A stretch of 64,000 nucleotides of DNA from an uncultured Candidatus Saccharibacteria bacterium (GTDB lineage: Bacteria; Patescibacteriota; Saccharimonadia; Saccharimonadales; EFPC-124), in contig CBDDBE010000001.1 of the NCBI GenBank assembly GCA_965225085.1, forward strand, positions 129,641 to 193,640. The letters are read 5' to 3'. Numbering within the stretch: the first letter of the stretch is position 1; each line of letters starts with the position of its first letter. Shown here in pieces: positions 1 to 64,000 of the stretch. Position numbers and translations under genes: made by a program. The notes beneath the pieces were generated by a model, which was not told the origin of the DNA, ran no database searches, and saw only the letters and a program-made list of their open reading frames with translations.

Positions 1-41
1 CGATACAAAGTTTTGAAGTAAGCATCGACAGATTGAGTAAC

Positions 42-72
42 AAAATAACGGCTTTTTAAAAGCCGTTATTTT
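42..72. terminator. Bidirectional rho-independent terminator hairpin
   Basis: Perfect 12-bp inverted repeat aaaataacggct / agccgttatttt with a 7-nt loop and A/T runs on both sides. Lies just 3' of the minus-strand CDS ending at 104. Confidence 0.7.
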
Positions 73-103
73 TGCGAATAATTCCTGGAGGGCCATATTA
101 GGG

Positions 104-481
104 CTAAGGCTGGTCCGAAGATTGCGTATTTAGCCAATCGCTGAGCTTAGTGGTCATTTCTTGCTCGGATGAATATTCAATAAACACATCACTCACAAAT
201 CGAAGCGAGCTCGATATTTTTGAGCCAGGACGGTAAAAGCAAATAATAGGTATACCATTTGCGTCTGCCCAGCCAATCTCGATGCCTTGCCCAGTAGACG
301 GAAACGAGACCTCTGCTAGTACATAATCACTCGTGGCAATTATATCTTTTGATTTTGTGCCGATATTTTCCGTATCGTGTGGGAAAAAGACATCATGGTT
401 TGCAGTCAAAGTTGTTTTTAACGGCTCGTATAATTCTTTTTCGTAGTCAAAGCCACTGGAATGCGAGAGGTATAGGTTCAT
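104..481 (-). CDS. Nucleoside 2-deoxyribosyltransferase-like protein
   Basis: 125-aa ORF. The segment ..STGQGIEIGWADANGIPIICFY.. resembles the catalytic-Glu block of the nucleoside deoxyribosyltransferase-type Rossmann family. Terminator lies downstream. Confidence 0.5.
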   Translation of the reverse strand: MNLYLSHSSGFDYEKELYEPLKTTLTANHDVFFPHDTENIGTKSKDIIATSDYVLAEVSFPSTGQGIEIGWADANGIPIICFYRPGSKISSSLRFVSDVFIEYSSEQEMTTKLSDWLNTQSSDQP

Positions 482-543
482 AGTTACAGCATATCAAACA
501 AAAGACTTCTCGGATGAGAAGTCTTTCATATAGTACTTATACT

Positions 544-620
544 TGGAGGGCCACCTGGGACTTGAACCCAGGACTTGCTGCTTAAGAGGCAGCCGCTCTA
601 ACCAGCTGAGCTAGTGGCCC
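544..620 (-). tRNA. tRNA-Lys (anticodon CTT)
   Basis: The reverse complement folds as a 77-nt cloverleaf: acceptor gggccac/gtggccc, anticodon stem gctgc/gcagc, loop ctCTTaa, T-arm ctggg-ttcaagt-cccag, encoded CCA. Confidence 0.9.
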
Positions 621-702
621 GCGTTTGTTAACAGATAAGACTATACCAAAAAACGTTCTTTTTGTAAATATACTACGCGCGCTTATGCTACACTTTCGAT
701 AT

Positions 703-1278
703 ATGAAAGCTCGCACGCATGATCTGGCGGCCATAACAGCCCTTGGGGCAGTAGTTATGGCGCAGCCCAACCGCACCTTGTCACTTGGCACCGCGCTGGT
801 GGCTATTCTGGCGAATCAGCTGGGTGGTATCGCGCCGGATATCGACCAGCCGACGGCGCCGTTTTGGCGGAACTTGCCGATTGGCGGAGCGATTGGTCGG
901 GTCATCGACAAGTTACTTGGCGGCCATCGATTTATTACACATTCTATTTTGGGGCTGGGGCTTTTTGGATTTTTGCTCAACCTTTTGCTGACAGCTATGC
1001 AGCCAATAATGCCCGATGTCGACATTGGCGTGGTGTGGGCGGCGTTTATGATTGGTATGCTGTCGCATTTGGTGATGGATACGTTTACCAAGGAAGGCGT
1101 GCCATGGCTACTGCCACTACCGATCAAATTTGGCGTTCCGCCAGTCAAGGCGCTACGGATCACTACAGGCAAAGCCGGTGAGGCAATCGTCTTTGGCCTG
1201 ATACTGCTGTTCGATATTGGCTACTGCGCGCTGCATTATGATGAGCTTCGGACATTCATCCATCGCCACATCATCTAG
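703..1278 (+). CDS. Membrane-bound metal-dependent hydrolase (YdjM/DUF457-like)
   Basis: Multi-TM ORF with the His/Asp-containing motifs ..FITHSILGLGLFG.. and ..SHLVMDTFTKEGVPWLLPL.. typical of DUF457. The track start at 625 abuts the tRNA, so the internal ATG at 703 (MKARTHDL..) is preferred. Confidence 0.6.
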   Translation: MKARTHDLAAITALGAVVMAQPNRTLSLGTALVAILANQLGGIAPDIDQPTAPFWRNLPIGGAIGRVIDKLLGGHRFITHSILGLGLFGFLLNLLLTAMQPIMPDVDIGVVWAAFMIGMLSHLVMDTFTKEGVPWLLPLPIKFGVPPVKALRITTGKAGEAIVFGLILLFDIGYCALHYDELRTFIHRHII

Positions 1279-2560
1279 TGTGACGCAGACGATGGTGACG
1301 TGCGGCATGCCGAACGCGTAACTGTCGTACAATCTCATGCTCTCCCAGCCAAAAACTAACCGACATGAGCAGCAACACCCCATAGGCTGGCCATGCCACC
1401 CATGCATATCGACGCAACCAGTCGAACGGTGTTGAGCCCGAGGTTGTGCCGCCAGATACACCGGGTGTCGCCCTTACCACAGCCGACAACTGGAATGTCG
1501 CTACGGCCCCTTTACTATCCGTTACCCTGACAAGAGGCTCATAGTTGCCCTCGCCCGCAAAGGTATGATTCAACGTAAATAATTTCCCGTCGTCCCGTCG
1601 TATAGCCGCAACGGCACCGTCGCGCCAATCGACCGTAACCTCATACGGAGCAACCCCGCCATTAATGCTCGCATTCCAATCCCATGGCTGGCCAGGATAA
1701 TGAGCTTCAAAGTGATAATCAACAAGCAGCGTTAAAGGATTGGCCGTCTTACTGCCCTGGGTTGCAACAATGACAGGCGCACGAGCTCGCTCAACCCAAA
1801 TATGGAACGTCGGGAAATGCAGAATTACGCCATCCGGTGTCACAGCCGTAATCTCAACCGAATGCTCACCCTCTGGAATTTGCTGGTCGAACGTACAGGA
1901 CCACCATCCGTAAGACGAAGCCTTCGTCCTGCACGTAAATGGATCTGAGTGAATGACAACCGTAACAATAGATGAGGGCGGCGCGAATCCACTAAATGTA
2001 GGGAATTGGCTTGCGATGGTCCCGAGGTTATATTGAGCACCGTCAACCGAGACAACAGACAGGCTAGTGGGCACGCTTGGCGGTGTTTGTGGCTGCACGG
2101 TAGTCACGTCGTAATATATAGTAACTACGCCTGACGCGGGGCCTGGATCATCCGTGAGGTTGTACACCTGAACTTGCAAGGTGTTAGGCCCAGGTGCCAG
2201 CGAGGTCTGAATGCCAAAAATACCGCTCGTGCACTGTGAAACGCCTGCGGGCTGGCCATTCTGGATGAGCTTAACATAGGAAGCCGTCGGACAAGTCCCA
2301 GCCACCGTGAGCGCAGATGACGACACGTGTTGCTGATCAACGATCGACGTAATGACAGCAGGCGAGCTCGGTAATGCAGCCGAAACCTTTGCCGAAACCT
2401 CCAGGGTGGCCGTCTGTGCGTTGCCGTGGAGCGATATGCCTGCCAAAAGCACCCCGAAGCATAACACCAAAAACATCGAAAACGGATGGATAAAAATCCG
2501 TCGGTGCACGGGAATATGACGGCGCGGTGCCTTGCTGGGATAGATCGTGAATATATTCAA
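1271..2560 (-). CDS. Membrane-anchored surface protein with Ig/PKD-like repeats
   Basis: 429 aa. N-terminal hydrophobic anchor (FSMFLVLCFGVLLAGISL), beta-rich T/S/V/P sequence, PKD-like block (YEVTVDWRDG..NHTFAGEGNYEPLVRVTDSKGA), C-terminal TM helix plus Arg/His-rich tail. Confidence 0.6.
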   Translation of the reverse strand: MNIFTIYPSKAPRRHIPVHRRIFIHPFSMFLVLCFGVLLAGISLHGNAQTATLEVSAKVSAALPSSPAVITSIVDQQHVSSSALTVAGTCPTASYVKLIQNGQPAGVSQCTSGIFGIQTSLAPGPNTLQVQVYNLTDDPGPASGVVTIYYDVTTVQPQTPPSVPTSLSVVSVDGAQYNLGTIASQFPTFSGFAPPSSIVTVVIHSDPFTCRTKASSYGWWSCTFDQQIPEGEHSVEITAVTPDGVILHFPTFHIWVERARAPVIVATQGSKTANPLTLLVDYHFEAHYPGQPWDWNASINGGVAPYEVTVDWRDGAVAAIRRDDGKLFTLNHTFAGEGNYEPLVRVTDSKGAVATFQLSAVVRATPGVSGGTTSGSTPFDWLRRYAWVAWPAYGVLLLMSVSFWLGEHEIVRQLRVRHAARHHRLRHTR

Positions 2561-2711
2561 AATGGCGCTTTAACTGCTTATGGCAATAGTACCACCTCAG
2601 GTATCAAGGGGCAAACCCGGCAAAATGCATGAATATCGTGACACCATATTGCCCTTGCATGTGATTCCTGTTATGTTTACTATAGTTATCGACATTAAAG
2701 AAAATTAGAAA

Positions 2712-3764
2712 ATGACACGTCAAATGACACTCCCAAAAATCTCAACGTTTTCGCGCTCAATAACAACAATCGCAACCCTGCTATTGGCGTCTGCTATGCC
2801 AATCTTGGACAGCATGCCCGCATACGCATCTGACCTTAGCCAGTCCATGGTGCGCTTCGATCGCATGCAGGTTAGTACGGCCACGACTGGCACCATCTGC
2901 GCCAAGCCAACGTCTACCGCAACCGAAGCAAGTGTGATTGTGACCTTCCCAACGGGGTACACGCTTGGAACTGCAGCCAATTTCACCGTCAGCACCACCA
3001 ACCTCGCCTGGCCAACTGGAGGCACCGCATGGCCCAGCATTGCTACGGCTACAAACGTTACCAGCCAAGCTGTCACCTTCCCGAGCGGCGACCTGACCGT
3101 AGGCACACTGTACTGCTTTAACTGGGTCAACAGCGCAGCCGTCACTATTAAGTCAAGCGCAACCAGCTCTAACACCGGCACCATCACCACACAAACCAGC
3201 ACCCCAACCACCATCGACAGCTCCGGCTTTAGCACTGCGAGTGTGACGGGCGACCAGGTCTCGGTGTCGGCATCGGTTCCTTCAACGTTCTCGTTTGCAC
3301 TCAGCGGTAACAGCGATGCGCTGGGTACGCTCAGCACCGGTAGTGTCATTAGCAGCCCAACACCCCGCACTACGACCGTCAGCACAAATGCCAAAAACGG
3401 CTGGACCGTGTGGGCCAAAGACGCAAACACTGGCCTAACCTCCGCGACAGCATCGGCCACGATTGCCTCGACGACCCCGGGCTCAAACAGCACACTATCA
3501 TTCGGTACACCCGGCTACAACACTGGCGTCACTTCCACACAGGTCGGCGGATCCGGCACAATCACCATAGCTGCGCCATTTGTCGGTAGCTCAACCGGCC
3601 AGGGTGGCGGCCTAGATACGACCTTGCGCACCGTCGCATCGTCCAACGGTACCGCAGACACAGCCGTACTCACACTGAAAAACAACGTCGCCATCGGCAA
3701 TACAACTGCAGCCGCTAGCGACTATAGCGACACCATTACTGTTGTTGGCGCTGGGCTATTCTAG
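2712..3764 (+). CDS. Secreted Thr/Ser-rich surface protein, WxL-like
   Basis: 350 aa. Signal peptide (..LLLASAMPILDSMPAYA/SD) and very T/S/G-rich beta-type sequence. ..NAKNGWTVWAKDAN.. and the C-terminal ..ASDYSDTITVVGAGLF recall the two WxL-type motifs. First gene of a tightly spaced plus-strand operon. Confidence 0.5.
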   Translation: MTRQMTLPKISTFSRSITTIATLLLASAMPILDSMPAYASDLSQSMVRFDRMQVSTATTGTICAKPTSTATEASVIVTFPTGYTLGTAANFTVSTTNLAWPTGGTAWPSIATATNVTSQAVTFPSGDLTVGTLYCFNWVNSAAVTIKSSATSSNTGTITTQTSTPTTIDSSGFSTASVTGDQVSVSASVPSTFSFALSGNSDALGTLSTGSVISSPTPRTTTVSTNAKNGWTVWAKDANTGLTSATASATIASTTPGSNSTLSFGTPGYNTGVTSTQVGGSGTITIAAPFVGSSTGQGGGLDTTLRTVASSNGTADTAVLTLKNNVAIGNTTAAASDYSDTITVVGAGLF

Positions 3765-3779
3765 GCCTATACTAGCACT

Positions 3780-4808
3780 ATGCATCGATTGATACGGAGG
3801 ATTACTGTAGGTTTGTTTGGGGTGGCGTTGGCAATTGTTGCTACGGGCCACGGAGCCCGCGCCGACAGTGGCGAATTCTCGCTGCAAGTTTCGCCATCTC
3901 CGCTCGTCGCAACATTGAAACCAGGCCAGGCCAGCACCCTTGACCTGCATATCCGCAACATGGGGGCCAAGCCCGAGCAGCTGAAGATTACACCGCGTTC
4001 GTTCACTGTGGACAGCAAGCAACAATTGCATTTAGACGACGCCCTCTCGCCCGACCTGGCTGGATGGATTTCGTTTAGCGCGCCGACGTTTAGCGTCATG
4101 CCAGGCCAGTCCGTTACGGTCAGCACCACCATCCACGTCCCGTCGACCGCCAGTTATAGCTACTCGTTCGCATTGGTTATTGGCCGCACCGACGCTACGA
4201 CTACGCAATCGACAGCCGGTGGCCGCACCCTGAATGGTTCGGTGGCTGTATTTGCCCTGCTGAATATCGACCGCCCAGGGGCTACGCGCTCGCTCCAGGT
4301 TGTAAGCTTTAAGCCGTCTGAGCGCGCGTTCGAGTACTTGCCGGCACATCTAAATGTTGAGCTGAAAAACACTGGCAATACCATCGTGCGGCCAACCGGG
4401 AACGTCTTTATCCAACGTGGAGCCAACGACAGCAATCCTATAGATACACTGTCGTTCAACGGTGAAGGCGGCTACATATTGCCCGGCCAAACACGTACGT
4501 TTGCGGTCGATTGGACAAACGGCTTCCAGGTGATGAGCGACGTCAAGCAATCAGACGGTTCAACCAAACAACAGCTAACTTGGAACTGGGCCAACATCGG
4601 AAGCCTGCGCATTGGGCACTTTACGGCCAAACTAGTAGCTATCTATAACGACGGCCAACGCGACATACCGCTGGAATCACAGGCGTCGTTCTGGGTTTTC
4701 CCTTGGAAATTGATGCTCGGCGCGCTCGTTGTCCTCGCCCTGGTAGGTGTTGGCATTTGGTCGGTAGTCCGTAGTTTCCTGCGCATCGGCAAACGAATTG
4801 TCCGGTAG
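3780..4808 (+). CDS. DUF916/DUF3324-like (CscA-like) cell-surface protein with C-terminal membrane anchor
   Basis: 342 aa. Signal peptide, then FSLQVSPSPLVATLKPGQASTLDLHIRNMG.. and ..WISFSAPTFSVMPGQSVTVSTTIHVP.. beta-sandwich blocks. C-terminal TM (LMLGALVVLALVGVGIWSVV) plus basic tail. Starts 15 nt after the previous gene. Confidence 0.5.
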   Translation: MHRLIRRITVGLFGVALAIVATGHGARADSGEFSLQVSPSPLVATLKPGQASTLDLHIRNMGAKPEQLKITPRSFTVDSKQQLHLDDALSPDLAGWISFSAPTFSVMPGQSVTVSTTIHVPSTASYSYSFALVIGRTDATTTQSTAGGRTLNGSVAVFALLNIDRPGATRSLQVVSFKPSERAFEYLPAHLNVELKNTGNTIVRPTGNVFIQRGANDSNPIDTLSFNGEGGYILPGQTRTFAVDWTNGFQVMSDVKQSDGSTKQQLTWNWANIGSLRIGHFTAKLVAIYNDGQRDIPLESQASFWVFPWKLMLGALVVLALVGVGIWSVVRSFLRIGKRIVR

Positions 4809-4869
4809 TTCTGCATTTGTTTGCACCATAAGCGAAATACTTATATACTGAGGCATCAGGATGTGATTT

Positions 4870-5076
4870 ATGAGGGACAATCTACCCAAGAAAATACTGC
4901 AAAAGGAAATGACTCGCAAAGAGTTCCTGCAATTTGCCGGTAGCTCAATGCTTGTCCTTTTTGGTCTTACAAATTTCCTGGCACTGATGAGCCACCTCTC
5001 CAAAGCTGAACAGCCCGCCCTGACTACGACAGACAACGAAGCCCACGGGTTTGGCTCTAGAAAGTTCGGGGCTTAA
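4870..5076 (+). CDS. Small membrane/secreted protein with Tat-like N-terminus
   Basis: 68 aa. ..TRKEFLQFAGSSMLVLFGLTNFLALM.. resembles a (degenerate) twin-arginine signal or TM helix. C-terminus ..HGFGSRKFGA. Sits in the operon 4 nt before the next start. Confidence 0.45.
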   Translation: MRDNLPKKILQKEMTRKEFLQFAGSSMLVLFGLTNFLALMSHLSKAEQPALTTTDNEAHGFGSRKFGA

Positions 5077-5080
5077 AGAG

Positions 5081-5782
5081 ATGACCCAACAGCGTCTACC
5101 CATCGTTAATAGCGACGACGGTACCTGGGGTGATATCCTCCGGCAATACTTGGCCAAGGAGCACTACAACGACGATACTGACAACGCCGTAAATGGCGGC
5201 CACAAAACCGTTACTATTCGGGCCGGAACAGCCACTGCTGGCACCGCACCGCTGAAGCTCACGTCCGGCACGCTCATGACCACGCCAGAGGCTGGCGCGG
5301 CAGAGTTCAACACCGACAGTCTATACTTCACCATCACAACCGGGACAGTCCGCAAAAAGGTTGCATTGTACGACGATTCATCAGGCGCAACAGGCGACCT
5401 GTATTACCGGGATTCGTCGGGCAATTTCGTCCGTCTGGGCGCCGGAAGCAACGGCAAGACACTCCGCGTTGCCAGTGGCATACCAGCCTGGAGCGACCCG
5501 ACATTCGCTACCGCCACCAAGACGAGCGGCTACACCATCACCAGCACCGACACGGTTATCTTTGCCAATGCCGCCACCGGCAACGTCACCATTACCCTAC
5601 CGACTGCTTCGGCCAATGCTGGGTATCGCTTTTATGTCAAACGCATCGACAGTTCGGCCAACACCTGCAACATATCGCGTTCGGGCAGTGATACCATTGA
5701 TGGGCAGACCAGTTTCTCGCTCGATCTGCAATATACGTGCCTCAGCATAGTGAGCGACGGGGCAGCATGGTATATAATCTGA
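5081..5782 (+). CDS. Tail-fibre/receptor-binding-like protein (hypothetical)
   Basis: ATG at 5081 (MTQQRLPIVNSDDGTWGDILRQYL..) follows the upstream stop (5074-5076). The N-terminal ..DGTWGDIL..YL..H motif and the C-terminal block ..VTITLPTASANAGYRFYVKRID..DTIDGQ..LSIVSDGAAWYII recall phage fibre/knob-type proteins. Confidence 0.5.
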   Translation: MTQQRLPIVNSDDGTWGDILRQYLAKEHYNDDTDNAVNGGHKTVTIRAGTATAGTAPLKLTSGTLMTTPEAGAAEFNTDSLYFTITTGTVRKKVALYDDSSGATGDLYYRDSSGNFVRLGAGSNGKTLRVASGIPAWSDPTFATATKTSGYTITSTDTVIFANAATGNVTITLPTASANAGYRFYVKRIDSSANTCNISRSGSDTIDGQTSFSLDLQYTCLSIVSDGAAWYII

Positions 5783-5789
5783 CAGGCCT

Positions 5790-7139
5790 ATGACATATCT
5801 ACCTCCAGCAAACGGCGGGCGCATCAACGCCACAATTTCCGGTAATACCGCCGGGGTTGGTTCGCTGGTATCCAGCGGCACCCTGACGCTGGCTGGCGGC
5901 AATAACATTACATTGAGTCAGAATGGCAATGCGATTACGATATCTGGCGGTGCGGGCGGTGGTGCGGGCGGGTCGCAAACATTTGGCATGAGCAACCTCG
6001 GCAATACCAGCGGCACGACAGGGGTCGTTTCCGGCAGCGCAGTCCAGTACGTGCTAGCTGGTGGCAATAATGTCACGCTTAGCCAGAGTCTGAATGGCTC
6101 GTCGGGAACCCTTAGCATCTCGGCAGGTAACCAAAGCGTTCAGACCCAAAACCTCCACAACATGACGCTTGGCGGCAACACCGCTGGCGTGATGGCGCAG
6201 GTTAGCTCCGGCACCCTGACGCTGGCTGGCGGCAATAACATCACGCTCAGCCAGAACGGCAACGCTATTACCATATCTGGTGGCGCGGGTGGCGGGGGTG
6301 GGGGCATCGCGCTTGCCAATTCGCAGACGACATACACCAGCGGCACCGCCAACCTCGTAGCGAGCGGCGCGCTGACCATTGCCTCGACTACCGGCCAATC
6401 ATTCAACCTGTCCGTCCCACAGACCTCCAGCCTATCAGCCACGGGCATGTTCAGCATATCCGTCAGCGGGTCGACCATCAGCATGGGCGTGCCAGCCAAT
6501 ACGACACTATCGAGATTTGAGTACCCCGAGGGACTCTTTACGTCGCTAGGCGCCATTGGCCAAGGCTCGCTATCTATCAACCACATGTACGTCCCCTTCT
6601 ACGTGAGTGGGTCGGCGGCCAAGATCGGCGGATCACTTTCGGCCGCTACCAACACCGGTAGCACCACCGCCTCAGCCAACATGTCGCTATGGATGGGTAT
6701 TTATACGCTCAACGGCTCGACACTATCACTCGCCAGCTCGGGGAGCGCCAACAATGCCTACCAGTTCTCGCAATCCGCCAGCAGCACAGCCAACACCTCG
6801 GTCAACTCCATGCGTCAGCTGACCGTGCCCATGAACGTCAACATCACGCCGGGCGAATATTGGATGGCCGCTGTAATCTCGAGCGCTACTACCTACACCA
6901 ACGCCGGCTACACCATGTACGGCAACAACCAGGTTGCCAACGGCGCAACTGGCGCCGTCCTGTCGCCACTTGGCAGTAACACTAGCGTAGCCCGCGACGT
7001 TATGTTGCTACAGGGCATCTACACCGCTGCTACCAGTGCCGGCCCTACCACCATCGTCGGCAGCCAGATCAACAACACTAGCGCCAGCAACGTGCAGCGT
7101 GCCAATTTCTACAACCTAATATATAACGCAACCTGGTAG
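5790..7139 (+). CDS. Gly/Ser/Thr-rich repeat protein (tail-fibre-like, hypothetical)
   Basis: 449 aa. Three units of the type SSGTLTLAGGNNITLSQNGNAITISGGAGGG (two near-identical, one degenerate), followed by a beta-rich C-terminal half. Starts 7 nt after the previous gene. Confidence 0.55.
   Translation: MTYLPPANGGRINATISGNTAGVGSLVSSGTLTLAGGNNITLSQNGNAITISGGAGGGAGGSQTFGMSNLGNTSGTTGVVSGSAVQYVLAGGNNVTLSQSLNGSSGTLSISAGNQSVQTQNLHNMTLGGNTAGVMAQVSSGTLTLAGGNNITLSQNGNAITISGGAGGGGGGIALANSQTTYTSGTANLVASGALTIASTTGQSFNLSVPQTSSLSATGMFSISVSGSTISMGVPANTTLSRFEYPEGLFTSLGAIGQGSLSINHMYVPFYVSGSAAKIGGSLSAATNTGSTTASANMSLWMGIYTLNGSTLSLASSGSANNAYQFSQSASSTANTSVNSMRQLTVPMNVNITPGEYWMAAVISSATTYTNAGYTMYGNNQVANGATGAVLSPLGSNTSVARDVMLLQGIYTAATSAGPTTIVGSQINNTSASNVQRANFYNLIYNATW
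5841..6296 (+). repeat. In-frame internal duplication (333-nt period) inside CDS 5790..7139
   Basis: ggcaccctgacgctggctggcggcaataacat occurs at 5877 and 6210. The copies encode the same ~41-aa peptide but differ mostly at synonymous third positions. Confidence 0.85.
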
Positions 7140-7144
7140 ACCCT

Positions 7145-8344
7145 ATGGCCAGACTCTATCAAGACGGATTCGAGTTTAACTCGCTATCGAACTCGGGCAA
7201 CCTCAACTCGTGGACCACGGTATCCGCGACGGGGCTGTCTATCACGACAGCTGCGGCCAGGTCCGGAGTCTATGGGCTCAGAGTCTCCTCCATGACCAGT
7301 GCTACCGTAGCGTGTGTGCTGTACAAATATTCCAGTACGCTCCTAAACGGCCCGCTGTACGCGCGTGGCTACCTCAATATTCAGGCCCTCCCATCCGCCA
7401 GCAATACCATCATGAACTTTTCGGGCAGCTCACTAGTCAACACCACCGTCCGCTGTTCGATTATGCTGACAAGCAATAGCACACTGTCGCTTATGAATGA
7501 TACTGGTGTTCAAATTGGCTCGGATTCCCCCGCCCTCAATGTCAATCAGTGGTACCGCATAGAGCTCAAAACCGACACGACGGCGGCATCTGGCTCCAGA
7601 GTTATAGAGGCCAGTATTGATGGCGTGGTCTTTGCCACCAGCTCGGCGCAGTCACACAGTGGTAGCTTCTCATGCACATTTGGCGGTAACCTCGCAGCCG
7701 AGGCGCAAACAGCCGGTGAATGGTGGTGGGATGATATCTGCATCAATGATTCAACTGGCAGCTACCAAAATAGCTATCCCGGCAGCGGCAGAATTATCCA
7801 CCTGCGCCCAAATGCTACCGGTGATGCCAACGGCTTTCTGGCCCAGGTAGGCGGTACGGCGGGCTCAACCAACAACTTTACGCGCGTTCTGGATATCACA
7901 CCGAATGATGCGACCGATTACAACGCTTCTCCAACGCAAGGCGCCGAGGATTTGTTTGACTGCGACGCGTCCGGGCTTGGATCGACCGACACCGTCAATA
8001 CCGTACTGGTTGGCGCGCGCTTTACCGACCTGGTCGCAGCAGACGCTACCGCCGCGCTCCAGCTCGAAATCATGAAGACCTCCGGCGGCACAAAACAGCT
8101 GTCAGCGACTCGCATCCCCAACATCACCAGCTGGCAGACCAACGGCAACTCAGCCCCGCGCCTGTACCCCCTCGTAACCTACACCGATCCCGATGGCGCC
8201 GTCTGGACACCTGCTATGCTGGACAGTATGCAAATTGGTTATATAATTTCAACAGCTGGTACGAGTTCTATCGCAGTGTCGGCCGTCTGGGCTTCGATAG
8301 ATTATACGCCGGCCCAGCCCATCACCGCCTGGATAACCGCTTAA
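7145..8344 (+). CDS. LamG/concanavalin-like jelly-roll protein (hypothetical, fibre-associated)
   Basis: 399 aa. N-terminus MARLYQDGFEFNS..W..ARSGVYGLRV.. and ..QWYRIELK.. are typical of LamG-type lectin folds seen in tail-spike or surface proteins. Starts 5 nt after the previous gene. Confidence 0.45.
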   Translation: MARLYQDGFEFNSLSNSGNLNSWTTVSATGLSITTAAARSGVYGLRVSSMTSATVACVLYKYSSTLLNGPLYARGYLNIQALPSASNTIMNFSGSSLVNTTVRCSIMLTSNSTLSLMNDTGVQIGSDSPALNVNQWYRIELKTDTTAASGSRVIEASIDGVVFATSSAQSHSGSFSCTFGGNLAAEAQTAGEWWWDDICINDSTGSYQNSYPGSGRIIHLRPNATGDANGFLAQVGGTAGSTNNFTRVLDITPNDATDYNASPTQGAEDLFDCDASGLGSTDTVNTVLVGARFTDLVAADATAALQLEIMKTSGGTKQLSATRIPNITSWQTNGNSAPRLYPLVTYTDPDGAVWTPAMLDSMQIGYIISTAGTSSIAVSAVWASIDYTPAQPITAWITA

Positions 8345-8369
8345 AAAGCCACACCACTGGAGAATTCTC

Positions 8370-9095
8370 ATGACAAAACCCGTTATCCTCGTCCCCGACA
8401 ACGCCGGTATTCACAATGCCAGTGACTACACGACGCGCCTCGAGAAGGAGAAGACCTACCGCGACCTTAGCACCATCATCGTCTGCCCCACACGCGGACT
8501 TATTCCGGCACGCATTGTGCAAAGCTGGCAGGGCATGATTCGCCCGATGAACCAGAAAGTGCTTGGCCCGATCTTCATGGAGGGCATGGAAGTCGGTGAA
8601 GCATACAACCAGGTCATCAAGATGATTTTGGAAAACCCTGATCTCAGTTCTTTCAAATTCATGTTAACCATCGAGGAAGACAACGCACCACCAGCCGACG
8701 GCCTAATGAAGCTCTACGAATCCATCGACGACTACGATGCGGTAAGCGGGCTGTACTGGACCAAAGGCGAAGGCGGCCAGCCCATGTGCTACGGGGACCC
8801 GTCGGTCATGCCAGCCAACTTTATCCCGCAGATTCCCCAGCCCGACACCATTACGCCGTGCAATGGCCTGGGCATGGGCTTCACCCTCTTTCGGCTGGAA
8901 ATGCTGCGTGACAAACGGTTCGAATATGGCAACTGGTTCAAAACCAAGCAAGAAGTTACACCCGAAGGCAGCGTCCAAGTCTTCACACAGGACCTATGGT
9001 TCTTCCAGCATGCGCGCCAGCTCGGCTACAAATTCGCCTGCGACTCCCGGGTCCGCGTGGGACACTACGACATAGCTAACCAGATAATGTGGTAA
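8370..9095 (+). CDS. GT-A-fold glycosyltransferase-like protein
   Basis: 241 aa. STIIVCPTRG.. (Rossmann-like start), acidic ..LTIEEDN.. (DXD-equivalent), ..FTQDLWFF.. and ..VGHYD near the C-terminus. In the operon. Confidence 0.45.
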   Translation: MTKPVILVPDNAGIHNASDYTTRLEKEKTYRDLSTIIVCPTRGLIPARIVQSWQGMIRPMNQKVLGPIFMEGMEVGEAYNQVIKMILENPDLSSFKFMLTIEEDNAPPADGLMKLYESIDDYDAVSGLYWTKGEGGQPMCYGDPSVMPANFIPQIPQPDTITPCNGLGMGFTLFRLEMLRDKRFEYGNWFKTKQEVTPEGSVQVFTQDLWFFQHARQLGYKFACDSRVRVGHYDIANQIMW

Positions 9096-9105
9096 GGAAA
9101 TATTT

Positions 9106-9702
9106 ATGGCCAAGAAGAAAAATATACCGCTCAAACTATCCCTCGCCTGTGGGGGCAATAAACCAGAGGGGTTCAAGGGCGTCGACATCGCTCGGACGAA
9201 GGACGCCGATTACGTCCAAGACCTACTCACCTTCCCATGGTCGCAGTTTGCCGACAATTCAGTCGACGAGATCGAGTGTGCAAACTTTGTTGAGCATATT
9301 CCGCACGGCGACAGTCGAGACGACCCGTTCTTTCAATTCTTTGACGAGATATACCGCATCCTGAAACCCGCCGAATTCGACCCGAACAACCCCAACATAC
9401 CTACGACTGGTTTTGCACGCATCACCTGCCCCTACTACTCCAGCATGCGCGCCTGGCAAGACCCGACACATCAGCGAGCTATTTCCGAGGCAAGCTTCCT
9501 ATATCTCAATCGCCAGTGGCGCATCGACAACCATCTGGACCATTACCCCGTTACCTGCGACTTTGACTTTAGCTACGGCTATGTGCTGTCACCCGAGTGG
9601 CAAACCCGCAACCAAGATGCACAGACTTTTGCCATCCAGCATTACATCAACGTCGTAACGGATATCCAGGTGCAGCTGGTCAAGCGCCCCCTCAAGGACT
9701 AG
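9106..9702 (+). CDS. Class I SAM-dependent methyltransferase
   Basis: 198 aa. Motif I-like LSLACGGNKPEGFKGVDI, ..VDEIECANFVEHIP.., ..EIYRILKPAE.. . Starts 10 nt after the GT-like gene and ends 1 nt before the next gene. Confidence 0.7.
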   Translation: MAKKKNIPLKLSLACGGNKPEGFKGVDIARTKDADYVQDLLTFPWSQFADNSVDEIECANFVEHIPHGDSRDDPFFQFFDEIYRILKPAEFDPNNPNIPTTGFARITCPYYSSMRAWQDPTHQRAISEASFLYLNRQWRIDNHLDHYPVTCDFDFSYGYVLSPEWQTRNQDAQTFAIQHYINVVTDIQVQLVKRPLKD

Positions 9703-9703
9703 C

Positions 9704-10534
9704 ATGAAGCGCTTTGGCCTGCTCCTCGTCATCCTGCTGATGGCCGTCGTGTGCCCGCCAGCACATGCAGCAGACAAAGACAAAGGCCTATTCATCACGC
9801 CCCTTCGGCAGTTTATAACCGTTGAACCCAGCAAGTCGCAAACCGCAACGCTTACCGTCGGGAATTTTACCCAAAGCCCCATCACCGTCACAATGTCGTT
9901 CGAGCAATTCTCGGTTGCGGACTACAGCTACGACTACCTCTTTTGGCAGGCGCGCGACAATTGGATCAGCTTCGATGCGCCCCAATTCGAGCTTCAGCCC
10001 GGCAAGAGTCGAGCCGTTACCTACACGATTGCGCCGCCCATCAGTGCAATGCCAGGCGGACACTACTTTACCATCTTCGCCACGACCAGCCTGAATGGGC
10101 GCGACCTGGTTCGCGCGGCGAGTGTGGTCTATGCTACGGCAAGCGGTCAGCTTACTAAAACCGCAGAACTTACCGGCTCTACTATTCCCCGCGTTTCATT
10201 TGGCGGCGATATACCCTATTCGCTAACAGTCAAGGACACCGGCAACACTCACTACGCGACCTATACATCCGGCCGGCTGCAAGGACTTATGTACGATGGC
10301 AAAGGCCAAACCACCACCAATCTACTGCTGCCCGGTACGGCTCGAACCCTGGCCGGGAGCATCCCCTCGCCAATCCTGCCTGGTATTTACCACGCAACCT
10401 TTGGGTTCACGACGGATACCAACACCGCCATCGAGCAAACCCGTTCCATCGTGTTTATTCCGCCTTGGGCGATCGTCCTGCCCATCGGCATAGCATGGCT
10501 CACCCTCATCCTTCTGCGCCGCCGCAAGCAATAG
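9704..10534 (+). CDS. DUF916-like (CscA-like) cell-surface protein with C-terminal membrane anchor
   Basis: 276 aa. Signal peptide (..CPPAHA/AD), FITPLRQFITVEPSKSQTATLTVGNFT.., ..WISFDAPQFELQPGKSRAVTYTIAPP.., C-terminal TM (WAIVLPIGIAWLTLILL) plus RRRKQ. Same layout as 3780..4808. Confidence 0.5.
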   Translation: MKRFGLLLVILLMAVVCPPAHAADKDKGLFITPLRQFITVEPSKSQTATLTVGNFTQSPITVTMSFEQFSVADYSYDYLFWQARDNWISFDAPQFELQPGKSRAVTYTIAPPISAMPGGHYFTIFATTSLNGRDLVRAASVVYATASGQLTKTAELTGSTIPRVSFGGDIPYSLTVKDTGNTHYATYTSGRLQGLMYDGKGQTTTNLLLPGTARTLAGSIPSPILPGIYHATFGFTTDTNTAIEQTRSIVFIPPWAIVLPIGIAWLTLILLRRRKQ

Positions 10535-11101
10535 CTATTGATCCTTGGCGATGGCGGTATAGGTCACCGCTACACTATAACTTCCTGCCGCCTGCGTGGC
10601 TGCGGTCAATGCGCCATATGTCACCGTTGTCGCGTCACCGGTCTCAAATGGGCCACTCGCATTCTTCAGCAAGTTGTTTGTAGCGCTCATGCCAGAAAAG
10701 TTCGACGTCGACCCCGTAGTATTGTAGCCCCACGTTCCGACCGCCAGCGGCCCATCGGTGGTGTTGGCGCTAGCCGGGATAGCGGCGCTACCACCGCTGA
10801 TCGCCATGCTTGTCGTGCCGGTGGTATGCGCATACAGGGAATACCCAACTGCATCTGTTGAAGTAACTGTCACCACATGCGACCCCGTTCCGCTAAACGT
10901 CGCACCATTCGCGGTCAAAGGCACAGATACGTTCCCGCCAAGCGCAATCGATAGGCTCGTGGCCGAACCAAATGGTACGTTTGCACCAAACACACCCTGG
11001 CCAAAGGGCGATGCCTGTGCTGCCCGCGGCGAAACGGCCAGCACAAACGTGCCCACTGCAACCACAACTGTCAAAGCCAGTGCCCGGCCAGAGCGGTTCA
11101 C
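10535..11101 (-). CDS. Secreted WxL-like surface protein
   Basis: 188 aa. Signal peptide (..AVSPRAAQA/SP), G/T/S-rich beta sequence, ..DAVGYSLYAHTTG.. and C-terminal ..AGSYSVAVTYTAIAKDQ, parallel to the motifs of 2712..3764. Convergent and abutting 9704..10534. Confidence 0.5.
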   Translation of the reverse strand: MNRSGRALALTVVVAVGTFVLAVSPRAAQASPFGQGVFGANVPFGSATSLSIALGGNVSVPLTANGATFSGTGSHVVTVTSTDAVGYSLYAHTTGTTSMAISGGSAAIPASANTTDGPLAVGTWGYNTTGSTSNFSGMSATNNLLKNASGPFETGDATTVTYGALTAATQAAGSYSVAVTYTAIAKDQ

Positions 11102-11103
11102 GT

Positions 11104-11496
11104 CTATTTCTCTTTTTGCAAATACATAATACGCGCGTAGGGCAAAAGCGCCCCAATAAAACTCATAGCCATCAGGAATGAAAACACGTCATTCTGAGTG
11201 AACACAAATGATTCACCCATTACGTAAGCTACAACTATGGCACCAAGGCCAGAACTGGCTTGCTTCACGTATAACTTGCCTTTTATGGCCCGTACCAGAA
11301 ACACAATACCCAGCACCAACAGCGCCGTGCCATTCAATGCATGCACCAGCACGAAATTCAACTGATGAAAGATACTTGCTGGATCATCCGCCGAGATCTC
11401 GTTGTACATGCTAGCCAGTACACCCAGTGCAAATTGCACCACCAGCAGGACAACGATCGCCGTCGCGAACTTCTTGTAGGGTTGTGTGTTCTTCAT
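11104..11496 (-). CDS. Four-TM membrane protein (hypothetical)
   Basis: 130-aa ORF with four hydrophobic helices. Ends 2 nt upstream of the start of 10535..11101 on the same strand. Confidence 0.55.
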   Translation of the reverse strand: MKNTQPYKKFATAIVVLLVVQFALGVLASMYNEISADDPASIFHQLNFVLVHALNGTALLVLGIVFLVRAIKGKLYVKQASSGLGAIVVAYVMGESFVFTQNDVFSFLMAMSFIGALLPYARIMYLQKEK

Positions 11497-11544
11497 GCCC
11501 TTATCATAGCATCTGTGCCAAGCCTTTATGGCTAAAGAAGGCGT

Positions 11545-12573
11545 TTACTTAACGTAACCACCGCCTACAAATGCCAGGATCACACCCAGCACAGCACATA
11601 CTTGACCCAAGACCCAGAACCTCATCGTCACCTTGGTCTTTGGCCAGCCTTGCGCCTCTAGATGGTGGTGAAGCGGCGCGGCTATAAAGATTCGGCGATG
11701 AAATATCTTCTTAGAAAGTATCTGCAGCAGGCTCGATCCGGCCTCCGCAACAAAGACCAGCGCAATGATCGGCAGGAGGAATAACGCGTTTGTCAGCATA
11801 GCCACAACGCCCAAAGCCGTCCCGAGCGAGAACGACCCAACATCCCCCATAAAGAACCGAGCCGGAGGAATATTGAACCACGTGTAGGCTAGCAGCGCGC
11901 CCACAATCGTCATGCAGAATCCGGCAATGCCAACATTGCCCTGCAGGATGGCGATGATGCCAAATGCGCCATATGCGCTCATCAGCAGACCACCAGCCAA
12001 CCCATCCAGTCCATCACTGATATTGACAGCATTACCCGTACTGACGACAACCAAGACAAAGAGCGGTATCAGCGCCCACCCCAGTGTGACGTCCGTAACA
12101 AAAGGAATGTGTACCGTGGTGTAGCCAAGCTTGTAGTAGAAAAACCACGCGCCAACGGCCGCAACAGCCGTGATCATGGCGAACTTTATCGGCGCTCGCA
12201 GGCCAGCCACGCCCTCACCGTTACCCCTGACATTGATGATGTCGTCAATAAGCCCCACAATCCCACCGCCCAGCAGAGCAGCCAGCGGCAGCCACGTCTG
12301 TTGACGGTTAAAGTTAAACAACACCGTCACCACCGTAATTGCGATAACCGTGACCGCGCCCGCCATGGTCGGCACACTGCGCTTGATGCGCAGTTTTGCG
12401 ATGACCTCTAGCGCTTCGCCAGTTGTAGATGTAGAGCGAGACCGTTTCCAAAACTTGTACTTGTAGGCAAAAAATGTATATACAGGCGAAAGCAACATAG
12501 CCACGCAAAAGGCTAATGAGCTAAGTATAAAAATAGTCGTCGTCTCTGGGACAATCTGTTCGAGTGTGACCAT
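11545..12573 (-). CDS. mraY: Phospho-N-acetylmuramoyl-pentapeptide transferase
   Basis: 342 aa polytopic. ..NAVNISDGLDGLAGG.., ..MGDVGSFSLG.., ..APLHHHLE.. are signature MraY motifs. Confidence 0.92.
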   Translation of the reverse strand: MVTLEQIVPETTTIFILSSLAFCVAMLLSPVYTFFAYKYKFWKRSRSTSTTGEALEVIAKLRIKRSVPTMAGAVTVIAITVVTVLFNFNRQQTWLPLAALLGGGIVGLIDDIINVRGNGEGVAGLRAPIKFAMITAVAAVGAWFFYYKLGYTTVHIPFVTDVTLGWALIPLFVLVVVSTGNAVNISDGLDGLAGGLLMSAYGAFGIIAILQGNVGIAGFCMTIVGALLAYTWFNIPPARFFMGDVGSFSLGTALGVVAMLTNALFLLPIIALVFVAEAGSSLLQILSKKIFHRRIFIAAPLHHHLEAQGWPKTKVTMRFWVLGQVCAVLGVILAFVGGGYVK

Positions 12574-12683
12574 GGGTTCCTTCTTTAAATCTTTGTCGTT
12601 TACGTCGTCCTGAAGGCTATTCTATCACACGGCTTGGTAGCGCACGGCTTGCGCGCGAAGGCGTATCTACTATACTAAAACGC

Positions 12684-13286
12684 ATGAACACAGACGCCCT
12701 AACCAAGCTTCATAGCGCACAGCACCCCATCCTCCTCATCGTCCGCGGCCTGCCCGGCAGCGGTAAGTCATATCTAGCCTCGGCGCTGCGCGAATTAATT
12801 GGCCACGATAAAACCATTATCCTCGACCCCGATACAATTGACCGGAGTACCAGAGCATACATCGACTTTTCCAAATCCTTAGAGGCAGAGGGCATCGATC
12901 TCAAATTTCACCCATGGAGGTTCTCGGCTGCGAAGGCTCGGGACGCAATTGGCGCCCACAAAGTCCTTATCTGGAACCAACCATTCATCGATTTTGGCGG
13001 ATTCGAGAGGACAATCGCAGCCATGCAGACGTTTGCAACCGAACACGGCACAAAGTTACCGACCTTAGTAGTCGAAGTCGAAATCCACGAAGACACCGCC
13101 AAAGCCCGAGTCGTAACAAGAAAAGAGCAAGGTGGCCATGGCCCATCAGATGAAGTTTTCGATCGCTTCGTGAGCCAGTACGAGAGTTTCTCGGGGCGTG
13201 GGTACGATACCATTACTGTTCATGGCGAAGACAGCACAGACGTGTCCACATCGACCATCCTACAGGCGCTGACCAAGCTCATATAA
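12684..13286 (+). CDS. P-loop kinase/ATPase (AAA_33 / polynucleotide-kinase-like)
   Basis: 200 aa. Walker A LLIVRGLPGSGKSYLA near the N-terminus. Terminator hairpin downstream. Confidence 0.6.
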   Translation: MNTDALTKLHSAQHPILLIVRGLPGSGKSYLASALRELIGHDKTIILDPDTIDRSTRAYIDFSKSLEAEGIDLKFHPWRFSAAKARDAIGAHKVLIWNQPFIDFGGFERTIAAMQTFATEHGTKLPTLVVEVEIHEDTAKARVVTRKEQGGHGPSDEVFDRFVSQYESFSGRGYDTITVHGEDSTDVSTSTILQALTKLI

Positions 13287-13333
13287 ATCTCGCAAACACA
13301 TTCGTTAAAGCTCTTTAACAAATCTGGTTGCGA

Positions 13334-13365
13334 GGGGACCGGATCCTTTCGGACGGTCCCCTTTT
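13334..13365 (+). terminator. Rho-independent terminator
   Basis: ggggaccg / cggtcccc stem followed by tttt. 3' of CDS 12684..13286. Confidence 0.6.
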
Positions 13366-13368
13366 AAC

Positions 13369-14214
13369 CTACACGACCTTCTCGGGCACGGCCCGGACGT
13401 AGCTGCGGAGCCATCGCGCGATGGCTCCGGTGAAGATCTTCGCCTCCTGGTTGGGCAGCGCGTCGAGCACCACCGCGTGGATCTCGAGTCCGCGCCCCGC
13501 CAAGCAGAACACGGCGTCCCAGTACTGGAAAAACGCGTGCGGATTGGGGAGGACCAGCAACACCTTGCTGCCGGGCGTCGGATTGACCATCCTCAACCAC
13601 TCCAGGAAGGTGTCACTGGTGTTGGCGCGGAAACCGGTGGTCCGGCTAGCCCCAACGAAATACGTCGGGATGCGCTTGACGGCTCGCGGGCGTCGGGAGC
13701 GCTTCCAGAGCGCCCCCATCATCTCGAGCTCGGTCTGGTAAGGGAGCGCCTTCGGCTTCCTCCACCAGAACCTGACGGGGAGTCCGTTGGGACGCGTATG
13801 CGTCAGCAGCTTCAATCCGTCACGATCGGGGTCGACCTCGCGGTCGCCGCCGAGCTGGTAGATGGCCCCGAATTCGAAGCCCTGCTCCACAAGGCTCACG
13901 ACCTCTGCGTTCTTACGGTCGCAGCCCTCCAGGTACCCGCCAGGGACAAGCACGTAGTCGAATACTCCCACCTCTGGCGTGATCCGACACCGTAGCTGAA
14001 GCTCATCGATGTCTTCCCAGAACTCAGGGCCGACCTCGACAAACTCCTCCTCGTGACGCTCGCGCCCCTTCGTCTTCCACATGCCCATGAGGGCGTCGGC
14101 GAGCTCGACAAGCGGCATCGGGCCGACGCCGAACAGCCTGAGCAGCCTCGCCAACGCGGGCAGAAGCTGCCCGTCCTCGTCCACAGGGGACATTGCATTG
14201 TGCAGGTTCGTCAT
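13369..14214 (-). CDS. GC-rich orphan protein (weak YdcF/DUF218-like pattern)
   Basis: 281 aa with a clean long ORF, G/C-ending codons, upstream TGgTATAAT and aaggaaagga SD. Hand count 41/60 GC at 13381-13440 versus 26/60 at 14281-14340. ..YVLVPGGY.., ..QTELEMM.., ..VLLVLPNPHAFF.. loosely recall DUF218. Confidence 0.6.
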   Translation of the reverse strand: MTNLHNAMSPVDEDGQLLPALARLLRLFGVGPMPLVELADALMGMWKTKGRERHEEEFVEVGPEFWEDIDELQLRCRITPEVGVFDYVLVPGGYLEGCDRKNAEVVSLVEQGFEFGAIYQLGGDREVDPDRDGLKLLTHTRPNGLPVRFWWRKPKALPYQTELEMMGALWKRSRRPRAVKRIPTYFVGASRTTGFRANTSDTFLEWLRMVNPTPGSKVLLVLPNPHAFFQYWDAVFCLAGRGLEIHAVVLDALPNQEAKIFTGAIARWLRSYVRAVPEKVV

Positions 14215-14368
14215 GCCGATTCCTTTCCTTAGATCCGGGCATGAAACAACTACATTATACCATTAAAACGCAATAATATCAATGATCTCCTCCGTTTGAC
14301 AACTCGTCGCCGGTAGATATACTATTAGTAACTTCTGCCATAGAAACACTACAGCAAAGGAGAACGGC

Positions 14369-15622
14369 GTGCTCAACATATACTTCTCGGGGATAGGCGG
14401 GGTCGGCATTGGACCCTTGGCGCAAATCGCACGCGATGCCGGATACCGAGTCCAGGGCTCGGACGTCAAGGAAACCTTGGTGACGCGCGAACTTCGCAAC
14501 CAAGACGTTACGGTGTATATTGGCCAAGATGGTAGCGCGCTACAAGAAGCGCAAAACGTGCAGCCTATCGACTGGTTCGTATACACCTCTGCCCTCCCCC
14601 AGGACCACCCCGAGCTGCTCCTGGCAAAAAAGCTCGGCATCAAGACCGCAAAACGCGATGAGCTCCTGGCGTTTATCATCCAGGAAAAGGGGCTTCACCT
14701 CATAGCCGTGGCCGGAACCAGCGGCAAGACCACAACGACCAGCATGCTAGTATGGGCCTTTATGCAGCTGGACATCCCTGTCAGCTACTCGATTGGAACG
14801 ACTATTTCGTTCGGGCCAAGCGGTAAATTTGACCCCCAAAGCAAATTCTTTATCTATGAATGCGATGAGTTTGACCGCAACTTCCTGCATTTCTCGCCAT
14901 ACATATCGCTGATTACCTCTATCAATTACGACCACCCTGATATTTACACCACGTCGGCGGACTACATGGATGCCTTTCGGCAGTTTATTAACCAGTCTGA
15001 CACGACGATCATGTGGCAAGCCGACAACGACAAAATCGAAGCCAAGGGTGACCACATCAAGGCTTTGCAGGATGACGAGCTGTTACCATTCCATCTGGCT
15101 GGGTCACACAACAAGCGAAATGCCACATTGGCGACTACGGCGATCACGCAGCTGGACCTGGCCGACGAGCCATCTGTTATTGCCGCGCTCGAGAAATTCC
15201 CGGGTGCCGACCGTCGCTTCGAGAAGTTGGCCGAAAACCTTTACTCCGACTACGCAGTTATCCCCGTCGAAATCGCCGCAACGTTGCAGCGCGCCCACGA
15301 GATGACCGATCGCATCGTAGCCGTCTATCAGCCGCACCAAAATATCAGGCAGCACCAGATCCGCGACCAGTACAAGGATTGCTTCAATTTGGCCCAGAAG
15401 GTCTACTGGCTGCCTACCTTCCTGGCTCGCGAGGATCCAAACCTTCCAATCCTGACGCCAGAGGAGCTCACGAAGGATATCACCAACCAGAACGTCACCG
15501 TTGCCGACCTCGACGATGCGCTGTGGGAGGCAATCGAGAAAGCTAGGCAGGAAGGCGCGTTGGTGCTGATGATCGGGGCAGGGTCAATCGATAAGTGGAC
15601 TAGGGAGAAAATCGGCTCGTAG
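14369..15622 (+). CDS. murC: UDP-N-acetylmuramate--L-alanine ligase (Mur ligase family)
   Basis: 417 aa, GTG start. N-terminal Rossmann motif YFSGIGGVGIGPLA, ATP-site ..IAVAGTSGKTTTTSM.., Mur ligase middle and C-terminal domains. Confidence 0.85.
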   Translation: MLNIYFSGIGGVGIGPLAQIARDAGYRVQGSDVKETLVTRELRNQDVTVYIGQDGSALQEAQNVQPIDWFVYTSALPQDHPELLLAKKLGIKTAKRDELLAFIIQEKGLHLIAVAGTSGKTTTTSMLVWAFMQLDIPVSYSIGTTISFGPSGKFDPQSKFFIYECDEFDRNFLHFSPYISLITSINYDHPDIYTTSADYMDAFRQFINQSDTTIMWQADNDKIEAKGDHIKALQDDELLPFHLAGSHNKRNATLATTAITQLDLADEPSVIAALEKFPGADRRFEKLAENLYSDYAVIPVEIAATLQRAHEMTDRIVAVYQPHQNIRQHQIRDQYKDCFNLAQKVYWLPTFLAREDPNLPILTPEELTKDITNQNVTVADLDDALWEAIEKARQEGALVLMIGAGSIDKWTREKIGS

Positions 15623-15686
15623 GTCTCTAGATTTTAGCTGCGTTATCTTAACTTGCATCTGTTTTATTCTATTGTCATATGAATAC

Positions 15687-15715
15687 TTGACATTTAACAC
15701 CTAAGGTGTTAATAT
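15687..15715 (+). promoter_or_regulatory. Sigma70-type promoter with embedded operator-like palindrome
   Basis: TTGACA (15687-15692), 17-nt spacer, TAATAT (15710-15715). A perfect inverted repeat ttaacacc-taa-ggtgttaa (15694-15712) spans the spacer and the -10 box. Confidence 0.6.
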
Positions 15716-15771
15716 ATCTACCGTCAGATCAACCGTCTGAGCTATCGCTCTTTAGCAGAAAGAGGCCAATC

Positions 15772-16119
15772 ATGGCTTCCATCGACCCCCAGGCGCTCGC
15801 CCAGCAGACCATCAAGGGCCTGAGCCTCAACCGCGCGCTGATCACCGGCGAAGGTGACAAGCTGCGCTTCAGCCCGGGAACGTACGGGGACGCAGCGCAC
15901 ATCACCAGCGTGGTGAAGAAGCTCAGCCTGAGCGACCAGCAGGCGATCACCGAGGCCGCCTGTGTCGACAACTACGCCGACCCGGCGCGGACCACGGCCG
16001 CCTACCGCGCGCTCCATGTCGACCGGGACCACATCAGCCTCAGGGACCAGCTGCACTACGCGGCTGCGGCCGGGCTGGCACTGCTGATCGCGCGGGAGCT
16101 CGGAGTCGAGGTCAAGTGA
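15772..16119 (+). CDS. GC-rich orphan protein
   Basis: ATG at 15772 (MASIDPQALAQQ..) preceded by agaaagagg. 115 aa with G/C-ending codons (hand count 40/60 GC at 15841-15900). The track start at 15706 lies inside the promoter. Confidence 0.6.
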   Translation: MASIDPQALAQQTIKGLSLNRALITGEGDKLRFSPGTYGDAAHITSVVKKLSLSDQQAITEAACVDNYADPARTTAAYRALHVDRDHISLRDQLHYAAAAGLALLIARELGVEVK

Positions 16120-16216
16120 CCTGACACCCGCCGTGGTGGCTCGGGTAGGGATTCATCCCCACCCCTGCCGCCACGGCTTTCCGCATTACGAAATCATCCG
16201 ATACCGCACACCCAAA

Positions 16217-16250
16217 ACAAAAGACATCGCCTGGGGGTGATGTCTTTTGT
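16217..16250. terminator. Hairpin terminator between orphan gene and tRNA-Arg
   Basis: Perfect 12-bp stem acaaaagacatc / gatgtcttttgt with a 10-nt loop. Sits directly 3' of the minus-strand tRNA and 3' of the plus-strand CDS. Confidence 0.6.
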
Positions 16251-16262
16251 GTAGATAAACTC

Positions 16263-16339
16263 TGGTACCCTCGGCAAGATTCGAACTTGCGACCACTTGG
16301 TTCGAAGCCAAGTACTCTAATCCGCTGAGCTACGAGGGC
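16263..16339 (-). tRNA. tRNA-Arg (anticodon TCG)
   Basis: 77-nt cloverleaf on the reverse complement: acceptor gccctcg/cgagggt, anticodon stem cttgg/ccaag, loop ctTCGaa, T-arm gcaag-ttcgaat-cttgc, CCA encoded. Confidence 0.9.
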
Positions 16340-16422
16340 GTAACGAGATAATTATAACAGATTGGCGCCTCTAATAAAATAACGCCGGTTAGCCCAAGCA
16401 AAATGGGCCAACCGGCATACCC

Positions 16423-16746
16423 TCAGCTAATCCGAGGTACGTAGCCGTAGGCTTTGCCCCAAGTACGCAAGGACAAGCCGAGATACCACGTGTCATACAA
16501 AACCTGGATCGCTCGACGCACATCTTCGTTGGTCAATTCAGGAACCTCGAGTCGAATTTGCCGTAAGGCGTCACCCGCCGTACGCCGTACTTGGCGACCT
16601 CCCAACTGAACTTGTGGTTCAATCAGCTCCACCAAACGCACCGCGCACCGACGAGCCGCCGACCTATCCCCCTCACTCTCGGACCATTGTTGCCAGGCTG
16701 CTCTGGAAGCTCGACGCCTCCTTGGGGTGTCACCCTTAAACTTCAT
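16423..16746 (-). CDS. Orphan basic protein (hypothetical)
   Basis: ATG at 16746 (MKFKGDTPRRRR..) is preceded by ggagagg 5 nt upstream. 107 aa. Hand count 37/60 GC at 16561-16620. Confidence 0.5.
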   Translation of the reverse strand: MKFKGDTPRRRRASRAAWQQWSESEGDRSAARRCAVRLVELIEPQVQLGGRQVRRTAGDALRQIRLEVPELTNEDVRRAIQVLYDTWYLGLSLRTWGKAYGYVPRIS

Positions 16747-16844
16747 AGTGCCTCTCCAGATACTGGCTAGGTTTGGACACATCAGTTGTACCATACACTT
16801 TATGTAGTGTCTAGTTTCCCGCCGCGCGCTATAATGAACGGAGT

Positions 16845-17861
16845 ATGCAGATAAAGACCAACGTTCCCCTCAAAGATTATTCCACAATGCGGCTCGGCGG
16901 TATCGCCGAAGCACTGACCACCGTCACTACCAAAGAGGAATTGGCCGAAGCCGTCGAATGGGCCGAAAAGCACCGCAAACCAATGCTCATGCTCGGCGGT
17001 GGCAGCAATGTCATCTTCAGCGATGGCTACGCCGGGTTAGTTGTCATCAATGCTCTGCATGGCTTCGAAATCATCGATCGCAATGAACGTTCCGCACTAC
17101 TGCAGATTGGTGGTGGTGAGGTATGGGATGATGTGGTTGCGCGCAGCGTCGCCCAAGGGCTGAGCGGTATCGAGATGCTTTCGGCCATCCCGGGTACCGC
17201 CGGTGCTACACCGGTGCAAAACGTAGGGGCATACGGCGCAGAGATTGCCGATGTCTTGACCGAGCTAGAGGCCTACGACACGCAGACCAAGGCTTTCGTC
17301 ACACTCAGCAAAGCCGATTGCCAGTTCAGCTACAGGAGTAGCATTTTCAAATCTCTGAAAAATCGCCGTTATATTATCACCAGCATCACTGTTCGTTTGA
17401 GTACCCAACCTTCGAAGGCGCCGTTTTACGATTCGCTGCAGGAATACCTGGATCGCAACAACATCAGCGAATACTCGCCGGCTGCGCTGCGTAGCGCCGT
17501 TGTGGCCATCCGAGCCCAGAAGCTTCCAGACCCAACGCTTATCGCCAACACCGGGTCTTTCTTCAAGAACCCTATCGTCACGGCGGGCAAGCTGACCCAG
17601 TTGCAACAGGACCGCCCCGATGTACCGTATTACCAAATGGACAACGGAGGCATCAAACTCCCTGCCGGCTGGCTAATCGACCAGGCAGGGCTAAAAGGCT
17701 ACCGCAGTCACGGCATGAGGGTCTACGAAAATAATGCCTTGGTTTTTGTGAACGAATCCGCCAAAAGCTATGAGGACCTGGCTGCCTTCAGGAAAGAAAT
17801 AGTCGATAAAGTCGAGGCAGCGTTCGGCGTCACCCTCGAACAAGAACCGGAGCTTATCTGA
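16845..17861 (+). CDS. murB: UDP-N-acetylenolpyruvoylglucosamine reductase
   Basis: 338 aa. N-terminus ..VPLKDYSTMRLGG.. and ..LMLGGGSNV.. FAD-binding motifs. C-terminal MurB domain. Confidence 0.9.
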   Translation: MQIKTNVPLKDYSTMRLGGIAEALTTVTTKEELAEAVEWAEKHRKPMLMLGGGSNVIFSDGYAGLVVINALHGFEIIDRNERSALLQIGGGEVWDDVVARSVAQGLSGIEMLSAIPGTAGATPVQNVGAYGAEIADVLTELEAYDTQTKAFVTLSKADCQFSYRSSIFKSLKNRRYIITSITVRLSTQPSKAPFYDSLQEYLDRNNISEYSPAALRSAVVAIRAQKLPDPTLIANTGSFFKNPIVTAGKLTQLQQDRPDVPYYQMDNGGIKLPAGWLIDQAGLKGYRSHGMRVYENNALVFVNESAKSYEDLAAFRKEIVDKVEAAFGVTLEQEPELI

Positions 17862-18241
17862 TGGACCATACGCAACAACATCTCATAACCAAGCTCGGCT
17901 ATACCTCGGGCGAAGCCGTCGACACGGTTGATGCGCCGGAATGGTTCCTGGAGTACCTCCGTGGCAACGGGGTCCACACGCATGCCAAGCTCCCGGCCGA
18001 GTGGTTGCACATGTTTATGACCGACATCGAGCGTCTGGCGCACTTTATGGCTCATCTGAAATTCAACGAGATCCAGAAAGGCCTCTGGATCAGCTGGCCC
18101 AAAGAAGCCAGCGGGCTGCGCACCGACATCACCGAGCAACAATTGCGCGATATTCTTCTGTCATATGGCTGGGTAGAGGCGGCAGCCTGCGACATCGACG
18201 ATCATTGGAATGCGGTGCAATTTGTAGAGAAAAATTCATAA
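17861..18241 (+). CDS. DUF3052-like protein
   Basis: 126 aa. ..GLWISWPKEASGLRTDITEQQLRD..GWVEAAACDIDDHWNAVQF.. matches the DUF3052 pattern. Its start overlaps the murB stop. Confidence 0.55.
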   Translation: MDHTQQHLITKLGYTSGEAVDTVDAPEWFLEYLRGNGVHTHAKLPAEWLHMFMTDIERLAHFMAHLKFNEIQKGLWISWPKEASGLRTDITEQQLRDILLSYGWVEAAACDIDDHWNAVQFVEKNS

Positions 18242-18254
18242 CGTAGGTTTTTGT

Positions 18255-18289
18255 ATGCTCCGCCCACCTTTTACAGATGGGCGGAGCAT
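18255..18289. terminator. Bidirectional terminator hairpin
   Basis: Perfect 12-bp stem atgctccgccca / tgggcggagcat between convergent genes (17861..18241 + and 18301..18534 -). Confidence 0.65.
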
Positions 18290-18300
18290 GTATCGTCGGG

Positions 18301-18534
18301 TTACCGGACGGCGAAGCCGCTCAGTACCTGCCAGAACGCGTCGTGGCCTTCGCTCGCAGCGGCAAGCAGCAGCTGGAAGTCGAAATTACTGCCAATGTGG
18401 GCTGTGCCGCTATGACCCTTCATATCCGAGAGGAACTCTGTGATCGCCTGACGCGGCTTGCCCGCATCAAAGAGCCTCAGAGCCGACTCTGCCGACTCCT
18501 TCAAATGTTCTTGCGCGCTTGCCATGCTGTTCAC
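18301..18534 (-). CDS. Small orphan protein (hypothetical)
   Basis: 77-aa ORF bounded by hairpins on both sides. No recognisable motif. Confidence 0.4.
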   Translation of the reverse strand: MNSMASAQEHLKESAESALRLFDAGKPRQAITEFLSDMKGHSGTAHIGSNFDFQLLLAAASEGHDAFWQVLSGFAVR

Positions 18535-18604
18535 CCTTCAACTCAACACCTGCGCCCTACCTAAAAGGGCGCATGATTATGAGCTGAAGAGCGGTCAACT
18601 TGTG

Positions 18605-19882
18605 CTAGATGTCACTAGGTAGTGGATATTGACGCGCAAACTCGGTAACTTCGTGCTTGATAGTATCAAGTTTTGTCCCATCGTGTCGAGCACGAATCGC
18701 CGCCAACATCCACTCGACCAGCTGCGACATGTGCTCCTCACGCAGGCCACGGGTTGTGAGCGCCGGCGTGCCCAGGCGAATACCACTCGGCCGGAATGGC
18801 GGAAGCGGGTCGTCAGGAATGACGTTTTTGTTGAGGTTGAGGCCGATCGCGTCCATCGCCGCCTCCGCCTCACCACCGTGTATGCCAAAACTCGTCTGCA
18901 CGTCGGCCACGACCATGTGGTTGTCGGTGCCGTTTGTGACCAGCCTGAAACCGCGCCGCATGAGCTCACTGGCCAAGACTTGAGCATTCTTGAGTACCTG
19001 CTGTGCATACTCCTGGAATTCAGGGGTGTCGGCTTCGCCAAATGCAATGGCCTTCGCGGCGATGACGTGCATGTGCGGGCCACCCTGCACACCCGGAAAC
19101 ACCGTGCGGTCAACCAATGTCGGTAAGTTCTCCATCGTCTTCTCGGGAGCTCGCAGTGGATTACCGACCGTGCCACGAGTCAAAATCATACCACCACGCG
19201 GGCCACGCAACGTCTTGTGCGTGGTGGTTGTTACTATCTGAAATCCATAGTCCAATGGATTTTTGAGCGCCTTACCAGCGACTAGTCCGGCAATATGCGC
19301 CATGTCCATTATTGCCACCGCGCCAACTTCCTGGGCGATATCGGCAAACTTCTGGTAGTCAAGCTCGCGCGGATAACTGCTAAACCCAGCCAGTATCATC
19401 TTGGGCTTGTGCTGGAGCGCCAAATCGCGCAGCGCCGCATAATCAATCTCGCCCGTCTCGACATCCTTCATGCCATAACGCACAAAGTTAAACAACTTCG
19501 CCAGCACCGTACCGGGTCGGCCGTGAGTCAGATGCCCACCATGGCTCAGCTCCATCCCGAGAATGGTATCGCCAGGCTCCATCCAGGCATGGTAGGCAGC
19601 TTCGTTGGCCTGCGCCCCGCTCAACGGCTGGACGTTGGCATGGTCCGCGCCAAACAGCTTCTTGGCTCGCTCTATCGCCAGCGTTTCTACTTGATCGGTA
19701 TTTTCCTGTCCACCGTAGTAGCGGCGGCCCGGAAAGCCCTCGGAATATTTATTGGTAAACACGCTCCCCAGTGCCGTCAGCACATCGCGACTGACATAAT
19801 TCTCGGATGGAATCAGCTCTAGGCCATCCCGTTGACGCTTCTCTTCTGCTTCAATTAGTTTAGCAACAGCCGTATCTTTCAT
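18605..19882 (-). CDS. glyA: Serine hydroxymethyltransferase
   Basis: 425 aa. ..LELIPSENY.., ..YSEGFPGRRYYGG.., PLP-lysine segment ..VTTTTHKTLRGPRGG.. . Confidence 0.95.
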   Translation of the reverse strand: MKDTAVAKLIEAEEKRQRDGLELIPSENYVSRDVLTALGSVFTNKYSEGFPGRRYYGGQENTDQVETLAIERAKKLFGADHANVQPLSGAQANEAAYHAWMEPGDTILGMELSHGGHLTHGRPGTVLAKLFNFVRYGMKDVETGEIDYAALRDLALQHKPKMILAGFSSYPRELDYQKFADIAQEVGAVAIMDMAHIAGLVAGKALKNPLDYGFQIVTTTTHKTLRGPRGGMILTRGTVGNPLRAPEKTMENLPTLVDRTVFPGVQGGPHMHVIAAKAIAFGEADTPEFQEYAQQVLKNAQVLASELMRRGFRLVTNGTDNHMVVADVQTSFGIHGGEAEAAMDAIGLNLNKNVIPDDPLPPFRPSGIRLGTPALTTRGLREEHMSQLVEWMLAAIRARHDGTKLDTIKHEVTEFARQYPLPSDI

Positions 19883-19969
19883 CGGTACATTTCTCCGTTA
19901 GGTTTCTCTGAGGTTGTAGACGTGGGCTGCGCTATATCATGTACCATAGTATACCTTGCGTTCGGCGCG

Positions 19970-20010
19970 CATGAAAATGCCCCGCCGCTTCGGGACAGGG
20001 CATTTTCATG
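19970..20010. terminator. Strong hairpin terminator
   Basis: 13-bp stem catgaaaatgccc / gggcattttcatg. Lies 3' of the minus-strand CDS ending at 20029 and upstream of the glyA promoter. Confidence 0.7.
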
Positions 20011-20028
20011 CCGCCCGAAGCACCAGGG

Positions 20029-20673
20029 CTACGTTGTCTTGGGGACGATGATCGGCAGTCCACCTCGAACAGGGTTGGGGTTGACGATGGTATTTGCCGG
20101 AATAGTCCAGCCCTCCGGTATATCGACCTCTGAGCTGACCGTCACCTTGGCGTAGAGCTCAACCCCGTCTCTAAGCGTGCTATCCTGCTTAAGCTCACAA
20201 CCTGAGCGGATTGTGGCGCGACGCCCGATAGACGCATGGGTCACCTTGACGTCGTCGCCGATTATCGAATTCTGTCCGATCGTCACGTTATCGATACGGC
20301 ACCGTTTTCCGATTTTTGCGCCCGATCCAATAGTCGAGCCATACCCCTCGTTTTGAATCTTTGTGTCGTCGCCGATCTCGACATTATCACGAATGCCGAG
20401 GAAGCTAAGCTCAGCCCCATCGCCAACGGCTACCGAGCTTCCAACGATGCACCAGTTAAGCCGCGACCGTGCACCAATGATAGTCCCCTTCCCGACGGTA
20501 GCTTCTGTGATGCGGCAACCGGCGCCGATCTTGCTATCCGGGCCGATCTCGACGCGGTCGCCCAGGAACACACCAGGACCAAACTCAGCCGACGGGCTGA
20601 TCTTACAGTCATTGCCGATCTGGACCGTGACTTCGCGACGGTTTAGGCCAGGGGCTTTGATGGTTATTGGCAT
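20029..20673 (-). CDS. Hexapeptide-repeat (left-handed beta-helix) transferase-family protein
   Basis: 214 aa made almost entirely of [LIV]-G-x-x-x-x hexads (..IGPDSKIGAGCRI.., ..IGDDTKI.., ..IGDDVKV..). Confidence 0.7.
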   Translation of the reverse strand: MPITIKAPGLNRREVTVQIGNDCKISPSAEFGPGVFLGDRVEIGPDSKIGAGCRITEATVGKGTIIGARSRLNWCIVGSSVAVGDGAELSFLGIRDNVEIGDDTKIQNEGYGSTIGSGAKIGKRCRIDNVTIGQNSIIGDDVKVTHASIGRRATIRSGCELKQDSTLRDGVELYAKVTVSSEVDIPEGWTIPANTIVNPNPVRGGLPIIVPKTT

Positions 20674-20804
20674 TTGTTAGCCTTCTCTGTGAAAACACTT
20701 GGACCGGCCTATAATATCATAAACGTATCAATAAAGCAAAAACCATCCCTCTCACGTGGATCACTTTACAAAAAATATACCCTATGTGATATACTACAAG
20801 CACT

Positions 20805-22331
20805 ATGGAAACAACCTACAAGGAAAAGATCGGTAAACTCATCCAAAAAACCCGCCAAGACCGCGGCCTCACACAGGCCGAAATGGCCAAAGCCCTTGGC
20901 ACCAGTCAAAGTGCGGTAAACCGAATCGAAAACGGTGGCCAAAACCTCAGCATGGAGATGCTTGCCCGCATCAGCGACGTGCTCAACAGCGAAATTATCT
21001 CGCTGCACAAACCCGGCACGCTCAACTTTCGCGTCGAAGGCGGACGCAAACTTCACGGCATGGTCTCGATTAGAAGCTCAAAAAATGCCGCCGTTGCACT
21101 GATGTGTGCCGCATTGCTGAACAAAGGCAAAACGACGCTACGCAACATGCCCCATATTGAGGAAGTGAATCGCCTGATCGAGGTTCTCAACAGTATTGGC
21201 GTGCAGACGAAGTGGCTGAACGACAACAAAGATCTCGAGATAAAACCATCGGCAAAGCTAAAGATGGACGAGATGAACGCCGAAGCAGGCCGCAAAACAC
21301 GCAGTGTCATCATGTTCCTGGCGCCCCTTATGCACATGTTCAAGACCTTTCGGCTACCTTATGCTGGCGGCTGCGCTCTGGGTGAACGAACTATTCGCCC
21401 TCATCTGTACGCGCTCGAGGAGCTTGGTCTCAGCGTCGAAACCCACGACGAATGGTATACCTGCGCCGTTGACCTTCATCCAGCGGATAAAATCGTTATG
21501 TACGAAGGCAGCGACACCGCAACCGAAAATGCCATCATGGCAGCCTCGCTGGTCCCCTCGACTACTGTTATCACAAGGGCAAGTGCCAACTATATGGTCC
21601 AGGACCTCTGTTTCTTCCTGGAAAAACTCGGAGTCAAAATCGAAGGCATAGGCACCAACACGCTCACAATTCACGGCGTCAAAGAAGTCAACAAAAACGT
21701 CACCTACAGCCCCAGTGAAGACCCTATCGAGGCGATGACCTTCCTGAGCATTGCCGCGACCACCAACTCCCCTATCACCATCACTCGCTGCCCTATCGAC
21801 TTCCTCGACCTCGAGCTGCTGAAGCTTGAGAAAATGGGCATGTACTTCACCGTCGGGCCCGTATACAAAGCCGAAAACGGCAAAACAAACCTAGTCGACG
21901 TAGAATGCCATGAGTCACCAGAGCTAATCGCCCTCGAGGACAAGCTCGAGGCCCATCCCTATCCCGGCATCAATATCGACAATCTTCCCTATTTTGTCCC
22001 TGTTGCCGCAGCCGCAAAAGGCAACACGCTCATCCATGACTGGATTTACGAAAACCGGGCAATTTACTATACCGAGCTTAACAAGCTCAACGCCAGCGTA
22101 ACGCTGGCTGACGTCCACCGCGCCTACGTCAAGGGGCCAACGCGCTGGAAGGCCGGCGAAGTTGTGTGCCCCCCTGCACTTCGTCCTGCCGTTCTAGTGC
22201 TAATCGGCATGCTTGCCGCCCCTGGCGTTTCGACCCTTCGTAACGTGTACAGCATCAACCGCGGCTACGAAGACCTCGCCGAACGCCTCAACAAGCTTGG
22301 TGCAAACATCCAAACATTCCGCGAGATATAG
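20805..22331 (+). CDS. murA: XRE-type HTH domain fused to UDP-N-acetylglucosamine 1-carboxyvinyltransferase
   Basis: 508 aa. Residues 1 to ~70 form an HTH (..RGLTQAEMAKALGTSQSAVNRIENG..). The rest is MurA: NFRVEGGRKLHGMVSIRSSKNAAVALMCAALL.. and the catalytic-Cys loop ..YAGGCALGERTIRPH.. . Confidence 0.85.
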   Translation: METTYKEKIGKLIQKTRQDRGLTQAEMAKALGTSQSAVNRIENGGQNLSMEMLARISDVLNSEIISLHKPGTLNFRVEGGRKLHGMVSIRSSKNAAVALMCAALLNKGKTTLRNMPHIEEVNRLIEVLNSIGVQTKWLNDNKDLEIKPSAKLKMDEMNAEAGRKTRSVIMFLAPLMHMFKTFRLPYAGGCALGERTIRPHLYALEELGLSVETHDEWYTCAVDLHPADKIVMYEGSDTATENAIMAASLVPSTTVITRASANYMVQDLCFFLEKLGVKIEGIGTNTLTIHGVKEVNKNVTYSPSEDPIEAMTFLSIAATTNSPITITRCPIDFLDLELLKLEKMGMYFTVGPVYKAENGKTNLVDVECHESPELIALEDKLEAHPYPGINIDNLPYFVPVAAAAKGNTLIHDWIYENRAIYYTELNKLNASVTLADVHRAYVKGPTRWKAGEVVCPPALRPAVLVLIGMLAAPGVSTLRNVYSINRGYEDLAERLNKLGANIQTFREI

Positions 22332-22344
22332 GTCTACCTCTGTT

Positions 22345-22371
22345 AAAACAGCCGCATACCGCGGCTGTTTT
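22345..22371 (+). terminator. Rho-independent terminator of murA
   Basis: 11-bp stem aaaacagccgc / gcggctgtttt with a 5-nt loop, followed by a T-rich tail. Confidence 0.75.
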
Positions 22372-22482
22372 ACTTTTGCGCTCTCTGCCTTCTTGCGAAA
22401 ATAGTATTTACTTTTACGACGATATATGGTATAAATAAGTATTGTGAGCTAACAGGGGTCGTTCCCTGTGGAGAGACAATTT

Positions 22483-23094
22483 ATGAAGAAGCTACAATTA
22501 AATTCATCACGATTAGCGATTATTGGTGTAGCGCTGACGACCCTTGGTCTGATCGGCATTATACCAATGCTCTTTAATAGTGGTGATGCTGCCATCGCCG
22601 CAGGCTCAACCAACGCCAGTACAGGTGTGGCTGCGCCGACGCAGATCGTCCAACAAGCGGTCGCACCTCAGTCTATTAGCGGTCACCCAGTTGAAATCGT
22701 CGCACCAACAGTCGGCGTCGATATGCCGATTGTTGATGGTTTTTACGATAGCGCTACCGGTGATTGGACGCTAAATGCCGACAAAGCGCAGTTTGCCACC
22801 ATGACCACACAGCCAAACGACAAATCCGGCCAGACGTTCATCTACGGCCACGCAACGCAGCGTGTTTTTGGCAAATTGCTCAACATGAAAACAGGCGATC
22901 AAGCATACGTCCTGACCGCAAATGGTTACAAATTCACGTATACGCTCAAGGAAACACAGGTTGTCACACCACAGAACACCGGCATTCTGGCCTACCAAGG
23001 CTCGCCACGCCTGCTACTGCAGACCTGCGTGGGTACCTTCTCGCAAAACCGCAAGTTCTTTATCCTTGACTTTACCAAGGTCGAAAAGCTTTAA
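22483..23094 (+). CDS. Sortase-family transpeptidase
   Basis: ATG at 22483 with ggagag 8 nt upstream. N-terminal TM helix. Catalytic His (..TFIYGHATQ..), Cys (..LLLQTCVG..) and a downstream Arg (..QNRKFF..). Confidence 0.75.
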   Translation: MKKLQLNSSRLAIIGVALTTLGLIGIIPMLFNSGDAAIAAGSTNASTGVAAPTQIVQQAVAPQSISGHPVEIVAPTVGVDMPIVDGFYDSATGDWTLNADKAQFATMTTQPNDKSGQTFIYGHATQRVFGKLLNMKTGDQAYVLTANGYKFTYTLKETQVVTPQNTGILAYQGSPRLLLQTCVGTFSQNRKFFILDFTKVEKL

Positions 23095-24494
23095 GCAGCT
23101 ACCTTGACCGCACCGCCAGTGCGTTCGACATGTTCCCAGTGCCCCACGCTGATCTGACCGGCGAACAATTCTGGCAGCCTAGCCAATGACTTGATGAGCG
23201 CCACGAAGTCCACGAAGGACATGATCATTAGTAGGCCATACGAGAACGGCGTCAAAAGCGCCAGACGTAACTTACTCCGGCTGGACTCAGTATTCTCGCT
23301 AATGATATTTATCATGCTAAAGAGCAGTACAAAAATATACGCGCTAAGGAAGCCGCCGATGCCGCGCGATACAAACGAGTAGTACAGCACAAAGATTGTC
23401 AGTAGCGGGTCCAGCAACAGCTCAAACTCGCTAAAGACCACGAACGGCAGATACAACCAGCTCAGTTGCTTGGTGTGTTTGGCATCACGGCTAAAGAAGA
23501 TTTCACGATTCTTGACAAAGGTCTGCATGCGGCCGTACTTCCAGCGAAAACGTTGACGGATAAGGCTTTTGAAACGTGTGACACCCTCAGTGTAGGCTAG
23601 TACGTCAGCGGCAAAAACGACGCGGCTATCACGGTTGCCCTGACGGGCGATAATCTTCATCGTGAAATCAATATCCTCGGTCATAGTGTCTGTGTCGTAA
23701 TAATCGCACTTTTCCACGACGTTCCTGCGAAAAGTCGAACCGACGCCGCCCACAATGTATTCCATGTTCATAGTCGTCAGAGCGCGCTTCATACGGTGCG
23801 ATATGACGTATTCGAGACGCTGGGCCGCGTTCAAAACAGATCGGCCATCTATAACTTTGACGTTCGTAGCCGCGGCTACCACCTTCGGATCGCGGAAATA
23901 TTCTACCATCTTGCCAATAGCCTGCGGGTGCAATAGCGAGTCGGCATCGAGTACCATGATCAGGCTGCCGAGGGCGTGCTTCATGATGCCATTGTTAATC
24001 GCAGCGGCTTTACCTTTATTGGACTGGTGAACCAGCTTGACGATGCCAATATTGTGCTTGCGGATGTAATAGCGCACGCGGTTGTACGTCTTATCACGCG
24101 AGCCATCATCGACAATGATGATCTGCTTGTACATATAGTCGTTGGCCAGAACTGATTCAAGCGTCCGTATAATGCACACTTCCTCGTTGTAGGCAGGAAT
24201 AACAACAGAGATAAAAGGGGTGTACTTCTCTGGCGCAGACTTCGCGGCTAGACCCTGGCGCTTACTGCGCATTTCGTACCAGTCCGCACCTACCATAAAT
24301 GCCGTCAGCCTGACCAGGTTAACGATTCCGAGTACGATAATAATATAAAGTATAATGTTCATAATAAAATATGCGCCATATACAAACCGCCAGAAGTTAC
24401 CCTCTAGCGGTCTATATATCTGCAGAGATGCCTTGCGGCGACTCTGCCAACACGGCGTATTAGCGACTTGCGCGCAATACGATGCGAGAAGCAA
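23091..24494 (-). CDS. Processive family-2 glycosyltransferase (PgaC/IcaA/NodC-like polysaccharide synthase)
   Basis: Membrane GT2 with ..VVIPAYNEE.., ..IIVDDGSRDKT.., ..VLDADS.., ..TEDIDFT.., ..QRFRWKYG.. (QxxRW), plus N- and C-terminal TM helices. The start is uncertain (24494, or ATG 24362 = MNIILY..). Confidence 0.8.
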   Translation of the reverse strand: MLLASYCAQVANTPCWQSRRKASLQIYRPLEGNFWRFVYGAYFIMNIILYIIIVLGIVNLVRLTAFMVGADWYEMRSKRQGLAAKSAPEKYTPFISVVIPAYNEEVCIIRTLESVLANDYMYKQIIIVDDGSRDKTYNRVRYYIRKHNIGIVKLVHQSNKGKAAAINNGIMKHALGSLIMVLDADSLLHPQAIGKMVEYFRDPKVVAAATNVKVIDGRSVLNAAQRLEYVISHRMKRALTTMNMEYIVGGVGSTFRRNVVEKCDYYDTDTMTEDIDFTMKIIARQGNRDSRVVFAADVLAYTEGVTRFKSLIRQRFRWKYGRMQTFVKNREIFFSRDAKHTKQLSWLYLPFVVFSEFELLLDPLLTIFVLYYSFVSRGIGGFLSAYIFVLLFSMINIISENTESSRSKLRLALLTPFSYGLLMIMSFVDFVALIKSLARLPELFAGQISVGHWEHVERTGGAVKVAA

Positions 24495-24645
24495 TGAAGC
24501 TGCTCAGCGCAACAACACCGGCGACAATCGCAACGATGCTGAAGATCATGAGGAGTGGGTTACCGGCAGTGTTAGGCAGTACAGCAACACCTGCTGCAAC
24601 TGGAGCTACAGAGCCAGCGCCTTTACCAAAATCGTTACCAGACAT
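24460..24645 (-). CDS. 61-aa mini-protein consisting essentially of an LPXTG-type cell-wall sorting signal
   Basis: MSGNDFGKGAGSVAPVAAGVAV-LPNTAG-NPLLMIFSIVAIVAGVVALSSFIAS-RIVLRASR. Canonical promoter plus AAGGAG SD 7 nt before the ATG. No N-terminal signal peptide and no passenger domain. Confidence 0.7.
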   Translation of the reverse strand: MSGNDFGKGAGSVAPVAAGVAVLPNTAGNPLLMIFSIVAIVAGVVALSSFIASRIVLRASR

Positions 24646-24679
24646 GTATTAACTCCTTAACATTAATCTGTCAAATTAG

Positions 24680-24708
24680 ATTATATACCTTCTTGGCTAT
24701 ATTGTAAA
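24680..24708 (-). promoter_or_regulatory. Sigma70-type promoter of the mini-LPXTG gene
   Basis: On the minus strand: TTTACA (24708-24703), 17-nt spacer, TATAAT (24685-24680). Confidence 0.65.
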
Positions 24709-24744
24709 TACTATTATGGAATACGCTTTAGGTATAAAGCCCTC

Positions 24745-24772
24745 TTGACTATACTTATCATAGTTGTATAAT
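24745..24772 (+). promoter_or_regulatory. Sigma70-type promoter of the CE4 surface protein gene
   Basis: TTGACT (24745-24750), 16-nt spacer, TATAAT (24767-24772). About 45 nt upstream of ATG 24818. Confidence 0.6.
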
Positions 24773-24817
24773 TACCTTGATAATCATATATCTACACTTA
24801 AGAGATGCTCTTACACT

Positions 24818-26785
24818 ATGAAAAAAATCATGACTCGTATTATAACTGGATTACTTCTACTCGGCTGGCTTAGCCTCGTTCCGCTTCAGAGTGCGTACGC
24901 CGCCTCGACCAACCTCATCAGCAACCCATCGGTTGAACAAAGCGCAAACGGCCAGCCCACCGATTGGCTCAACAACAAATGGGGCACCAACAACGCCACC
25001 TTTACCTACAAGAAGACTGGACAAAGTGGCAGCCACAGCCTATACGTATCTATGACTAGCTACGGAAGCGGCGATGCTAAATGGTACTTCAAACCCGTAG
25101 CTGTCGCACCAAACACCACATACACATACAGCGACTACTACAAGTCTTCGACGTGGACCGACCTGCTGGCACGCTTCACTGATGCCCAGGGTAACGACAC
25201 GTACCAATGGATAGGTGGAGCCGGCAATAGCACTTCCTGGAAACTGCTCACTGCGAACGTCAAAACACCCGTCAACGCTGTCAGCATGACTATCATGCAA
25301 ACCCTCAGCGGTGTTGGGAATCTTCAGACCGATACCTTTAGCCTCACAACCACCGTTCCAACGACTCCTGTAGTGAGTATCACTAGCCCGACAACTGGGT
25401 CGACCGTTAGTAGCACCGTCACTATCAGCGCAACAGCCAGCGACACGATCGGTGTTGCGGGCGTGCAGTTCAAACTAGACGGCGCCAACCTCGGATCAGA
25501 AGTCACTACCGCTCCGTATCAGATGTCGTGGGATACCAAAACTACTACCGACGGTCAGCATACGCTTACCGCAGTCGTGCGCAATACCTCGAATATGACG
25601 ACGACTTCGAGCAATGTGATCGTGACAGTCGCCAACCAGGCCCAGACCACGGGCACTAACCTCGTGCCAAATCCATCTGTTGAGACCACGTCAGGCGCAC
25701 TTCCCCTTGGCTGGCAAACCAATAAGTCCAAAACCAACACTACTGCGTTCAACTATCAAAGCACCGGCCACACTGGCAATCACAGCCTAAACATCACTAT
25801 CAGCGCCTACACTAACGGCGACGCTTACTGGTCATATCCCACGCAGACAGCAGTTGGCGGCGCGCTGTATGAATTCTCGGACTACTATCAATCGAACGTC
25901 AACACCTACATTTATGCCGAAGTAACCATGAAAGACGGCACACAGCAATGGCTGAATGTCGGCACAGCCTGGCACAGCGACGGTTGGAATCACTTTGACC
26001 AACAGTTCACCGTTCCCGCCGGGGCGGCGTCGATTATGGTCTATCACAGCATGGCTGGCGTGGGCTATCTGAACACCGACGACTACAAACTGGTCAAATA
26101 CGAACCAATCGGCTTCACGCGGGGAATGGTAAGCCTAACCTTCGATGACGCTCTGCGCTCAACCTACCTAAATGGCCTACCTCTGCTGCAGAAGTATGGC
26201 CTCCTGTCCACGCAGTACATGCTGAGCGGATACACGACTGATCCAAACTACATGACACCAGCAATGATGAAAGCATTTGCCGACGCTGGTCACGAGATCG
26301 GTTCGCACACCGTTACGCATAGCTCGTTGATCGATCTGAGCGTGGCGCAGATACAGCAAGAACTGTCCCAATCGCAGAGCGATCTGCTGACTATCACTGG
26401 CCAAAAACCAACCGATTTTGCAACCCCACATGGAGAATACAATGCCGAATCCATCGCCTACATCAAGCAGTACTACCGCTCGCACCGCTCAGTCGATGTC
26501 GGTTTTAACAGTAAAGACAATTTCGATATCTACAACATCAAGGTGCAAAATATACTAGCCACCACAACCACGGCGCAAGTTGCCGCCTGGGTCAATCAAG
26601 CCGCCACTCAGCACACCTGGCTAGTTCTGGTCTATCATGGCGTTGGCGACCCAGTCATTCCGGACAGCGCTGCGTGGTCAATCACACCCGCCAATCTTGA
26701 CGCACAGCTAGGTGCCATCAAGACAAGTGGCATATCGGTACAAACCGTCTCGCAAGCACTCGATGAGATAACGCCCCAACTCTAG
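24818..26785 (+). CDS. Secreted multidomain protein: two CBM-like modules, Ig-like domain, C-terminal polysaccharide deacetylase (CE4/NodB)
   Basis: ATG 24818 (MKKIMTRIITGLLLLGWLSLVPLQSAYA/AS). Duplicated NL(I/V)xNPSVE..W.. jelly-roll modules. Ig-like ..VSITSPTTGSTVSSTVTISATASD..VQFKLDG.. . NodB block ..VSLTFDDALRSTY.. and ..GHEIGSHTVTH.. . Confidence 0.8.
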   Translation: MKKIMTRIITGLLLLGWLSLVPLQSAYAASTNLISNPSVEQSANGQPTDWLNNKWGTNNATFTYKKTGQSGSHSLYVSMTSYGSGDAKWYFKPVAVAPNTTYTYSDYYKSSTWTDLLARFTDAQGNDTYQWIGGAGNSTSWKLLTANVKTPVNAVSMTIMQTLSGVGNLQTDTFSLTTTVPTTPVVSITSPTTGSTVSSTVTISATASDTIGVAGVQFKLDGANLGSEVTTAPYQMSWDTKTTTDGQHTLTAVVRNTSNMTTTSSNVIVTVANQAQTTGTNLVPNPSVETTSGALPLGWQTNKSKTNTTAFNYQSTGHTGNHSLNITISAYTNGDAYWSYPTQTAVGGALYEFSDYYQSNVNTYIYAEVTMKDGTQQWLNVGTAWHSDGWNHFDQQFTVPAGAASIMVYHSMAGVGYLNTDDYKLVKYEPIGFTRGMVSLTFDDALRSTYLNGLPLLQKYGLLSTQYMLSGYTTDPNYMTPAMMKAFADAGHEIGSHTVTHSSLIDLSVAQIQQELSQSQSDLLTITGQKPTDFATPHGEYNAESIAYIKQYYRSHRSVDVGFNSKDNFDIYNIKVQNILATTTTAQVAAWVNQAATQHTWLVLVYHGVGDPVIPDSAAWSITPANLDAQLGAIKTSGISVQTVSQALDEITPQL

Positions 26786-26789
26786 TTAT

Positions 26790-27452
26790 TTATTCTGTCG
26801 ACTTGCCGCTAAAACTGCCGTCACTAGCCTGTTTGACGGGGCTGATCTGCTTGCCGCTGAGGGCAACACCGGCCACGGTATTCCCTTTCTCGTCGACGGC
26901 ATAGAGCGTCATGCGCGCATCGCTACTTGGCTTTTCCAGACTGTCACCCGCAGTCACAGTAAGCTTGCGGTCAATCTGATACACATAGCGGACACCCTTG
27001 TAATCCATGGTGATCTGATCGCCCGGGTTCAGTTTGCCCAGATTATAAAATGGCGACTGTGCTCGTGCTGCCATGGGCGTTGGGGCAAAGGTAAATTTGG
27101 GCGCCGCAATAACAACATTGCCGGACTTAGCCGGATCACCCAGGCCGACGCTTCGCTGCCAAGCGCCAGCTTTGAGCGCCTCGCTACCGCCGCCAACCTG
27201 CACCGCCACATCAATATTTATCTGAGGCAAAAAGAGCCGATCACCATATTGGCCTGGCTTGGAATGCTGAATTCGGTCGTCGACTGCAGTCGCCGTAAGG
27301 CTAGTAAATGGAACTGTCACGAGTTGAGGCGCCAAATATACGGCCGCAACGTACAATGCCGCCGCGATAATAATCAACCAGATAATTCCTAGCAGCCACC
27401 GGTTTCGTTTTTTATCAAACCGGACGCCCTCCCGGTAATGAAATCGTACCAT
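26790..27452 (-). CDS. Sortase-fold protein lacking the catalytic triad (pseudo-sortase)
   Basis: 220 aa. N-terminal TM helix. Sortase-like blocks are present but His is lost (GNVVIAAPKF vs GNxxxxGHR), Cys is lost (MTLYAVD vs LTLxTC), and no Arg is seen in ..VAGVALSGK.. . Confidence 0.6.
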   Translation of the reverse strand: MVRFHYREGVRFDKKRNRWLLGIIWLIIIAAALYVAAVYLAPQLVTVPFTSLTATAVDDRIQHSKPGQYGDRLFLPQINIDVAVQVGGGSEALKAGAWQRSVGLGDPAKSGNVVIAAPKFTFAPTPMAARAQSPFYNLGKLNPGDQITMDYKGVRYVYQIDRKLTVTAGDSLEKPSSDARMTLYAVDEKGNTVAGVALSGKQISPVKQASDGSFSGKSTE

Positions 27453-27537
27453 ATGCTTTTTAGTATACCACTAGCGCGATCGATTATGGCTCCATGAATG
27501 TAGTACCATTGAAGATATAGATCAAGGAGGATTTACG

Positions 27538-28485
27538 ATGCGCGCAGCACAAATAAATGCTTTCGGCGACAAGGATGCCTTACAGATTCACCAGGTCCCA
27601 AAACCCGTCGCTGGGCCCGGCCAAGCCTTGGTTGAAGTGCATGCCGCCAGCGTGAATCCATTTGACTGGAAGCTTCGGAGCGGGCAGGTTGGCGATATTA
27701 CCTTCCCGGCTACGCTGGGCGGAGACTTCTCTGGGGTTATCGTCGAAATAGGTGAAGGCGCCACTCAGTTAGCAGTCGGACAGGCAGTATATGGCCAGGC
27801 TGATGCGATGGGTGGCCAAGGGTCATTTGCCGAGTACACACCGGTCAAGGTCAGTTCGATCAGCCCAAAGCCTCAAGGCGTAGACTTCCTGAACGCAGCC
27901 GCGCTCCCGCTTACCGCCGTCAGTGCCTACCAGGCCTTGGTTGACACATTGCATCTGCAATCGGGCCAAAAAATCTTGATCCATGGTGGCGCGGGTGGCA
28001 TTGGTGGCTTTGCTATCCAGCTGGCAAAACATCTGGGTGCACACGTCGTCACGACAGCCGCGCCGCAGGACGTTGACTACGTCCGACAGCTGGGCGCCGA
28101 AGAAGTGATTGACTACACATCCCAAAAGTTCGAGGAACAAATACAGGGGTGTGATGCGGTATTCGATACCATCGGAGGCGACACGTATATCCGTTCGTTT
28201 ACCGTACTAAAATCCGGCGGTCAGATCGTATCGATGCTGGAGCAGCCCAATATCGAGCTCGCAGAAAAGCACCACGTCACAGCGTACAGGCAGCTCACTC
28301 GGGTGACAACCCAGCGGCTTGAGGCCATCACAAAACTCGTTGATAAAGGGGTGCTAAAGATAACTATTGATAAGGTCTACCCCTTTGAACAGGTTGCCGA
28401 GGCCCTGGAGGCTACCCATACCGAACATCATCGAGGTAAAATCTTGCTTGAGATCAAAGTTGGTGCTGCTGGCCCAGGAGGTTAA
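27538..28485 (+). CDS. NADPH:quinone oxidoreductase / zinc-independent MDR-family oxidoreductase
   Basis: 315 aa. ..VHAASVNPFDWK.., Rossmann ..IHGGAGGIGGFAIQLAK.., C-terminus ..GHHRGKILLEI.. typical of zeta-crystallin-like MDRs. Confidence 0.8.
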   Translation: MRAAQINAFGDKDALQIHQVPKPVAGPGQALVEVHAASVNPFDWKLRSGQVGDITFPATLGGDFSGVIVEIGEGATQLAVGQAVYGQADAMGGQGSFAEYTPVKVSSISPKPQGVDFLNAAALPLTAVSAYQALVDTLHLQSGQKILIHGGAGGIGGFAIQLAKHLGAHVVTTAAPQDVDYVRQLGAEEVIDYTSQKFEEQIQGCDAVFDTIGGDTYIRSFTVLKSGGQIVSMLEQPNIELAEKHHVTAYRQLTRVTTQRLEAITKLVDKGVLKITIDKVYPFEQVAEALEATHTEHHRGKILLEIKVGAAGPGG

Positions 28486-28536
28486 TTCCTTGGGCCAGCA
28501 GTTGGCAAGAGGGGCAGAGCGCCTGCCTCATTTCGG

Positions 28537-28956
28537 TCAAGCGAGTAGCGCGTCGGTCAGCCACCTAGCGTAAGAGCCCGCCAGCCCCAAATCGCCATCA
28601 CTCGCATATCCAGCCGGCAAACGATCGAGCGAAGAACCATCGCTCATTTGTTCGTCCTTTGCCCATGGAATAGCAATCGCAACGTGCCCCATCCTTCGCG
28701 CTCCGTCTGCACCTCGATCTCGGCGTTGGAACGCCAGAATCCGATACCACACGTACGCATCCCCGGTTGTTGCTGCGAAACCTTCGCACGCCCGCTCAAA
28801 ACCAGGGAGGGCAGAAGCGACCCGCTCCAGCTCACTTCCGTGTACCCCGATCCGACTGCGGGTGGTGAGCGCCTCGGCCAGCTCATACATGACAGTCGGA
28901 TAAAGCGGAGCACCGTATCCTTCGAGGCTCGCCTCTGGCACTTGCTGCAGGCTCAT
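28537..28956 (-). CDS. GC-rich orphan protein
   Basis: 139 aa. gggag SD 6 nt before the ATG. Hand count 36/60 GC at 28741-28800. No recognisable motif. Confidence 0.5.
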   Translation of the reverse strand: MSLQQVPEASLEGYGAPLYPTVMYELAEALTTRSRIGVHGSELERVASALPGFERACEGFAATTGDAYVWYRILAFQRRDRGADGARRMGHVAIAIPWAKDEQMSDGSSLDRLPAGYASDGDLGLAGSYARWLTDALLA

Positions 28957-29038
28957 CAGAGTCTCCCTTCTGATACCGCAGGCTCTCCGCGGCTAGGCAC
29001 ATCATACTACAGGAACTTGCCAAAACATAACTTTTATG

Positions 29039-29066
29039 TTTACAAGATCATAAAATCTGTTACAAT
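29039..29066 (+). promoter_or_regulatory. Sigma70-type promoter
   Basis: TTTACA (29039-29044), 16-nt spacer, TACAAT (29061-29066). An ATG follows 9 nt later (29076). Confidence 0.5.
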
Positions 29067-29075
29067 ACGTTAGAT

Positions 29076-29189
29076 ATGAAACGATACCAACCCAACCAGC
29101 TTCAAACCATCGCAACCGTCTCTGGCGGCCTTGCTGTGTTTGGCGGCCTCGCCATGAAGTCACATGGGCGTATCGTATGCAAAAGATAA
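29076..29189 (+). CDS. Possible 37-aa small membrane peptide (below ORF-track cutoff)
   Basis: My own translation: MKRYQPNQLQTIATVSGGLAVFGGLAMKSHGRIVCKR*. Framed by a promoter (29039-29066) and a terminator (29219-29245). Confidence 0.3.
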   Translation: MKRYQPNQLQTIATVSGGLAVFGGLAMKSHGRIVCKR

Positions 29190-29218
29190 ACAATATATAA
29201 ACTCTTGTCTGCCGCGAT

Positions 29219-29245
29219 ACGCCTCCGAATCAGGAGGCGTTTTTC
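29219..29245 (+). terminator. Rho-independent terminator
   Basis: acgcctcc / ggaggcgt 8-bp stem, 6-nt loop, then ttttt. Lies upstream of the MFS gene SD, so it must terminate a short upstream transcript. Confidence 0.6.
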
Positions 29246-29307
29246 TGACTCGGAAGTCTATCGGGGCGTATAAGTCCCACCTCATCAACAACAATAAGGA
29301 GGCGCAC

Positions 29308-30468
29308 ATGCGTCACTACAGTCAAAATGCCCGCTGGCTGCTCTGGTTTGCGCCATTCCGCGCCCTGAGCATCAGCGCCGCATACCTGACACCGTTCTTT
29401 CTGGAGCACGGTCTCAGCACATCCCAGATATTTCTGCTGCAATCGATCTTCAGTGCAGCGTATTTGCTGTGGGAAATTCCCAGCGGTATGATTGCCGACC
29501 GGCTGGGTCGGGCGTTTAGCATCAAGCTCAGCGCACCGATCGCCGCCATCGCCATGACGCTATATGGGCTCAGTAGCCAGTTCTGGCAGTTCGTTATCTG
29601 CGAGCTCATCCTGGCGTTGGCGAACGGGCTCATCAGTGGTATCGACACGGCGCTCCTGATCGACTCGCTGAAAGCCGACAACCGCCAGAAGGACTACGTT
29701 CGTGTCCAGCAGCGTATGGATGGACTGGGGTTCGCCGCGACAGCAGCTGCGGTGCCTTTGGCCGTTGCACTGGTGCATTTCTGGGGTGTTAGCTCGACGC
29801 TAATCGCGGACGGTATCGTGACGTGGCTGGGGGTGTACTTTGTGATGAAACTGGTTGAGGCACCACGCGCAAAGCACCAACAATCCCAGCACCAAAATGC
29901 CTGGGCGGCGCTGCGTGAGCTGGCACGCAAGCCACACGTTCGCTGGCTAGTCACGCTGAAGACCACACTCAACACCGCCACCTATCTGGCGTTCTGGCTA
30001 TCGGCGATCTATTACCAGCAGCTGGGCATCCCGGTGGTGCTATTTGGCGCCATCCTGGCCATTCGCAGCTTGTGGAAGGCGTGGCTATCGCATCAATTCC
30101 ACCGCGAGACCCACGTCAAGCGCAACGCCGTCGTATATGCCAGCCTGATCGGTGCGGTGTATATGGCAATGGCAACCGGCCAGCTCTGGCTCGCATGGGT
30201 TGTTCTGGGGCACGACCTGGTACAGGCACTCGGTAGTTCGCCTCTGACAAAACGGCTCAATGCCCACATCGACGAACATCACCGTGCGACCATGAACAGT
30301 GCGACCAACCTGGTTCAACGCCTGGGCTACACTGTTACTGGACCACTAGTCGGTTACATGGTCGACCACGCCGGGCTAAGCTTCACGTTCGTTGGCATTG
30401 GGCTAAGTAGCAGCGCTATTGCGCTCGTGGCTGTCTGGCGGCTCATCCGCGGGCGAGCCTTGGGCTAA
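29308..30468 (+). CDS. MFS transporter
   Basis: ATG 29308 preceded by aaggagg. About 12 TM helices. MFS loop motif ..GMIADRLGRAFS.. . Confidence 0.8.
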   Translation: MRHYSQNARWLLWFAPFRALSISAAYLTPFFLEHGLSTSQIFLLQSIFSAAYLLWEIPSGMIADRLGRAFSIKLSAPIAAIAMTLYGLSSQFWQFVICELILALANGLISGIDTALLIDSLKADNRQKDYVRVQQRMDGLGFAATAAAVPLAVALVHFWGVSSTLIADGIVTWLGVYFVMKLVEAPRAKHQQSQHQNAWAALRELARKPHVRWLVTLKTTLNTATYLAFWLSAIYYQQLGIPVVLFGAILAIRSLWKAWLSHQFHRETHVKRNAVVYASLIGAVYMAMATGQLWLAWVVLGHDLVQALGSSPLTKRLNAHIDEHHRATMNSATNLVQRLGYTVTGPLVGYMVDHAGLSFTFVGIGLSSSAIALVAVWRLIRGRALG

Positions 30469-30524
30469 ATCGCTATTTACCTTCCTGGCGTGTGGTGGTA
30501 GAATAAATCGTCGACAATTCCGCT

Positions 30525-30806
30525 ATGCACATCGTCCATGCCAAGGAGCGCATGATGACCAGCGTGACGTACGAAGCGACCCTCTACAAAATGATGCCAG
30601 CCATCAGGGTCACCGGGCTTTCCGGTTCGCCGGGTGTGGCAAGGGTCGTCAACAGCACCGTGAGGGCCACCGGCAAAGTCAAAGTGATCGCATACGACGA
30701 CAGCCAGGCCACAATCTTGGTGCTGGCCCCGCATACTGAGCCCGCACAGGTCCGCCAGATAGTGCACCAGGCCCTGGTCATGTGCGACCGCAACGGAACC
30801 GCCTAG
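30525..30806 (+). CDS. GC-rich orphan protein
   Basis: 93-aa ORF (alternative start ATG 30552 after aaggagc). Hand count 40/60 GC at 30601-30660. Weak hairpin plus T-run downstream (~30852-30880). Confidence 0.5.
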   Translation: MHIVHAKERMMTSVTYEATLYKMMPAIRVTGLSGSPGVARVVNSTVRATGKVKVIAYDDSQATILVLAPHTEPAQVRQIVHQALVMCDRNGTA

Positions 30807-30945
30807 CTTCACCCCGTCCTGGGAAGCCCACGAAGGTATTCTTGCCTTTCGCGCGGCTCCCAGAACGGGGAGCTTTTTATTTTACTAAGTTTTAATATTG
30901 TAAATATTCTATAACCTGTCAAGATAATTAAGTCCGTCCTTACCC

Positions 30946-31134
30946 ATGGAGGTACAAATGAACACCGGCCAGCAGTTGCCCGAGGACCGCACCGTGACCC
31001 TCGTGATCGTCTACGCCGAAAGGGAGACCGTCAGGATCCCAATGGTTCGCGGCCTAGCAGTTCAGGCGGTAAAAGAGCCGCCTACATCGAGGAGTAATCT
31101 GGGTCGCCAACACGACAAGGGCGCGGTCACATGA
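30946..31134 (+). CDS. Small GC-rich orphan protein
   Basis: 62-aa ORF after an AT-rich promoter-like stretch. Followed by hairpin gcgcggtc-acat-gaccgcgc (31121-31140). Confidence 0.4.
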   Translation: MEVQMNTGQQLPEDRTVTLVIVYAERETVRIPMVRGLAVQAVKEPPTSRSNLGRQHDKGAVT

Positions 31135-31179
31135 CCGCGCCCTATTTCATTTACCTAGCAAAAACAACTTATAAATTCA

Positions 31180-31257
31180 TGGGGCGAATGATGGGGCTTG
31201 AACCCACGGCCTCCGGAGCCACAATCCAGCGCTCTAACCAACTGAGCTACATCCGCC
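31180..31257 (-). tRNA. tRNA-His (anticodon GTG) with encoded G-1
   Basis: 78 nt on the reverse complement: extra 5' G, acceptor gcggatg/cattcgc, anticodon stem ctgga/tccgg, loop ttGTGgc, discriminator C, CCA encoded. Confidence 0.9.
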
Positions 31258-31363
31258 ACGGTCTGATACGAAACCTATTTTACCAGATAAGCAAACCTTT
31301 TGACAGGGTATTTTCACCGTCCTCGCCAACCCGCACGCGCAGGCCGGCAAGGACGGATGACAG

Positions 31364-31642
31364 CTACGACTCCGCGTCCTGGTTGTCACCGTTGGACAGC
31401 ACCGCCGTAGCACCGATCAACTGGGCATAACGGTCGAACGCCTCGTCGCACTTCTCCTTACCGTCTATAAACTGGCCGAAGCCGGCACCGAGATTCAGCG
31501 CCAGTTCGTCGGAGTCGTTGTTCCTGAGCGTACCCAGAAACTCCTCCACATCCTGTGGATCAGCCTCTGGAGCAAGCTCCATCAGAACCTGCTTCACAGC
31601 CCGAATGATCTCCTCGTCCGAAGGCAATCGCTCATCTGTCAT
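31364..31642 (-). CDS. Acidic orphan protein
   Basis: 92 aa, Asp/Glu-rich. TATAAT lies 7 nt upstream of the ATG on the minus strand. Hand count 35/60 GC at 31441-31500. Confidence 0.5.
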   Translation of the reverse strand: MTDERLPSDEEIIRAVKQVLMELAPEADPQDVEEFLGTLRNNDSDELALNLGAGFGQFIDGKEKCDEAFDRYAQLIGATAVLSNGDNQDAES

Positions 31643-31669
31643 AAATACTATTATACAATATACAAATTA

Positions 31670-32395
31670 TTACACAAATCTCGTCACGACAAACATGAAG
31701 AGCACGCCCAGAACGGTCAGCAGCATCGTCACCTTGGACGGATGTTTGCTGTGGGCCTCGGGCAAGATATCACTAGCGCCAATGTACAGCAGGAACCCGG
31801 TAAAAAATCCTAGATACAGCACTAGCGTGGAATCGCCAAGCGTAAAGAATAGCGTCGAGGCCACACCGAGCACTGGGGCCAATGCGTCCATCGCCAACAG
31901 AATAACACTCCGACGCGGCGTGTTGTGATTGCCCAGCATCAAACTGACCGTGTTGAGGCCATCGGCAAAATCATGCGCAATCACCGCTAACGCCACCGCA
32001 ATACCAACCGCCTCGCCGGCCTGAAAGCCCAACCCGATCCCCACACCATCCAGAAAGCTGTGTCCCACCAACGCCAGTGCCGACGCGAGCCCGACTTGCG
32101 GGATCTTTTGGTCGGTGTACTCGGCATCGTGGGCGTGGTGCATGGCAATCGTCTTCTCGACAATATGAAACAGCAGAAACCCGACCATCATCGCCACCAT
32201 TGGCAGGGTTGAATCCAATCGCTGCTGTGCCACAATCCTAAAAATCTCTGGCAACAGGTCGAAGGCGACCACGCCCATAATGACCCCCGCAGTGTAGCCA
32301 AGTATGCGATGCAAGCGGTCGCGGTTTCGAAGCGCCGTGATGCCGCCAAGTAATGTTGATGTAAATGTCGCCAGAGCAAGGGCAATGGGAAGCAC
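31670..32395 (-). CDS. zupT: ZIP-family divalent metal (zinc) transporter
   Basis: 241 aa, 8 TM helices. ..HSFLDGVGIGLGF.. and ..AVIAHDFADGL.. metal-site motifs. Confidence 0.8.
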   Translation of the reverse strand: MLPIALALATFTSTLLGGITALRNRDRLHRILGYTAGVIMGVVAFDLLPEIFRIVAQQRLDSTLPMVAMMVGFLLFHIVEKTIAMHHAHDAEYTDQKIPQVGLASALALVGHSFLDGVGIGLGFQAGEAVGIAVALAVIAHDFADGLNTVSLMLGNHNTPRRSVILLAMDALAPVLGVASTLFFTLGDSTLVLYLGFFTGFLLYIGASDILPEAHSKHPSKVTMLLTVLGVLFMFVVTRFV

Positions 32396-32556
32396 TGTTT
32401 TGATCTCCTCGTTTTTGTCTATTGTGCGGCGTCAGATATGTTTTTGCAAATTTGTCGCAAAACGTATTAGTTCTGCAACACTCACATCTAAATCAGGAGC
32501 TCACGCATTGCCTCAAGGTACTATCGGTTATACTATAATTAAAGCCACATTCCAAA

Positions 32557-33882
32557 ATGAAAAAACTAAACTTCCCTAAAATACGAAATATACTTGCCTG
32601 GCTGCGGATAACGAAAAAATGGCGGCGAGTCCTGATCAGCCTGGGATTTGCCGGTCTGCTTCTGGTGGCACTCTTTGGGTTGCATCTGTACCAAAATCAC
32701 CAGGCCGAGACTGCGTTGCACGCAGCCACATCCCTCGACGACCAAGGCAAATACGGCGACGCCAAAAAAACACTCGATTCAGTCAACAAAACGCTCGTCA
32801 GCGCCACGGTCACCCATCAAATTGCTTCTGAGATGGATCGCAACCAGAAACTAACCGACACACAGCGCAAGTTAGACGAGGCCAAACGCCTCCTGCAGCA
32901 GAACAAGCCAGGCGAGGCTCAAAAGATCCTGCAAGATCTGCAGGCCAGCTTGCCAAGTGGCAATAACCAGTCCAGCAGTAGCCAAATTGCGGCACTACAG
33001 CACAGCGCCACCCAAGGCACCAGCAGTTCGTCCAAGAGCCAAAATGCTTCGTCTGGCTCTGGCGGGCAATCCAGCGGAGGAGGCTCGTCATCCGGCTCAG
33101 GTGGAGGAGGTGGCTCCGGCGGAAGCAGTTCTGGGGGCGGCACTGCCCCACCACCGCCCGGTCCGCTGACCAGCATAAGTGTCGCATCGTTTACCGCTTC
33201 GAGCAGCTCCGCCACGGCGTCCACCTGCAACATTACCGACTCCCTCACCTTTAGCGTCAACGGTAGCGGTACTGTCAGTACTACCTGGTCGCTGTTTAGC
33301 ACCAAAACATCAAGCCAAACCAACAACCCGACCAACTTCACGTTCTCTGCCGCCGGCAACCAAAGTGACAGCTTCAACTTCAGCGGAACTCAAGGCCTCG
33401 AAGCGGGCGACAGCTACCGAGTAAGCGCTACTATCACGTCCACGTCCAACCCCGCCATCACCACGACCGCCGGCCCTATCACCATCTCGAGCTGCGCCGC
33501 TCCGCCCGCCCTGGCAGCAGAACAAATGCCAGCCTACATGACGTCGATAACCCCCGGCACGCCCACACTTTACCAGGCTCACGACGGCGTGTTCCCAAAT
33601 GAATGCTCCGTCCAGGTGACAACGCCCTATAGTGTCAACTCGAGCGGTACGGTGGAGGCCATCGTGATGGTGACCAGCGGCTCGTCAATTGGCTACACGT
33701 ACTACGACAAGAACGGCGCAACAGCCTTCTCGGGGTCGGGAAGCACCAGCGATACGTCTTATTTCCGCCTGCCCCACTTACCGGGTGGTGGTCAGTATAC
33801 TGTCATGGTCAAGCTTGTCGAAGTGAGTTCGCCAGGCTCCGTATACGCCACGACTATTTCGCAGAGTATGGGCTGTTCGTAG
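32557..33882 (+). CDS. Membrane-anchored surface protein with Gly/Ser linker and beta-rich C-terminal domains
   Basis: 441 aa. N-terminal TM (VLISLGFAGLLLVALFGL), helical segment, low-complexity SSGSGGQSSGGGSSSGSGGGGGSGGSSSGGG.PPPPGP linker, T/S-rich Ig-like region. Hairpin gccccgc-attgca-gcggggc downstream. Confidence 0.6.
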   Translation: MKKLNFPKIRNILAWLRITKKWRRVLISLGFAGLLLVALFGLHLYQNHQAETALHAATSLDDQGKYGDAKKTLDSVNKTLVSATVTHQIASEMDRNQKLTDTQRKLDEAKRLLQQNKPGEAQKILQDLQASLPSGNNQSSSSQIAALQHSATQGTSSSSKSQNASSGSGGQSSGGGSSSGSGGGGGSGGSSSGGGTAPPPPGPLTSISVASFTASSSSATASTCNITDSLTFSVNGSGTVSTTWSLFSTKTSSQTNNPTNFTFSAAGNQSDSFNFSGTQGLEAGDSYRVSATITSTSNPAITTTAGPITISSCAAPPALAAEQMPAYMTSITPGTPTLYQAHDGVFPNECSVQVTTPYSVNSSGTVEAIVMVTSGSSIGYTYYDKNGATAFSGSGSTSDTSYFRLPHLPGGGQYTVMVKLVEVSSPGSVYATTISQSMGCS

Positions 33883-33951
33883 CCGAGCGAGTGGACAAAT
33901 TGAAAACGCCCCGCATTGCAGCGGGGCGCCTACGCAGTTGCGTAGCTCGAT

Positions 33952-34167
33952 CTACTGGGGCGTCTCATCCGAGCGACGGTCGCGGCGCTTGATGCGTCCG
34001 ACCAGCCGGGACGGTGCCATGAGGATGCCCAGGACCACGCTGATGACCATCAGGAAGAGCATGATCGTAACGTAGATGGCCTTGGCCAGCCAGCCCTCGC
34101 CACCGTAGCCGTTCTCGAACAGCGAGCCCACACGATGGCCCAGACCCTGGCCCTTATCGCGCTTCAT
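33952..34167 (-). CDS. Small GC-rich single-TM protein (orphan)
   Basis: 71 aa. Central TM (AIYVTIMLFLMVISVVLGILMA) and basic tail. Upstream minus-strand TTGTAT...tggtATTATAAT promoter and a gtgccc-gca-gggcac 5'-UTR hairpin. Confidence 0.5.
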   Translation of the reverse strand: MKRDKGQGLGHRVGSLFENGYGGEGWLAKAIYVTIMLFLMVISVVLGILMAPSRLVGRIKRRDRRSDETPQ

Positions 34168-34300
34168 GCCATGACTTCCCGGTCAGTTAGGTGCCCTGCG
34201 GGCACTACTCGATCGATACAATATTATAATACCATATTCATAAAATAATACAACTTGGCGCCCCCAGATCGGACTAACTGTCAGAAACGTAGAAGCCTTT

Positions 34301-34915
34301 TTAGCCCTTTACCTGGTACAAAAAATCCTTTGCGTCAAAAGTGCTATCCGTATTCACCACAACAACCTTTTCACCTTTCGACTCCAATAGGCTTCGAAGG
34401 GCCAAGCATGCTTCGATGTATCCTTGCGATTCCTGTACCGTGCGCGGATCAAAGTACGCTAAATTGCCACGCGACTGAAGTCGCTGTTGCAAGACTTTAG
34501 CCTGTCGCAGACTATCGCCACTTTCGTCTACCTGGAAGTAAACATGGACAAGCTGTTTCTCTTGATGCCCAGCTAGCTGACTAAGCTGCGACCACATGCC
34601 TGGAAGCTTTCGCGGATGTTTTTGGTAGCCGTACACGATGGTCTTGTGAAGAGGGTCTGAGTCTATTACGACATCCCCGTGTGCTGCCTCCAAATCACGC
34701 GCCAGTTGATGAGCTCGATCGATCTTTTCATAAAAATGCGCTTGGCTATCCAGCCGAGTTTCGTCAATACCTCGTGCGACAAGGGACTTATGCCATGTTT
34801 GATCGGGCCAACTTGCTACGCCAGTCCCGCTAAGAACACTCCAGCCCATATCCCGAAGGGCTTCCGCTGCCGTGCTCTTGCCAACTCCATCTGGACCAAA
34901 AAAAGATATTATCAT
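34301..34915 (-). CDS. P-loop NTPase, (d)NMP-kinase-like
   Basis: 204 aa. Walker A at the extreme N-terminus (MIISFFGPDGVGKSTAAEAL), as in thymidylate/deoxynucleoside kinase-type proteins. Confidence 0.55.
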   Translation of the reverse strand: MIISFFGPDGVGKSTAAEALRDMGWSVLSGTGVASWPDQTWHKSLVARGIDETRLDSQAHFYEKIDRAHQLARDLEAAHGDVVIDSDPLHKTIVYGYQKHPRKLPGMWSQLSQLAGHQEKQLVHVYFQVDESGDSLRQAKVLQQRLQSRGNLAYFDPRTVQESQGYIEACLALRSLLESKGEKVVVVNTDSTFDAKDFLYQVKG

Positions 34916-34937
34916 TCCTACTACTGATTTTCGTAAA

Positions 34938-35014
34938 ATGGTACCCCGGGTTGGACTCGAACCAACGGCCAGAAGCTTAGAAGTCTTCTGCTCTATCCTG
35001 CTGAGCTACCGGGG
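34938..35014 (-). tRNA. tRNA-Arg (anticodon TCT)
   Basis: 77-nt cloverleaf on the reverse complement: acceptor gccccgg/ccggggt, loop ctTCTaa (4 bp plus an A-G 31:39 mismatch in the stem), T-arm gttgg-ttcgagt-ccaac, CCA encoded. Confidence 0.85.
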
Positions 35015-35042
35015 CGGATACTGTCATTATACAGTGTAGGCG

Positions 35043-35079
35043 ACAGATGGCCCACCCGCATGAGGAGCGGGCCATCTGT
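35043..35079 (-). terminator. Hairpin 3' of CDS 35099..35632
   Basis: Perfect 11-bp stem acagatggccc / gggccatctgt. No clear T-tract. Confidence 0.45.
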
Positions 35080-35098
35080 GTGCGTGGAAGCTCGACCG

Positions 35099-35632
35099 TC
35101 ACTCCTCGTCGTGGTTGGCGAACTTCCCCGTTCGAACTGCGAAGAACTGTAGGGGCATCCTATAGCGCCTCGCGTTATTCACGACTTCGATAAATCGAGC
35201 CACGCTCGGGTTGGCTATCGCGTAGAAAAGCTGCGAGTAACCGGAAGACTTCCAACACATGACGAGCATTTCGCCGTTGTCGAGTCGAATCTGTAGCCGA
35301 GGTAGCCCATCGATATCGTCGCCCGCCTCATCACGCCCCGCCAGCAACCGAATCAGTCGATCAGTGATTGCGAGGAGCACCGTGGTTTTATCGGCGTACA
35401 TTTCCTTCGCGCGTTGTTCGCGACACTCCTCAGGGTGCTTCAAGATCTCGGCCCCGAGCGCTTTCACGAAGATAGCTTCGAGTTGCTCGGCGGTCAGAAT
35501 GCGCCCGCCGTATGCGGCCGCCATAGCCCGGCACAGCGTATTACTGTCTGGACCCATGCTATACGCGACCATCGGGTGCCCCTGCAACAGTTCATCGGAG
35601 GTAAGAACTCTGTAGCCCCCAGCTGCCGGCAT
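35099..35632 (-). CDS. GC-rich orphan protein
   Basis: 177-aa clean ORF. Hand count 38/60 GC at 35281-35340. No recognisable motif. Confidence 0.55.
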   Translation of the reverse strand: MPAAGGYRVLTSDELLQGHPMVAYSMGPDSNTLCRAMAAAYGGRILTAEQLEAIFVKALGAEILKHPEECREQRAKEMYADKTTVLLAITDRLIRLLAGRDEAGDDIDGLPRLQIRLDNGEMLVMCWKSSGYSQLFYAIANPSVARFIEVVNNARRYRMPLQFFAVRTGKFANHDEE

Positions 35633-35796
35633 CGTAAAGCCCTTCTACAGTGCAGCCACGTGTTTGGCTGGCGCAAAACAGATGACCCGCGCACCTGCTT
35701 AGCGCCCGCCAAATACGAAGCATTTTATACCATGCCAGACAATTATTATTCTAGCAAAAGTCTACAGTCGCTGCCATCCTACTCACGCTATAGCAT

Positions 35797-36783
35797 CTAC
35801 GAATTCATAAATTTTCGCCTAAGCGCCAATGACATATAGCCAACGCCCATAATCGCCAGCCCAGCTAGTACTAGCGTAAGCGGCCAACTGAGGCTACTAG
35901 CAAAATACTCGGACGTGACCTTCAGCACGTATAGCATCAGAAAAACCGTGCTCCAGGTCAAAACAGCCCGACTCTTCACATGGACACTCAGGAACAACCC
36001 ACCAAACACAAAGGCAGGATATATCAATTCCCATACAACGCTCTGTTCAGGCCTCCAGCCACCCAGGGCAAACGCCGCGCCCAGCAGCCCCAACACGCCA
36101 GTACCGTACAAAAAACCATGCAGTGAAGCACGCGGTCCTTTAGCAAAAAGATACCCAAGCAACATATACACCAGCCCAGCTATCAGCAAACGATACTCAT
36201 AGAATTTTGCTTCATCAACGTGCATCGTGGTGCTCGTAACCACCCATCCCGTTAGGCTAAAGTACAGCCACGTCCCAAACAGAATGCTAAACAGCACAAA
36301 AATATTCTTTCGCAAAACCCAGAACGACAGCACGTATGTAATGAACATGATGCCCGCCATAAGACTCTGCACCCCGGGGCTCCCCACGTCGTAGCCGGCG
36401 TTGCTCCAGAGAACGCCGAGTCCAATTGGCGTCACAAGTGCAGATATGAGGTAAAAGGCAGGGGCAGCCGTCTCGGTTCGCGTATCCCGACCCAGCAACA
36501 AACCAGCAAAATATGCTGCGATCCCCGCGCCTAGCGTCGCAAGCACCTTTGTGCTAAATTCAAGTGTCAACCAATTCTGTGTTAGTAAAATGGCAATGCC
36601 CAGAAAAATAACGCCACCACCAATGTAATACAGTAGTTCCGACGCGCCGAGTCTCTTATTGCCATCCGGTTTAATGCTATTTTTTCCGTCAAACGCAGCG
36701 ACCAGCTCGTCCTTCGTCAAAACCTCATGCTGGCCCAAAGTCCGTACGTACTCAAGTGCTTCTTTTTTGTTTGGAGTTGTCAT
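35797..36783 (-). CDS. Polytopic membrane protein (DUF2157-like layout)
   Basis: 328 aa. Soluble ~45-aa N-terminus then ~9 TM helices. Its start is 2 nt downstream of the upstream gene's stop. Confidence 0.55.
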   Translation of the reverse strand: MTTPNKKEALEYVRTLGQHEVLTKDELVAAFDGKNSIKPDGNKRLGASELLYYIGGGVIFLGIAILLTQNWLTLEFSTKVLATLGAGIAAYFAGLLLGRDTRTETAAPAFYLISALVTPIGLGVLWSNAGYDVGSPGVQSLMAGIMFITYVLSFWVLRKNIFVLFSILFGTWLYFSLTGWVVTSTTMHVDEAKFYEYRLLIAGLVYMLLGYLFAKGPRASLHGFLYGTGVLGLLGAAFALGGWRPEQSVVWELIYPAFVFGGLFLSVHVKSRAVLTWSTVFLMLYVLKVTSEYFASSLSWPLTLVLAGLAIMGVGYMSLALRRKFMNS

Positions 36784-36784
36784 A

Positions 36785-37297
36785 CTACTTCTTTACCCAT
36801 CCCACAAAGCTAAAGTTGTTATCATACGAATTCGCACTTGTTTGTAAGTTCAATTTAATACTCATGTTGTGACCCTTTAGATAGCGTGCGTTATAGTCGT
36901 CCCCTGACTGGAAAAAGAATGGCAACGTAGGCCTGTCCTGGCCGTACGTCAACACGAAACCATCTGGTGAAGTCAAGCTCGAATCCAAACTAAGGCCCTG
37001 AGCGTCCAAAAACGTGAGATCACGACTAGCCTTCCTAGCCACATCATAGACGTGCAACGTTGGTTCGGTATACGGCGGATTGAAGTAATTGTTACCCAGG
37101 GATTCCAGCGTTTGCTTTACGAGCTTCCCATTCTCTACTTTGTATGGTTGACGATTATAGTAATCCCCTCCCAACACATACACAAAATCGTACCGAGGCT
37201 TGGTAGAAAGTTGCGGCAGATAAATACTAGCCACTACGAGCGCCGTCATCAACAGCGGAATCATCGCGCCCAAAATCAAGGATGCGTTCTTCTTCAT
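36785..37297 (-). CDS. Membrane-anchored extracytoplasmic protein (hypothetical)
   Basis: 170 aa. N-terminal TM (LILGAMIPLLMTALVVASIYL). ..VLGGDYYNRQPYKV.. is only loosely GDYXXLXY-like. Co-oriented and abutting 35797..36783. Confidence 0.5.
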   Translation of the reverse strand: MKKNASLILGAMIPLLMTALVVASIYLPQLSTKPRYDFVYVLGGDYYNRQPYKVENGKLVKQTLESLGNNYFNPPYTEPTLHVYDVARKASRDLTFLDAQGLSLDSSLTSPDGFVLTYGQDRPTLPFFFQSGDDYNARYLKGHNMSIKLNLQTSANSYDNNFSFVGWVKK

Positions 37298-37344
37298 GGC
37301 CCTATCCTACGCCAAGTTGCCTACTCGTGCAAATCATAAATTCA

Positions 37345-37419
37345 TGGTGCGGGATGCCGGAATCGAACCGGCAGCTCCAGCTTGGAAGGCTAGCATATTG
37401 GCCGTTATACTAATCCCGC
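37345..37419 (-). tRNA. tRNA-Gly (anticodon TCC)
   Basis: 75 nt on the reverse complement: acceptor gcgggat/atcccgc, anticodon stem ctagc/gctgg, loop ctTCCaa, T-arm gccgg-ttcgatt-ccggc, CCA encoded. Confidence 0.9.
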
Positions 37420-37500
37420 GTGTCTACCCCCGTTATTCTAGCACATCGTCCCGAAAATATCATGTATACTTAGAGATGACTAAACAGGTTACTTGACGAC

Positions 37501-39381
37501 ATGAAACGACTGCTGCCATTTGTCCGGGAATATCCGATATTTATGCTAATCGCTATCGCGATGGTTATAAGTTTTGCACTCCAACTGAGCCATGTACAGA
37601 CAGCAGCAAATTGGCTGCTGATTGGCGTGGCGATTGTCGCCGTGGTGCAGATTGTTATCGAAATGGCAAAGACCGTGCGTGAAGGCGGCATCGGGCTGGA
37701 TGTCCTGGCATTAACGGCTATTATTGTCGGTGTGCTGTTGCACGAATATTGGGCTGCCGTCGTGATCGCACTAATGTTGACTGGCGGCGAAGCCCTCGAG
37801 GACTATGCTGAACGTCGGGCAACACACGAGCTGACAGGACTGCTCGAGCGCGCACCAAAGCAAGCTCACGTCCTGGCAAAAGGGAAAACAATCGACAAGC
37901 CTGTCACAGTCGTAGCGGTTGGCGATCATCTGCTGGTAAAACCCGGCGAGGTTATACCTGTCGACGGCACACTTATCAAAGGGACAACCAGCATCGACGA
38001 GTCCAGTCTAACGGGCGAGAGCCTACCGGTCGTCAAAAAGCCAGGCGACAGCGTGCTATCCGGAGCAATCAACACCGACACCGCCATCACTATCGAAGCC
38101 CTGCACACCAGCGACGACAGCCAATATGCGCAGATAATCAAGCTCGTCCAGGAGGCAACAACCGCCAAGTCGCCCTTTGTTCGATTAGCCGATCGATATA
38201 GCCTGCCCTTTACGGCGATCTCGTACGCTATTGCGTTTACGGCCTGGGCAATCTCGGGCGATGTGTTGCGATTCCTCGAGGTTATCGTCGTCGCCACGCC
38301 GTGCCCGCTGCTGATTGGCGCGCCAGTCGCGATCATATCCGGCATGAGCCGCGCTGCCAAACACGGTATCATCATCAAAAATGGTTCGAGCTTGGAACGG
38401 TTGGCGGCCATTCGAAGCATTGCCTTCGACAAGACCGGCACGCTTACCAAAGGCGAGCCCGAGCTTGAATCGATCGAAGCCTATGACGATCTAGATGCCG
38501 ATGCTCTGCTTGGTCTGGCTGCAGCTATCGAGGCTAACTCCGCACACGTTCTGGCTATTGCCGTTACATCTGCCGCCGATGAGCGTGGCGTTAAGCCTGC
38601 CCGCGTTAAGGGCGTGCATGAAGAGCCAGGCCTTGGCCTCCGTGCCCAGTGGCAGGACAAACAGGTTCTACTAGGGCGATATGATTTTCTGACTGATCAA
38701 CACGCGGCCTTCCCCGACGAGCACAACCCCAAGCACGATCGCACGACGACGTATATAGCCATTGACGGCAAGGTTGTTGGCGCCCTTCACTTTACCGATG
38801 CCGTACGTGCTGAAGCCCAAGAGACAATCAGCCAACTGCACGAAACGGGCATCGGCCATATCCTCATGCTGACCGGCGACAACCAAGCAGTCGCCCGCTC
38901 TATTGCCGCCCAGGTGGGCATTTCAGAGGTATCCGCCGGCTTGCTCCCCAAGGATAAAGTGCTAGAGCTCAAAAACATCGATCCTAGCTACCACCCGACC
39001 GGCATGGTGGGTGACGGCGTGAATGATGCGCCAGTTCTCGCCGCCAGCGATGTCGGCATTGCCCTCGGCGCGCGTGGCTCGACCGCCGCCAGCGAATCGG
39101 CCGATGTGGTCATACTGCTAAACGACCTCAGTAAAGTCGCCCAAGCGGTGCGCATTGCCAAAAATACCATTCGTATTGGGCTGCAAAGTATTTGGATGGG
39201 GATTGGCATTAGCGTAGGCATGATGCTTGTCTTCGCGACAGGGCGTTTCCCGGCGGTGCTTGGCGCTGCGCTCCAGGAGCTCGTGGATGTCGTCGTAATC
39301 ATCAATGCGCTACGAGCGCATGGCGGCCTCGCGCAGACGCTATTTGCCAAAACGCGACGCGCAGGGACGCTAACGAAGTAG
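37501..39381 (+). CDS. Heavy-metal P1B-type ATPase without N-terminal metal-binding domain (P1B-4-like)
   Basis: 626 aa. ..SLTGES.., ..DKTGTLT.., ..MLTGDN.., ..GDGVNDAP.. . The TM metal motif reads ..VVATPCPLL.. (TPC where CPC/SPC is expected). Starts directly with TM helices. Confidence 0.85.
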   Translation: MKRLLPFVREYPIFMLIAIAMVISFALQLSHVQTAANWLLIGVAIVAVVQIVIEMAKTVREGGIGLDVLALTAIIVGVLLHEYWAAVVIALMLTGGEALEDYAERRATHELTGLLERAPKQAHVLAKGKTIDKPVTVVAVGDHLLVKPGEVIPVDGTLIKGTTSIDESSLTGESLPVVKKPGDSVLSGAINTDTAITIEALHTSDDSQYAQIIKLVQEATTAKSPFVRLADRYSLPFTAISYAIAFTAWAISGDVLRFLEVIVVATPCPLLIGAPVAIISGMSRAAKHGIIIKNGSSLERLAAIRSIAFDKTGTLTKGEPELESIEAYDDLDADALLGLAAAIEANSAHVLAIAVTSAADERGVKPARVKGVHEEPGLGLRAQWQDKQVLLGRYDFLTDQHAAFPDEHNPKHDRTTTYIAIDGKVVGALHFTDAVRAEAQETISQLHETGIGHILMLTGDNQAVARSIAAQVGISEVSAGLLPKDKVLELKNIDPSYHPTGMVGDGVNDAPVLAASDVGIALGARGSTAASESADVVILLNDLSKVAQAVRIAKNTIRIGLQSIWMGIGISVGMMLVFATGRFPAVLGAALQELVDVVVIINALRAHGGLAQTLFAKTRRAGTLTK

Positions 39382-39453
39382 GTCTAGAATCGCAAAACCA
39401 CTATCCCTAGCGTATAATCTATGTGTCCGCCCAACCCCTGCAAGGAGATTGCT

Positions 39454-39717
39454 ATGCCCGAAGGACACAACATCAAAGCGGCGCGGTATATAGTAGCTGC
39501 TACAAAAAATGGTAGACTTGTCTTCACCGCGCCTAATCTCAACCGAGATGGAGGAATAAATCTCACAAGGGCACGTGAGTTTCTGAAAGTGTGGGCGGCG
39601 CTAGGGTGGCTTACGGTCAGCCAGGTGGACCCAATCGCAATTGTCGAATATACGATCACGCCCGCTGGCATACTCGGCCTTGAGGCCCTCATCAAACGTT
39701 ACGGAACTGCCCCGTAG
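39454..39717 (+). CDS. Small hypothetical protein
   Basis: TATAAT at 39411-39416 makes the track start (39421) unlikely. ATG 39454 follows aaggag. 87 aa. Confidence 0.45.
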   Translation: MPEGHNIKAARYIVAATKNGRLVFTAPNLNRDGGINLTRAREFLKVWAALGWLTVSQVDPIAIVEYTITPAGILGLEALIKRYGTAP

Positions 39718-39768
39718 CTCCAAATGCCCTGCTCTCGTGAAATAGGGCGGGGCAACAATACTCTCCTT

Positions 39769-42171
39769 TTAGCGTAGAGCAGCCTCTACATCCGCCGCGG
39801 TTATATCTACCACGCTGCCGGGCATAACTTCGCCCGTGAGCATACGCCTTGCCAAAATATCCTCGATGCTACGCTGCGCTACCCGACGCATAGGGCGGGC
39901 GCCTAGTCGCGGGTCATAACCGGCTACGACCAGCATCTTCTTGGCTTCGTCAGCGACGTGCACGGTAATCTTTTGTGAGGCCAATGTTGTATTAATGCTA
40001 GCAATTATGAGGTCAACTACCTGCAGCAGTTCACCGGGTTCGAGCGGCCTGAACACCACCGTCTCGTCAAACCGGTTAAGGAATTCGGGTTTGAACTGCC
40101 CAGAATCTATTAGTTCACTCACAAACTTCTGCTCGAATTGCTCGGGCTTCCAGCCAGCCTCGATGTACTGACGGATGCGATCAGCGCCAGCGTTACTGGT
40201 GGCGATCACAATTGCATCCCGGAAGCTAACCACGCGGTTGTGTTCATCGCGCAGAATGCCTTCATCGAGGAGCTGTAGCAGAGTGTTCAAAACGTTCGGA
40301 TGGGCTTTCTCGATTTCGTCCAGCAGCACTACGCTGAATGGCTGCTTGGTGATCTGTGCCGACAAGCTCCCTTGGTCGTGCGCGCCATCGGCAATTAACC
40401 GCGACACATCCTCGGGCCGGGAATACTCGTTCATGTCGAGGCGAATCAAGTGGTCCTCGCCGCCAAAGTACGCTGCCGAGAGCGCCTTGCTCAGCTCGGT
40501 CTTGCCCACTCCTGTCGGACCGAGGAATAGGAAGGTACCAATGGGACGATTCTGGTTGCGCACACCGGCTCGTGCCCGCCTAAGTGCATTACTCACGACG
40601 CTCACTGCGCGGGTCTGGTTAATCATACGCTGATGGATCAACTGCTCTAAGTTCAAAAGCTTCTCCCGCTCGTCGGCGGCATTGGCCCGACCCAGCCGAA
40701 CACCGTAGCCTTTTTCGACCGCTTGCTGCACCGACGCTTCCGTCACCAGCCCGCTATTCGCATGCCGTGCGGCAGCCTCCAGCACGCCAATCGCCTGGCC
40801 CGGCATTGCCTGGTCCTGAACGTAGCGTTCGCCGAGCCTATATGCCTCCAGCAGCGCTTGGTACATATACGTCACTTTGCTATGGAATTCCATCAGGAGA
40901 AGTTGATCCTCTAGGACCAGTAAGGCGTCTTCCTTGCCCAGTGGCGGCACGCTGATTCGATTCATATGCTGAAGTAACGCCGGATTGGCCTGTCCCAGTT
41001 GCAGCCACTGTTGTTCGTCCATCGCCATAATAACTCGTAGGCCACTGCCGTCCAGAATCGGAAGCAAAATATTACTGAGGTCAACCGATCCGGTTCCGTC
41101 CTGCAGGAACAGTTGTGCATCATCCAGGAAGACCACGACGTTTTTGGCATTCAGCGCCTCGGCAAATATGCGCTGCACCAGATTCTCCAGATCACCCCGG
41201 CCATGTGCCTGCGCGATAAGCCTGGTGGGGTCGATCGCCATAACCTGACTATACCGCAAGCCAGCAGGTACATCGGGGGTTGGGTTGATAAACCGCTCGG
41301 CCAGCGCATACACCAAGGTAGTCTTGCCCACGCCCGTTGACCCAACCAACGCTGCGTTTTGCTTGCCACCATTCGAGAGCAGGCTCGCCATCTGGCCTAG
41401 TATTTCCTGATGCCCTTCGATATCCCGCGTGAGTAGTCCCCCGGCCACGCTTTCCGAAACATTCAACGCAAAATGGCTAAGAAGTGGTGTATAGCCAAAT
41501 GCCCAATCCCGACCAATGCCGCCTGTCGGCTTTCTGGTTGCGTGCGCTCGGACAACATGCTGGATGTGCTGATACCAGCCGAGTCCAGCCTCGATGTCCT
41601 CCATACCCAGCTGCAAGCGCGCCAACAGCTGGTCACGCTCGGGAATTTGCTCGATCAACGCCGTGAATATGATAGCTGCATCGATGCTTGGAGCCTGATA
41701 CTTTTGCTGCAGCTCCAGGGCTCGCTTCCATAGTATGCTCATATCATCGGGTACATGACCGCTCATCTCGGTTAAAAAGTTTGGCCCCACGCCAAACCGC
41801 GCCGCAAAAAATAACCCGCCACTCAATCCCATCACGACTTCAGCGAGCTCGCGAGGTGAGGGCTTCGAGCTCAAACGCCCCAGCAGGTCGCTTTTGAGTT
41901 GGCCATCCATGGTCGGTTCGGCCTGGTGACCGATCGGAATATCAGCCAGCTCATATCGATGCCATAGCAGAACCATCAGTGGCCACAACGAAAATGCTGC
42001 GATAATCGCACCCGCTGGCAGCCTGGCGGCAAACACCATCCCTGCCCCAACCAGGAATATCAGGAGAACCGCGGCCATTACCGCATACCGCGGCAGTCGC
42101 CCGCCCAGGAGCACCCCTAGCCGTGCTTTACGTGCCCGCGGCGAATCGTATCGAAAAATCTGTTCACTCAT
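39769..42171 (-). CDS. Membrane-anchored double-AAA+ Clp/Hsp100-like ATPase
   Basis: ATG 42171 (MSEQIF..) overlaps the upstream stop (ATGA). Two N-terminal TM helices and a Clp_N-like segment. D1 has GSTGVGKTT plus VVVFLDDAQ. D2 has GPTGVGKTE plus VVLLDEIEKAH. No M-domain and no IG[FL] ClpP loop seen. Confidence 0.8.
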   Translation of the reverse strand: MSEQIFRYDSPRARKARLGVLLGGRLPRYAVMAAVLLIFLVGAGMVFAARLPAGAIIAAFSLWPLMVLLWHRYELADIPIGHQAEPTMDGQLKSDLLGRLSSKPSPRELAEVVMGLSGGLFFAARFGVGPNFLTEMSGHVPDDMSILWKRALELQQKYQAPSIDAAIIFTALIEQIPERDQLLARLQLGMEDIEAGLGWYQHIQHVVRAHATRKPTGGIGRDWAFGYTPLLSHFALNVSESVAGGLLTRDIEGHQEILGQMASLLSNGGKQNAALVGSTGVGKTTLVYALAERFINPTPDVPAGLRYSQVMAIDPTRLIAQAHGRGDLENLVQRIFAEALNAKNVVVFLDDAQLFLQDGTGSVDLSNILLPILDGSGLRVIMAMDEQQWLQLGQANPALLQHMNRISVPPLGKEDALLVLEDQLLLMEFHSKVTYMYQALLEAYRLGERYVQDQAMPGQAIGVLEAAARHANSGLVTEASVQQAVEKGYGVRLGRANAADEREKLLNLEQLIHQRMINQTRAVSVVSNALRRARAGVRNQNRPIGTFLFLGPTGVGKTELSKALSAAYFGGEDHLIRLDMNEYSRPEDVSRLIADGAHDQGSLSAQITKQPFSVVLLDEIEKAHPNVLNTLLQLLDEGILRDEHNRVVSFRDAIVIATSNAGADRIRQYIEAGWKPEQFEQKFVSELIDSGQFKPEFLNRFDETVVFRPLEPGELLQVVDLIIASINTTLASQKITVHVADEAKKMLVVAGYDPRLGARPMRRVAQRSIEDILARRMLTGEVMPGSVVDITAADVEAALR

Positions 42172-42539
42172 TGCTGCAACCCCGTCACAACAAACACCAC
42201 GACCAGCGGCATCACCGGCACAAACGGCCACAGCGCCAACAGCGCCGCAGCCACAATTGCCATCAGTAGCGTTGCAACCAAACCAAACAGTATCACGGCC
42301 AACCGCACCATGGCGCCGATCCCTCTAGAGATTTGTCGATCAGCCCAGGCACGCATCTGCGTATCCAACGAACCGCGTACTTTGCCCGCGGAGATCTGCC
42401 GAAATGGCGCAAATAGGCTCCCTGCCAGCATCCCGACCGAAAAGAACTCTAGTACGCCAGCAACGCGCAGCACCGAGCGACGCGCCAACTGGGCCCACCC
42501 AGCGGTGTACCACCACGACAGAAGTGAGACAACAAGCAT
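42168..42539 (-). CDS. Small polytopic membrane protein translationally coupled to the AAA+ gene
   Basis: 123 aa with 3-4 TM helices. Its TGA stop overlaps the ATG of 39769..42171. Confidence 0.6.
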   Translation of the reverse strand: MLVVSLLSWWYTAGWAQLARRSVLRVAGVLEFFSVGMLAGSLFAPFRQISAGKVRGSLDTQMRAWADRQISRGIGAMVRLAVILFGLVATLLMAIVAAALLALWPFVPVMPLVVVFVVTGLQQ

Positions 42540-42622
42540 ATGTTTATTGTAGCATTAGCCGAACCAAAGATAAGACTGGCTGTTGTATACTATACTAATC
42601 CGCACCTTAGAATAGAGAAGCC

Positions 42623-42868
42623 ATGAAAGCAGATTTCAATTCGGTCGCAACCCCGAATCTGATGGGGCTGGCGCGCAGAGCGTGCGAACGCTACAAGCAA
42701 AACATCGACAACGCGAAGTTCATGACGAAGAAAGAAAAAACCAGACGAAAGCAAGAATTCGAGAGAACGATGCTGGGGTTGGAAGCTAAATTTGCCGAGT
42801 TTCAGCTTGGGCTCTTCCCGGAGGCGGATATGCGGAGCCTCCTGATGACGTTTCTGGGGACAGACTAG
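42623..42868 (+). CDS. Small helical basic protein (hypothetical)
   Basis: 81-aa ORF rich in K/R/E (..KEKTRRKQEFERTMLGLEAKFAEF..). Confidence 0.45.
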   Translation: MKADFNSVATPNLMGLARRACERYKQNIDNAKFMTKKEKTRRKQEFERTMLGLEAKFAEFQLGLFPEADMRSLLMTFLGTD

Positions 42869-42967
42869 TCATAGCCGCGCTCCAAGATGGTTGACCTTGG
42901 TGTCGATCGAAATTGTGCTATGATACCGATGATCTCACGAGAGTAGATCATCATCCTAGGAGACAGC

Positions 42968-43237
42968 ATGGGAACAACCGGCTCGGATTTCAGTGGTGTG
43001 CCAACCCCATCCCTGGTCAATCGCCTGATCCGTCGGATCGATGCCGCCATCGAACACTACTCAGCCCGAAGCGGCCCGCAAGGAATACTAGCCAAAAGAA
43101 AGCTGAAAGATCTGCGTCGGCGCCGGGAAGAGATCCTGACCGAGCACGAACAAGTCGTAAAAAACCCGAGCCTGGAACCCGCATTTCGTTCTAAGCTTGG
43201 AGGATATCTCACGATAGAGTTGGTGCGCGGCCGCTAG
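42968..43237 (+). CDS. Small helical basic protein (hypothetical)
   Basis: 89 aa. aggag SD. 5' region carries the 8-bp inverted repeat gatgatct/agatcatc. Strong terminator downstream. Confidence 0.5.
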   Translation: MGTTGSDFSGVPTPSLVNRLIRRIDAAIEHYSARSGPQGILAKRKLKDLRRRREEILTEHEQVVKNPSLEPAFRSKLGGYLTIELVRGR

Positions 43238-43246
43238 CCTGGCGAT

Positions 43247-43279
43247 TGCCCGCAGTTGCGCTCAAAGCAACTGCGGGCA
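43247..43279. terminator. Bidirectional terminator hairpin
   Basis: Perfect 13-bp stem tgcccgcagttgc / gcaactgcgggca with a 7-nt loop, between convergent genes. Confidence 0.75.
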
Positions 43280-43297
43280 TCTTACTTTATCTCGTAG

Positions 43298-45934
43298 CTA
43301 TTTCTTCACTACTACGCTCAACGGCGTGCGTTGGTCAGACTGACCCAACGGATTGTCACCAAAGATATCTTCAAATAGCTTTTCTGGCTGCCCGGTGTTT
43401 TGGCCGAGCACATTACGACCAATGTCGTTACTGTCTATCACAACCACACCTTTAAAATGCTCCGTAGTGGCGGTGGGCAAGGCTACACGAATCACGTCAG
43501 TCAACTGCCGTGCAACCTTATCTGGGTCTTTGGGCGCAAGCTTGGCGCTGACGTTGCTGGGGTAGACCGAATATTCTGTCGGACCGTCGATGGCACGAAT
43601 GTCACTCCCCACCAGATTGTAGAATGTGCCACGCCTGCCAACCATCTTGCCCAACGCTCCGCCAACAGATGCGTACAATATCCGCAGCAAGCCCACCTCC
43701 TGAATCGCCAATTGCATAGTCCATGGGCTACCGAGGCCAATGCCATACGGTGTCTTGGTCACCCGACGGCTGAGGAACCGCGCCCACCAACCAGGCGTAA
43801 TGTCCCACACAAAGTAGCTGCGGCCCTGGGTAATCGCGACAATCTTCTCGCTTATTAGGAGGTACCAGTCGTGCGTGGCGTAACTCGCCTGCTGCGTGTC
43901 GGCGCCCAGAGCGTCAAAGAATTTCTGCAAGCGCGTGGTGACAAATTCCTGTAAATTATCTTTGGCGCTCACCATGTCGGTACGGAGCGGATAGCGGCGG
44001 TACTCTGCGTCGCCGACGCGTATGTCTAGCTCTTTACCCTCGTTTGGCTCAAGCTCGCCCTTCTCGTGCACAGGTTTATCATCCTTCTCGTCAAAAAATT
44101 CACGCAACCACAGCTCTACATTCAGGAACCGCCAATACAGCAGGCTATTACTGTCGTTCTTGCCCTTGATAAACCCTTCGAATGCTTCAGCAACGGCAGC
44201 CGCGTCCCAATACGGACGAGAAACGAAACTCTCACTTAGGAAGATCCCATAAAAACGATTCTTCAGGCGCATAAACCACTCGTGCTCTGGCGTTGTAAAG
44301 CCAATCTTGTTCCGTCGGCGATTGATCATAGGTGGTAGCAGATCACGAGTAGCATCACGCAGAATCCGCTTGTTCCAGCCGCCCTTTATGATCGACTCGT
44401 CATCCAGTGCAAACAGGAACTTCAAAACGTCCTTGTCTAGGAACGGCACCCGGCCTTCCAGGCTAAAGCGCATGGTATTCTTGTCCTCGTAACGTAGCAG
44501 CGACGGCAAGCTATTGCTAAAGGTGTCCTCAATGAGCCGAAGCTTGAGGTTGTCTGACGTGACGACGAACTTCTCGGCGGCGAACTTCTTGCTAAAATCC
44601 TGGCTGATGAGCCGGGCAACAGGTATCGACTTCCTACGAAGCAACCGCCCCGCAAGGTTTACCCGCGCAAACCTATAAAAGATATCGACGCTGCTCAGCA
44701 CCTCGCGGATCAGTGCACCCCATTGGCCTCGAGTTTTCAACTGGCGCAGATACACAAAATAATATGGTACATACCCAGCCATCGTCTCATCCGCGCCTTG
44801 GCCATCCAGCAGCACCGTCACGTGCTTGGTCGCCTCCTCCATGACCTTGTACTGCGCGTACGGACCGGTGCTGATCAGCGGCTCTTCCTGCGTACGGATA
44901 AAATCCTCCAGATCGTTCACAAATGCGTCTGCATCGGGCTTGATCTTGTGCGCCGTTACACTATCGCCAACCCGCTCCAGCAGCGAATCGACGTACGCCT
45001 CCTCGTCATTTTGACTGCCCGGGAAGATGGCGCTAAAGGTGTTTTGACGCGCGCCAACAGAGATAGTTGCGTCGTGATCGTCCTTCATCAGCTGGTTAAT
45101 AACCGCCACGACCGTCGAGCTATCAAGCCCACCAGAAAAGCTCGTGCCGACCGGCACTTCACTCTGCAGACGCAAACGAACTGCCTGGGTGAGGCGCTGC
45201 TTGTACTCAGCGGCAACATCGGCGTCGTACGGATGATTTTCGCTACTCAGTCGCTTGAGGTCGGCCTTCAGCATAGTGTAACTACTGAGCTTTTCACCCT
45301 CGTCGCTGAGCTCGAGAACTTCGCCAGGCATCAGCTTCGTGATACCGTCGAAGAACGTTTCCGGGCTGTCTTCGTGGATGCGAAATCGCAAATAGCGATA
45401 AATACTGCGATCGTTAGGTTTCTTGGCGACCAAGCCAGTTGCAAGCAATGGCTTGATCTCTGAGGCAAATAGCAGTTGACCTTTGGCGGGGCGAGCCATA
45501 TACAGCGGTTTGATGCCAAAATGGTCGCGAGCCAGGACCAGCTTGCCGGCTTTGCGGTCGTGAATAGCCAGCGCGAACATGCCGTTTAGCTTGTCAAACG
45601 CGGCGATACCCCAGGTCGCGTAGGCCTGCAAGACCACCTCAGTATCTGACTGGGTCAAAAATTCACAGCCCACAGCCTCTAGCTCTTTGCGAAGCTCCAG
45701 ATAGTTGTAGACTTCACCGTTATAGATGATGACGTGCGACTTGTCCTTGGTATACAGCGGCTGAATACCGTGCTCGCGGTCGATAATAGCTAGCCGCAGC
45801 TGGGCTAGGCCTACTCGGCCGTCAACGTAATATCCCTCACCGTCCGGCCCCCGATGGGCCTGCGCTGCATTCATGGATCTGAGGAGTTTTTCAGAGCCGT
45901 CATCAAGATTGTAGTAGCCAGCAATTCCGCACAT
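43298..45934 (-). CDS. Asparagine synthase (glutamine-hydrolysing)-type amidotransferase fused to a CofE / F420-0:gamma-glutamyl-ligase-like C-terminal domain
   Basis: 878 aa. N-terminus MCGIAGY (Ntn Cys), PP-loop ..SFSGGLDSS.. . The last ~250 aa contain ..LLISEKIVAITQGRSYF.., ..IRAIDGP..LAPKDPDKVA.., ..VVVIDSNDIGRNVLG.. resembling CofE blocks. Confidence 0.75.
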   Translation of the reverse strand: MCGIAGYYNLDDGSEKLLRSMNAAQAHRGPDGEGYYVDGRVGLAQLRLAIIDREHGIQPLYTKDKSHVIIYNGEVYNYLELRKELEAVGCEFLTQSDTEVVLQAYATWGIAAFDKLNGMFALAIHDRKAGKLVLARDHFGIKPLYMARPAKGQLLFASEIKPLLATGLVAKKPNDRSIYRYLRFRIHEDSPETFFDGITKLMPGEVLELSDEGEKLSSYTMLKADLKRLSSENHPYDADVAAEYKQRLTQAVRLRLQSEVPVGTSFSGGLDSSTVVAVINQLMKDDHDATISVGARQNTFSAIFPGSQNDEEAYVDSLLERVGDSVTAHKIKPDADAFVNDLEDFIRTQEEPLISTGPYAQYKVMEEATKHVTVLLDGQGADETMAGYVPYYFVYLRQLKTRGQWGALIREVLSSVDIFYRFARVNLAGRLLRRKSIPVARLISQDFSKKFAAEKFVVTSDNLKLRLIEDTFSNSLPSLLRYEDKNTMRFSLEGRVPFLDKDVLKFLFALDDESIIKGGWNKRILRDATRDLLPPMINRRRNKIGFTTPEHEWFMRLKNRFYGIFLSESFVSRPYWDAAAVAEAFEGFIKGKNDSNSLLYWRFLNVELWLREFFDEKDDKPVHEKGELEPNEGKELDIRVGDAEYRRYPLRTDMVSAKDNLQEFVTTRLQKFFDALGADTQQASYATHDWYLLISEKIVAITQGRSYFVWDITPGWWARFLSRRVTKTPYGIGLGSPWTMQLAIQEVGLLRILYASVGGALGKMVGRRGTFYNLVGSDIRAIDGPTEYSVYPSNVSAKLAPKDPDKVARQLTDVIRVALPTATTEHFKGVVVIDSNDIGRNVLGQNTGQPEKLFEDIFGDNPLGQSDQRTPLSVVVKK

Positions 45935-45984
45935 ATATAAGCCCAGGGTACTACAAATACCCTCCGTTCGCCAGATGAAGCCTC

Positions 45985-46017
45985 AAAATAAACGTGCCCC
46001 AGCCTTTCGGCTGGGGC
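45985..46017 (-). terminator. Rho-independent terminator
   Basis: gccccagcc-tttc-ggctggggc 9-bp stem. On the minus strand it is followed by a T-rich run (plus-strand aaaataaa at 45985-45992). Confidence 0.7.
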
Positions 46018-46023
46018 GGCGGC

Positions 46024-46266
46024 TCACGTGTGGCCATAGTCTCCGGCGACGTTCCAGAACCTGTCGGCGGCGATGTCGCCAGCCGCCCAGCCCGCCAGAT
46101 AGCACGAGTCTTCAGATTGCGGCTCGCGACCCTCGCGGCCGTCCTGTGCACCCTGTTTCCAAATCCGCATTGCCGCCTCATGCGCCGCACCATCAAGCAG
46201 GTCCGGGCAGTAGTCGAAGTGCAGATCGTTGCCGCGGCGACACCGCAGGCAGTATTCGTCCATCAT
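46024..46266 (-). CDS. Rmf/CrpP-like small GC-rich protein
   Basis: ATG 46266/46263 after aaagggg. ..HEAAMRIWKQGAQDGREGREPQSEDSCYLAGWAAG.. fits the G-x-x-(A/D)G...C/P...(W)LxGW pattern of ribosome-modulation-factor/CrpP-type proteins. Confidence 0.45.
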   Translation of the reverse strand: MMDEYCLRCRRGNDLHFDYCPDLLDGAAHEAAMRIWKQGAQDGREGREPQSEDSCYLAGWAAGDIAADRFWNVAGDYGHT

Positions 46267-46339
46267 AGCCCCTTTAAGGAGAAACTGCTCGCCTTCGTGA
46301 ACTTTCAAGATAGAAGAATACTATAATTCAGTATATATG

Positions 46340-48742
46340 TCAATGTCCTAATGTTTTATCACCAGGCAGTGTAATCGCGCTTGCTGGGACACTTGGATCC
46401 GACACATTGCCAGCAGCATCAATCGCCGCAACGGTGTAACTGTAGGTCGTGAGCGGCGTCAGGCCCGTGTCCGTGTAGGTTGTGGTAGGTGCCGTAGCCA
46501 CCAGCTTACCGTCACGGTATACGCGGTAACCCGTCACACCCACATTGTCAGTACTGGCCGTCCATTGTAGGCTCGCGCCGGTCGCGGTCGTACCCGTTAC
46601 CACTAGCCCTGTGGGTGCACTTGGCGCGGTCGCGTCCGGCTGAACCTGAGAAGGAGGGGCGGTTGGGCTCGTGTAGTTTGAGTTGTCTGCAGGCTTTTGC
46701 TCGACCTGGTTGCAGGTCTTGGTCGGTAGCGTGCCCGCTAGGAAATATTCGGTGTAGGTATTGTCACCTGCGGCCTGGGCTAGCGCCCCGTCTGCGCGGC
46801 AAGTGTCGTGAGATACGACCGTCGAAGGCTGCACAAACTTCTCAATTGTAGCCCCAGTTAGCAACTGCCTCATCAGGCTCAGCCAAATCGGACCCGATCC
46901 ACTCGCGCCAGCAACGGCGCTCATAGGCGTGTTGTCGTTGTTGCCAATCCACACCCCAATCGCCAAGCTAGGCGTGTACCCAATAGTCCAGGCGTCGCGA
47001 TAATCGTCGGTCGTTCCGGTCTTCACGGCGACAGGGCGATTAGCCGCAACGGTGAGGCTGCTGCCAAATATTTCGGCTCGGGCGCTGTTGTCTGACAGGA
47101 TCGAGCTGATAATAAAGGCCGTCCCAGGGCTGAATACCGTATTCGCAGCTGGCTGCTCCTTGTAAATTTCGTTCTTGTTCTTGTCGGTGATGCTCATAAC
47201 TAGCTGGGTAGCATGACGTTGGCCTTGGTTTGCAAACGCCGTGTACGCACCTGTCATCTCTAGCAAATCCGCCTGGCCACTGCCCAGAGCTAACGGCAGG
47301 CCGTACTGATCAGCTGTTTGCGTCAATGTAGTAATGCCAGCCTGCTTGGCCTTGTCCAGGACCGCCTGCACGCCGATTTTCTGCATTGCCTCGACGGCCG
47401 GAATATTCAGCGAGTTGGACAGCGCACGGCGCAGCGTCACATCTCCGCGATACTTTAGATCGTAATCCTTTGGCTGGTATCCATCAAAGTTCTGTGGCGT
47501 ATCCGAGAAGATAGTCGCGCCAGTCATCAGGCGATTCTCGATACCTGTCGCGTACATAATTGGTTTGAACGACGAACCCGGCTGCCGCGTGGTGGTCACC
47601 ATGTTGACTTTGCCGAACTGGTCGTTACCCCAGTCGACGCTGCCAACCAACGCCAGCACCTCACCCGACTTTGGGTCTACGATGACGGCGCTGCCATTGG
47701 TAACCTTGCTGTAACGCAAGTTTGTGATTTGCTTCTGGACGGCTGCCTCAGCCTTGGACTGGTCGCCCAGATCGAGCGTTGTCTTCACTACATATCCCGA
47801 CCTCGCCACGGTCTCTTCGCCATATTTGTCATCGAGCCACTGCTTGACCATCAACGCAAAGTGCGGTGCTGTCGGCGATGCGTTTACCTTCGGCGGCTGG
47901 TACGATAATTGCTCGGCTAACGCTGACGATTGCTGGTCTTTGGCAATCACGCCATCGGTCTGCATGCGACCCAGCACATACGTTTGGCGCTCCTTGGCCT
48001 TCTGGGCGTCACCCGAGATTGGCGAATAGGCGCTTGGCGCTGGCAACAGACCAATGAGCATAGCCGCCTGCGCCGTATCCAGATCCTTCGCCGACTTGCC
48101 AAAATACGTATGCGCCGCGTCTTCTATGCCAAACGCGCCCTCGCCAAAATAGACCGAGTTGAGATACATCTCGAGAATCTCGTCCTTACTATAGCGCCGC
48201 TCCACCTCTATAGACAGGATCAGCTCCTGGTATTTACGAAAGATGCTACGGTTCTGGCTCAACAAAGCATTTTTGACCAGCTGCTGCGTGATGGTTGACC
48301 CGCCGCCGCCACTGCCAGCGTGGATAATGTTCTGATAAAATGCATTTGCTATGCCCACAGGCGAGAAGCCCGGATGGCTATAAAAGTCCTTGTCCTCGGA
48401 TGAAATCGTCGCTTTCTGCGCAATTGGCGCAATATCCTTCAGCTGCACATACGTGTTGGAATGCGCGTTGTTGAACTCGTAATAGGCCTTGCCATTGCGA
48501 TCCTCCAGCGTCACGCCAGTGTTGTTGCGGTTCATTAGTGCGTCCTTGCTGCCCAGCGAGCCAGCGAATGAAATCGTCGTAATAACCGCGACGAACAGTA
48601 GCACCAGGAAGGTCGGCCAGGCTATGACAAAAATCTTCTTCCACAGTGAAAGCTGGCGAAACTTCGCAAGAAGGTTGGTGCTACGACTTGATTTTCGATA
48701 GGAACGACGAGGAGAAGCTCGTCGCGTGGATGACTTTTTCAT
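46340..48742 (-). CDS. Class A penicillin-binding protein (transglycosylase/transpeptidase) with C-terminal fibronectin type III domain
   Basis: ATG 48742 (MKKSSTRR..) lies downstream of the NUDIX terminator. GT51 motifs ..EDKDFYSHPGFS.., ..GGSTITQQLVKN.. . TPase motifs ..SSFKP.., ..SNS.., ..KTGTT.. . FN3: ..PTGLVVTG..LQWTAS..GVTGYRVYRDG.. . Confidence 0.9.
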   Translation of the reverse strand: MKKSSTRRASPRRSYRKSSRSTNLLAKFRQLSLWKKIFVIAWPTFLVLLFVAVITTISFAGSLGSKDALMNRNNTGVTLEDRNGKAYYEFNNAHSNTYVQLKDIAPIAQKATISSEDKDFYSHPGFSPVGIANAFYQNIIHAGSGGGGSTITQQLVKNALLSQNRSIFRKYQELILSIEVERRYSKDEILEMYLNSVYFGEGAFGIEDAAHTYFGKSAKDLDTAQAAMLIGLLPAPSAYSPISGDAQKAKERQTYVLGRMQTDGVIAKDQQSSALAEQLSYQPPKVNASPTAPHFALMVKQWLDDKYGEETVARSGYVVKTTLDLGDQSKAEAAVQKQITNLRYSKVTNGSAVIVDPKSGEVLALVGSVDWGNDQFGKVNMVTTTRQPGSSFKPIMYATGIENRLMTGATIFSDTPQNFDGYQPKDYDLKYRGDVTLRRALSNSLNIPAVEAMQKIGVQAVLDKAKQAGITTLTQTADQYGLPLALGSGQADLLEMTGAYTAFANQGQRHATQLVMSITDKNKNEIYKEQPAANTVFSPGTAFIISSILSDNSARAEIFGSSLTVAANRPVAVKTGTTDDYRDAWTIGYTPSLAIGVWIGNNDNTPMSAVAGASGSGPIWLSLMRQLLTGATIEKFVQPSTVVSHDTCRADGALAQAAGDNTYTEYFLAGTLPTKTCNQVEQKPADNSNYTSPTAPPSQVQPDATAPSAPTGLVVTGTTATGASLQWTASTDNVGVTGYRVYRDGKLVATAPTTTYTDTGLTPLTTYSYTVAAIDAAGNVSDPSVPASAITLPGDKTLGH

Positions 48743-48772
48743 CAGTGCCTTTATAATACCACTTCCGGCCGT

Positions 48773-48806
48773 AAAAAAATCGCCCTGGGTCGCTACAACC
48801 CAGGGC
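48773..48806 (-). terminator. Rho-independent terminator of the NUDIX gene
   Basis: gccctggg / cccagggc 8-bp stem followed on the minus strand by a 7-T run (plus-strand A-run 48773-48779). Confidence 0.7.
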
Positions 48807-48813
48807 ACTGTGA

Positions 48814-49428
48814 CTAGCGAGTAAGCGCTTGCGCTTCCGCAAACGTCAGGCCCAAAGCCGTCAGTGAATGAGGGACCATTACTTCCAAATGGCCGGGCAC
48901 CAGGTTTGGGACATGCCGAATGCGATTAACCGGTGTCCAGAAAAGTTCGGTAAGCTCCTTGCCATCGGGCTCGAGTTTCGGGCGCGGACCGGAGAACAGG
49001 GCAACCATGCTCAAAAGATGCACCTCCACGTCACCCTTCATATCAATAAAACGCCCGCCTGGCCGGAACTCCACTCTCTGGATGAATTCCGGGGTAGCTC
49101 CCGTCTCCTCCTTAAGCTCCGTGGCGGCAGCGTTCTTGATTGCGTCGAACTGATCGTAGTCGATCCTCCCTGTAGGGTCAAACAACACATCGACGAATCC
49201 GCCAACGTACGTTGCCCTGCCGCTTTTACGCCTCCCATGCAAAACCTCCGTATGACCATTGACGACCGATTCCCTAGAGACCACTGCCACACTTACTGCG
49301 TAGTGTCTCTTGGCATTCGTATAGTCGACTCCCGGACCGCCCTGGTACAACGGCAGGGGCGGATTATGAGATGCGACGTAGCGACGGACCTCTTTCGTGA
49401 CAGCCATGCTGTCATACACTGTAATCAC
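48814..49428 (-). CDS. NUDIX hydrolase
   Basis: 204 aa. Nudix box ..GGFVD..(x)..AAATELKEETGA.. . Confidence 0.65.
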   Translation of the reverse strand: MITVYDSMAVTKEVRRYVASHNPPLPLYQGGPGVDYTNAKRHYAVSVAVVSRESVVNGHTEVLHGRRKSGRATYVGGFVDVLFDPTGRIDYDQFDAIKNAAATELKEETGATPEFIQRVEFRPGGRFIDMKGDVEVHLLSMVALFSGPRPKLEPDGKELTELFWTPVNRIRHVPNLVPGHLEVMVPHSLTALGLTFAEAQALTR

Positions 49429-49594
49429 AAAGGATATTTATACTGAAAAATCAATTACAACGCAATTGGCTAAAGATCGAGAGTATACCGTTACGGCATG
49501 TAGCATCTTAATTAAATTGCGGCTGACCACGTAGCCCAAATTTTGGAACACTATCCATCCGAGCTTCATACCCATGCCTGAAGGGCTATTGGGC

Positions 49595-50254
49595 TTACGC
49601 TCGGCGTAACGCTTGTATGTGACGACATACTGGGATGATCCAAAGTGTGTACGAGATAAGTAATAGGCGGCCAATTAATCCAGCGTAAACTCCCTCATGA
49701 TATACATTGTCCTTTGGTAAAACAGCGATAAACGCAAACATCAGCCCGAGAGATAGGCCTGCGGCGACAAACATCAAAGCGCGCATAGACCGCCAGGCTT
49801 GCTTGCGCCATAGGCTGATACTCAGAAGTAGCATAGCAATCGGTGAGTAATCCAGCGCAGCGCCAAGAACATGCATGTTGCCACTGAAGTCCATCGCATT
49901 TTGAGGAGTCGTAATCGGATCGGTTGTGAAGATCCCAGCCATAAGGATGCCAATAGCAGCAAGAATGAACCCAGCGAGGCCGACATATCCCAACTTAGTG
50001 CGCGCTTGAGACCAAAGGCTTACTGCGGTAGCCGCTAAACTGGTGGCGAGAGCTACGAATGCAAGGTGCATGAGGAAGCCGTAGCGCCCCAACTCATATT
50101 CACTGATAAAACGCCAAGTTGGATCAAAGTTAGACTCTATCACATGAAGTAGACCGACTAGCACAACAAATACGATGCCGCCAACTATGGCAATAGTAGC
50201 GGCAGTGCTCGCCCACTGGGATACCGGTTGTGTTCGGGTAAGTGTCTTCTCCAT
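49595..50254 (-). CDS. DUF998-like membrane protein
   Basis: 219 aa, 6 TM helices. ..FISEYELGRYGFLM.. motif. Confidence 0.6.
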   Translation of the reverse strand: MEKTLTRTQPVSQWASTAATIAIVGGIVFVVLVGLLHVIESNFDPTWRFISEYELGRYGFLMHLAFVALATSLAATAVSLWSQARTKLGYVGLAGFILAAIGILMAGIFTTDPITTPQNAMDFSGNMHVLGAALDYSPIAMLLLSISLWRKQAWRSMRALMFVAAGLSLGLMFAFIAVLPKDNVYHEGVYAGLIGRLLLISYTLWIIPVCRHIQALRRA

Positions 50255-50256
50255 GG

Positions 50257-50679
50257 CTATTTAACTCGTTTCATGGTTGATTTATAGCCTCCGCCCGGAT
50301 ACACCCACTCACCTTCACAGGTATCATTGTTTGTAAACGTACCTTTGAAGTACGATGGTGAGCCCTTCTCGCCACCCCAAATGGTCAATGTATCGCCTTC
50401 CATCTCATATACGTAATCGAGCGTGCTACCACTGTTGTCGTAGGCTCGTGAGCGGATGTCTACGCTCGGTTCTTCGCCAAAAGGCTGCAGGTGACCAATC
50501 ACTTCAAGGCTTTTGACGGCATGACCAAATAACTGTATATCGACGTGCTGAACCAGGAAGAATTTACCATCCATCCATTCATATGTGACAGCGCCAGTGG
50601 TGTCGCCAGACAGTTCCCAAGTGCCGACGAGTCGGTCGAGTGTTTTTAGATCAGGGTTCGGTTGAGTGGGCGTATCCAT
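50257..50679 (-). CDS. DUF1579-like beta-barrel protein
   Basis: 140 aa. ..LDRLVGTWELSGD..YEWMDGKFFLVQH.. pattern. Confidence 0.5.
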   Translation of the reverse strand: MDTPTQPNPDLKTLDRLVGTWELSGDTTGAVTYEWMDGKFFLVQHVDIQLFGHAVKSLEVIGHLQPFGEEPSVDIRSRAYDNSGSTLDYVYEMEGDTLTIWGGEKGSPSYFKGTFTNNDTCEGEWVYPGGGYKSTMKRVK

Positions 50680-50724
50680 GTTAGGATCCTTTCGTACATT
50701 ATATGGCTTATACTATAGATAATT

Positions 50725-51591
50725 ATGCGCGAAGTATCACAGAAATCCGCAAATTTGTCTGACCGTGAACGGGTGTTACTAGAAAGCGGTTTACTTGAGC
50801 CTGCCATCTTTGATAAATACTTTACTGTGCGAGCCTATGAGCCGGCCGAGGCGCTGGCGCCTTATGTGTCACACTACTGGGTGATGCGCTGGCGGTTGCC
50901 CGAAGGCGTTACCTATCGGCCAGTGGAAGTGCTGTTTGCTCCGATGATGCACGTCTTCTTCACTAAAGATGGGGCCTTTGTGCATGGTATCGTTGATGGT
51001 ACACTCGAGTACGATACGAATGGCACGGGGACGATTGCAGGTATTGCATTTAAGCCTGGTGGTATGCACCTTTTTTGGCCGGGGAAAATGGCAGAACTCT
51101 GCGGCGTACGCACGGACTTAACGAGGCTTTTCCCAATTGCTGATAGTTCATATAGCGCGCAACTGATCACGCAGTCCGATGATAAAATCGTTACCGAAAT
51201 GGAAAACCTGTTACAATCCGCGCCTCTTGGACCGCCAACCTCTCAACTCCAGTTGGTACAAAAAGTGATTGATGTCATTCACACCAACAGCCAGCCGGTT
51301 ACCGTAGCTTCTATTGCGAAGGATTTTAAAACAAGCGAACGTACACTACAGCACTTATTTAAGACATATATTGGGGTAGGCATAAAATGGGTACTCATGC
51401 GTGAACGCTTGCTCAAAGCGATCGGTAATACCGCACCTGTTCCTGGCGTCGCCCACCTCAATTGGGCGCAGCTCGCAGCAGATATGGGTTATAGCAGTCA
51501 GACGCACTTTGTGAATGATTTTAAACGGGTGGTTGGCAAAACACCTCAAATATATCTTCAGGAGAGAAACAAGGACTCGTTGTCGTCTTAA
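50725..51591 (+). CDS. AraC-family transcriptional regulator
   Basis: 288 aa. C-terminal double HTH (..IAKDFKTSERTLQHLFKTYIGV.., ..ADMGYSSQTHFVNDFKRVVGKTPQ..). Confidence 0.85.
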   Translation: MREVSQKSANLSDRERVLLESGLLEPAIFDKYFTVRAYEPAEALAPYVSHYWVMRWRLPEGVTYRPVEVLFAPMMHVFFTKDGAFVHGIVDGTLEYDTNGTGTIAGIAFKPGGMHLFWPGKMAELCGVRTDLTRLFPIADSSYSAQLITQSDDKIVTEMENLLQSAPLGPPTSQLQLVQKVIDVIHTNSQPVTVASIAKDFKTSERTLQHLFKTYIGVGIKWVLMRERLLKAIGNTAPVPGVAHLNWAQLAADMGYSSQTHFVNDFKRVVGKTPQIYLQERNKDSLSS

Positions 51592-51801
51592 AGAGTTCGA
51601 ATTTGAACTAATAGTGCCTTGGCTGGCCTATGCATACTGCGGCAATCTTTTCATATTCTTGTAATAGGAGAGCACTCAAAAAGATTGAGTAAGAGGCTCA
51701 AACCTATTCACCTTCGCCAAAAAGGCTTAGCGGTGCTTTTTTCGAGGTTGGCATATATTAGTCCTGTACATTTTAGCTTATTCACAGTATACAGCAAATC
51801 T

Positions 51802-52377
51802 CTACCACCTATTTTGTGGAAGCTGCACTCGCAGTTGTATTGCAATGTGATCAGCATCATTCTTAATTGTAACGTTTTTCTTGTCGCCGCACTTAGCTAA
51901 GGTATAGGAGCTATCCTTAGCTGTCGTTGAAGCATTACCTAGTACAAAAGTCAATTTTATAGAGCCTTTCTCCGCCCAAGGAAGCTGACTCGTCTTAGAG
52001 GAATAATCGAAGTACCAATTATTGATATAGATAGCAGGCACGGGCAGATCATTGTCCTTGGCATGTCTCAAGTTGAAACCATTTTCACTCGCCACCTGCG
52101 CCACAAGCGCATTCGCTTGATTTCTATTAAGTGTCGTTTCGTAGTAGGCGGTGTAGATTGGAGTAAGGTCATCTGGGCCATGCCCTGAACTTCCGCCCCC
52201 ACATACCTTGGTTACATTTTTAGCGAGAAGCGACTTTTCCAATGGGACCGCTGCACTTGCAGCATCGCTATGAGTGAGGTGAAAAGCCCCAACAGCCAAA
52301 ACTACAAGTAGCATGACCACCACTGTGGGCTTGCTCCATCTGACTTTTTTTACTTCCTTGGTTTTAGGGTTTGCCAT
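51802..52377 (-). CDS. Membrane-anchored/secreted hypothetical protein
   Basis: The track ORF runs into the tRNA. The internal ATG 52377 ([32 protein letters not shown]..) gives 191 aa with an N-terminal anchor. Confidence 0.5.
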
Positions 52378-52420
52378 GATAATTTCTCTTAATGCCACAA
52401 CTATAGTCCATGAAGCCCAA

Positions 52421-52497
52421 TGGTCGGGGATGCGGGATTCGAACCCACGACCTCCGCGTCCCGAACGCGGCGCGCTGCCGGGCTGCGCCAATCCCCG
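52421..52497 (-). tRNA. tRNA-Pro (anticodon CGG)
   Basis: 77 nt on the reverse complement: acceptor cggggat/atccccg, anticodon stem ccgcg/cgcgg, loop ttCGGga, T-arm gtggg-ttcgaat-cccgc, CCA encoded. Confidence 0.9.
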
Positions 52498-52592
52498 CTA
52501 TAGCCCTAGCCTATGATCTCGGGCGCAGAAATGCAACTATGATCATCTTGCACGCACGCGCTATAATAAACACAACTAAGTGGGGAATCACT

Positions 52593-53006
52593 GTGAACAG
52601 AAAAATAAGCGCCATCATTATTATCGCCGTCCTCGTCATAGCCGGTGGAGTCGTCTATATGCTGAATAATCGAGCGGCGGCCCCAAGTACCAATAACACC
52701 CCCAGCTCCAATACCAAAAGCGCAACCGGCACTGCATTCACCATCAACGCCACCGACGACAGCGCCGACATTACAACCCTCAATGTCAAAAAGGGCGACT
52801 CCATCAGCGTGACATTCAACGTCTCCCAGCAAGGCGTGTACCACGGCGGCCTCGAGTTCAAAAGCGACGCCATCAGCAGCGGCCCCATTCAGCCCGGCCA
52901 GTCCAAAACCATCACCTTCACCGCCGACAAGTCATTCGACTTTACCCCTTACTGGTACCAAAGCAACATCAAGAAGGACTACATCATCTCGGTCAAGGTC
53001 AATTAG
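52593..53006 (+). CDS. Membrane-anchored cupredoxin-fold-like protein (hypothetical)
   Basis: GTG 52593 downstream of tataat (52562-52567). N-terminal TM (ISAIIIIAVLVIAGGVVYML). ..FTINATD..LNVKKGDSISVTFN..GLEF.. beta-sandwich pattern with no obvious Cu ligand set. The track start overlaps the tRNA. Confidence 0.45.
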   Translation: MNRKISAIIIIAVLVIAGGVVYMLNNRAAAPSTNNTPSSNTKSATGTAFTINATDDSADITTLNVKKGDSISVTFNVSQQGVYHGGLEFKSDAISSGPIQPGQSKTITFTADKSFDFTPYWYQSNIKKDYIISVKVN

Positions 53007-53053
53007 CCGCTTGTTACAGAGGTAATCTTCTGATATACTTTTGATGTACTTTT

Positions 53054-53129
53054 CGGGGTGTGGCGCAGTTGATAGCGCGCTCGGTTTGGGACCGAGAGGT
53101 CGAAGGTTTGAGTCCTTTCACCCCGACCA
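53054..53129 (+). tRNA. tRNA-Pro (anticodon TGG)
   Basis: 76 nt: acceptor cggggtg/caccccg, anticodon stem ctcgg/ccgag, loop ttTGGga, T-arm gaagg-tttgagt-ccttt, CCA encoded. Confidence 0.9.
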
Positions 53130-53152
53130 TGAAATTATTTTGTAACATATGT

Positions 53153-53191
53153 AAAAAACCGCCCTGCCACTCCGAAGAGTGGCGAAGGCGG
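53153..53191 (-). terminator. Rho-independent terminator
   Basis: gccactc-cgaa-gagtggc core stem with extended imperfect pairing. On the minus strand it is followed by a 6-T run (plus-strand a53153-a53158). Confidence 0.65.
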
Positions 53192-53202
53192 TAGGGCGCG
53201 GG

Positions 53203-53449
53203 CTACATCCCGTAGTAGATGTTCCGCAGCTCGATGCCGTGGCTCCAGCCGGAATCGGCCAGGATCATGACGGCGGCCTCGAGCGTGGTGTTGTGCGCGG
53301 ACTGGGACTGGGCCTCGAGGGAAGTCTCCCGCCAGATGCCCGTGAGCGCTGCACCCGCGGCCAGTCGCGCCTGCATGAGAAGTGCCCAGGACTCGGTGAA
53401 GTCTCGGGCCTCGGCCGACAGGCTGCGCGAGCTCGGTGGCGTCCTGCAT
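53203..53449 (-). pseudogene. GC-rich small ORF with an apparent +1 frameshift (or a 57-aa product from an internal Met)
   Basis: ATG 53449 gives MQDATELAQ, then an Arg-rich nonsense-like frame. The frame ending at the TAG (53203-53205) reads ..LSAEARDFTESWALLMQARLAAGAALTGIWRETSLEAQ..GIELRNIYYGM* and looks protein-like. Skipping c53422 joins the two. Confidence 0.35.
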
Positions 53450-53574
53450 GTGCGTGTCCTTTCAGACCGTGGGCAATACAGTGCGAAAGGATCTAGCCTG
53501 ATCTAAGGACCCTTGAGTCATGCAGACTTTATGATATAGTAATATTGTCTTTCACCCTCACACAGAAGGTAGCC

Positions 53575-54048
53575 ATGCCTCTTTTCGGAAAAAAGACACC
53601 GCCAGTCCGTCCGTCATTCCCCGTTATCGTGCTGCGTCACGGAGACTACCATGACGAGACCCTAACCGAGACCGGACGACACCAAGCGACCCAAGCTGCC
53701 CGGCAGATCGGCGACCGGTTCAAAGCACGGTTCCTCGTCGTCACAACCGGCGATCCGCGCGGGGCGCGCGTCGACCCGATAACACGTGTCGAGCAGACCG
53801 CCAAAATGATCAAGGGTGAGCTTGGCGATCGAGCCAGCCTCGCTCGTTTCCCCATCAACCCTGACCGCCAGCTCCTGGAGCAGCTTCACGATCTGTGGAG
53901 TAGCAGTCCGGACTGCGTGGTCGTGCTCGTCACTCAGGCGCCCTACTACATGGGACTCCTCAGACTCGAACACGCTCCACATGCCGAGCCGTTCTACGGC
54001 GTCGTGAAGGTAGGCCGCGAGGGCCTCTTCATCGACACAGACGGCTAG
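53575..54048 (+). CDS. Histidine-phosphatase-superfamily (SixA/PGAM-like) protein, GC-rich
   Basis: ATG 53575 after agaaggt. ..FPVIVLRHGDY..LTETGRHQATQAARQI.. matches the RHG catalytic motif region. Confidence 0.55.
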   Translation: MPLFGKKTPPVRPSFPVIVLRHGDYHDETLTETGRHQATQAARQIGDRFKARFLVVTTGDPRGARVDPITRVEQTAKMIKGELGDRASLARFPINPDRQLLEQLHDLWSSSPDCVVVLVTQAPYYMGLLRLEHAPHAEPFYGVVKVGREGLFIDTDG

Positions 54049-54052
54049 GACC

Positions 54053-54086
54053 ATGCCCGCCTCGCTATGCGCGAGGCGGGCATTTT
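54053..54086 (+). terminator. Rho-independent terminator
   Basis: Perfect 13-bp stem atgcccgcctcgc / gcgaggcgggcat with a 5-nt loop, then ttt. Confidence 0.75.
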
Positions 54087-54169
54087 ACATATCAAGACAA
54101 CCACACTGCCCATCCACCGCTTTGCTTGCGGCTCTTTGGTATAATAAATTGCAGTAGGCCAAACAAAAT

Positions 54170-54499
54170 ATGCCAAAAACACATCGCCGGCAGGTACGCA
54201 AGCACAAAGTACTAATTGTAGATAATAAACAACGACCAAAAATCGTTGATCGCTTAACGTTTATCGTAGCTATCGTCGAACCGCTTATCGCGCTACCTCA
54301 GGCGATCACGATTTTCCAACGGCACAACGCAACGGGAATTTCACTCTCGACCTGGCTGGGCTTTTGCCTGCTGGATGCCGTGTGGGTGTGGTACAGCATC
54401 GAGCACCGTGAACGATTGATTTTCATCGAATCGACATTATTCCTGATTGTCCAAAGCGCCATCGTAGCTGGTGGCGCCATGTACGGCGCGCAGTGGTAG
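54170..54499 (+). CDS. SemiSWEET / PQ-loop family transporter
   Basis: 109 aa. Three TM helices with ..EPLIALPQAITIF.. PQ motif. Basic N-terminal extension. Confidence 0.6.
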   Translation: MPKTHRRQVRKHKVLIVDNKQRPKIVDRLTFIVAIVEPLIALPQAITIFQRHNATGISLSTWLGFCLLDAVWVWYSIEHRERLIFIESTLFLIVQSAIVAGGAMYGAQW

Positions 54500-54925
54500 C
54501 TAGACTATTAGCTTTTGCGCGGCATCGTGGAGTGCCATACGTTCGCCATTTGTCAGACTATTACAGCCCAACCGATCGGGCATAAGTTTGTTAATCGTGC
54601 CAATCATCTCCTTACCCTTAGGGGTCAGCGTAATTGTTTTTGTACGACGATCTGCCTTGCTCTCTTGCCTAAGGACCAACTCATGTAAAACGAGCCGATC
54701 AACCACCCCTGTAACATTGGATGGGTCACAATGCAGCACAGTGGCAGCCTTGCCCATCGGAAGGTCACCGTGTTGGTCTAGCATGAACAACGCGCCCAGC
54801 TGAACGGGGGTAAGCTGATAGCTATCAGCTAACTTCGCTAGCTCCTGCTTGAAACGTGTCAGCAGGGATATAATGTCTTGGCAAACTTGCTCTGTCGTAA
54901 TTTCCATATGATGGTATTGTAACAC
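54500..54925 (-). CDS. MarR-family transcriptional regulator
   Basis: 141 aa. Winged-helix region ..LTPVQLGALFMLDQHGDLPMGKAATVLHCDPSNVTGVVDRL..RRTKTITLTPKG.. . Divergent from the MFS gene. Confidence 0.85.
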   Translation of the reverse strand: MLQYHHMEITTEQVCQDIISLLTRFKQELAKLADSYQLTPVQLGALFMLDQHGDLPMGKAATVLHCDPSNVTGVVDRLVLHELVLRQESKADRRTKTITLTPKGKEMIGTINKLMPDRLGCNSLTNGERMALHDAAQKLIV

Positions 54926-55005
54926 AAAAAATAAATACTTGAATACTTCAAATATTTATGTATACTACTTATTTGGACATCAAATATTACTCATAAGGAG
55001 AAAAG

Positions 55006-56478
55006 ATGATTGAAAAGGTAAAACATAAAGGCTTAGCGCTAGCATTGCTGGCGACTGCGCAGTTTATGGTCATCCTGGACGCAACCATCGTCAATGTCGC
55101 TTTGCCGACAATTCAAAAGGCGCTGGGATTTGCGACTGCATCTGATTTGCAGTGGATTGTGACCGCATATGCGCTTGTCTTCGGCGGCTTCCTGCTCCTG
55201 GGCGGACGATTAGCTGACCTCGTTGGTCGGCGTCGTATGCTCATGATTGGCACGGCGTTGTTTGCCGGGGCTTCATTGCTTGGCGGACTCGCACAGACAC
55301 CGCTCATGCTGATTGCTTTCCGAGCACTGCAAGGGCTAGGCGGCGCATTGCTATCACCTGCGGCACTGTCGCTGGTGCTGACTATCTTCAAGGAAGGCCC
55401 TGAGCGCAACAAAGCTCTTGGCGTCTGGAGTATGGTTGCAGCCGGTGGTGGTGCGGTCGGGCTCGTGCTTGGCGGGCTGCTAACGCAGTACGTTAACTGG
55501 AACTGGACGTTCTTTATCAACGTTCCTATCGGCATTGCAGTGCTGTTCCTCGCACCACGCTTTGTACCAGCCAGCATTCCTACTGGCAAGCAAAAGCTAG
55601 ATGTGCTGGGCGCGCTCACTATTACTGGTAGCCTGATGGCCGCGGTATACGCGCTGGCCAAAGTTCCAGTCTACGGTTGGGGCGGTAGCCAAACATGGCT
55701 TATGTTCGGCGCAGCGGCAGTTCTGATGGCAGCGTTCATCGTGAACGAGCTACGCGTTAAGCATCCGCTGATTGATCTTGGGATCTTCAAACGACGTAAC
55801 GTTACAGGCGGCACGATGCTACAGGTACTGATGCCTGCTGCGATGTTCAGCATGTTCTTCTACCTGTCTATCTACCTGCAAGGTCTGCTGCATTACACGC
55901 CGACCGAGACAGGCATCGCGAACGTTCCGTTTACGATTGTGGTGATCATTGTTGCTGGGTTCCTTTCGAGCCAAGCAGCCAAGATCAACACCAAGCCACT
56001 GCTGGTTGTAGCACCACTACTGGTAGCTGGCGGGCTGCTCTACCTGGCGCGCTTGCCACTGCAGAGTAACTACTGGATTGACCTGCTACCGGGCATCGCC
56101 CTCATGGCAGCCGGTATGGCCGTCACATTCGTGCTGGTCACCGTTACGGCTACGAGCGGTATCTCGCACAAGGAATCAGGGCTTGTCTCTGGCCTGCTGA
56201 ATACCGCACAGCAAATTGGTGGCGCACTTGGCCTGGCCGTCCTGAGTGTTATCTCGACACAAACGACCAAGGACCAAATGGTTGCCGCCCACGGCAATCC
56301 AGCCATGCTGCCTAGCGCACTCGTGCATGGATTCCAGGATGGCTTCCGCGCTGCAGTAGTCTTTGCACTGCTGGCAAGCGTAGTCGCACTGGTTGTACTG
56401 AAGTCACGCAAACCAGGCAAGATTCCTGGCGAAATCGAAAACGAAGCAGAAGCTCTGGCCGCCATTCCCGGCGCCTAG
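55006..56478 (+). CDS. MFS transporter, DHA2 (EmrB/QacA-like, 14-TM) family
   Basis: 490 aa. ..LDATIVNVALPTI.., ..GRLADLVGRRRM.. motifs and ~14 TM helices. Confidence 0.85.
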   Translation: MIEKVKHKGLALALLATAQFMVILDATIVNVALPTIQKALGFATASDLQWIVTAYALVFGGFLLLGGRLADLVGRRRMLMIGTALFAGASLLGGLAQTPLMLIAFRALQGLGGALLSPAALSLVLTIFKEGPERNKALGVWSMVAAGGGAVGLVLGGLLTQYVNWNWTFFINVPIGIAVLFLAPRFVPASIPTGKQKLDVLGALTITGSLMAAVYALAKVPVYGWGGSQTWLMFGAAAVLMAAFIVNELRVKHPLIDLGIFKRRNVTGGTMLQVLMPAAMFSMFFYLSIYLQGLLHYTPTETGIANVPFTIVVIIVAGFLSSQAAKINTKPLLVVAPLLVAGGLLYLARLPLQSNYWIDLLPGIALMAAGMAVTFVLVTVTATSGISHKESGLVSGLLNTAQQIGGALGLAVLSVISTQTTKDQMVAAHGNPAMLPSALVHGFQDGFRAAVVFALLASVVALVVLKSRKPGKIPGEIENEAEALAAIPGA

Positions 56479-56483
56479 GGAAG

Positions 56484-57302
56484 CTACAACTTTTCGACTA
56501 TCCGATGGACAGGCTCAATCGACCGAGCCTGTCCATTTTTGGTATCAATAGTAATAAGCACCGCGTTGAACTGGAACGGTGAATTTTCTGCAATGTCGTT
56601 CTTGTTTGCAGCGCCATCCCGCCAGCGGTCGACAATAACCTGCGTGCTAACCCCCAATGATGAGTGAAGTGTGCCCACCATGCCGACATCAGTTATGTGG
56701 GCCGTGCCGCCGGGCAGTACCATGGCGTCTGCGGTTGGCACGTGCCAATGGTCGCCAATCACCGCACTAACCCTACCATCAAGATAATACCCAATCACAC
56801 GCTTCTCGCTCGACCAGTCACCATGAAAGTTCACGATCCGCGCCGCGTAGGGCCCTGGTGTCTCGGCCAGGACAGCATCGACAGCCAGGAGCGGATTACC
56901 AATCGGCTCGGTCAATCGCGGAAAGGTCGTACCCAGCACGCTCACGATTTGGACTGGGCCGTGCTCTGTCTGGAGCACTTTAGCACCCCAGCCGGGTTTG
57001 ACGCCAGGCTGATTAATCGGCGCGATAACTGGCTGGGCAGGATCGTCCAACAGCGACGCAAGTGCCGGCCGTTCGATAGTATGATTACCACCAGTAAAGA
57101 AATGAATGCCCATTTCCTGCAGCTCGCGCATATGCGCCGGGCTTAAACCCTTGCCATGGGTCACATTTTCGGCCTGGGCGATGACGACATCAGGTTTCAG
57201 CTCGTCCCGGATGTCAGGCAAAATCCGCGCCACAGTATCGCGCCCGGGCTTGCCCATAATGTCACCAATATATAAAACTCGAATATGCTTCTTCGTCATC
57301 AC
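56484..57302 (-). CDS. ymdB: YmdB-type metallophosphoesterase (2',3'-cyclic-nucleotide phosphodiesterase family)
   Basis: 272 aa. ..IRVLYIGDIMGKPGR.., ..AENVTHGKG.., ..GNH.. calcineurin-like motifs. Located near rny, as in Firmicutes. Confidence 0.8.
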   Translation of the reverse strand: MMTKKHIRVLYIGDIMGKPGRDTVARILPDIRDELKPDVVIAQAENVTHGKGLSPAHMRELQEMGIHFFTGGNHTIERPALASLLDDPAQPVIAPINQPGVKPGWGAKVLQTEHGPVQIVSVLGTTFPRLTEPIGNPLLAVDAVLAETPGPYAARIVNFHGDWSSEKRVIGYYLDGRVSAVIGDHWHVPTADAMVLPGGTAHITDVGMVGTLHSSLGVSTQVIVDRWRDGAANKNDIAENSPFQFNAVLITIDTKNGQARSIEPVHRIVEKL

Positions 57303-57679
57303 GATACACTTTTGAAATTCCCATCATTTGCTTCTTGCTGGCGCAACATATCGAAATAACGATAGCACACCTCGACAAACTGCTCCATCGAGCTCATGCG
57401 ACGATTGAGCTCATTGACACTCTGTTGGATACTGTAGTGAATGGGCGCCGGCTGTTGCGAACTGTTGCTACGAAGCGATGCTGCAATACCATTTATCTGC
57501 TGCTGCAACGTTCCCAGTCGCGATGCGATGTCGCCCAGCTGATACTGATTGTTCGCGCTTTGAGCCATGCTGCGCTTGAGGTCATTATGAGAATTCTGGA
57601 GCCCATAGACGACATTCTGTAGATCCCGCATAGCATCCTGTGCGGCTCGGCGAACGTCGTCGTAACTGAGCTCTGCCAT
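57299..57679 (-). CDS. Coiled-coil protein (hypothetical)
   Basis: ATG 57679 (MAELSYDDVRRAAQD..), 126 aa, heptad-like Q/L/N-rich sequence. Its stop overlaps the ymdB start by 4 nt. Confidence 0.5.
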   Translation of the reverse strand: MAELSYDDVRRAAQDAMRDLQNVVYGLQNSHNDLKRSMAQSANNQYQLGDIASRLGTLQQQINGIAASLRSNSSQQPAPIHYSIQQSVNELNRRMSSMEQFVEVCYRYFDMLRQQEANDGNFKSVS

Positions 57680-57764
57680 GCGCTCAGTATGACAACAAAC
57701 CACCTATTCTGCAAGTCTTTGACGTATGTTATGCTGTTTTTACGTCAATAGCCAGGAGCACAAG

Positions 57765-58046
57765 ATGCCTCGGCCTGGTCGGTACCATGGTCATACATTG
57801 TTCAATAAAGCCTGCGATAGCCTTAAGAGACTAGCAGACCGGGTCTACAAGGATGATTTCAGCAGGCTAAAGGCTTGTCGCGCAATGGTGGATGAGTTCT
57901 CGATTCTCGTTGACAAGGAGGCTTACGACGAAGCCAACTACAACCCTTTCCAAGCCCTGATCCGCGAACTTACGCGCCTGTATCCCGAGGTGTGGGAGGG
58001 CGACGAATACAATAGTGGTCGCAAGATCATGAATCCGTGGATGTGA
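57765..58046 (+). CDS. Small hypothetical protein
   Basis: ATG 57765 after aggag. 93 aa. The upstream 8-bp inverted repeat ttgacgta...tacgtcaa (57719-57750) overlaps the promoter region. Confidence 0.45.
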   Translation: MPRPGRYHGHTLFNKACDSLKRLADRVYKDDFSRLKACRAMVDEFSILVDKEAYDEANYNPFQALIRELTRLYPEVWEGDEYNSGRKIMNPWM

Positions 58047-58109
58047 GAAGGAAATGCTGGGCGGCCGAGGACTACCCTTGGCCGCTCGCAATACTACATT
58101 CTACAGAAC

Positions 58110-59627
58110 TTATTTAGCGTACTCGATGGCACGGGTTTCACGAATGACATTAACCTTGATGGTGCCCGGGTACTGCATGGTACTTTCGATTTTGATGGCG
58201 ATATCGCGCGCTAACTTGATGGCACTGAGGTCATCGATATGCTGCGGACGGACCACGACGCGTATCTCGCGCCCGGCGCTAATAGCATATGCCTTGTCGA
58301 CGCCATCGAAGCTAGTAGCGACATTCTCGAGCTCGCGCATACGCTCGACAAAATTCTCGGCACTGATATTGCGCGCACCAGGACGCGCAGCGCTGAGTGC
58401 ATCAACAACGCGGACGATTAACGCTTCGGGCGTCGTGGCTTCCATATCGTCGTGATGAGCCTCGGCAGCATGGGCGACTGGCTCCGGTACGCCATATTTG
58501 CGTGCCATTTCACCGCTAATGTGGTGATGCTTGCCCTCAATCTTGTGCGTGAGAGCTTTGCCCATGTCGTGAATCAACGCAGCGTATTTGGCAGTTCGCA
58601 CATCGGCGCCGATTTCTTCGGCGATGAGCCCGGCAATGTGCGCCATCTCGGTCGAATGCTTCAACACATTCTGGCCGTAGCTGGTGCGGAACTTCAGCTC
58701 ACCGAGCAAGCGTAGGATCTCTTTCGGAATGCCGACCACACCAACTTCGCGCGCCGCATCCTCGCCCGCTTGGTCGATTTCTTTGTCTATTTGCTTGTGC
58801 GCCTTGGCGACAACTTCTTCGATGCGAGCTGGATGAATACGCCCGTCCTTCATAAGCATTTCTAGAGCGACCCGTGCCACTTGCCTGCGAACTGGATCAA
58901 AACTACTAAGAATGACCATGCCTGGTGTATCGTCGACCAATACATCTACGCCAGTTTCGCGCTGGAGCGCCTGAATGTTGCGGCCTTCTTTGCCAATGAT
59001 ACGGCCCTTCATCTCTTCGTCGTCGAGCTTCACGGCCGTGACGGTCTTTTCGGCGGTTACCTCGCTCGACATTCGCTCCATAGCGCTTACCAGGACAACC
59101 TGCGCACGCTCCTCGGCGTCACGCTCGGCATCGGATTGCAACTTCGAGACCAGACCAACTAGGTCGCTTTTGATGTCGCGTTCGGTCATGTGCATCAGCT
59201 TATCAGCGGCATCTTTCTTGCTGAGGCCGGCGATCTTTTCCAGCTTTTCCTGCTGTTTGGTGCGAATGTCTCGAATCTCTTGCTTCAGGCTGTCAACTTC
59301 GGTTTCGGCTTTGCGAAGCTTCTCGCCGCGCTTATCGAGCTCATCGAGCTTCCGATCAAGCGATGACTCGCGGTCAGCCACACGCTGCTCGGCGACTTTT
59401 AGCTCTTTGCGACGAGCTTGTTCGACTTTGGTGGCCTCCTCGGCAGCGGTCAACGCCTTGTTTTTGGCCTCAAGTAAAATGTCCTGTGCCTCACTCTTGG
59501 CTTTACTGACGATACCTTCGGCCTTCTGCGCGCCGCTCGCGCCCTGCCGCTTGGCAAATAACGTTGTACCGCCCACGCCAGCAACACCACCAGCAAGTAT
59601 GGCGGCAATAACAGCAGCTATTTCCAT
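58110..59627 (-). CDS. rny: Ribonuclease Y
   Basis: 505 aa. N-terminal TM, long coiled coil, KH (..GRIIGKEGRNIQ..) and HD (..LIHDMGK..) domains. Confidence 0.95.
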   Translation of the reverse strand: MEIAAVIAAILAGGVAGVGGTTLFAKRQGASGAQKAEGIVSKAKSEAQDILLEAKNKALTAAEEATKVEQARRKELKVAEQRVADRESSLDRKLDELDKRGEKLRKAETEVDSLKQEIRDIRTKQQEKLEKIAGLSKKDAADKLMHMTERDIKSDLVGLVSKLQSDAERDAEERAQVVLVSAMERMSSEVTAEKTVTAVKLDDEEMKGRIIGKEGRNIQALQRETGVDVLVDDTPGMVILSSFDPVRRQVARVALEMLMKDGRIHPARIEEVVAKAHKQIDKEIDQAGEDAAREVGVVGIPKEILRLLGELKFRTSYGQNVLKHSTEMAHIAGLIAEEIGADVRTAKYAALIHDMGKALTHKIEGKHHHISGEMARKYGVPEPVAHAAEAHHDDMEATTPEALIVRVVDALSAARPGARNISAENFVERMRELENVATSFDGVDKAYAISAGREIRVVVRPQHIDDLSAIKLARDIAIKIESTMQYPGTIKVNVIRETRAIEYAK

Positions 59628-59827
59628 AGCATTCCTTTCTGTTCACGACAATCGCCGTTCGATGACGCGGCGTCGCACCAGGCAACTATCAAACCCGAAT
59701 CATCGAAGGGTGTCACAAAATTTTTACGATGTATATTAAATGAAAAGCAGTCAGTCGGTTGTCTTTATGATAATGAAGAGAACCAATTTCATTGTACGCG
59801 CGACAACGAATGTTCGTCAAACAAGAA

Positions 59828-60229
59828 TTATTTCTTTTGCTGGGTAATGTGCGCTTCGGCACCGTATTCGGGCAGGACTAGCTGATCGTTCTGGTCAGCG
59901 TTGAGCCGTTCAAGTCCACGCTCCAGCCATTGCTGTTCGTCGGTTACGCCAATGATTGGCACGTCCAGCCCGTACGCCAGTGTGTTTGCGACGGTTATGC
60001 CAATGCGCAGACCGGTGAACGAACCAGGCCCTTTAAAGACTACTACCCCACCGATATCCTTGAAAGTCGCCTGTTGTTTCGCTAGCTCATCACGAATAAC
60101 GCCCAGTAAAGTCGAGCTGAGCTCGCGATGTGCCAACCATGTATAATAACTGAGCTGTTGGCCATCAGAGGCATAGACCCCAACCTCTGCCTCGGGCTTA
60201 TCGGTGCGGATCGTTAAGACGTAGCTCAT
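59828..60229 (-). CDS. tsaB: tRNA t6A37 threonylcarbamoyl-transfer complex protein TsaB (short form)
   Basis: 133 aa. ..VVVFKGPGSFTGLRIGITVANTLAY.. . Only the N-terminal ASKHA half is present. Confidence 0.75.
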   Translation of the reverse strand: MSYVLTIRTDKPEAEVGVYASDGQQLSYYTWLAHRELSSTLLGVIRDELAKQQATFKDIGGVVVFKGPGSFTGLRIGITVANTLAYGLDVPIIGVTDEQQWLERGLERLNADQNDQLVLPEYGAEAHITQQKK

Positions 60230-60714
60230 ATTCCTCGCAAACTCCGCCTATAGGTCGTGAGTGCTTCGTCGATATAGCTCGCGCTATCAGGGGTCGAGAT
60301 GACGATATCCCTAGCAGTCTCGCTTACACTTTTCAGCCGCACGCTGATGCGGTGCTCAGGCAACACGTCGTGGACGATATCGCCCCATTCGATCGCCACG
60401 ATGACATTGGGCTGCTGCAATGACTCAGCCAGCTCGTCGGCTACCACACCGGCTTCGCTCAGGCGATAGAAATCGAAATGATGTAGCTCCAGGTCGTTGC
60501 GTGCATTATAGATGCGGCTGATAGTAAACGTTGGGCTCTGCACTGTCTCGTCAATTCCAAGGCCCTTTGCCAACCCCTTAACAAACGCCGTTTTGCCGCC
60601 TCCGACATCACTGATCAGCTCGATAACCTCGCGACCACGCAGCACTAGCCCAACAGCGCTAGCCAAGGCTTGCGTGTCTTCCAAGCTATTACTACGGAAC
60701 ATAAAATCAGACAT
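60226..60714 (-). CDS. tsaE: tRNA t6A37 ATPase TsaE
   Basis: ATG 60714 (MSDFMFRSNS..). ..SDVGGGKTAFVKG.., ..VQSPTFTI.., ..HHFDFYRL.., ..IEWGD.. . Overlaps the tsaB start by 4 nt. Confidence 0.85.
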   Translation of the reverse strand: MSDFMFRSNSLEDTQALASAVGLVLRGREVIELISDVGGGKTAFVKGLAKGLGIDETVQSPTFTISRIYNARNDLELHHFDFYRLSEAGVVADELAESLQQPNVIVAIEWGDIVHDVLPEHRISVRLKSVSETARDIVISTPDSASYIDEALTTYRRSLRGI

Positions 60715-60807
60715 AGGAATTATTATGACGTACCAGGGGCGGCTTGCCAAGAATCTTCTCCAAAGCATTAGCATTGTTGCCGTAAATTCTTTATAGTAGA
60801 AGTAACT

Positions 60808-62172
60808 ATGGCGCGAGGGGCAACTGCAACATTGGATAAGCTTGTAAAGCGGGCGGAAAAGATTTCGCTCAGTGATCTTATTGCGGCCGAGCACGCCAAA
60901 AAACCTACGCCGCCAGAAATCACCGAACTAGTAGCAGCGGTCCTGGCAGCCGGACTACGCACCGGTGCTTCGGCGATTCATATCGAGCCCAGGAGCGATG
61001 GCGCTTATATTCGGCATCGAATTGACGGCGTCCTAACTGACACCAGTACGCTTCCCAAAACAATCGCGCCGCTTCTCATTGCCGGCCTCAAAATCCTAGC
61101 CCATATTCCCATTGACGAGGACGAAAGCCTACCTCAGCAAGCAACCACATCTGTCACCGTCCAACAAAAGCCCTACCGATTGCAGATTGCGACCGTTCCC
61201 GTCGAAGGCGGCGAGAAGGCGGTTGTGCAGCTCAGCGGCATCGGCGAGAAGGCGCCAACGCTAAAAGAATTGGGGTACTGGGGGCCAAACCTCAAGACGA
61301 TCAGCGACGCCATAACCAAACAAAAAGGCCTAATACTCCTGGCCGGCCCTCACGACGCGGGGCAAGCCGAAGGAGCGTTCGGAATATTGTCCCACCTTGA
61401 TTCCCCTGGTGTTAGCGTTGCCACGGTCGAGGACCCAATTCTGTATCACATACCGGGCGCCACCCAAGTACAGGTGAACGAACGAGTGGGACTACATTTT
61501 GCCGGTGCGCTGCGTATACTCCTAAAACAAGACGCCAATATTCTGATGGTGAGTAACCTGCGCGACACCGAAACGGCGCAACTAGCCGTCGAGGGGGCGC
61601 TCGGTGGCCGTCTGATCGTGGCCGGCATCCATGGTTCGAGCGCCTCTAGCGCGATTGGGTATCTGCTGGCGGCAGGCATCGAGCCCTATCTGGTTGCGCA
61701 CACGCTTCAGGCTATCGTCGGACAGCGCTCGGTACGACGCCTATGTGATGACTGCAAAGAATTATACAGCCCAGGCGAGCAAGAGGTAATAAGCTTGCTG
61801 CGAAGCCTCGACATCAAAACGGCGACGCAGCTCCAGCGCGTCAGGGATCTGCTGGGCATTGCCATCGAGGAAAAGCTTATAGTTGGCTCATCTCCCACCG
61901 ATAAAGGCGCCTTCATGGCACAGCTATACCGGCCATCCAAAGCCGGCTGTGCAACATGTAGCCACACAGGCTACAAGGGCTCAATCGGCATTTACGAAGT
62001 TCTCCCCGGTGATGGCCAGTCGTTGCAGCGCCTAATCTTAAGCAATGCGGCTCCAAATATCATCGAGGATCAGGCAATGGCTGATGGCATGCCCACTATG
62101 CAGATGGATGGCCTAGTCAAAGCCCTTCTTGGCCTTACGAGTGTCGACGAAGTCGTGAATGCGACGCAGTAG
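60808..62172 (+). CDS. GspE/PilB-family type IV pilus/T2SS ATPase homolog with degenerate nucleotide-binding motifs
   Basis: 454 aa. ..ASAIHIEPRSDGAYIRHRIDG.., tetra-Cys ..CDDC....CATC.. . Walker A reads GPHDAGQAEG (expected GPTGSGKT) and Walker B reads ILMVSNLRD (expected IMVGEIRD). His box is ..AGIHG.. . Confidence 0.75.
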   Translation: MARGATATLDKLVKRAEKISLSDLIAAEHAKKPTPPEITELVAAVLAAGLRTGASAIHIEPRSDGAYIRHRIDGVLTDTSTLPKTIAPLLIAGLKILAHIPIDEDESLPQQATTSVTVQQKPYRLQIATVPVEGGEKAVVQLSGIGEKAPTLKELGYWGPNLKTISDAITKQKGLILLAGPHDAGQAEGAFGILSHLDSPGVSVATVEDPILYHIPGATQVQVNERVGLHFAGALRILLKQDANILMVSNLRDTETAQLAVEGALGGRLIVAGIHGSSASSAIGYLLAAGIEPYLVAHTLQAIVGQRSVRRLCDDCKELYSPGEQEVISLLRSLDIKTATQLQRVRDLLGIAIEEKLIVGSSPTDKGAFMAQLYRPSKAGCATCSHTGYKGSIGIYEVLPGDGQSLQRLILSNAAPNIIEDQAMADGMPTMQMDGLVKALLGLTSVDEVVNATQ

Positions 62173-62186
62173 CACGAGGTTCAAGA

Positions 62187-62669
62187 ATGGCTCGCATTCG
62201 ACTACTTAAACACCGCCAAATTGGGTTCGTGATGATCGAAGCAGTCATTGCGCTTATCATTTTAGGCGTCATCGTAGCCCTTGTCCTCAATAGCCTACAA
62301 CTCGTCCAAGCCAAATCCCGTGATACGCATCGGCGCGACGAGATAGACGCCATAGCCAGCCAACTCGAGACCTGCTATACGGGTCCCTGCAAGGGATCAT
62401 ACCCGTCACTCCTTCAACTTACCGATACATTCCCGGGTGGCTTTGTTTCGTCGCATCTTACTGGCCTGAGTACCGATAATTTATATGACAGCAGCGCCGG
62501 AATTATCCAGGCCGGCGACGCAACCGCCGCCACTCAGTACCAGTACAGCCCTATGCCCGATCGCTGCACCGGGATTGACGGCGCGTTGCCGTGCTCGGGC
62601 TTTACGCTGAAGGCCTACCAAGAGACAAATCCGGATCACCCTTACACCAAGCAGAGCCTACATGCTTAG
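62187..62669 (+). CDS. Type IV pilin / pseudopilin-like protein
   Basis: 160 aa. Prepilin signature ..KHRQIG/FVMIEAVIALIILGVIVALVL.. (Gly-1, Phe+1, Glu+5). Confidence 0.75.
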   Translation: MARIRLLKHRQIGFVMIEAVIALIILGVIVALVLNSLQLVQAKSRDTHRRDEIDAIASQLETCYTGPCKGSYPSLLQLTDTFPGGFVSSHLTGLSTDNLYDSSAGIIQAGDATAATQYQYSPMPDRCTGIDGALPCSGFTLKAYQETNPDHPYTKQSLHA

Positions 62670-62670
62670 A

Positions 62671-64000
62671 CTACTTGCGGACCCGTTTGAGCACCTCCCA
62701 TTTGCGATGGAGCAGACCCCCTATATCCTGCCGATACTCATACGCTATGTATCCGACGGCTACGGCGCCGACAGCGGCAACCACCCACGGGCTTATACCC
62801 CCACCTTGGCCGGGTGCTGCATCGGCTGCATTTGTCGTTGCGCCCAACACCGAGCCCGTGCCCGATTTCGATGTTGAGGGTTTTTTAGATTTTGAGCTCG
62901 TGGAGCTAGACTTTGCAGCAGTCTTTTTAGATGCTGCCGTAGATGCCTTGGCGGATCCAAGCGATGCATCAGCAGGCTCGGAGATAATATTCTGGCTTCC
63001 CGGTGTCGGTATTGTCGACCACACCCAAAGCCCGTCAGTGTTGTGCGCCCAGCTAGCCCCAGAACGAGCCTTGCCGTACGACGGGACGTCAACCAGCATT
63101 GCACCACTTGGGTCGTACAATCGCACGCCGCTGCCGCTGTTGCTCAATTGAATATGGGTTAGCGACGATTTGAATGCAAGGTAGCCATGCGGAGCAATTG
63201 TCTGGTCGTGAATAACATATTTGTGCGTCCATGCCGACCCGGCCTTCAGCGTATAGCCATTCAGATTAAGTGGTTCATCGTACGGATTGTACAGCTCTAT
63301 AAATTCGTCCGCACTATCCAGGAGCGGGCTTGCCGGATCAGGAAAAACTTCCGTGATCTCGGGGTCGAGGAATGGCCCCGTTGCGCCGGTACTGTCAGAG
63401 GCCTGACCTCCTGGACCAGAATTATCCTGAGGCGGGGCGGCAAGGACAAAGTCATTGCCGTTATCGTTGCTGTCTATATAGCTAGCCGTGGCACTTTGGA
63501 TGCGCCCGATACTGCGCCCTGCCCCTGGAGTGGGCGCCGCATGGCTGCCTTCGTAGCCCAAGGCAGCTCCATATCCTACCATATCCTGAACCGATTCGGG
63601 CGTCGAGTTGGTCTTAGGCTTTACAAGCCGCACCTCGCCTCCCGTTGTGGCCATGCCCGATGTAAGAGGCAGCGCTCCCGGCTCGTTCTCGACGCTCGAG
63701 AGCCTCAATGTTGCACCTGCGTCAATTGCCGTTTGCATGGCGCTACAACCAGAACCACTTGCCATGCCACAGCCAATTGTCGCCTTTGTTGCCCACCCCG
63801 ATGCATCGATGTTTGTATGGCTGGAGCTTCGATATTGAATCTGCCATCCAGTGATGTCCACCGGGGCGATATTAGGATTGTATAATTCAACGTACTCATC
63901 GCTGGCCGAACCCGCAGAAGCAGGTTCAATCTGAGCAATCAGCACATTGCCGATCTGTTCTCCCACCGCTATTACCTCAACTGAATTACTCACAGCGCTA
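62671..64000 (-). CDS. Lamin-tail-domain (LTD) x2 surface protein with C-terminal membrane anchor (5' end probably outside window)
   Basis: Two LTD signatures (..SDEYVELYNPNIAPVDITGWQI.., ..ADEFIELYNPYDEPLNLNGYTL..), a Ser/Lys-rich linker, and a C-terminal TM (WVVAAVGAVAVGYIAY). The reading frame is still open at the window edge. Confidence 0.65.
   Translation of the reverse strand, partial: SAVSNSVEVIAVGEQIGNVLIAQIEPASAGSASDEYVELYNPNIAPVDITGWQIQYRSSSHTNIDASGWATKATIGCGMASGSGCSAMQTAIDAGATLRLSSVENEPGALPLTSGMATTGGEVRLVKPKTNSTPESVQDMVGYGAALGYEGSHAAPTPGAGRSIGRIQSATASYIDSNDNGNDFVLAAPPQDNSGPGGQASDSTGATGPFLDPEITEVFPDPASPLLDSADEFIELYNPYDEPLNLNGYTLKAGSAWTHKYVIHDQTIAPHGYLAFKSSLTHIQLSNSGSGVRLYDPSGAMLVDVPSYGKARSGASWAHNTDGLWVWSTIPTPGSQNIISEPADASLGSAKASTAASKKTAAKSSSTSSKSKKPSTSKSGTGSVLGATTNAADAAPGQGGGISPWVVAAVGAVAVGYIAYEYRQDIGGLLHRKWEVLKRVRK

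What the first reader, a model, noticed from the sequence alone, without database searches (positions are those of the whole stretch)
43298..45934. Asparagine-synthase-type amidotransferase fused to a CofE (gamma-glutamyl ligase)-like domain, next to the class A PBP
Seen: residues 1 to ~620 form an AsnB-type enzyme (MCGIAGY Ntn nucleophile; SFSGGLDSS PP-loop). The C-terminal ~250 residues contain blocks resembling the CofE/F420-0:gamma-glutamyl ligase fold (..LLISEKIVAITQGRSYF.., ..IRAIDGP..LAPKDPDKVARQL.., ..GVVVIDSNDIGRNVLG..). The gene lies one small ORF away from the PBP1A gene.

Established: AsnB paralogs amidate peptidoglycan stem peptides in several Gram-positive bacteria, and CofE-family enzymes add gamma-linked glutamates.

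Inference: this is a bifunctional amidation and gamma-glutamyl-ligation enzyme acting on a cell-envelope or cofactor substrate. I do not recognise the architecture as a characterised one.
Basis: partly seen in the sequence, partly recalled or inferred. Interest (0 to 1): 0.55.

Follow-up and report, generated by a model that had tools for sequence, protein, structure and literature searches.

The report
Amidotransferase–ligase fusion that replaces MurT/GatD
This gene really does fuse an asparagine-synthase-type amidotransferase to a distant relative of the F420 glutamate ligase, and across two phyla it sits where related genomes carry murT-gatD, so it is probably an unstudied alternative enzyme for modifying the D-glutamate of the cell-wall peptide.

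Summary
The gene is one uninterrupted 878-aa ORF at 43298-45934, on the minus strand. It joins an intact AsnB-type amidotransferase to a 240-residue CofE-fold domain (Z 13.8 to PDB 2PHN).

It does not serve F420. The genome lacks CofD and CofH, and F420-making hosts keep a separate FbiB.

The PBP1A neighbour is not conserved. The informative neighbour is the ClpC-like gene downstream.

New here: the fusion and MurT/GatD (lipid II isoglutaminyl synthase) exclude each other.
- In one actinobacterial family, 34 genomes have only the CofE-like gene, 59 only MurT, 1 has both (weak) and 7 have neither.
- In a Saccharimonadia family, 0 of 11 fusion genomes have MurT, against 48 of 55 others.

The fusion also occupies the same chromosomal slot as murT-gatD in close relatives, in both phyla.

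Intrasporangium calvum carries the fusion and lacks MurT. Its wall is reported to bear glycine on the alpha-carboxyl of D-Glu.

Best reading (about 0.6): a non-homologous replacement of MurT/GatD acting on that carboxyl. Which domain does which step is inferred, and no biochemistry exists.

Earlier agents of this scan found the fusion on other DNA. None reported the MurT displacement.

The parts
43298..45934 (-). whole gene: 878-aa AsnB-type amidotransferase fused to a CofE-fold domain (stop codon at 43298-43300)
   Evidence: full-length model pLDDT 88.3, pTM 0.79
45335..45934 (-). N-terminal Ntn glutaminase domain (residues 1-200), with the Cys2 nucleophile and R47, N72-G73-E74, D97
   Evidence: Pfam GATase_6/7. 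These residues are kept in at least 38 of 39 full-length relatives; Cys2, G73, E74 and D97 in all 39
44102..45205 (-). PP-loop synthetase domain (residues 244-611)
   Evidence: Pfam Asn_synthase 9e-62; TIGR01536 410 bits against a cut-off of 267; closest solved relatives 7YLZ and 1CT9
45116..45142 (-). PP-loop motif SFSGGLDSS (residues 265-273)
   Evidence: SGGLDS is invariant in 39/39 fused relatives and degenerate in 5 of 7 short variants
44786..44812 (-). motif LLDGQGADE (residues 375-383). Gln379 stands where E. coli AsnB has Glu348, and Asp377 where it has Ser346
   Evidence: alignment to 1CT9; invariant in 39/39; the separate AsnB of Flexivirga keeps S-G-E
44027..44101 (-). charged linker (residues 612-636)
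   Evidence: no secondary structure in the model
43301..44026 (-). divergent CofE-fold domain (residues 637-878)
43820..43852 (-). motif SEK..QGR (residues 695-705), aligned to the (S/T)SKxxSKAxGR block of CofE/FbiB
   Evidence: E696, K697 and R705 are at least 90% conserved in the wider family
43724..43744 (-). family-specific glycine-rich loop GIGLGSP (residues 731-737), inside an insertion of about 45 residues that CofE lacks
   Evidence: invariant in alignment A1; unaligned to FbiB in hhalign
43580..43591 (-). IDGP (residues 782-785). D783 aligns with the Asp of the (A/V)GIDxSN block of FbiB/CofE
   Evidence: hhalign; at least 90% conserved
43415..43438 (-). IDSNDIGR (residues 833-840). 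D834 aligns with the Asp of the D-T-x-G-R block of CofE/FbiB
   Evidence: D834 is at least 90% conserved
43322..43357 (-). C-terminal signature DNPLGQ..TP (residues 860-871), the most conserved block of the family
   Evidence: used as the search pattern
45996..46017 (-). terminator-like hairpin between the upstream small ORF/PBP1A unit and this gene
   Evidence: 9-bp stem with 8 G-C pairs, followed by a T run
43247..43279 (.). 13-bp-stem hairpin 19 nt after the stop codon
42168..42539 (-). small membrane-protein gene overlapping the start of the ClpC-like gene; part of the conserved flank
   Evidence: 39% identical to L212_8; homologues in L004, L005 and L009 are membrane-like and overlap the AAA+ gene
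39769..42231 (-). ClpC-like AAA+ gene. This conserved neighbour marks the slot that holds murT-gatD in related genomes
   Evidence: 50-54% identical over its full length to the genes flanking murT-gatD (L211_11, L214_6, L218_8) and the fusion (L212_7, L213_11, L215_7)
46340..48808 (-). class A PBP (transglycosylase + transpeptidase + fn3). It is a neighbour only and not a conserved partner

Best explanation
The gene encodes a cytoplasmic enzyme of three modules:
- an Ntn glutaminase;
- a PP-loop (adenylating) synthetase;
- a stripped-down CofE-fold ligase, a fold whose known members make an amide bond through an NTP-derived acyl phosphate.

It is a non-homologous substitute for the MurT/GatD lipid II isoglutaminyl synthase. 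It modifies the free alpha-carboxyl of the D-iso-glutamate at position 2 of the peptidoglycan stem peptide, on a cytoplasmic precursor.

Shown: the domain identities, the mutual exclusion with MurT/GatD, and the replacement at the same locus.

Inferred: the chemistry. Two versions fit the data about equally well.
(a) The CofE-fold domain ligates an amino acid to that carboxyl. Glycine is the example, as reported for the wall of Intrasporangium calvum. The AsnB half then amidates the new carboxyl with glutamine-derived ammonia, which restores the neutral charge that D-iso-glutamine gives.
(b) The enzyme simply makes D-iso-glutamine. One activating domain does the chemistry, and the other binds the precursor or helps in some other way.
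For: 1. Mutual exclusion within one actinobacterial family (family of G002, 101 genomes). 35 genomes are CofE-like-positive and 60 are MurT_C-positive. Only one has both (G982, a weak 34.5-bit MurT_C match) and 7 have neither. Fisher p = 8e-19, overstated because relatives are not independent.

2. Mutual exclusion in Saccharimonadia family f2.
- 11 fusion-positive genomes in 9 genera; none has MurT.
- 48 of 56 sampled f2 genomes have MurT. Seven of the eight without it belong to one genus, g3; the eighth is the fusion carrier G180.
- In four genera (g41, g9, g38, g27), MurT-positive/fusion-negative species sit beside MurT-negative/fusion-positive ones.

3. Further fusion genomes.
- 0 of 21 reached through loci have MurT.
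- 0 of 17 in an order-wide sample have it, against 66 of 184 others.
- 15 of 16 named Actinomycetota lack it.

4. The window's own genome (98% complete) has MurC plus three more Mur ligases. It has no MurT_C and no GatD-type GATase_3.

5. Same slot in Saccharimonadia.
- In genus g27, murT-gatD lies between a ClpC-like gene and a 160-aa gene. In a congener the fusion lies between the orthologues of both.
- Genus g38 shows the same slot: in G777 between the orthologues of both flanks, in G727 next to the ClpC-like orthologue. In genus g41 it sits beside an ABC-2 pair, on one flank only.
- The window's ClpC-like gene is the orthologue of that flank.

6. Same slot in Actinomycetales. MurT genomes read guaA ... 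murT-gatD-LPG_synthase_TM-GT4-NUDIX. Fusion genomes read guaA-FUSION-LPG_synthase_TM-GT4-NUDIX.

7. MurT-positive congeners have no AsnB-family gene at all, so the whole fusion trades places with murT+gatD.

8. Intrasporangium calvum carries the fusion (L028) and lacks MurT. [quoted passage not shown]

9. CofE chemistry is amide-bond formation between a carboxylate and an amino-acid amine through an acyl phosphate (PMC10861534). MurT is said to resemble the substrate-binding domains of Mur ligases (PMC3267633 abstract). That it uses the same acyl-phosphate logic is my own knowledge, not read here.

10. Stand-alone and AsnB-dead forms keep every invariant residue of the CofE-fold domain. The stand-alone carriers also lack MurT.
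Against: - There is no biochemical or muropeptide evidence for any member.
- Phyletic complementarity and shared position show an alternative relationship to MurT/GatD, not the reaction itself.
- Many genomes lack both genes: genus g3, families f3-f17 of the window's own order, and two thirds of the Actinomycetales sample. The window's family f1 has no MurT-bearing member in the sample, so in this particular genome the replacement is inferred from relatives.
- One fusion genome (G982) has a weak MurT_C match.
- An earlier first-reader note (e1-2268235) reports a different, ~389-aa CofE-like gene next to murT-gatD. Exclusion may therefore hold only for this subfamily.
- An AsnB-type enzyme alone could amidate a carboxyl, so the need for a third module is unexplained.
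- The synthetase site has Gln where E. coli AsnB has Glu348.
- The chemotaxonomic report for I. calvum comes from the type strain, while the genome tested is another strain of the species.
Confidence: 0.6

Rival explanations
1. The enzyme modifies another position of the cell-wall precursor, such as the diamino acid or a cross-bridge residue, as the AsnB-type enzymes LtsA, AsnB1 and AsnH do. That modification would make D-iso-Glu amidation dispensable or incompatible, which would produce the exclusion with MurT/GatD indirectly.
For: AsnB paralogues amidate meso-DAP in Listeria and Bacillus (PMC8554201 and PMC5485061, listed). The fusion is the only AsnB-family gene in G000, Terrabacter and Schaalia.
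Against: MurT-positive Saccharimonadia congeners have no AsnB gene, so no DAP-amidating function is being conserved. Replacement at the very murT-gatD position in two phyla is more simply explained by the same target. Carriers have different diamino acids: LL-DAP in Intrasporangium, while the others (meso-DAP, L-Lys, Orn) rest on my own knowledge.
Confidence: 0.13
2. It makes a soluble small molecule, for example an amidated di- or oligopeptide such as a compatible solute, thiol or signal. It would be unrelated to peptidoglycan, and the pattern with MurT would come from shared ancestry and a recombination hot spot.
For: The gene is monocistronic, with hairpins on both sides. Its neighbours vary across lineages. 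Relatives are fused to GNAT, M20 peptidase and peroxiredoxin domains. An integrase lies nearby in G792.
Against: This would not explain why 94 of 101 genomes of one family have exactly one of the two genes. It would also not explain why the same exchange recurs in at least 3 genera of a second phylum at the same slot.
Confidence: 0.12
3. It is a genuine asparagine synthetase carrying an extra regulatory or oligomerisation domain.
For: It scores above the TIGR01536 cut-off and is the only AsnB-family gene in the genome.
Against: It is present in only 2 of 201 genomes of the class. The catalytic Glu348 position is Gln in all 39 relatives. Variants with a dead AsnB half keep the C-terminal domain intact. 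The C-terminal domain is the best-conserved part of the protein.
Confidence: 0.04
4. It glutamylates coenzyme F420 or another flavin-type cofactor.
For: Fold and weak sequence likeness to CofE.
Against: The 98%-complete genome has no CofD or CofH. Dermatophilaceae that carry the fusion also have a normal FbiB scoring 111-155 bits. The C-terminal part of CofE, which holds the deazaflavin-stacking Arg234, has no counterpart: the alignment ends at CofE residue 221 of 248. The stretch between the D-x-x-G-R block and the C-terminal block is about 30 residues shorter than in FbiB.
Confidence: 0.01

Closest known systems
MurT/GatD, lipid II isoglutaminyl synthase (S. aureus, S. pneumoniae, M. tuberculosis; PMC3266927, PMC3267633, PMC6085368, PMC6113224)
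   Same: Same logic: a glutaminase plus an NTP-dependent carboxylate-activating ligase. It is distributed as the alternative to this gene and occupies the same chromosomal slot in relatives.
   Different: No homology. MurT is a Mur-ligase fold with a MurT_C domain, and GatD is a triad (CobB/CobQ-type) glutaminase. Here there is an Ntn glutaminase, a PP-loop synthetase and a CofE fold in one chain, so there are two potential activating domains instead of one. The product is untested.
CofE / N-terminal domain of FbiB (F420-0:gamma-glutamyl ligase; PF01996; PDB 2PHN, 2G9I, 7ULD)
   Same: Same fold (Z 13.8). The blocks (S/T)xK..GR, IDxx and D-x-x-G-R are collinear, and two aspartates align with CofE/FbiB aspartates.
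   Different: 19% identity, just under the Pfam cut-off. It has an extra N-terminal hairpin with PNxGK, an insertion of about 45 residues with GIGLGxP, and a shortened region after the G-R block. There is no counterpart of the C-terminal Arg234 segment. It occurs in genomes without F420 genes.
AsnB-type peptidoglycan amidotransferases (LtsA of Corynebacterium; AsnB of B. subtilis and Listeria; AsnB1 of L. plantarum)
   Same: Cys2 Ntn glutaminase plus PP-loop synthetase, and a proposed cell-wall precursor substrate.
   Different: Those enzymes are two-domain proteins of about 630 aa acting on meso-DAP. This family adds the CofE-fold domain and has D-G-Q in place of S-G-E at the E. coli Glu348 position.
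TsnB9 hydroxyamidotransferase (PDB 7YLZ)
   Same: Best sequence match among solved structures for the AsnB half (168 bits).
   Different: It is a natural-product enzyme that keeps the S-G-E motif and has no CofE-fold domain.

Membership tests
AsnB-type (class II, Ntn) glutamine amidotransferase / PP-loop synthetase | N-terminal Cys nucleophile directly after Met1, with the glutaminase residues (Arg, Asn-Gly-Glu, Asp) | tested here: met
   The protein starts MCGIAGY. C2, G73, E74 and D97 are conserved in 39/39 fused relatives, and R47 and N72 in 38/39
AsnB-type (class II, Ntn) glutamine amidotransferase / PP-loop synthetase | PP-loop SGGxDS | tested here: met
   SGGLDS at residues 267-272, conserved in 39/39
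AsnB-type (class II, Ntn) glutamine amidotransferase / PP-loop synthetase | family HMMs above their curated cut-offs | tested here: met
   PF00733 210 bits; TIGR01536 410 bits against 267
Asparagine synthetase B proper (makes Asn from Asp) | the glutamate at the E. coli Glu348 position (S-G-E-G-S-D-E) | tested here: not met
   D-G-Q-G-A-D-E, with Gln379 invariant in 39/39. That this Glu is catalytic is my own knowledge
Asparagine synthetase B proper (makes Asn from Asp) | aspartate-dependent asparagine formation | not testable with these tools
   needs an enzyme assay
CofE / FbiB-N (PF01996, F420:glutamate ligase) | Pfam model above the gathering score | tested here: inconclusive
   24.5 bits against 25 on the protein; 26.6 bits in the six-frame genome search. 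Stand-alone relatives reach 55 bits
CofE / FbiB-N (PF01996, F420:glutamate ligase) | CofE fold | tested here: met
   Foldseek E 4e-8; VIA Z 13.8 with the next hit at 5.5
CofE / FbiB-N (PF01996, F420:glutamate ligase) | acidic residues of the metal/NTP site | tested here: inconclusive
   D783 and D834 align with the Asp of the GIDxSN and D-T-x-G-R blocks. No conserved acid is found where I expect the third ligand. The ligand numbering rests on memory
CofE / FbiB-N (PF01996, F420:glutamate ligase) | elements that hold the deazaflavin (C-terminal Arg234 segment, long hairpin) | tested here: not met
   The structural alignment ends at CofE residue 221 of 248 at the model's last residue. The region after the G-R block is about 30 residues shorter. 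Roles are taken from PMC10861534
CofE / FbiB-N (PF01996, F420:glutamate ligase) | F420 pathway present in the genome | tested here: not met
   No CofD (TIGR01819) or CofH (TIGR03551) in G000 at 98% completeness. Carriers that make F420 have a separate FbiB
MurT/GatD lipid II isoglutaminyl synthase (as homologue) | Mur_ligase_M + MurT_C and a GATase_3 partner | tested here: not met
   None of these domains is in the protein. G000 has no MurT_C or GATase_3
MurT/GatD lipid II isoglutaminyl synthase (as functional analogue) | complementary distribution and the same genomic position | tested here: met
MurT/GatD lipid II isoglutaminyl synthase (as functional analogue) | modification of the D-iso-Glu alpha-carboxyl of lipid II | not testable with these tools
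   needs muropeptide MS or an in vitro assay

The most novel reading that the evidence does not exclude
The CofE-fold domain is the unidentified ligase that attaches glycine, or another amino acid, to the alpha-carboxyl of D-glutamate in peptidoglycan. This would account for the walls with Gly on D-Glu, as reported for Intrasporangium, and possibly the first step of the group B cross-bridge in Microbacterium. The fused AsnB half then converts the added residue to its amide. Together they would form a two-step pathway that replaces MurT/GatD and has moved between Saccharibacteria and Actinomycetota, the phylum of their known hosts.
Probability: 0.3. Interest if true: 0.85.

Novelty: new variant of a known kind. 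Interest (0 to 1): 0.72.

Why it matters
Modification of the D-iso-glutamate carboxyl is needed for peptidoglycan cross-linking in Gram-positive bacteria. MurT/GatD is essential where it has been studied and is discussed as a drug target.

If this reading holds, a second, unrelated enzyme fills that role in hundreds of species. These include Dermatophilaceae/Intrasporangiaceae, Actinomycetaceae and ultra-small Saccharibacteria.

Three consequences follow:
- It would give a gene to wall chemotypes that have been known from chemistry for decades but have no assigned enzyme, such as glycine on the alpha-carboxyl of D-Glu.
- It would give the CofE fold a first function outside F420 biosynthesis.
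- It would correct a widespread 'asparagine synthase' / 'F420 ligase' annotation.

The exchange of the gene between Saccharibacteria and Actinomycetota also raises a question: does the epibiont's wall chemistry track that of its hosts?

The prediction is directly testable with muropeptide mass spectrometry on cultured, harmless strains.

Tried and rejected
- PBP1A adjacency as a functional clue. It is not conserved in 80 related loci and a terminator-like hairpin intervenes. A class A PBP lies next to stand-alone homologues in only 3 of 55 metagenome loci, convergently oriented.
- F420 role. Rejected.
- Operon partners of the fusion. Neighbours vary between lineages: enolase/DivIC, an NrtR-like Nudix regulator in 2 loci, DUF1846, a sensor kinase. 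The Nudix genes of the window and of Dermatophilaceae are unrelated.
- Operon partners of stand-alone forms in metagenomes. None dominates. The most frequent is Lgt in 7 of 55 loci, otherwise housekeeping genes.
- A Pup-like tagging system (small protein + ligase + AAA+). Dropped, because the small protein is a membrane protein coupled to the ClpC-like gene.
- Anti-phage defence. No PADLOC match for the protein.
- Recent horizontal transfer into this genome. The gene's GC content of 54% equals the window mean.
- A relic of murT/gatD in the window. None at E < 0.1.
- Literature. No paper in the held library describes the architecture or an AsnB-type replacement of MurT/GatD. Nothing was found on Microbacterium wall chemistry.
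Contexts came from the search for related loci, the genome search and the fetch from genomes instead.
- Five unpublished genomes (G433, G410, G427, G435, G439) were left out of the FbiB profile.
Full report
OBSERVATION. The coordinates hold one open frame on the minus strand (43298-45934). It encodes 878 aa, starts MCGIAGY and has no internal stop; the plus strand is closed. Pfam finds GATase_7 at 46-165, Asn_synthase at 244-611 (9e-62) and F420_ligase PF01996 at 650-835 with 24.5 bits against a cut-off of 25. NCBIfam TIGR01536 scores 410 bits against 267. The fusion is not an artefact. 1051 fused proteins of 482-1537 aa match the C-terminal part, and 486 species-representative genomes encode a relative. 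A terminator-like hairpin lies upstream of the gene (46017-45996) and a 13-bp hairpin after its stop (43247-43279). The gene therefore looks like its own transcription unit.

THE AsnB HALF. In 39 full-length relatives Cys2, G73, E74, D97 and the PP-loop SGGLDS are invariant, and R47 and N72 are kept in 38. The site is atypical, however. Where E. coli AsnB has S346-G-E348, this family has D377-G-Q379 in 39 of 39. The separate, ordinary AsnB of Flexivirga keeps S-G-E. The best solved relative is the hydroxyamidotransferase 7YLZ, followed by 1CT9. Seven shorter variants (537-786 aa) lack Cys2 and most have a degenerate PP-loop, yet they keep every invariant residue of the C-terminal domain.

THE C-TERMINAL DOMAIN. 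Several tests agree that it is a divergent CofE relative.
- The family is modest in size: 669 representatives at E <= 1e-3 in a library clustered at 50% identity.
- Stand-alone members of about 230 aa bridge to PF01996 with up to 55 bits.
- A family profile finds A. fulgidus CofE in the PDB at 3e-7.
- hhalign against an FbiB N-domain profile gives 95.8% probability over 175 columns.
- A pLDDT-95 model matches only CofE: Foldseek E 4e-8 with the next hit at 0.26; VIA-align Z 13.8, rmsd 3.1 A, 181 residues, next hit Z 5.5.
- The blocks SEK..QGR, IDGP and IDSNDIGR are collinear with (S/T)SK..SKAxGR, GIDxSN and D-T-x-G-R of CofE/FbiB.
- The family adds an N-terminal hairpin (PNxGK) and an insertion of about 45 residues (GIGLGxP..TMQLAI).
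- It is about 30 residues shorter after the G-R block.
- It ends at the equivalent of CofE residue 221 of 248. It therefore lacks the segment with Arg234 that stacks on the deazaflavin.

NOT F420. The window's genome is 1.08 Mb and 98% complete. It has no CofD and no CofH, and PF01996 matches only this gene. Flexivirga, Terrabacter, Oryzobacter and Knoellia carry a normal FbiB (111-155 bits) beside the fusion, whereas Schaalia has only the fusion.

DISTRIBUTION.
- The gene is rare in the window's class: 2 of 201 genomes.
- It occurs in 11 of 401 genomes (9 genera) of the large family f2.
- It is common in one actinobacterial family: 35 of 101 genomes.
- In a FastTree of 82 proteins the Dermatophilaceae/Intrasporangiaceae/Dermacoccaceae sequences form one clade.
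- Patescibacteria sequences are mixed with Coriobacteriia, Catenulispora and two 'Gammaproteobacteria' MAGs. Gleimia and Schaalia (Actinomycetaceae) form a separate pair outside that clade.
- The tree therefore shows both vertical descent and transfer between phyla.
- The gene's GC content equals that of the window.

NEIGHBOURS. PBP1A (46340-48808) is not a conserved partner. In Patescibacteria the recurrent neighbour is a small membrane-protein gene overlapping a ClpC-like AAA+ gene. In Dermatophilaceae the order is guaA-FUSION-LPG_synthase_TM(opposite strand)-GT4-NUDIX. Taken alone these neighbours said nothing about function.

MUTUAL EXCLUSION WITH MurT/GatD. I tested whether the gene might stand in for the known D-iso-Glu amidating enzyme.
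- MurT_C (PF08353) is found in 153 of 201 genomes of the class, but not in G000 or G180, the two fusion carriers.
- G000 also lacks GatD-type GATase_3. It does have MurC and three more Mur ligases.
- In family f2, 48 of 56 genomes have MurT. Seven of the eight without it belong to one genus, g3; the eighth is the fusion carrier G180.
- All 11 fusion carriers of f2 lack MurT. Fisher p = 3e-8.
- In four genera, MurT-positive/fusion-negative species stand beside MurT-negative/fusion-positive species.
- Twenty-one further carriers reached through loci all lack MurT.
- In an order-wide actinobacterial sample, 0 of 17 carriers have MurT against 66 of 184 others.
- Fifteen of 16 named carriers lack it.
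- In the family of Terrabacter, 34 genomes have only the CofE-like gene, 59 only MurT, 1 both (G982, weak 34.5 bits) and 7 neither. Fisher p = 8e-19.
- Relatives are not independent, so these p-values are overstated. The pattern nevertheless recurs in two phyla and many genera.

SAME CHROMOSOMAL SLOT.
- Genus g27: G197 reads [ClpC-like]-[murT]-[gatD]-[162 aa]. G755 reads [160 aa orthologue]-[FUSION]-[ClpC-like orthologue].
- Genus g38: G164 and G179 hold murT-gatD in that slot. G777 holds an AsnB gene plus a separate CofE-like gene there. G727 holds FUSION-small membrane gene-ClpC-like, exactly as in the window.
- Genus g41: gatD-murT of G174 and the fusion of G792 abut the same ABC-2 transporter pair, on one flank only. 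An integrase gene lies nearby in G792.
- The window's ClpC-like gene is 50-54% identical over its full length to these flanks.
- Actinomycetales: six of ten MurT genomes examined show murT-gatD within about 0.2-5 kb of LPG_synthase_TM-GT4-NUDIX. Four of these also show guaA on the other side within the fetched stretch. This is the position the fusion holds in Knoellia, Intrasporangium and their kin.
- MurT-positive Saccharimonadia congeners have no AsnB-family gene, so the entire fusion trades places with murT+gatD.
- No relic of murT or gatD is left in the window.

LINK TO WALL CHEMISTRY. Intrasporangium calvum carries the fusion (L028) and lacks MurT. [quoted passage not shown] That is the carboxyl MurT/GatD amidates (PMC3266927). 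Attaching an amino acid to a carboxylate is the reaction type of CofE (PMC10861534).

The stand-alone form is found in Microbacterium and in 22 of 151 Microbacteriaceae. There it follows a sigma-70 gene and lies beside an ATP-grasp ligase, an alanine-racemase-family gene and an M17 peptidase. From my own knowledge, not from a tool, that family cross-links its wall through the alpha-carboxyl of D-Glu.

MECHANISM.
- Shown: the three modules, intact catalytic motifs in the glutaminase and PP-loop parts, a conserved CofE-like active-site core, and the alternative relationship to MurT/GatD.
- Inferred: the target is the D-iso-Glu alpha-carboxyl of a cytoplasmic precursor.
- Version (a): the CofE-fold domain forms an acyl phosphate and adds glycine or another amine. 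The AsnB half then amidates the new carboxyl with glutamine-derived ammonia and restores neutrality. This version explains the three modules and the stand-alone forms where the added residue is extended instead.
- Version (b): the enzyme simply forms D-iso-glutamine.
- I cannot separate the two versions.

RIVALS. An indirect effect through another wall position is possible (0.13). Synthesis of a soluble product (0.12), true asparagine synthesis (0.04) and F420 work (0.01) fit the data poorly.

WHAT IS KNOWN. The library searches found no description of this architecture or of an AsnB-type substitute for MurT/GatD. Earlier agents of this scan confirmed the fusion on other genomes, and some suspected a cell-wall role from neighbours. 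None reported the MurT/GatD exclusion or the shared slot.

CAVEATS.
- There is no experiment on any member.
- Many genomes have neither gene.
- One genome has a weak double match.
- MAG incompleteness affects some absences.
- Family labels for the actinobacterial handles were not available.

Noticed in passing
window 46024-46308 (-): A small ORF lies between PBP1A and the fusion. It is 64.6% GC against 54% for the window, has a Cys-rich N-terminus (C..C....C pattern), gives no Pfam match and is followed by the terminator-like hairpin.
   Followed up: partly
window 39769-42539 (-): A ClpC-like AAA+ protein has a 250-residue N-terminal region without any Pfam match. It is translationally coupled to a small membrane protein. 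The pair is conserved in Saccharimonadia, and the AAA+ part matches the PADLOC models DolB and PDC-M37B (104 and 77 bits).
   Followed up: partly
L090 6613-11437; also L091-L093 (Microbacterium genomes): A stand-alone CofE-like gene overlaps the end of a sigma-70 gene by 4 nt. Beside it lie a convergent ATPgrasp_ST ligase, an alanine-racemase-family gene and an M17 peptidase. This is a candidate gene set for the group B cross-bridge. An earlier agent (e1-4229923) reached a similar idea.
   Followed up: partly
L213 7849-10351 (G777): Here the AsnB part (606 aa) and the CofE-like part (236 aa) are two overlapping ORFs in the murT-gatD slot. This is either a natural split form or a frameshift.
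   Followed up: no
proteins P0092, P0096, P0103, P0107, P0116, P0119: These variants of 537-786 aa have an N-terminal half that has lost Cys2 and the PP-loop aspartate. Their CofE-like domain stays 56-61% identical to the window's.
   Followed up: partly
proteins P0183, P0170, P0121: The same CofE-like domain is fused to an M20 peptidase, to a GNAT acetyltransferase and, judging from its N-terminal sequence only, to a peroxiredoxin-like domain.
   Followed up: partly
G982 (Fodinibacter luteus, locus L053): This is the only carrier with a MurT_C match. The match is weak (34.5 bits, in a 445-aa frame), which suggests a remodelled MurT-like paralogue.
   Followed up: no
L210 6462-7163 (G792): A phage-integrase-family gene lies about 0.8 kb from the fusion, at the edge of the block that is syntenic with the murT-gatD genome G174. 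This hints at how the exchange happened.
   Followed up: no
L076 6990-7910 and L079: An NrtR-like regulator (Nudix + winged helix) lies directly upstream of the fusion in two actinobacterial MAGs.
   Followed up: no
genus g3 and families f3-f17 of the window's order: Whole lineages of these ultra-small bacteria have neither MurT nor the fusion. How they treat the D-Glu carboxyl is open.
   Followed up: no
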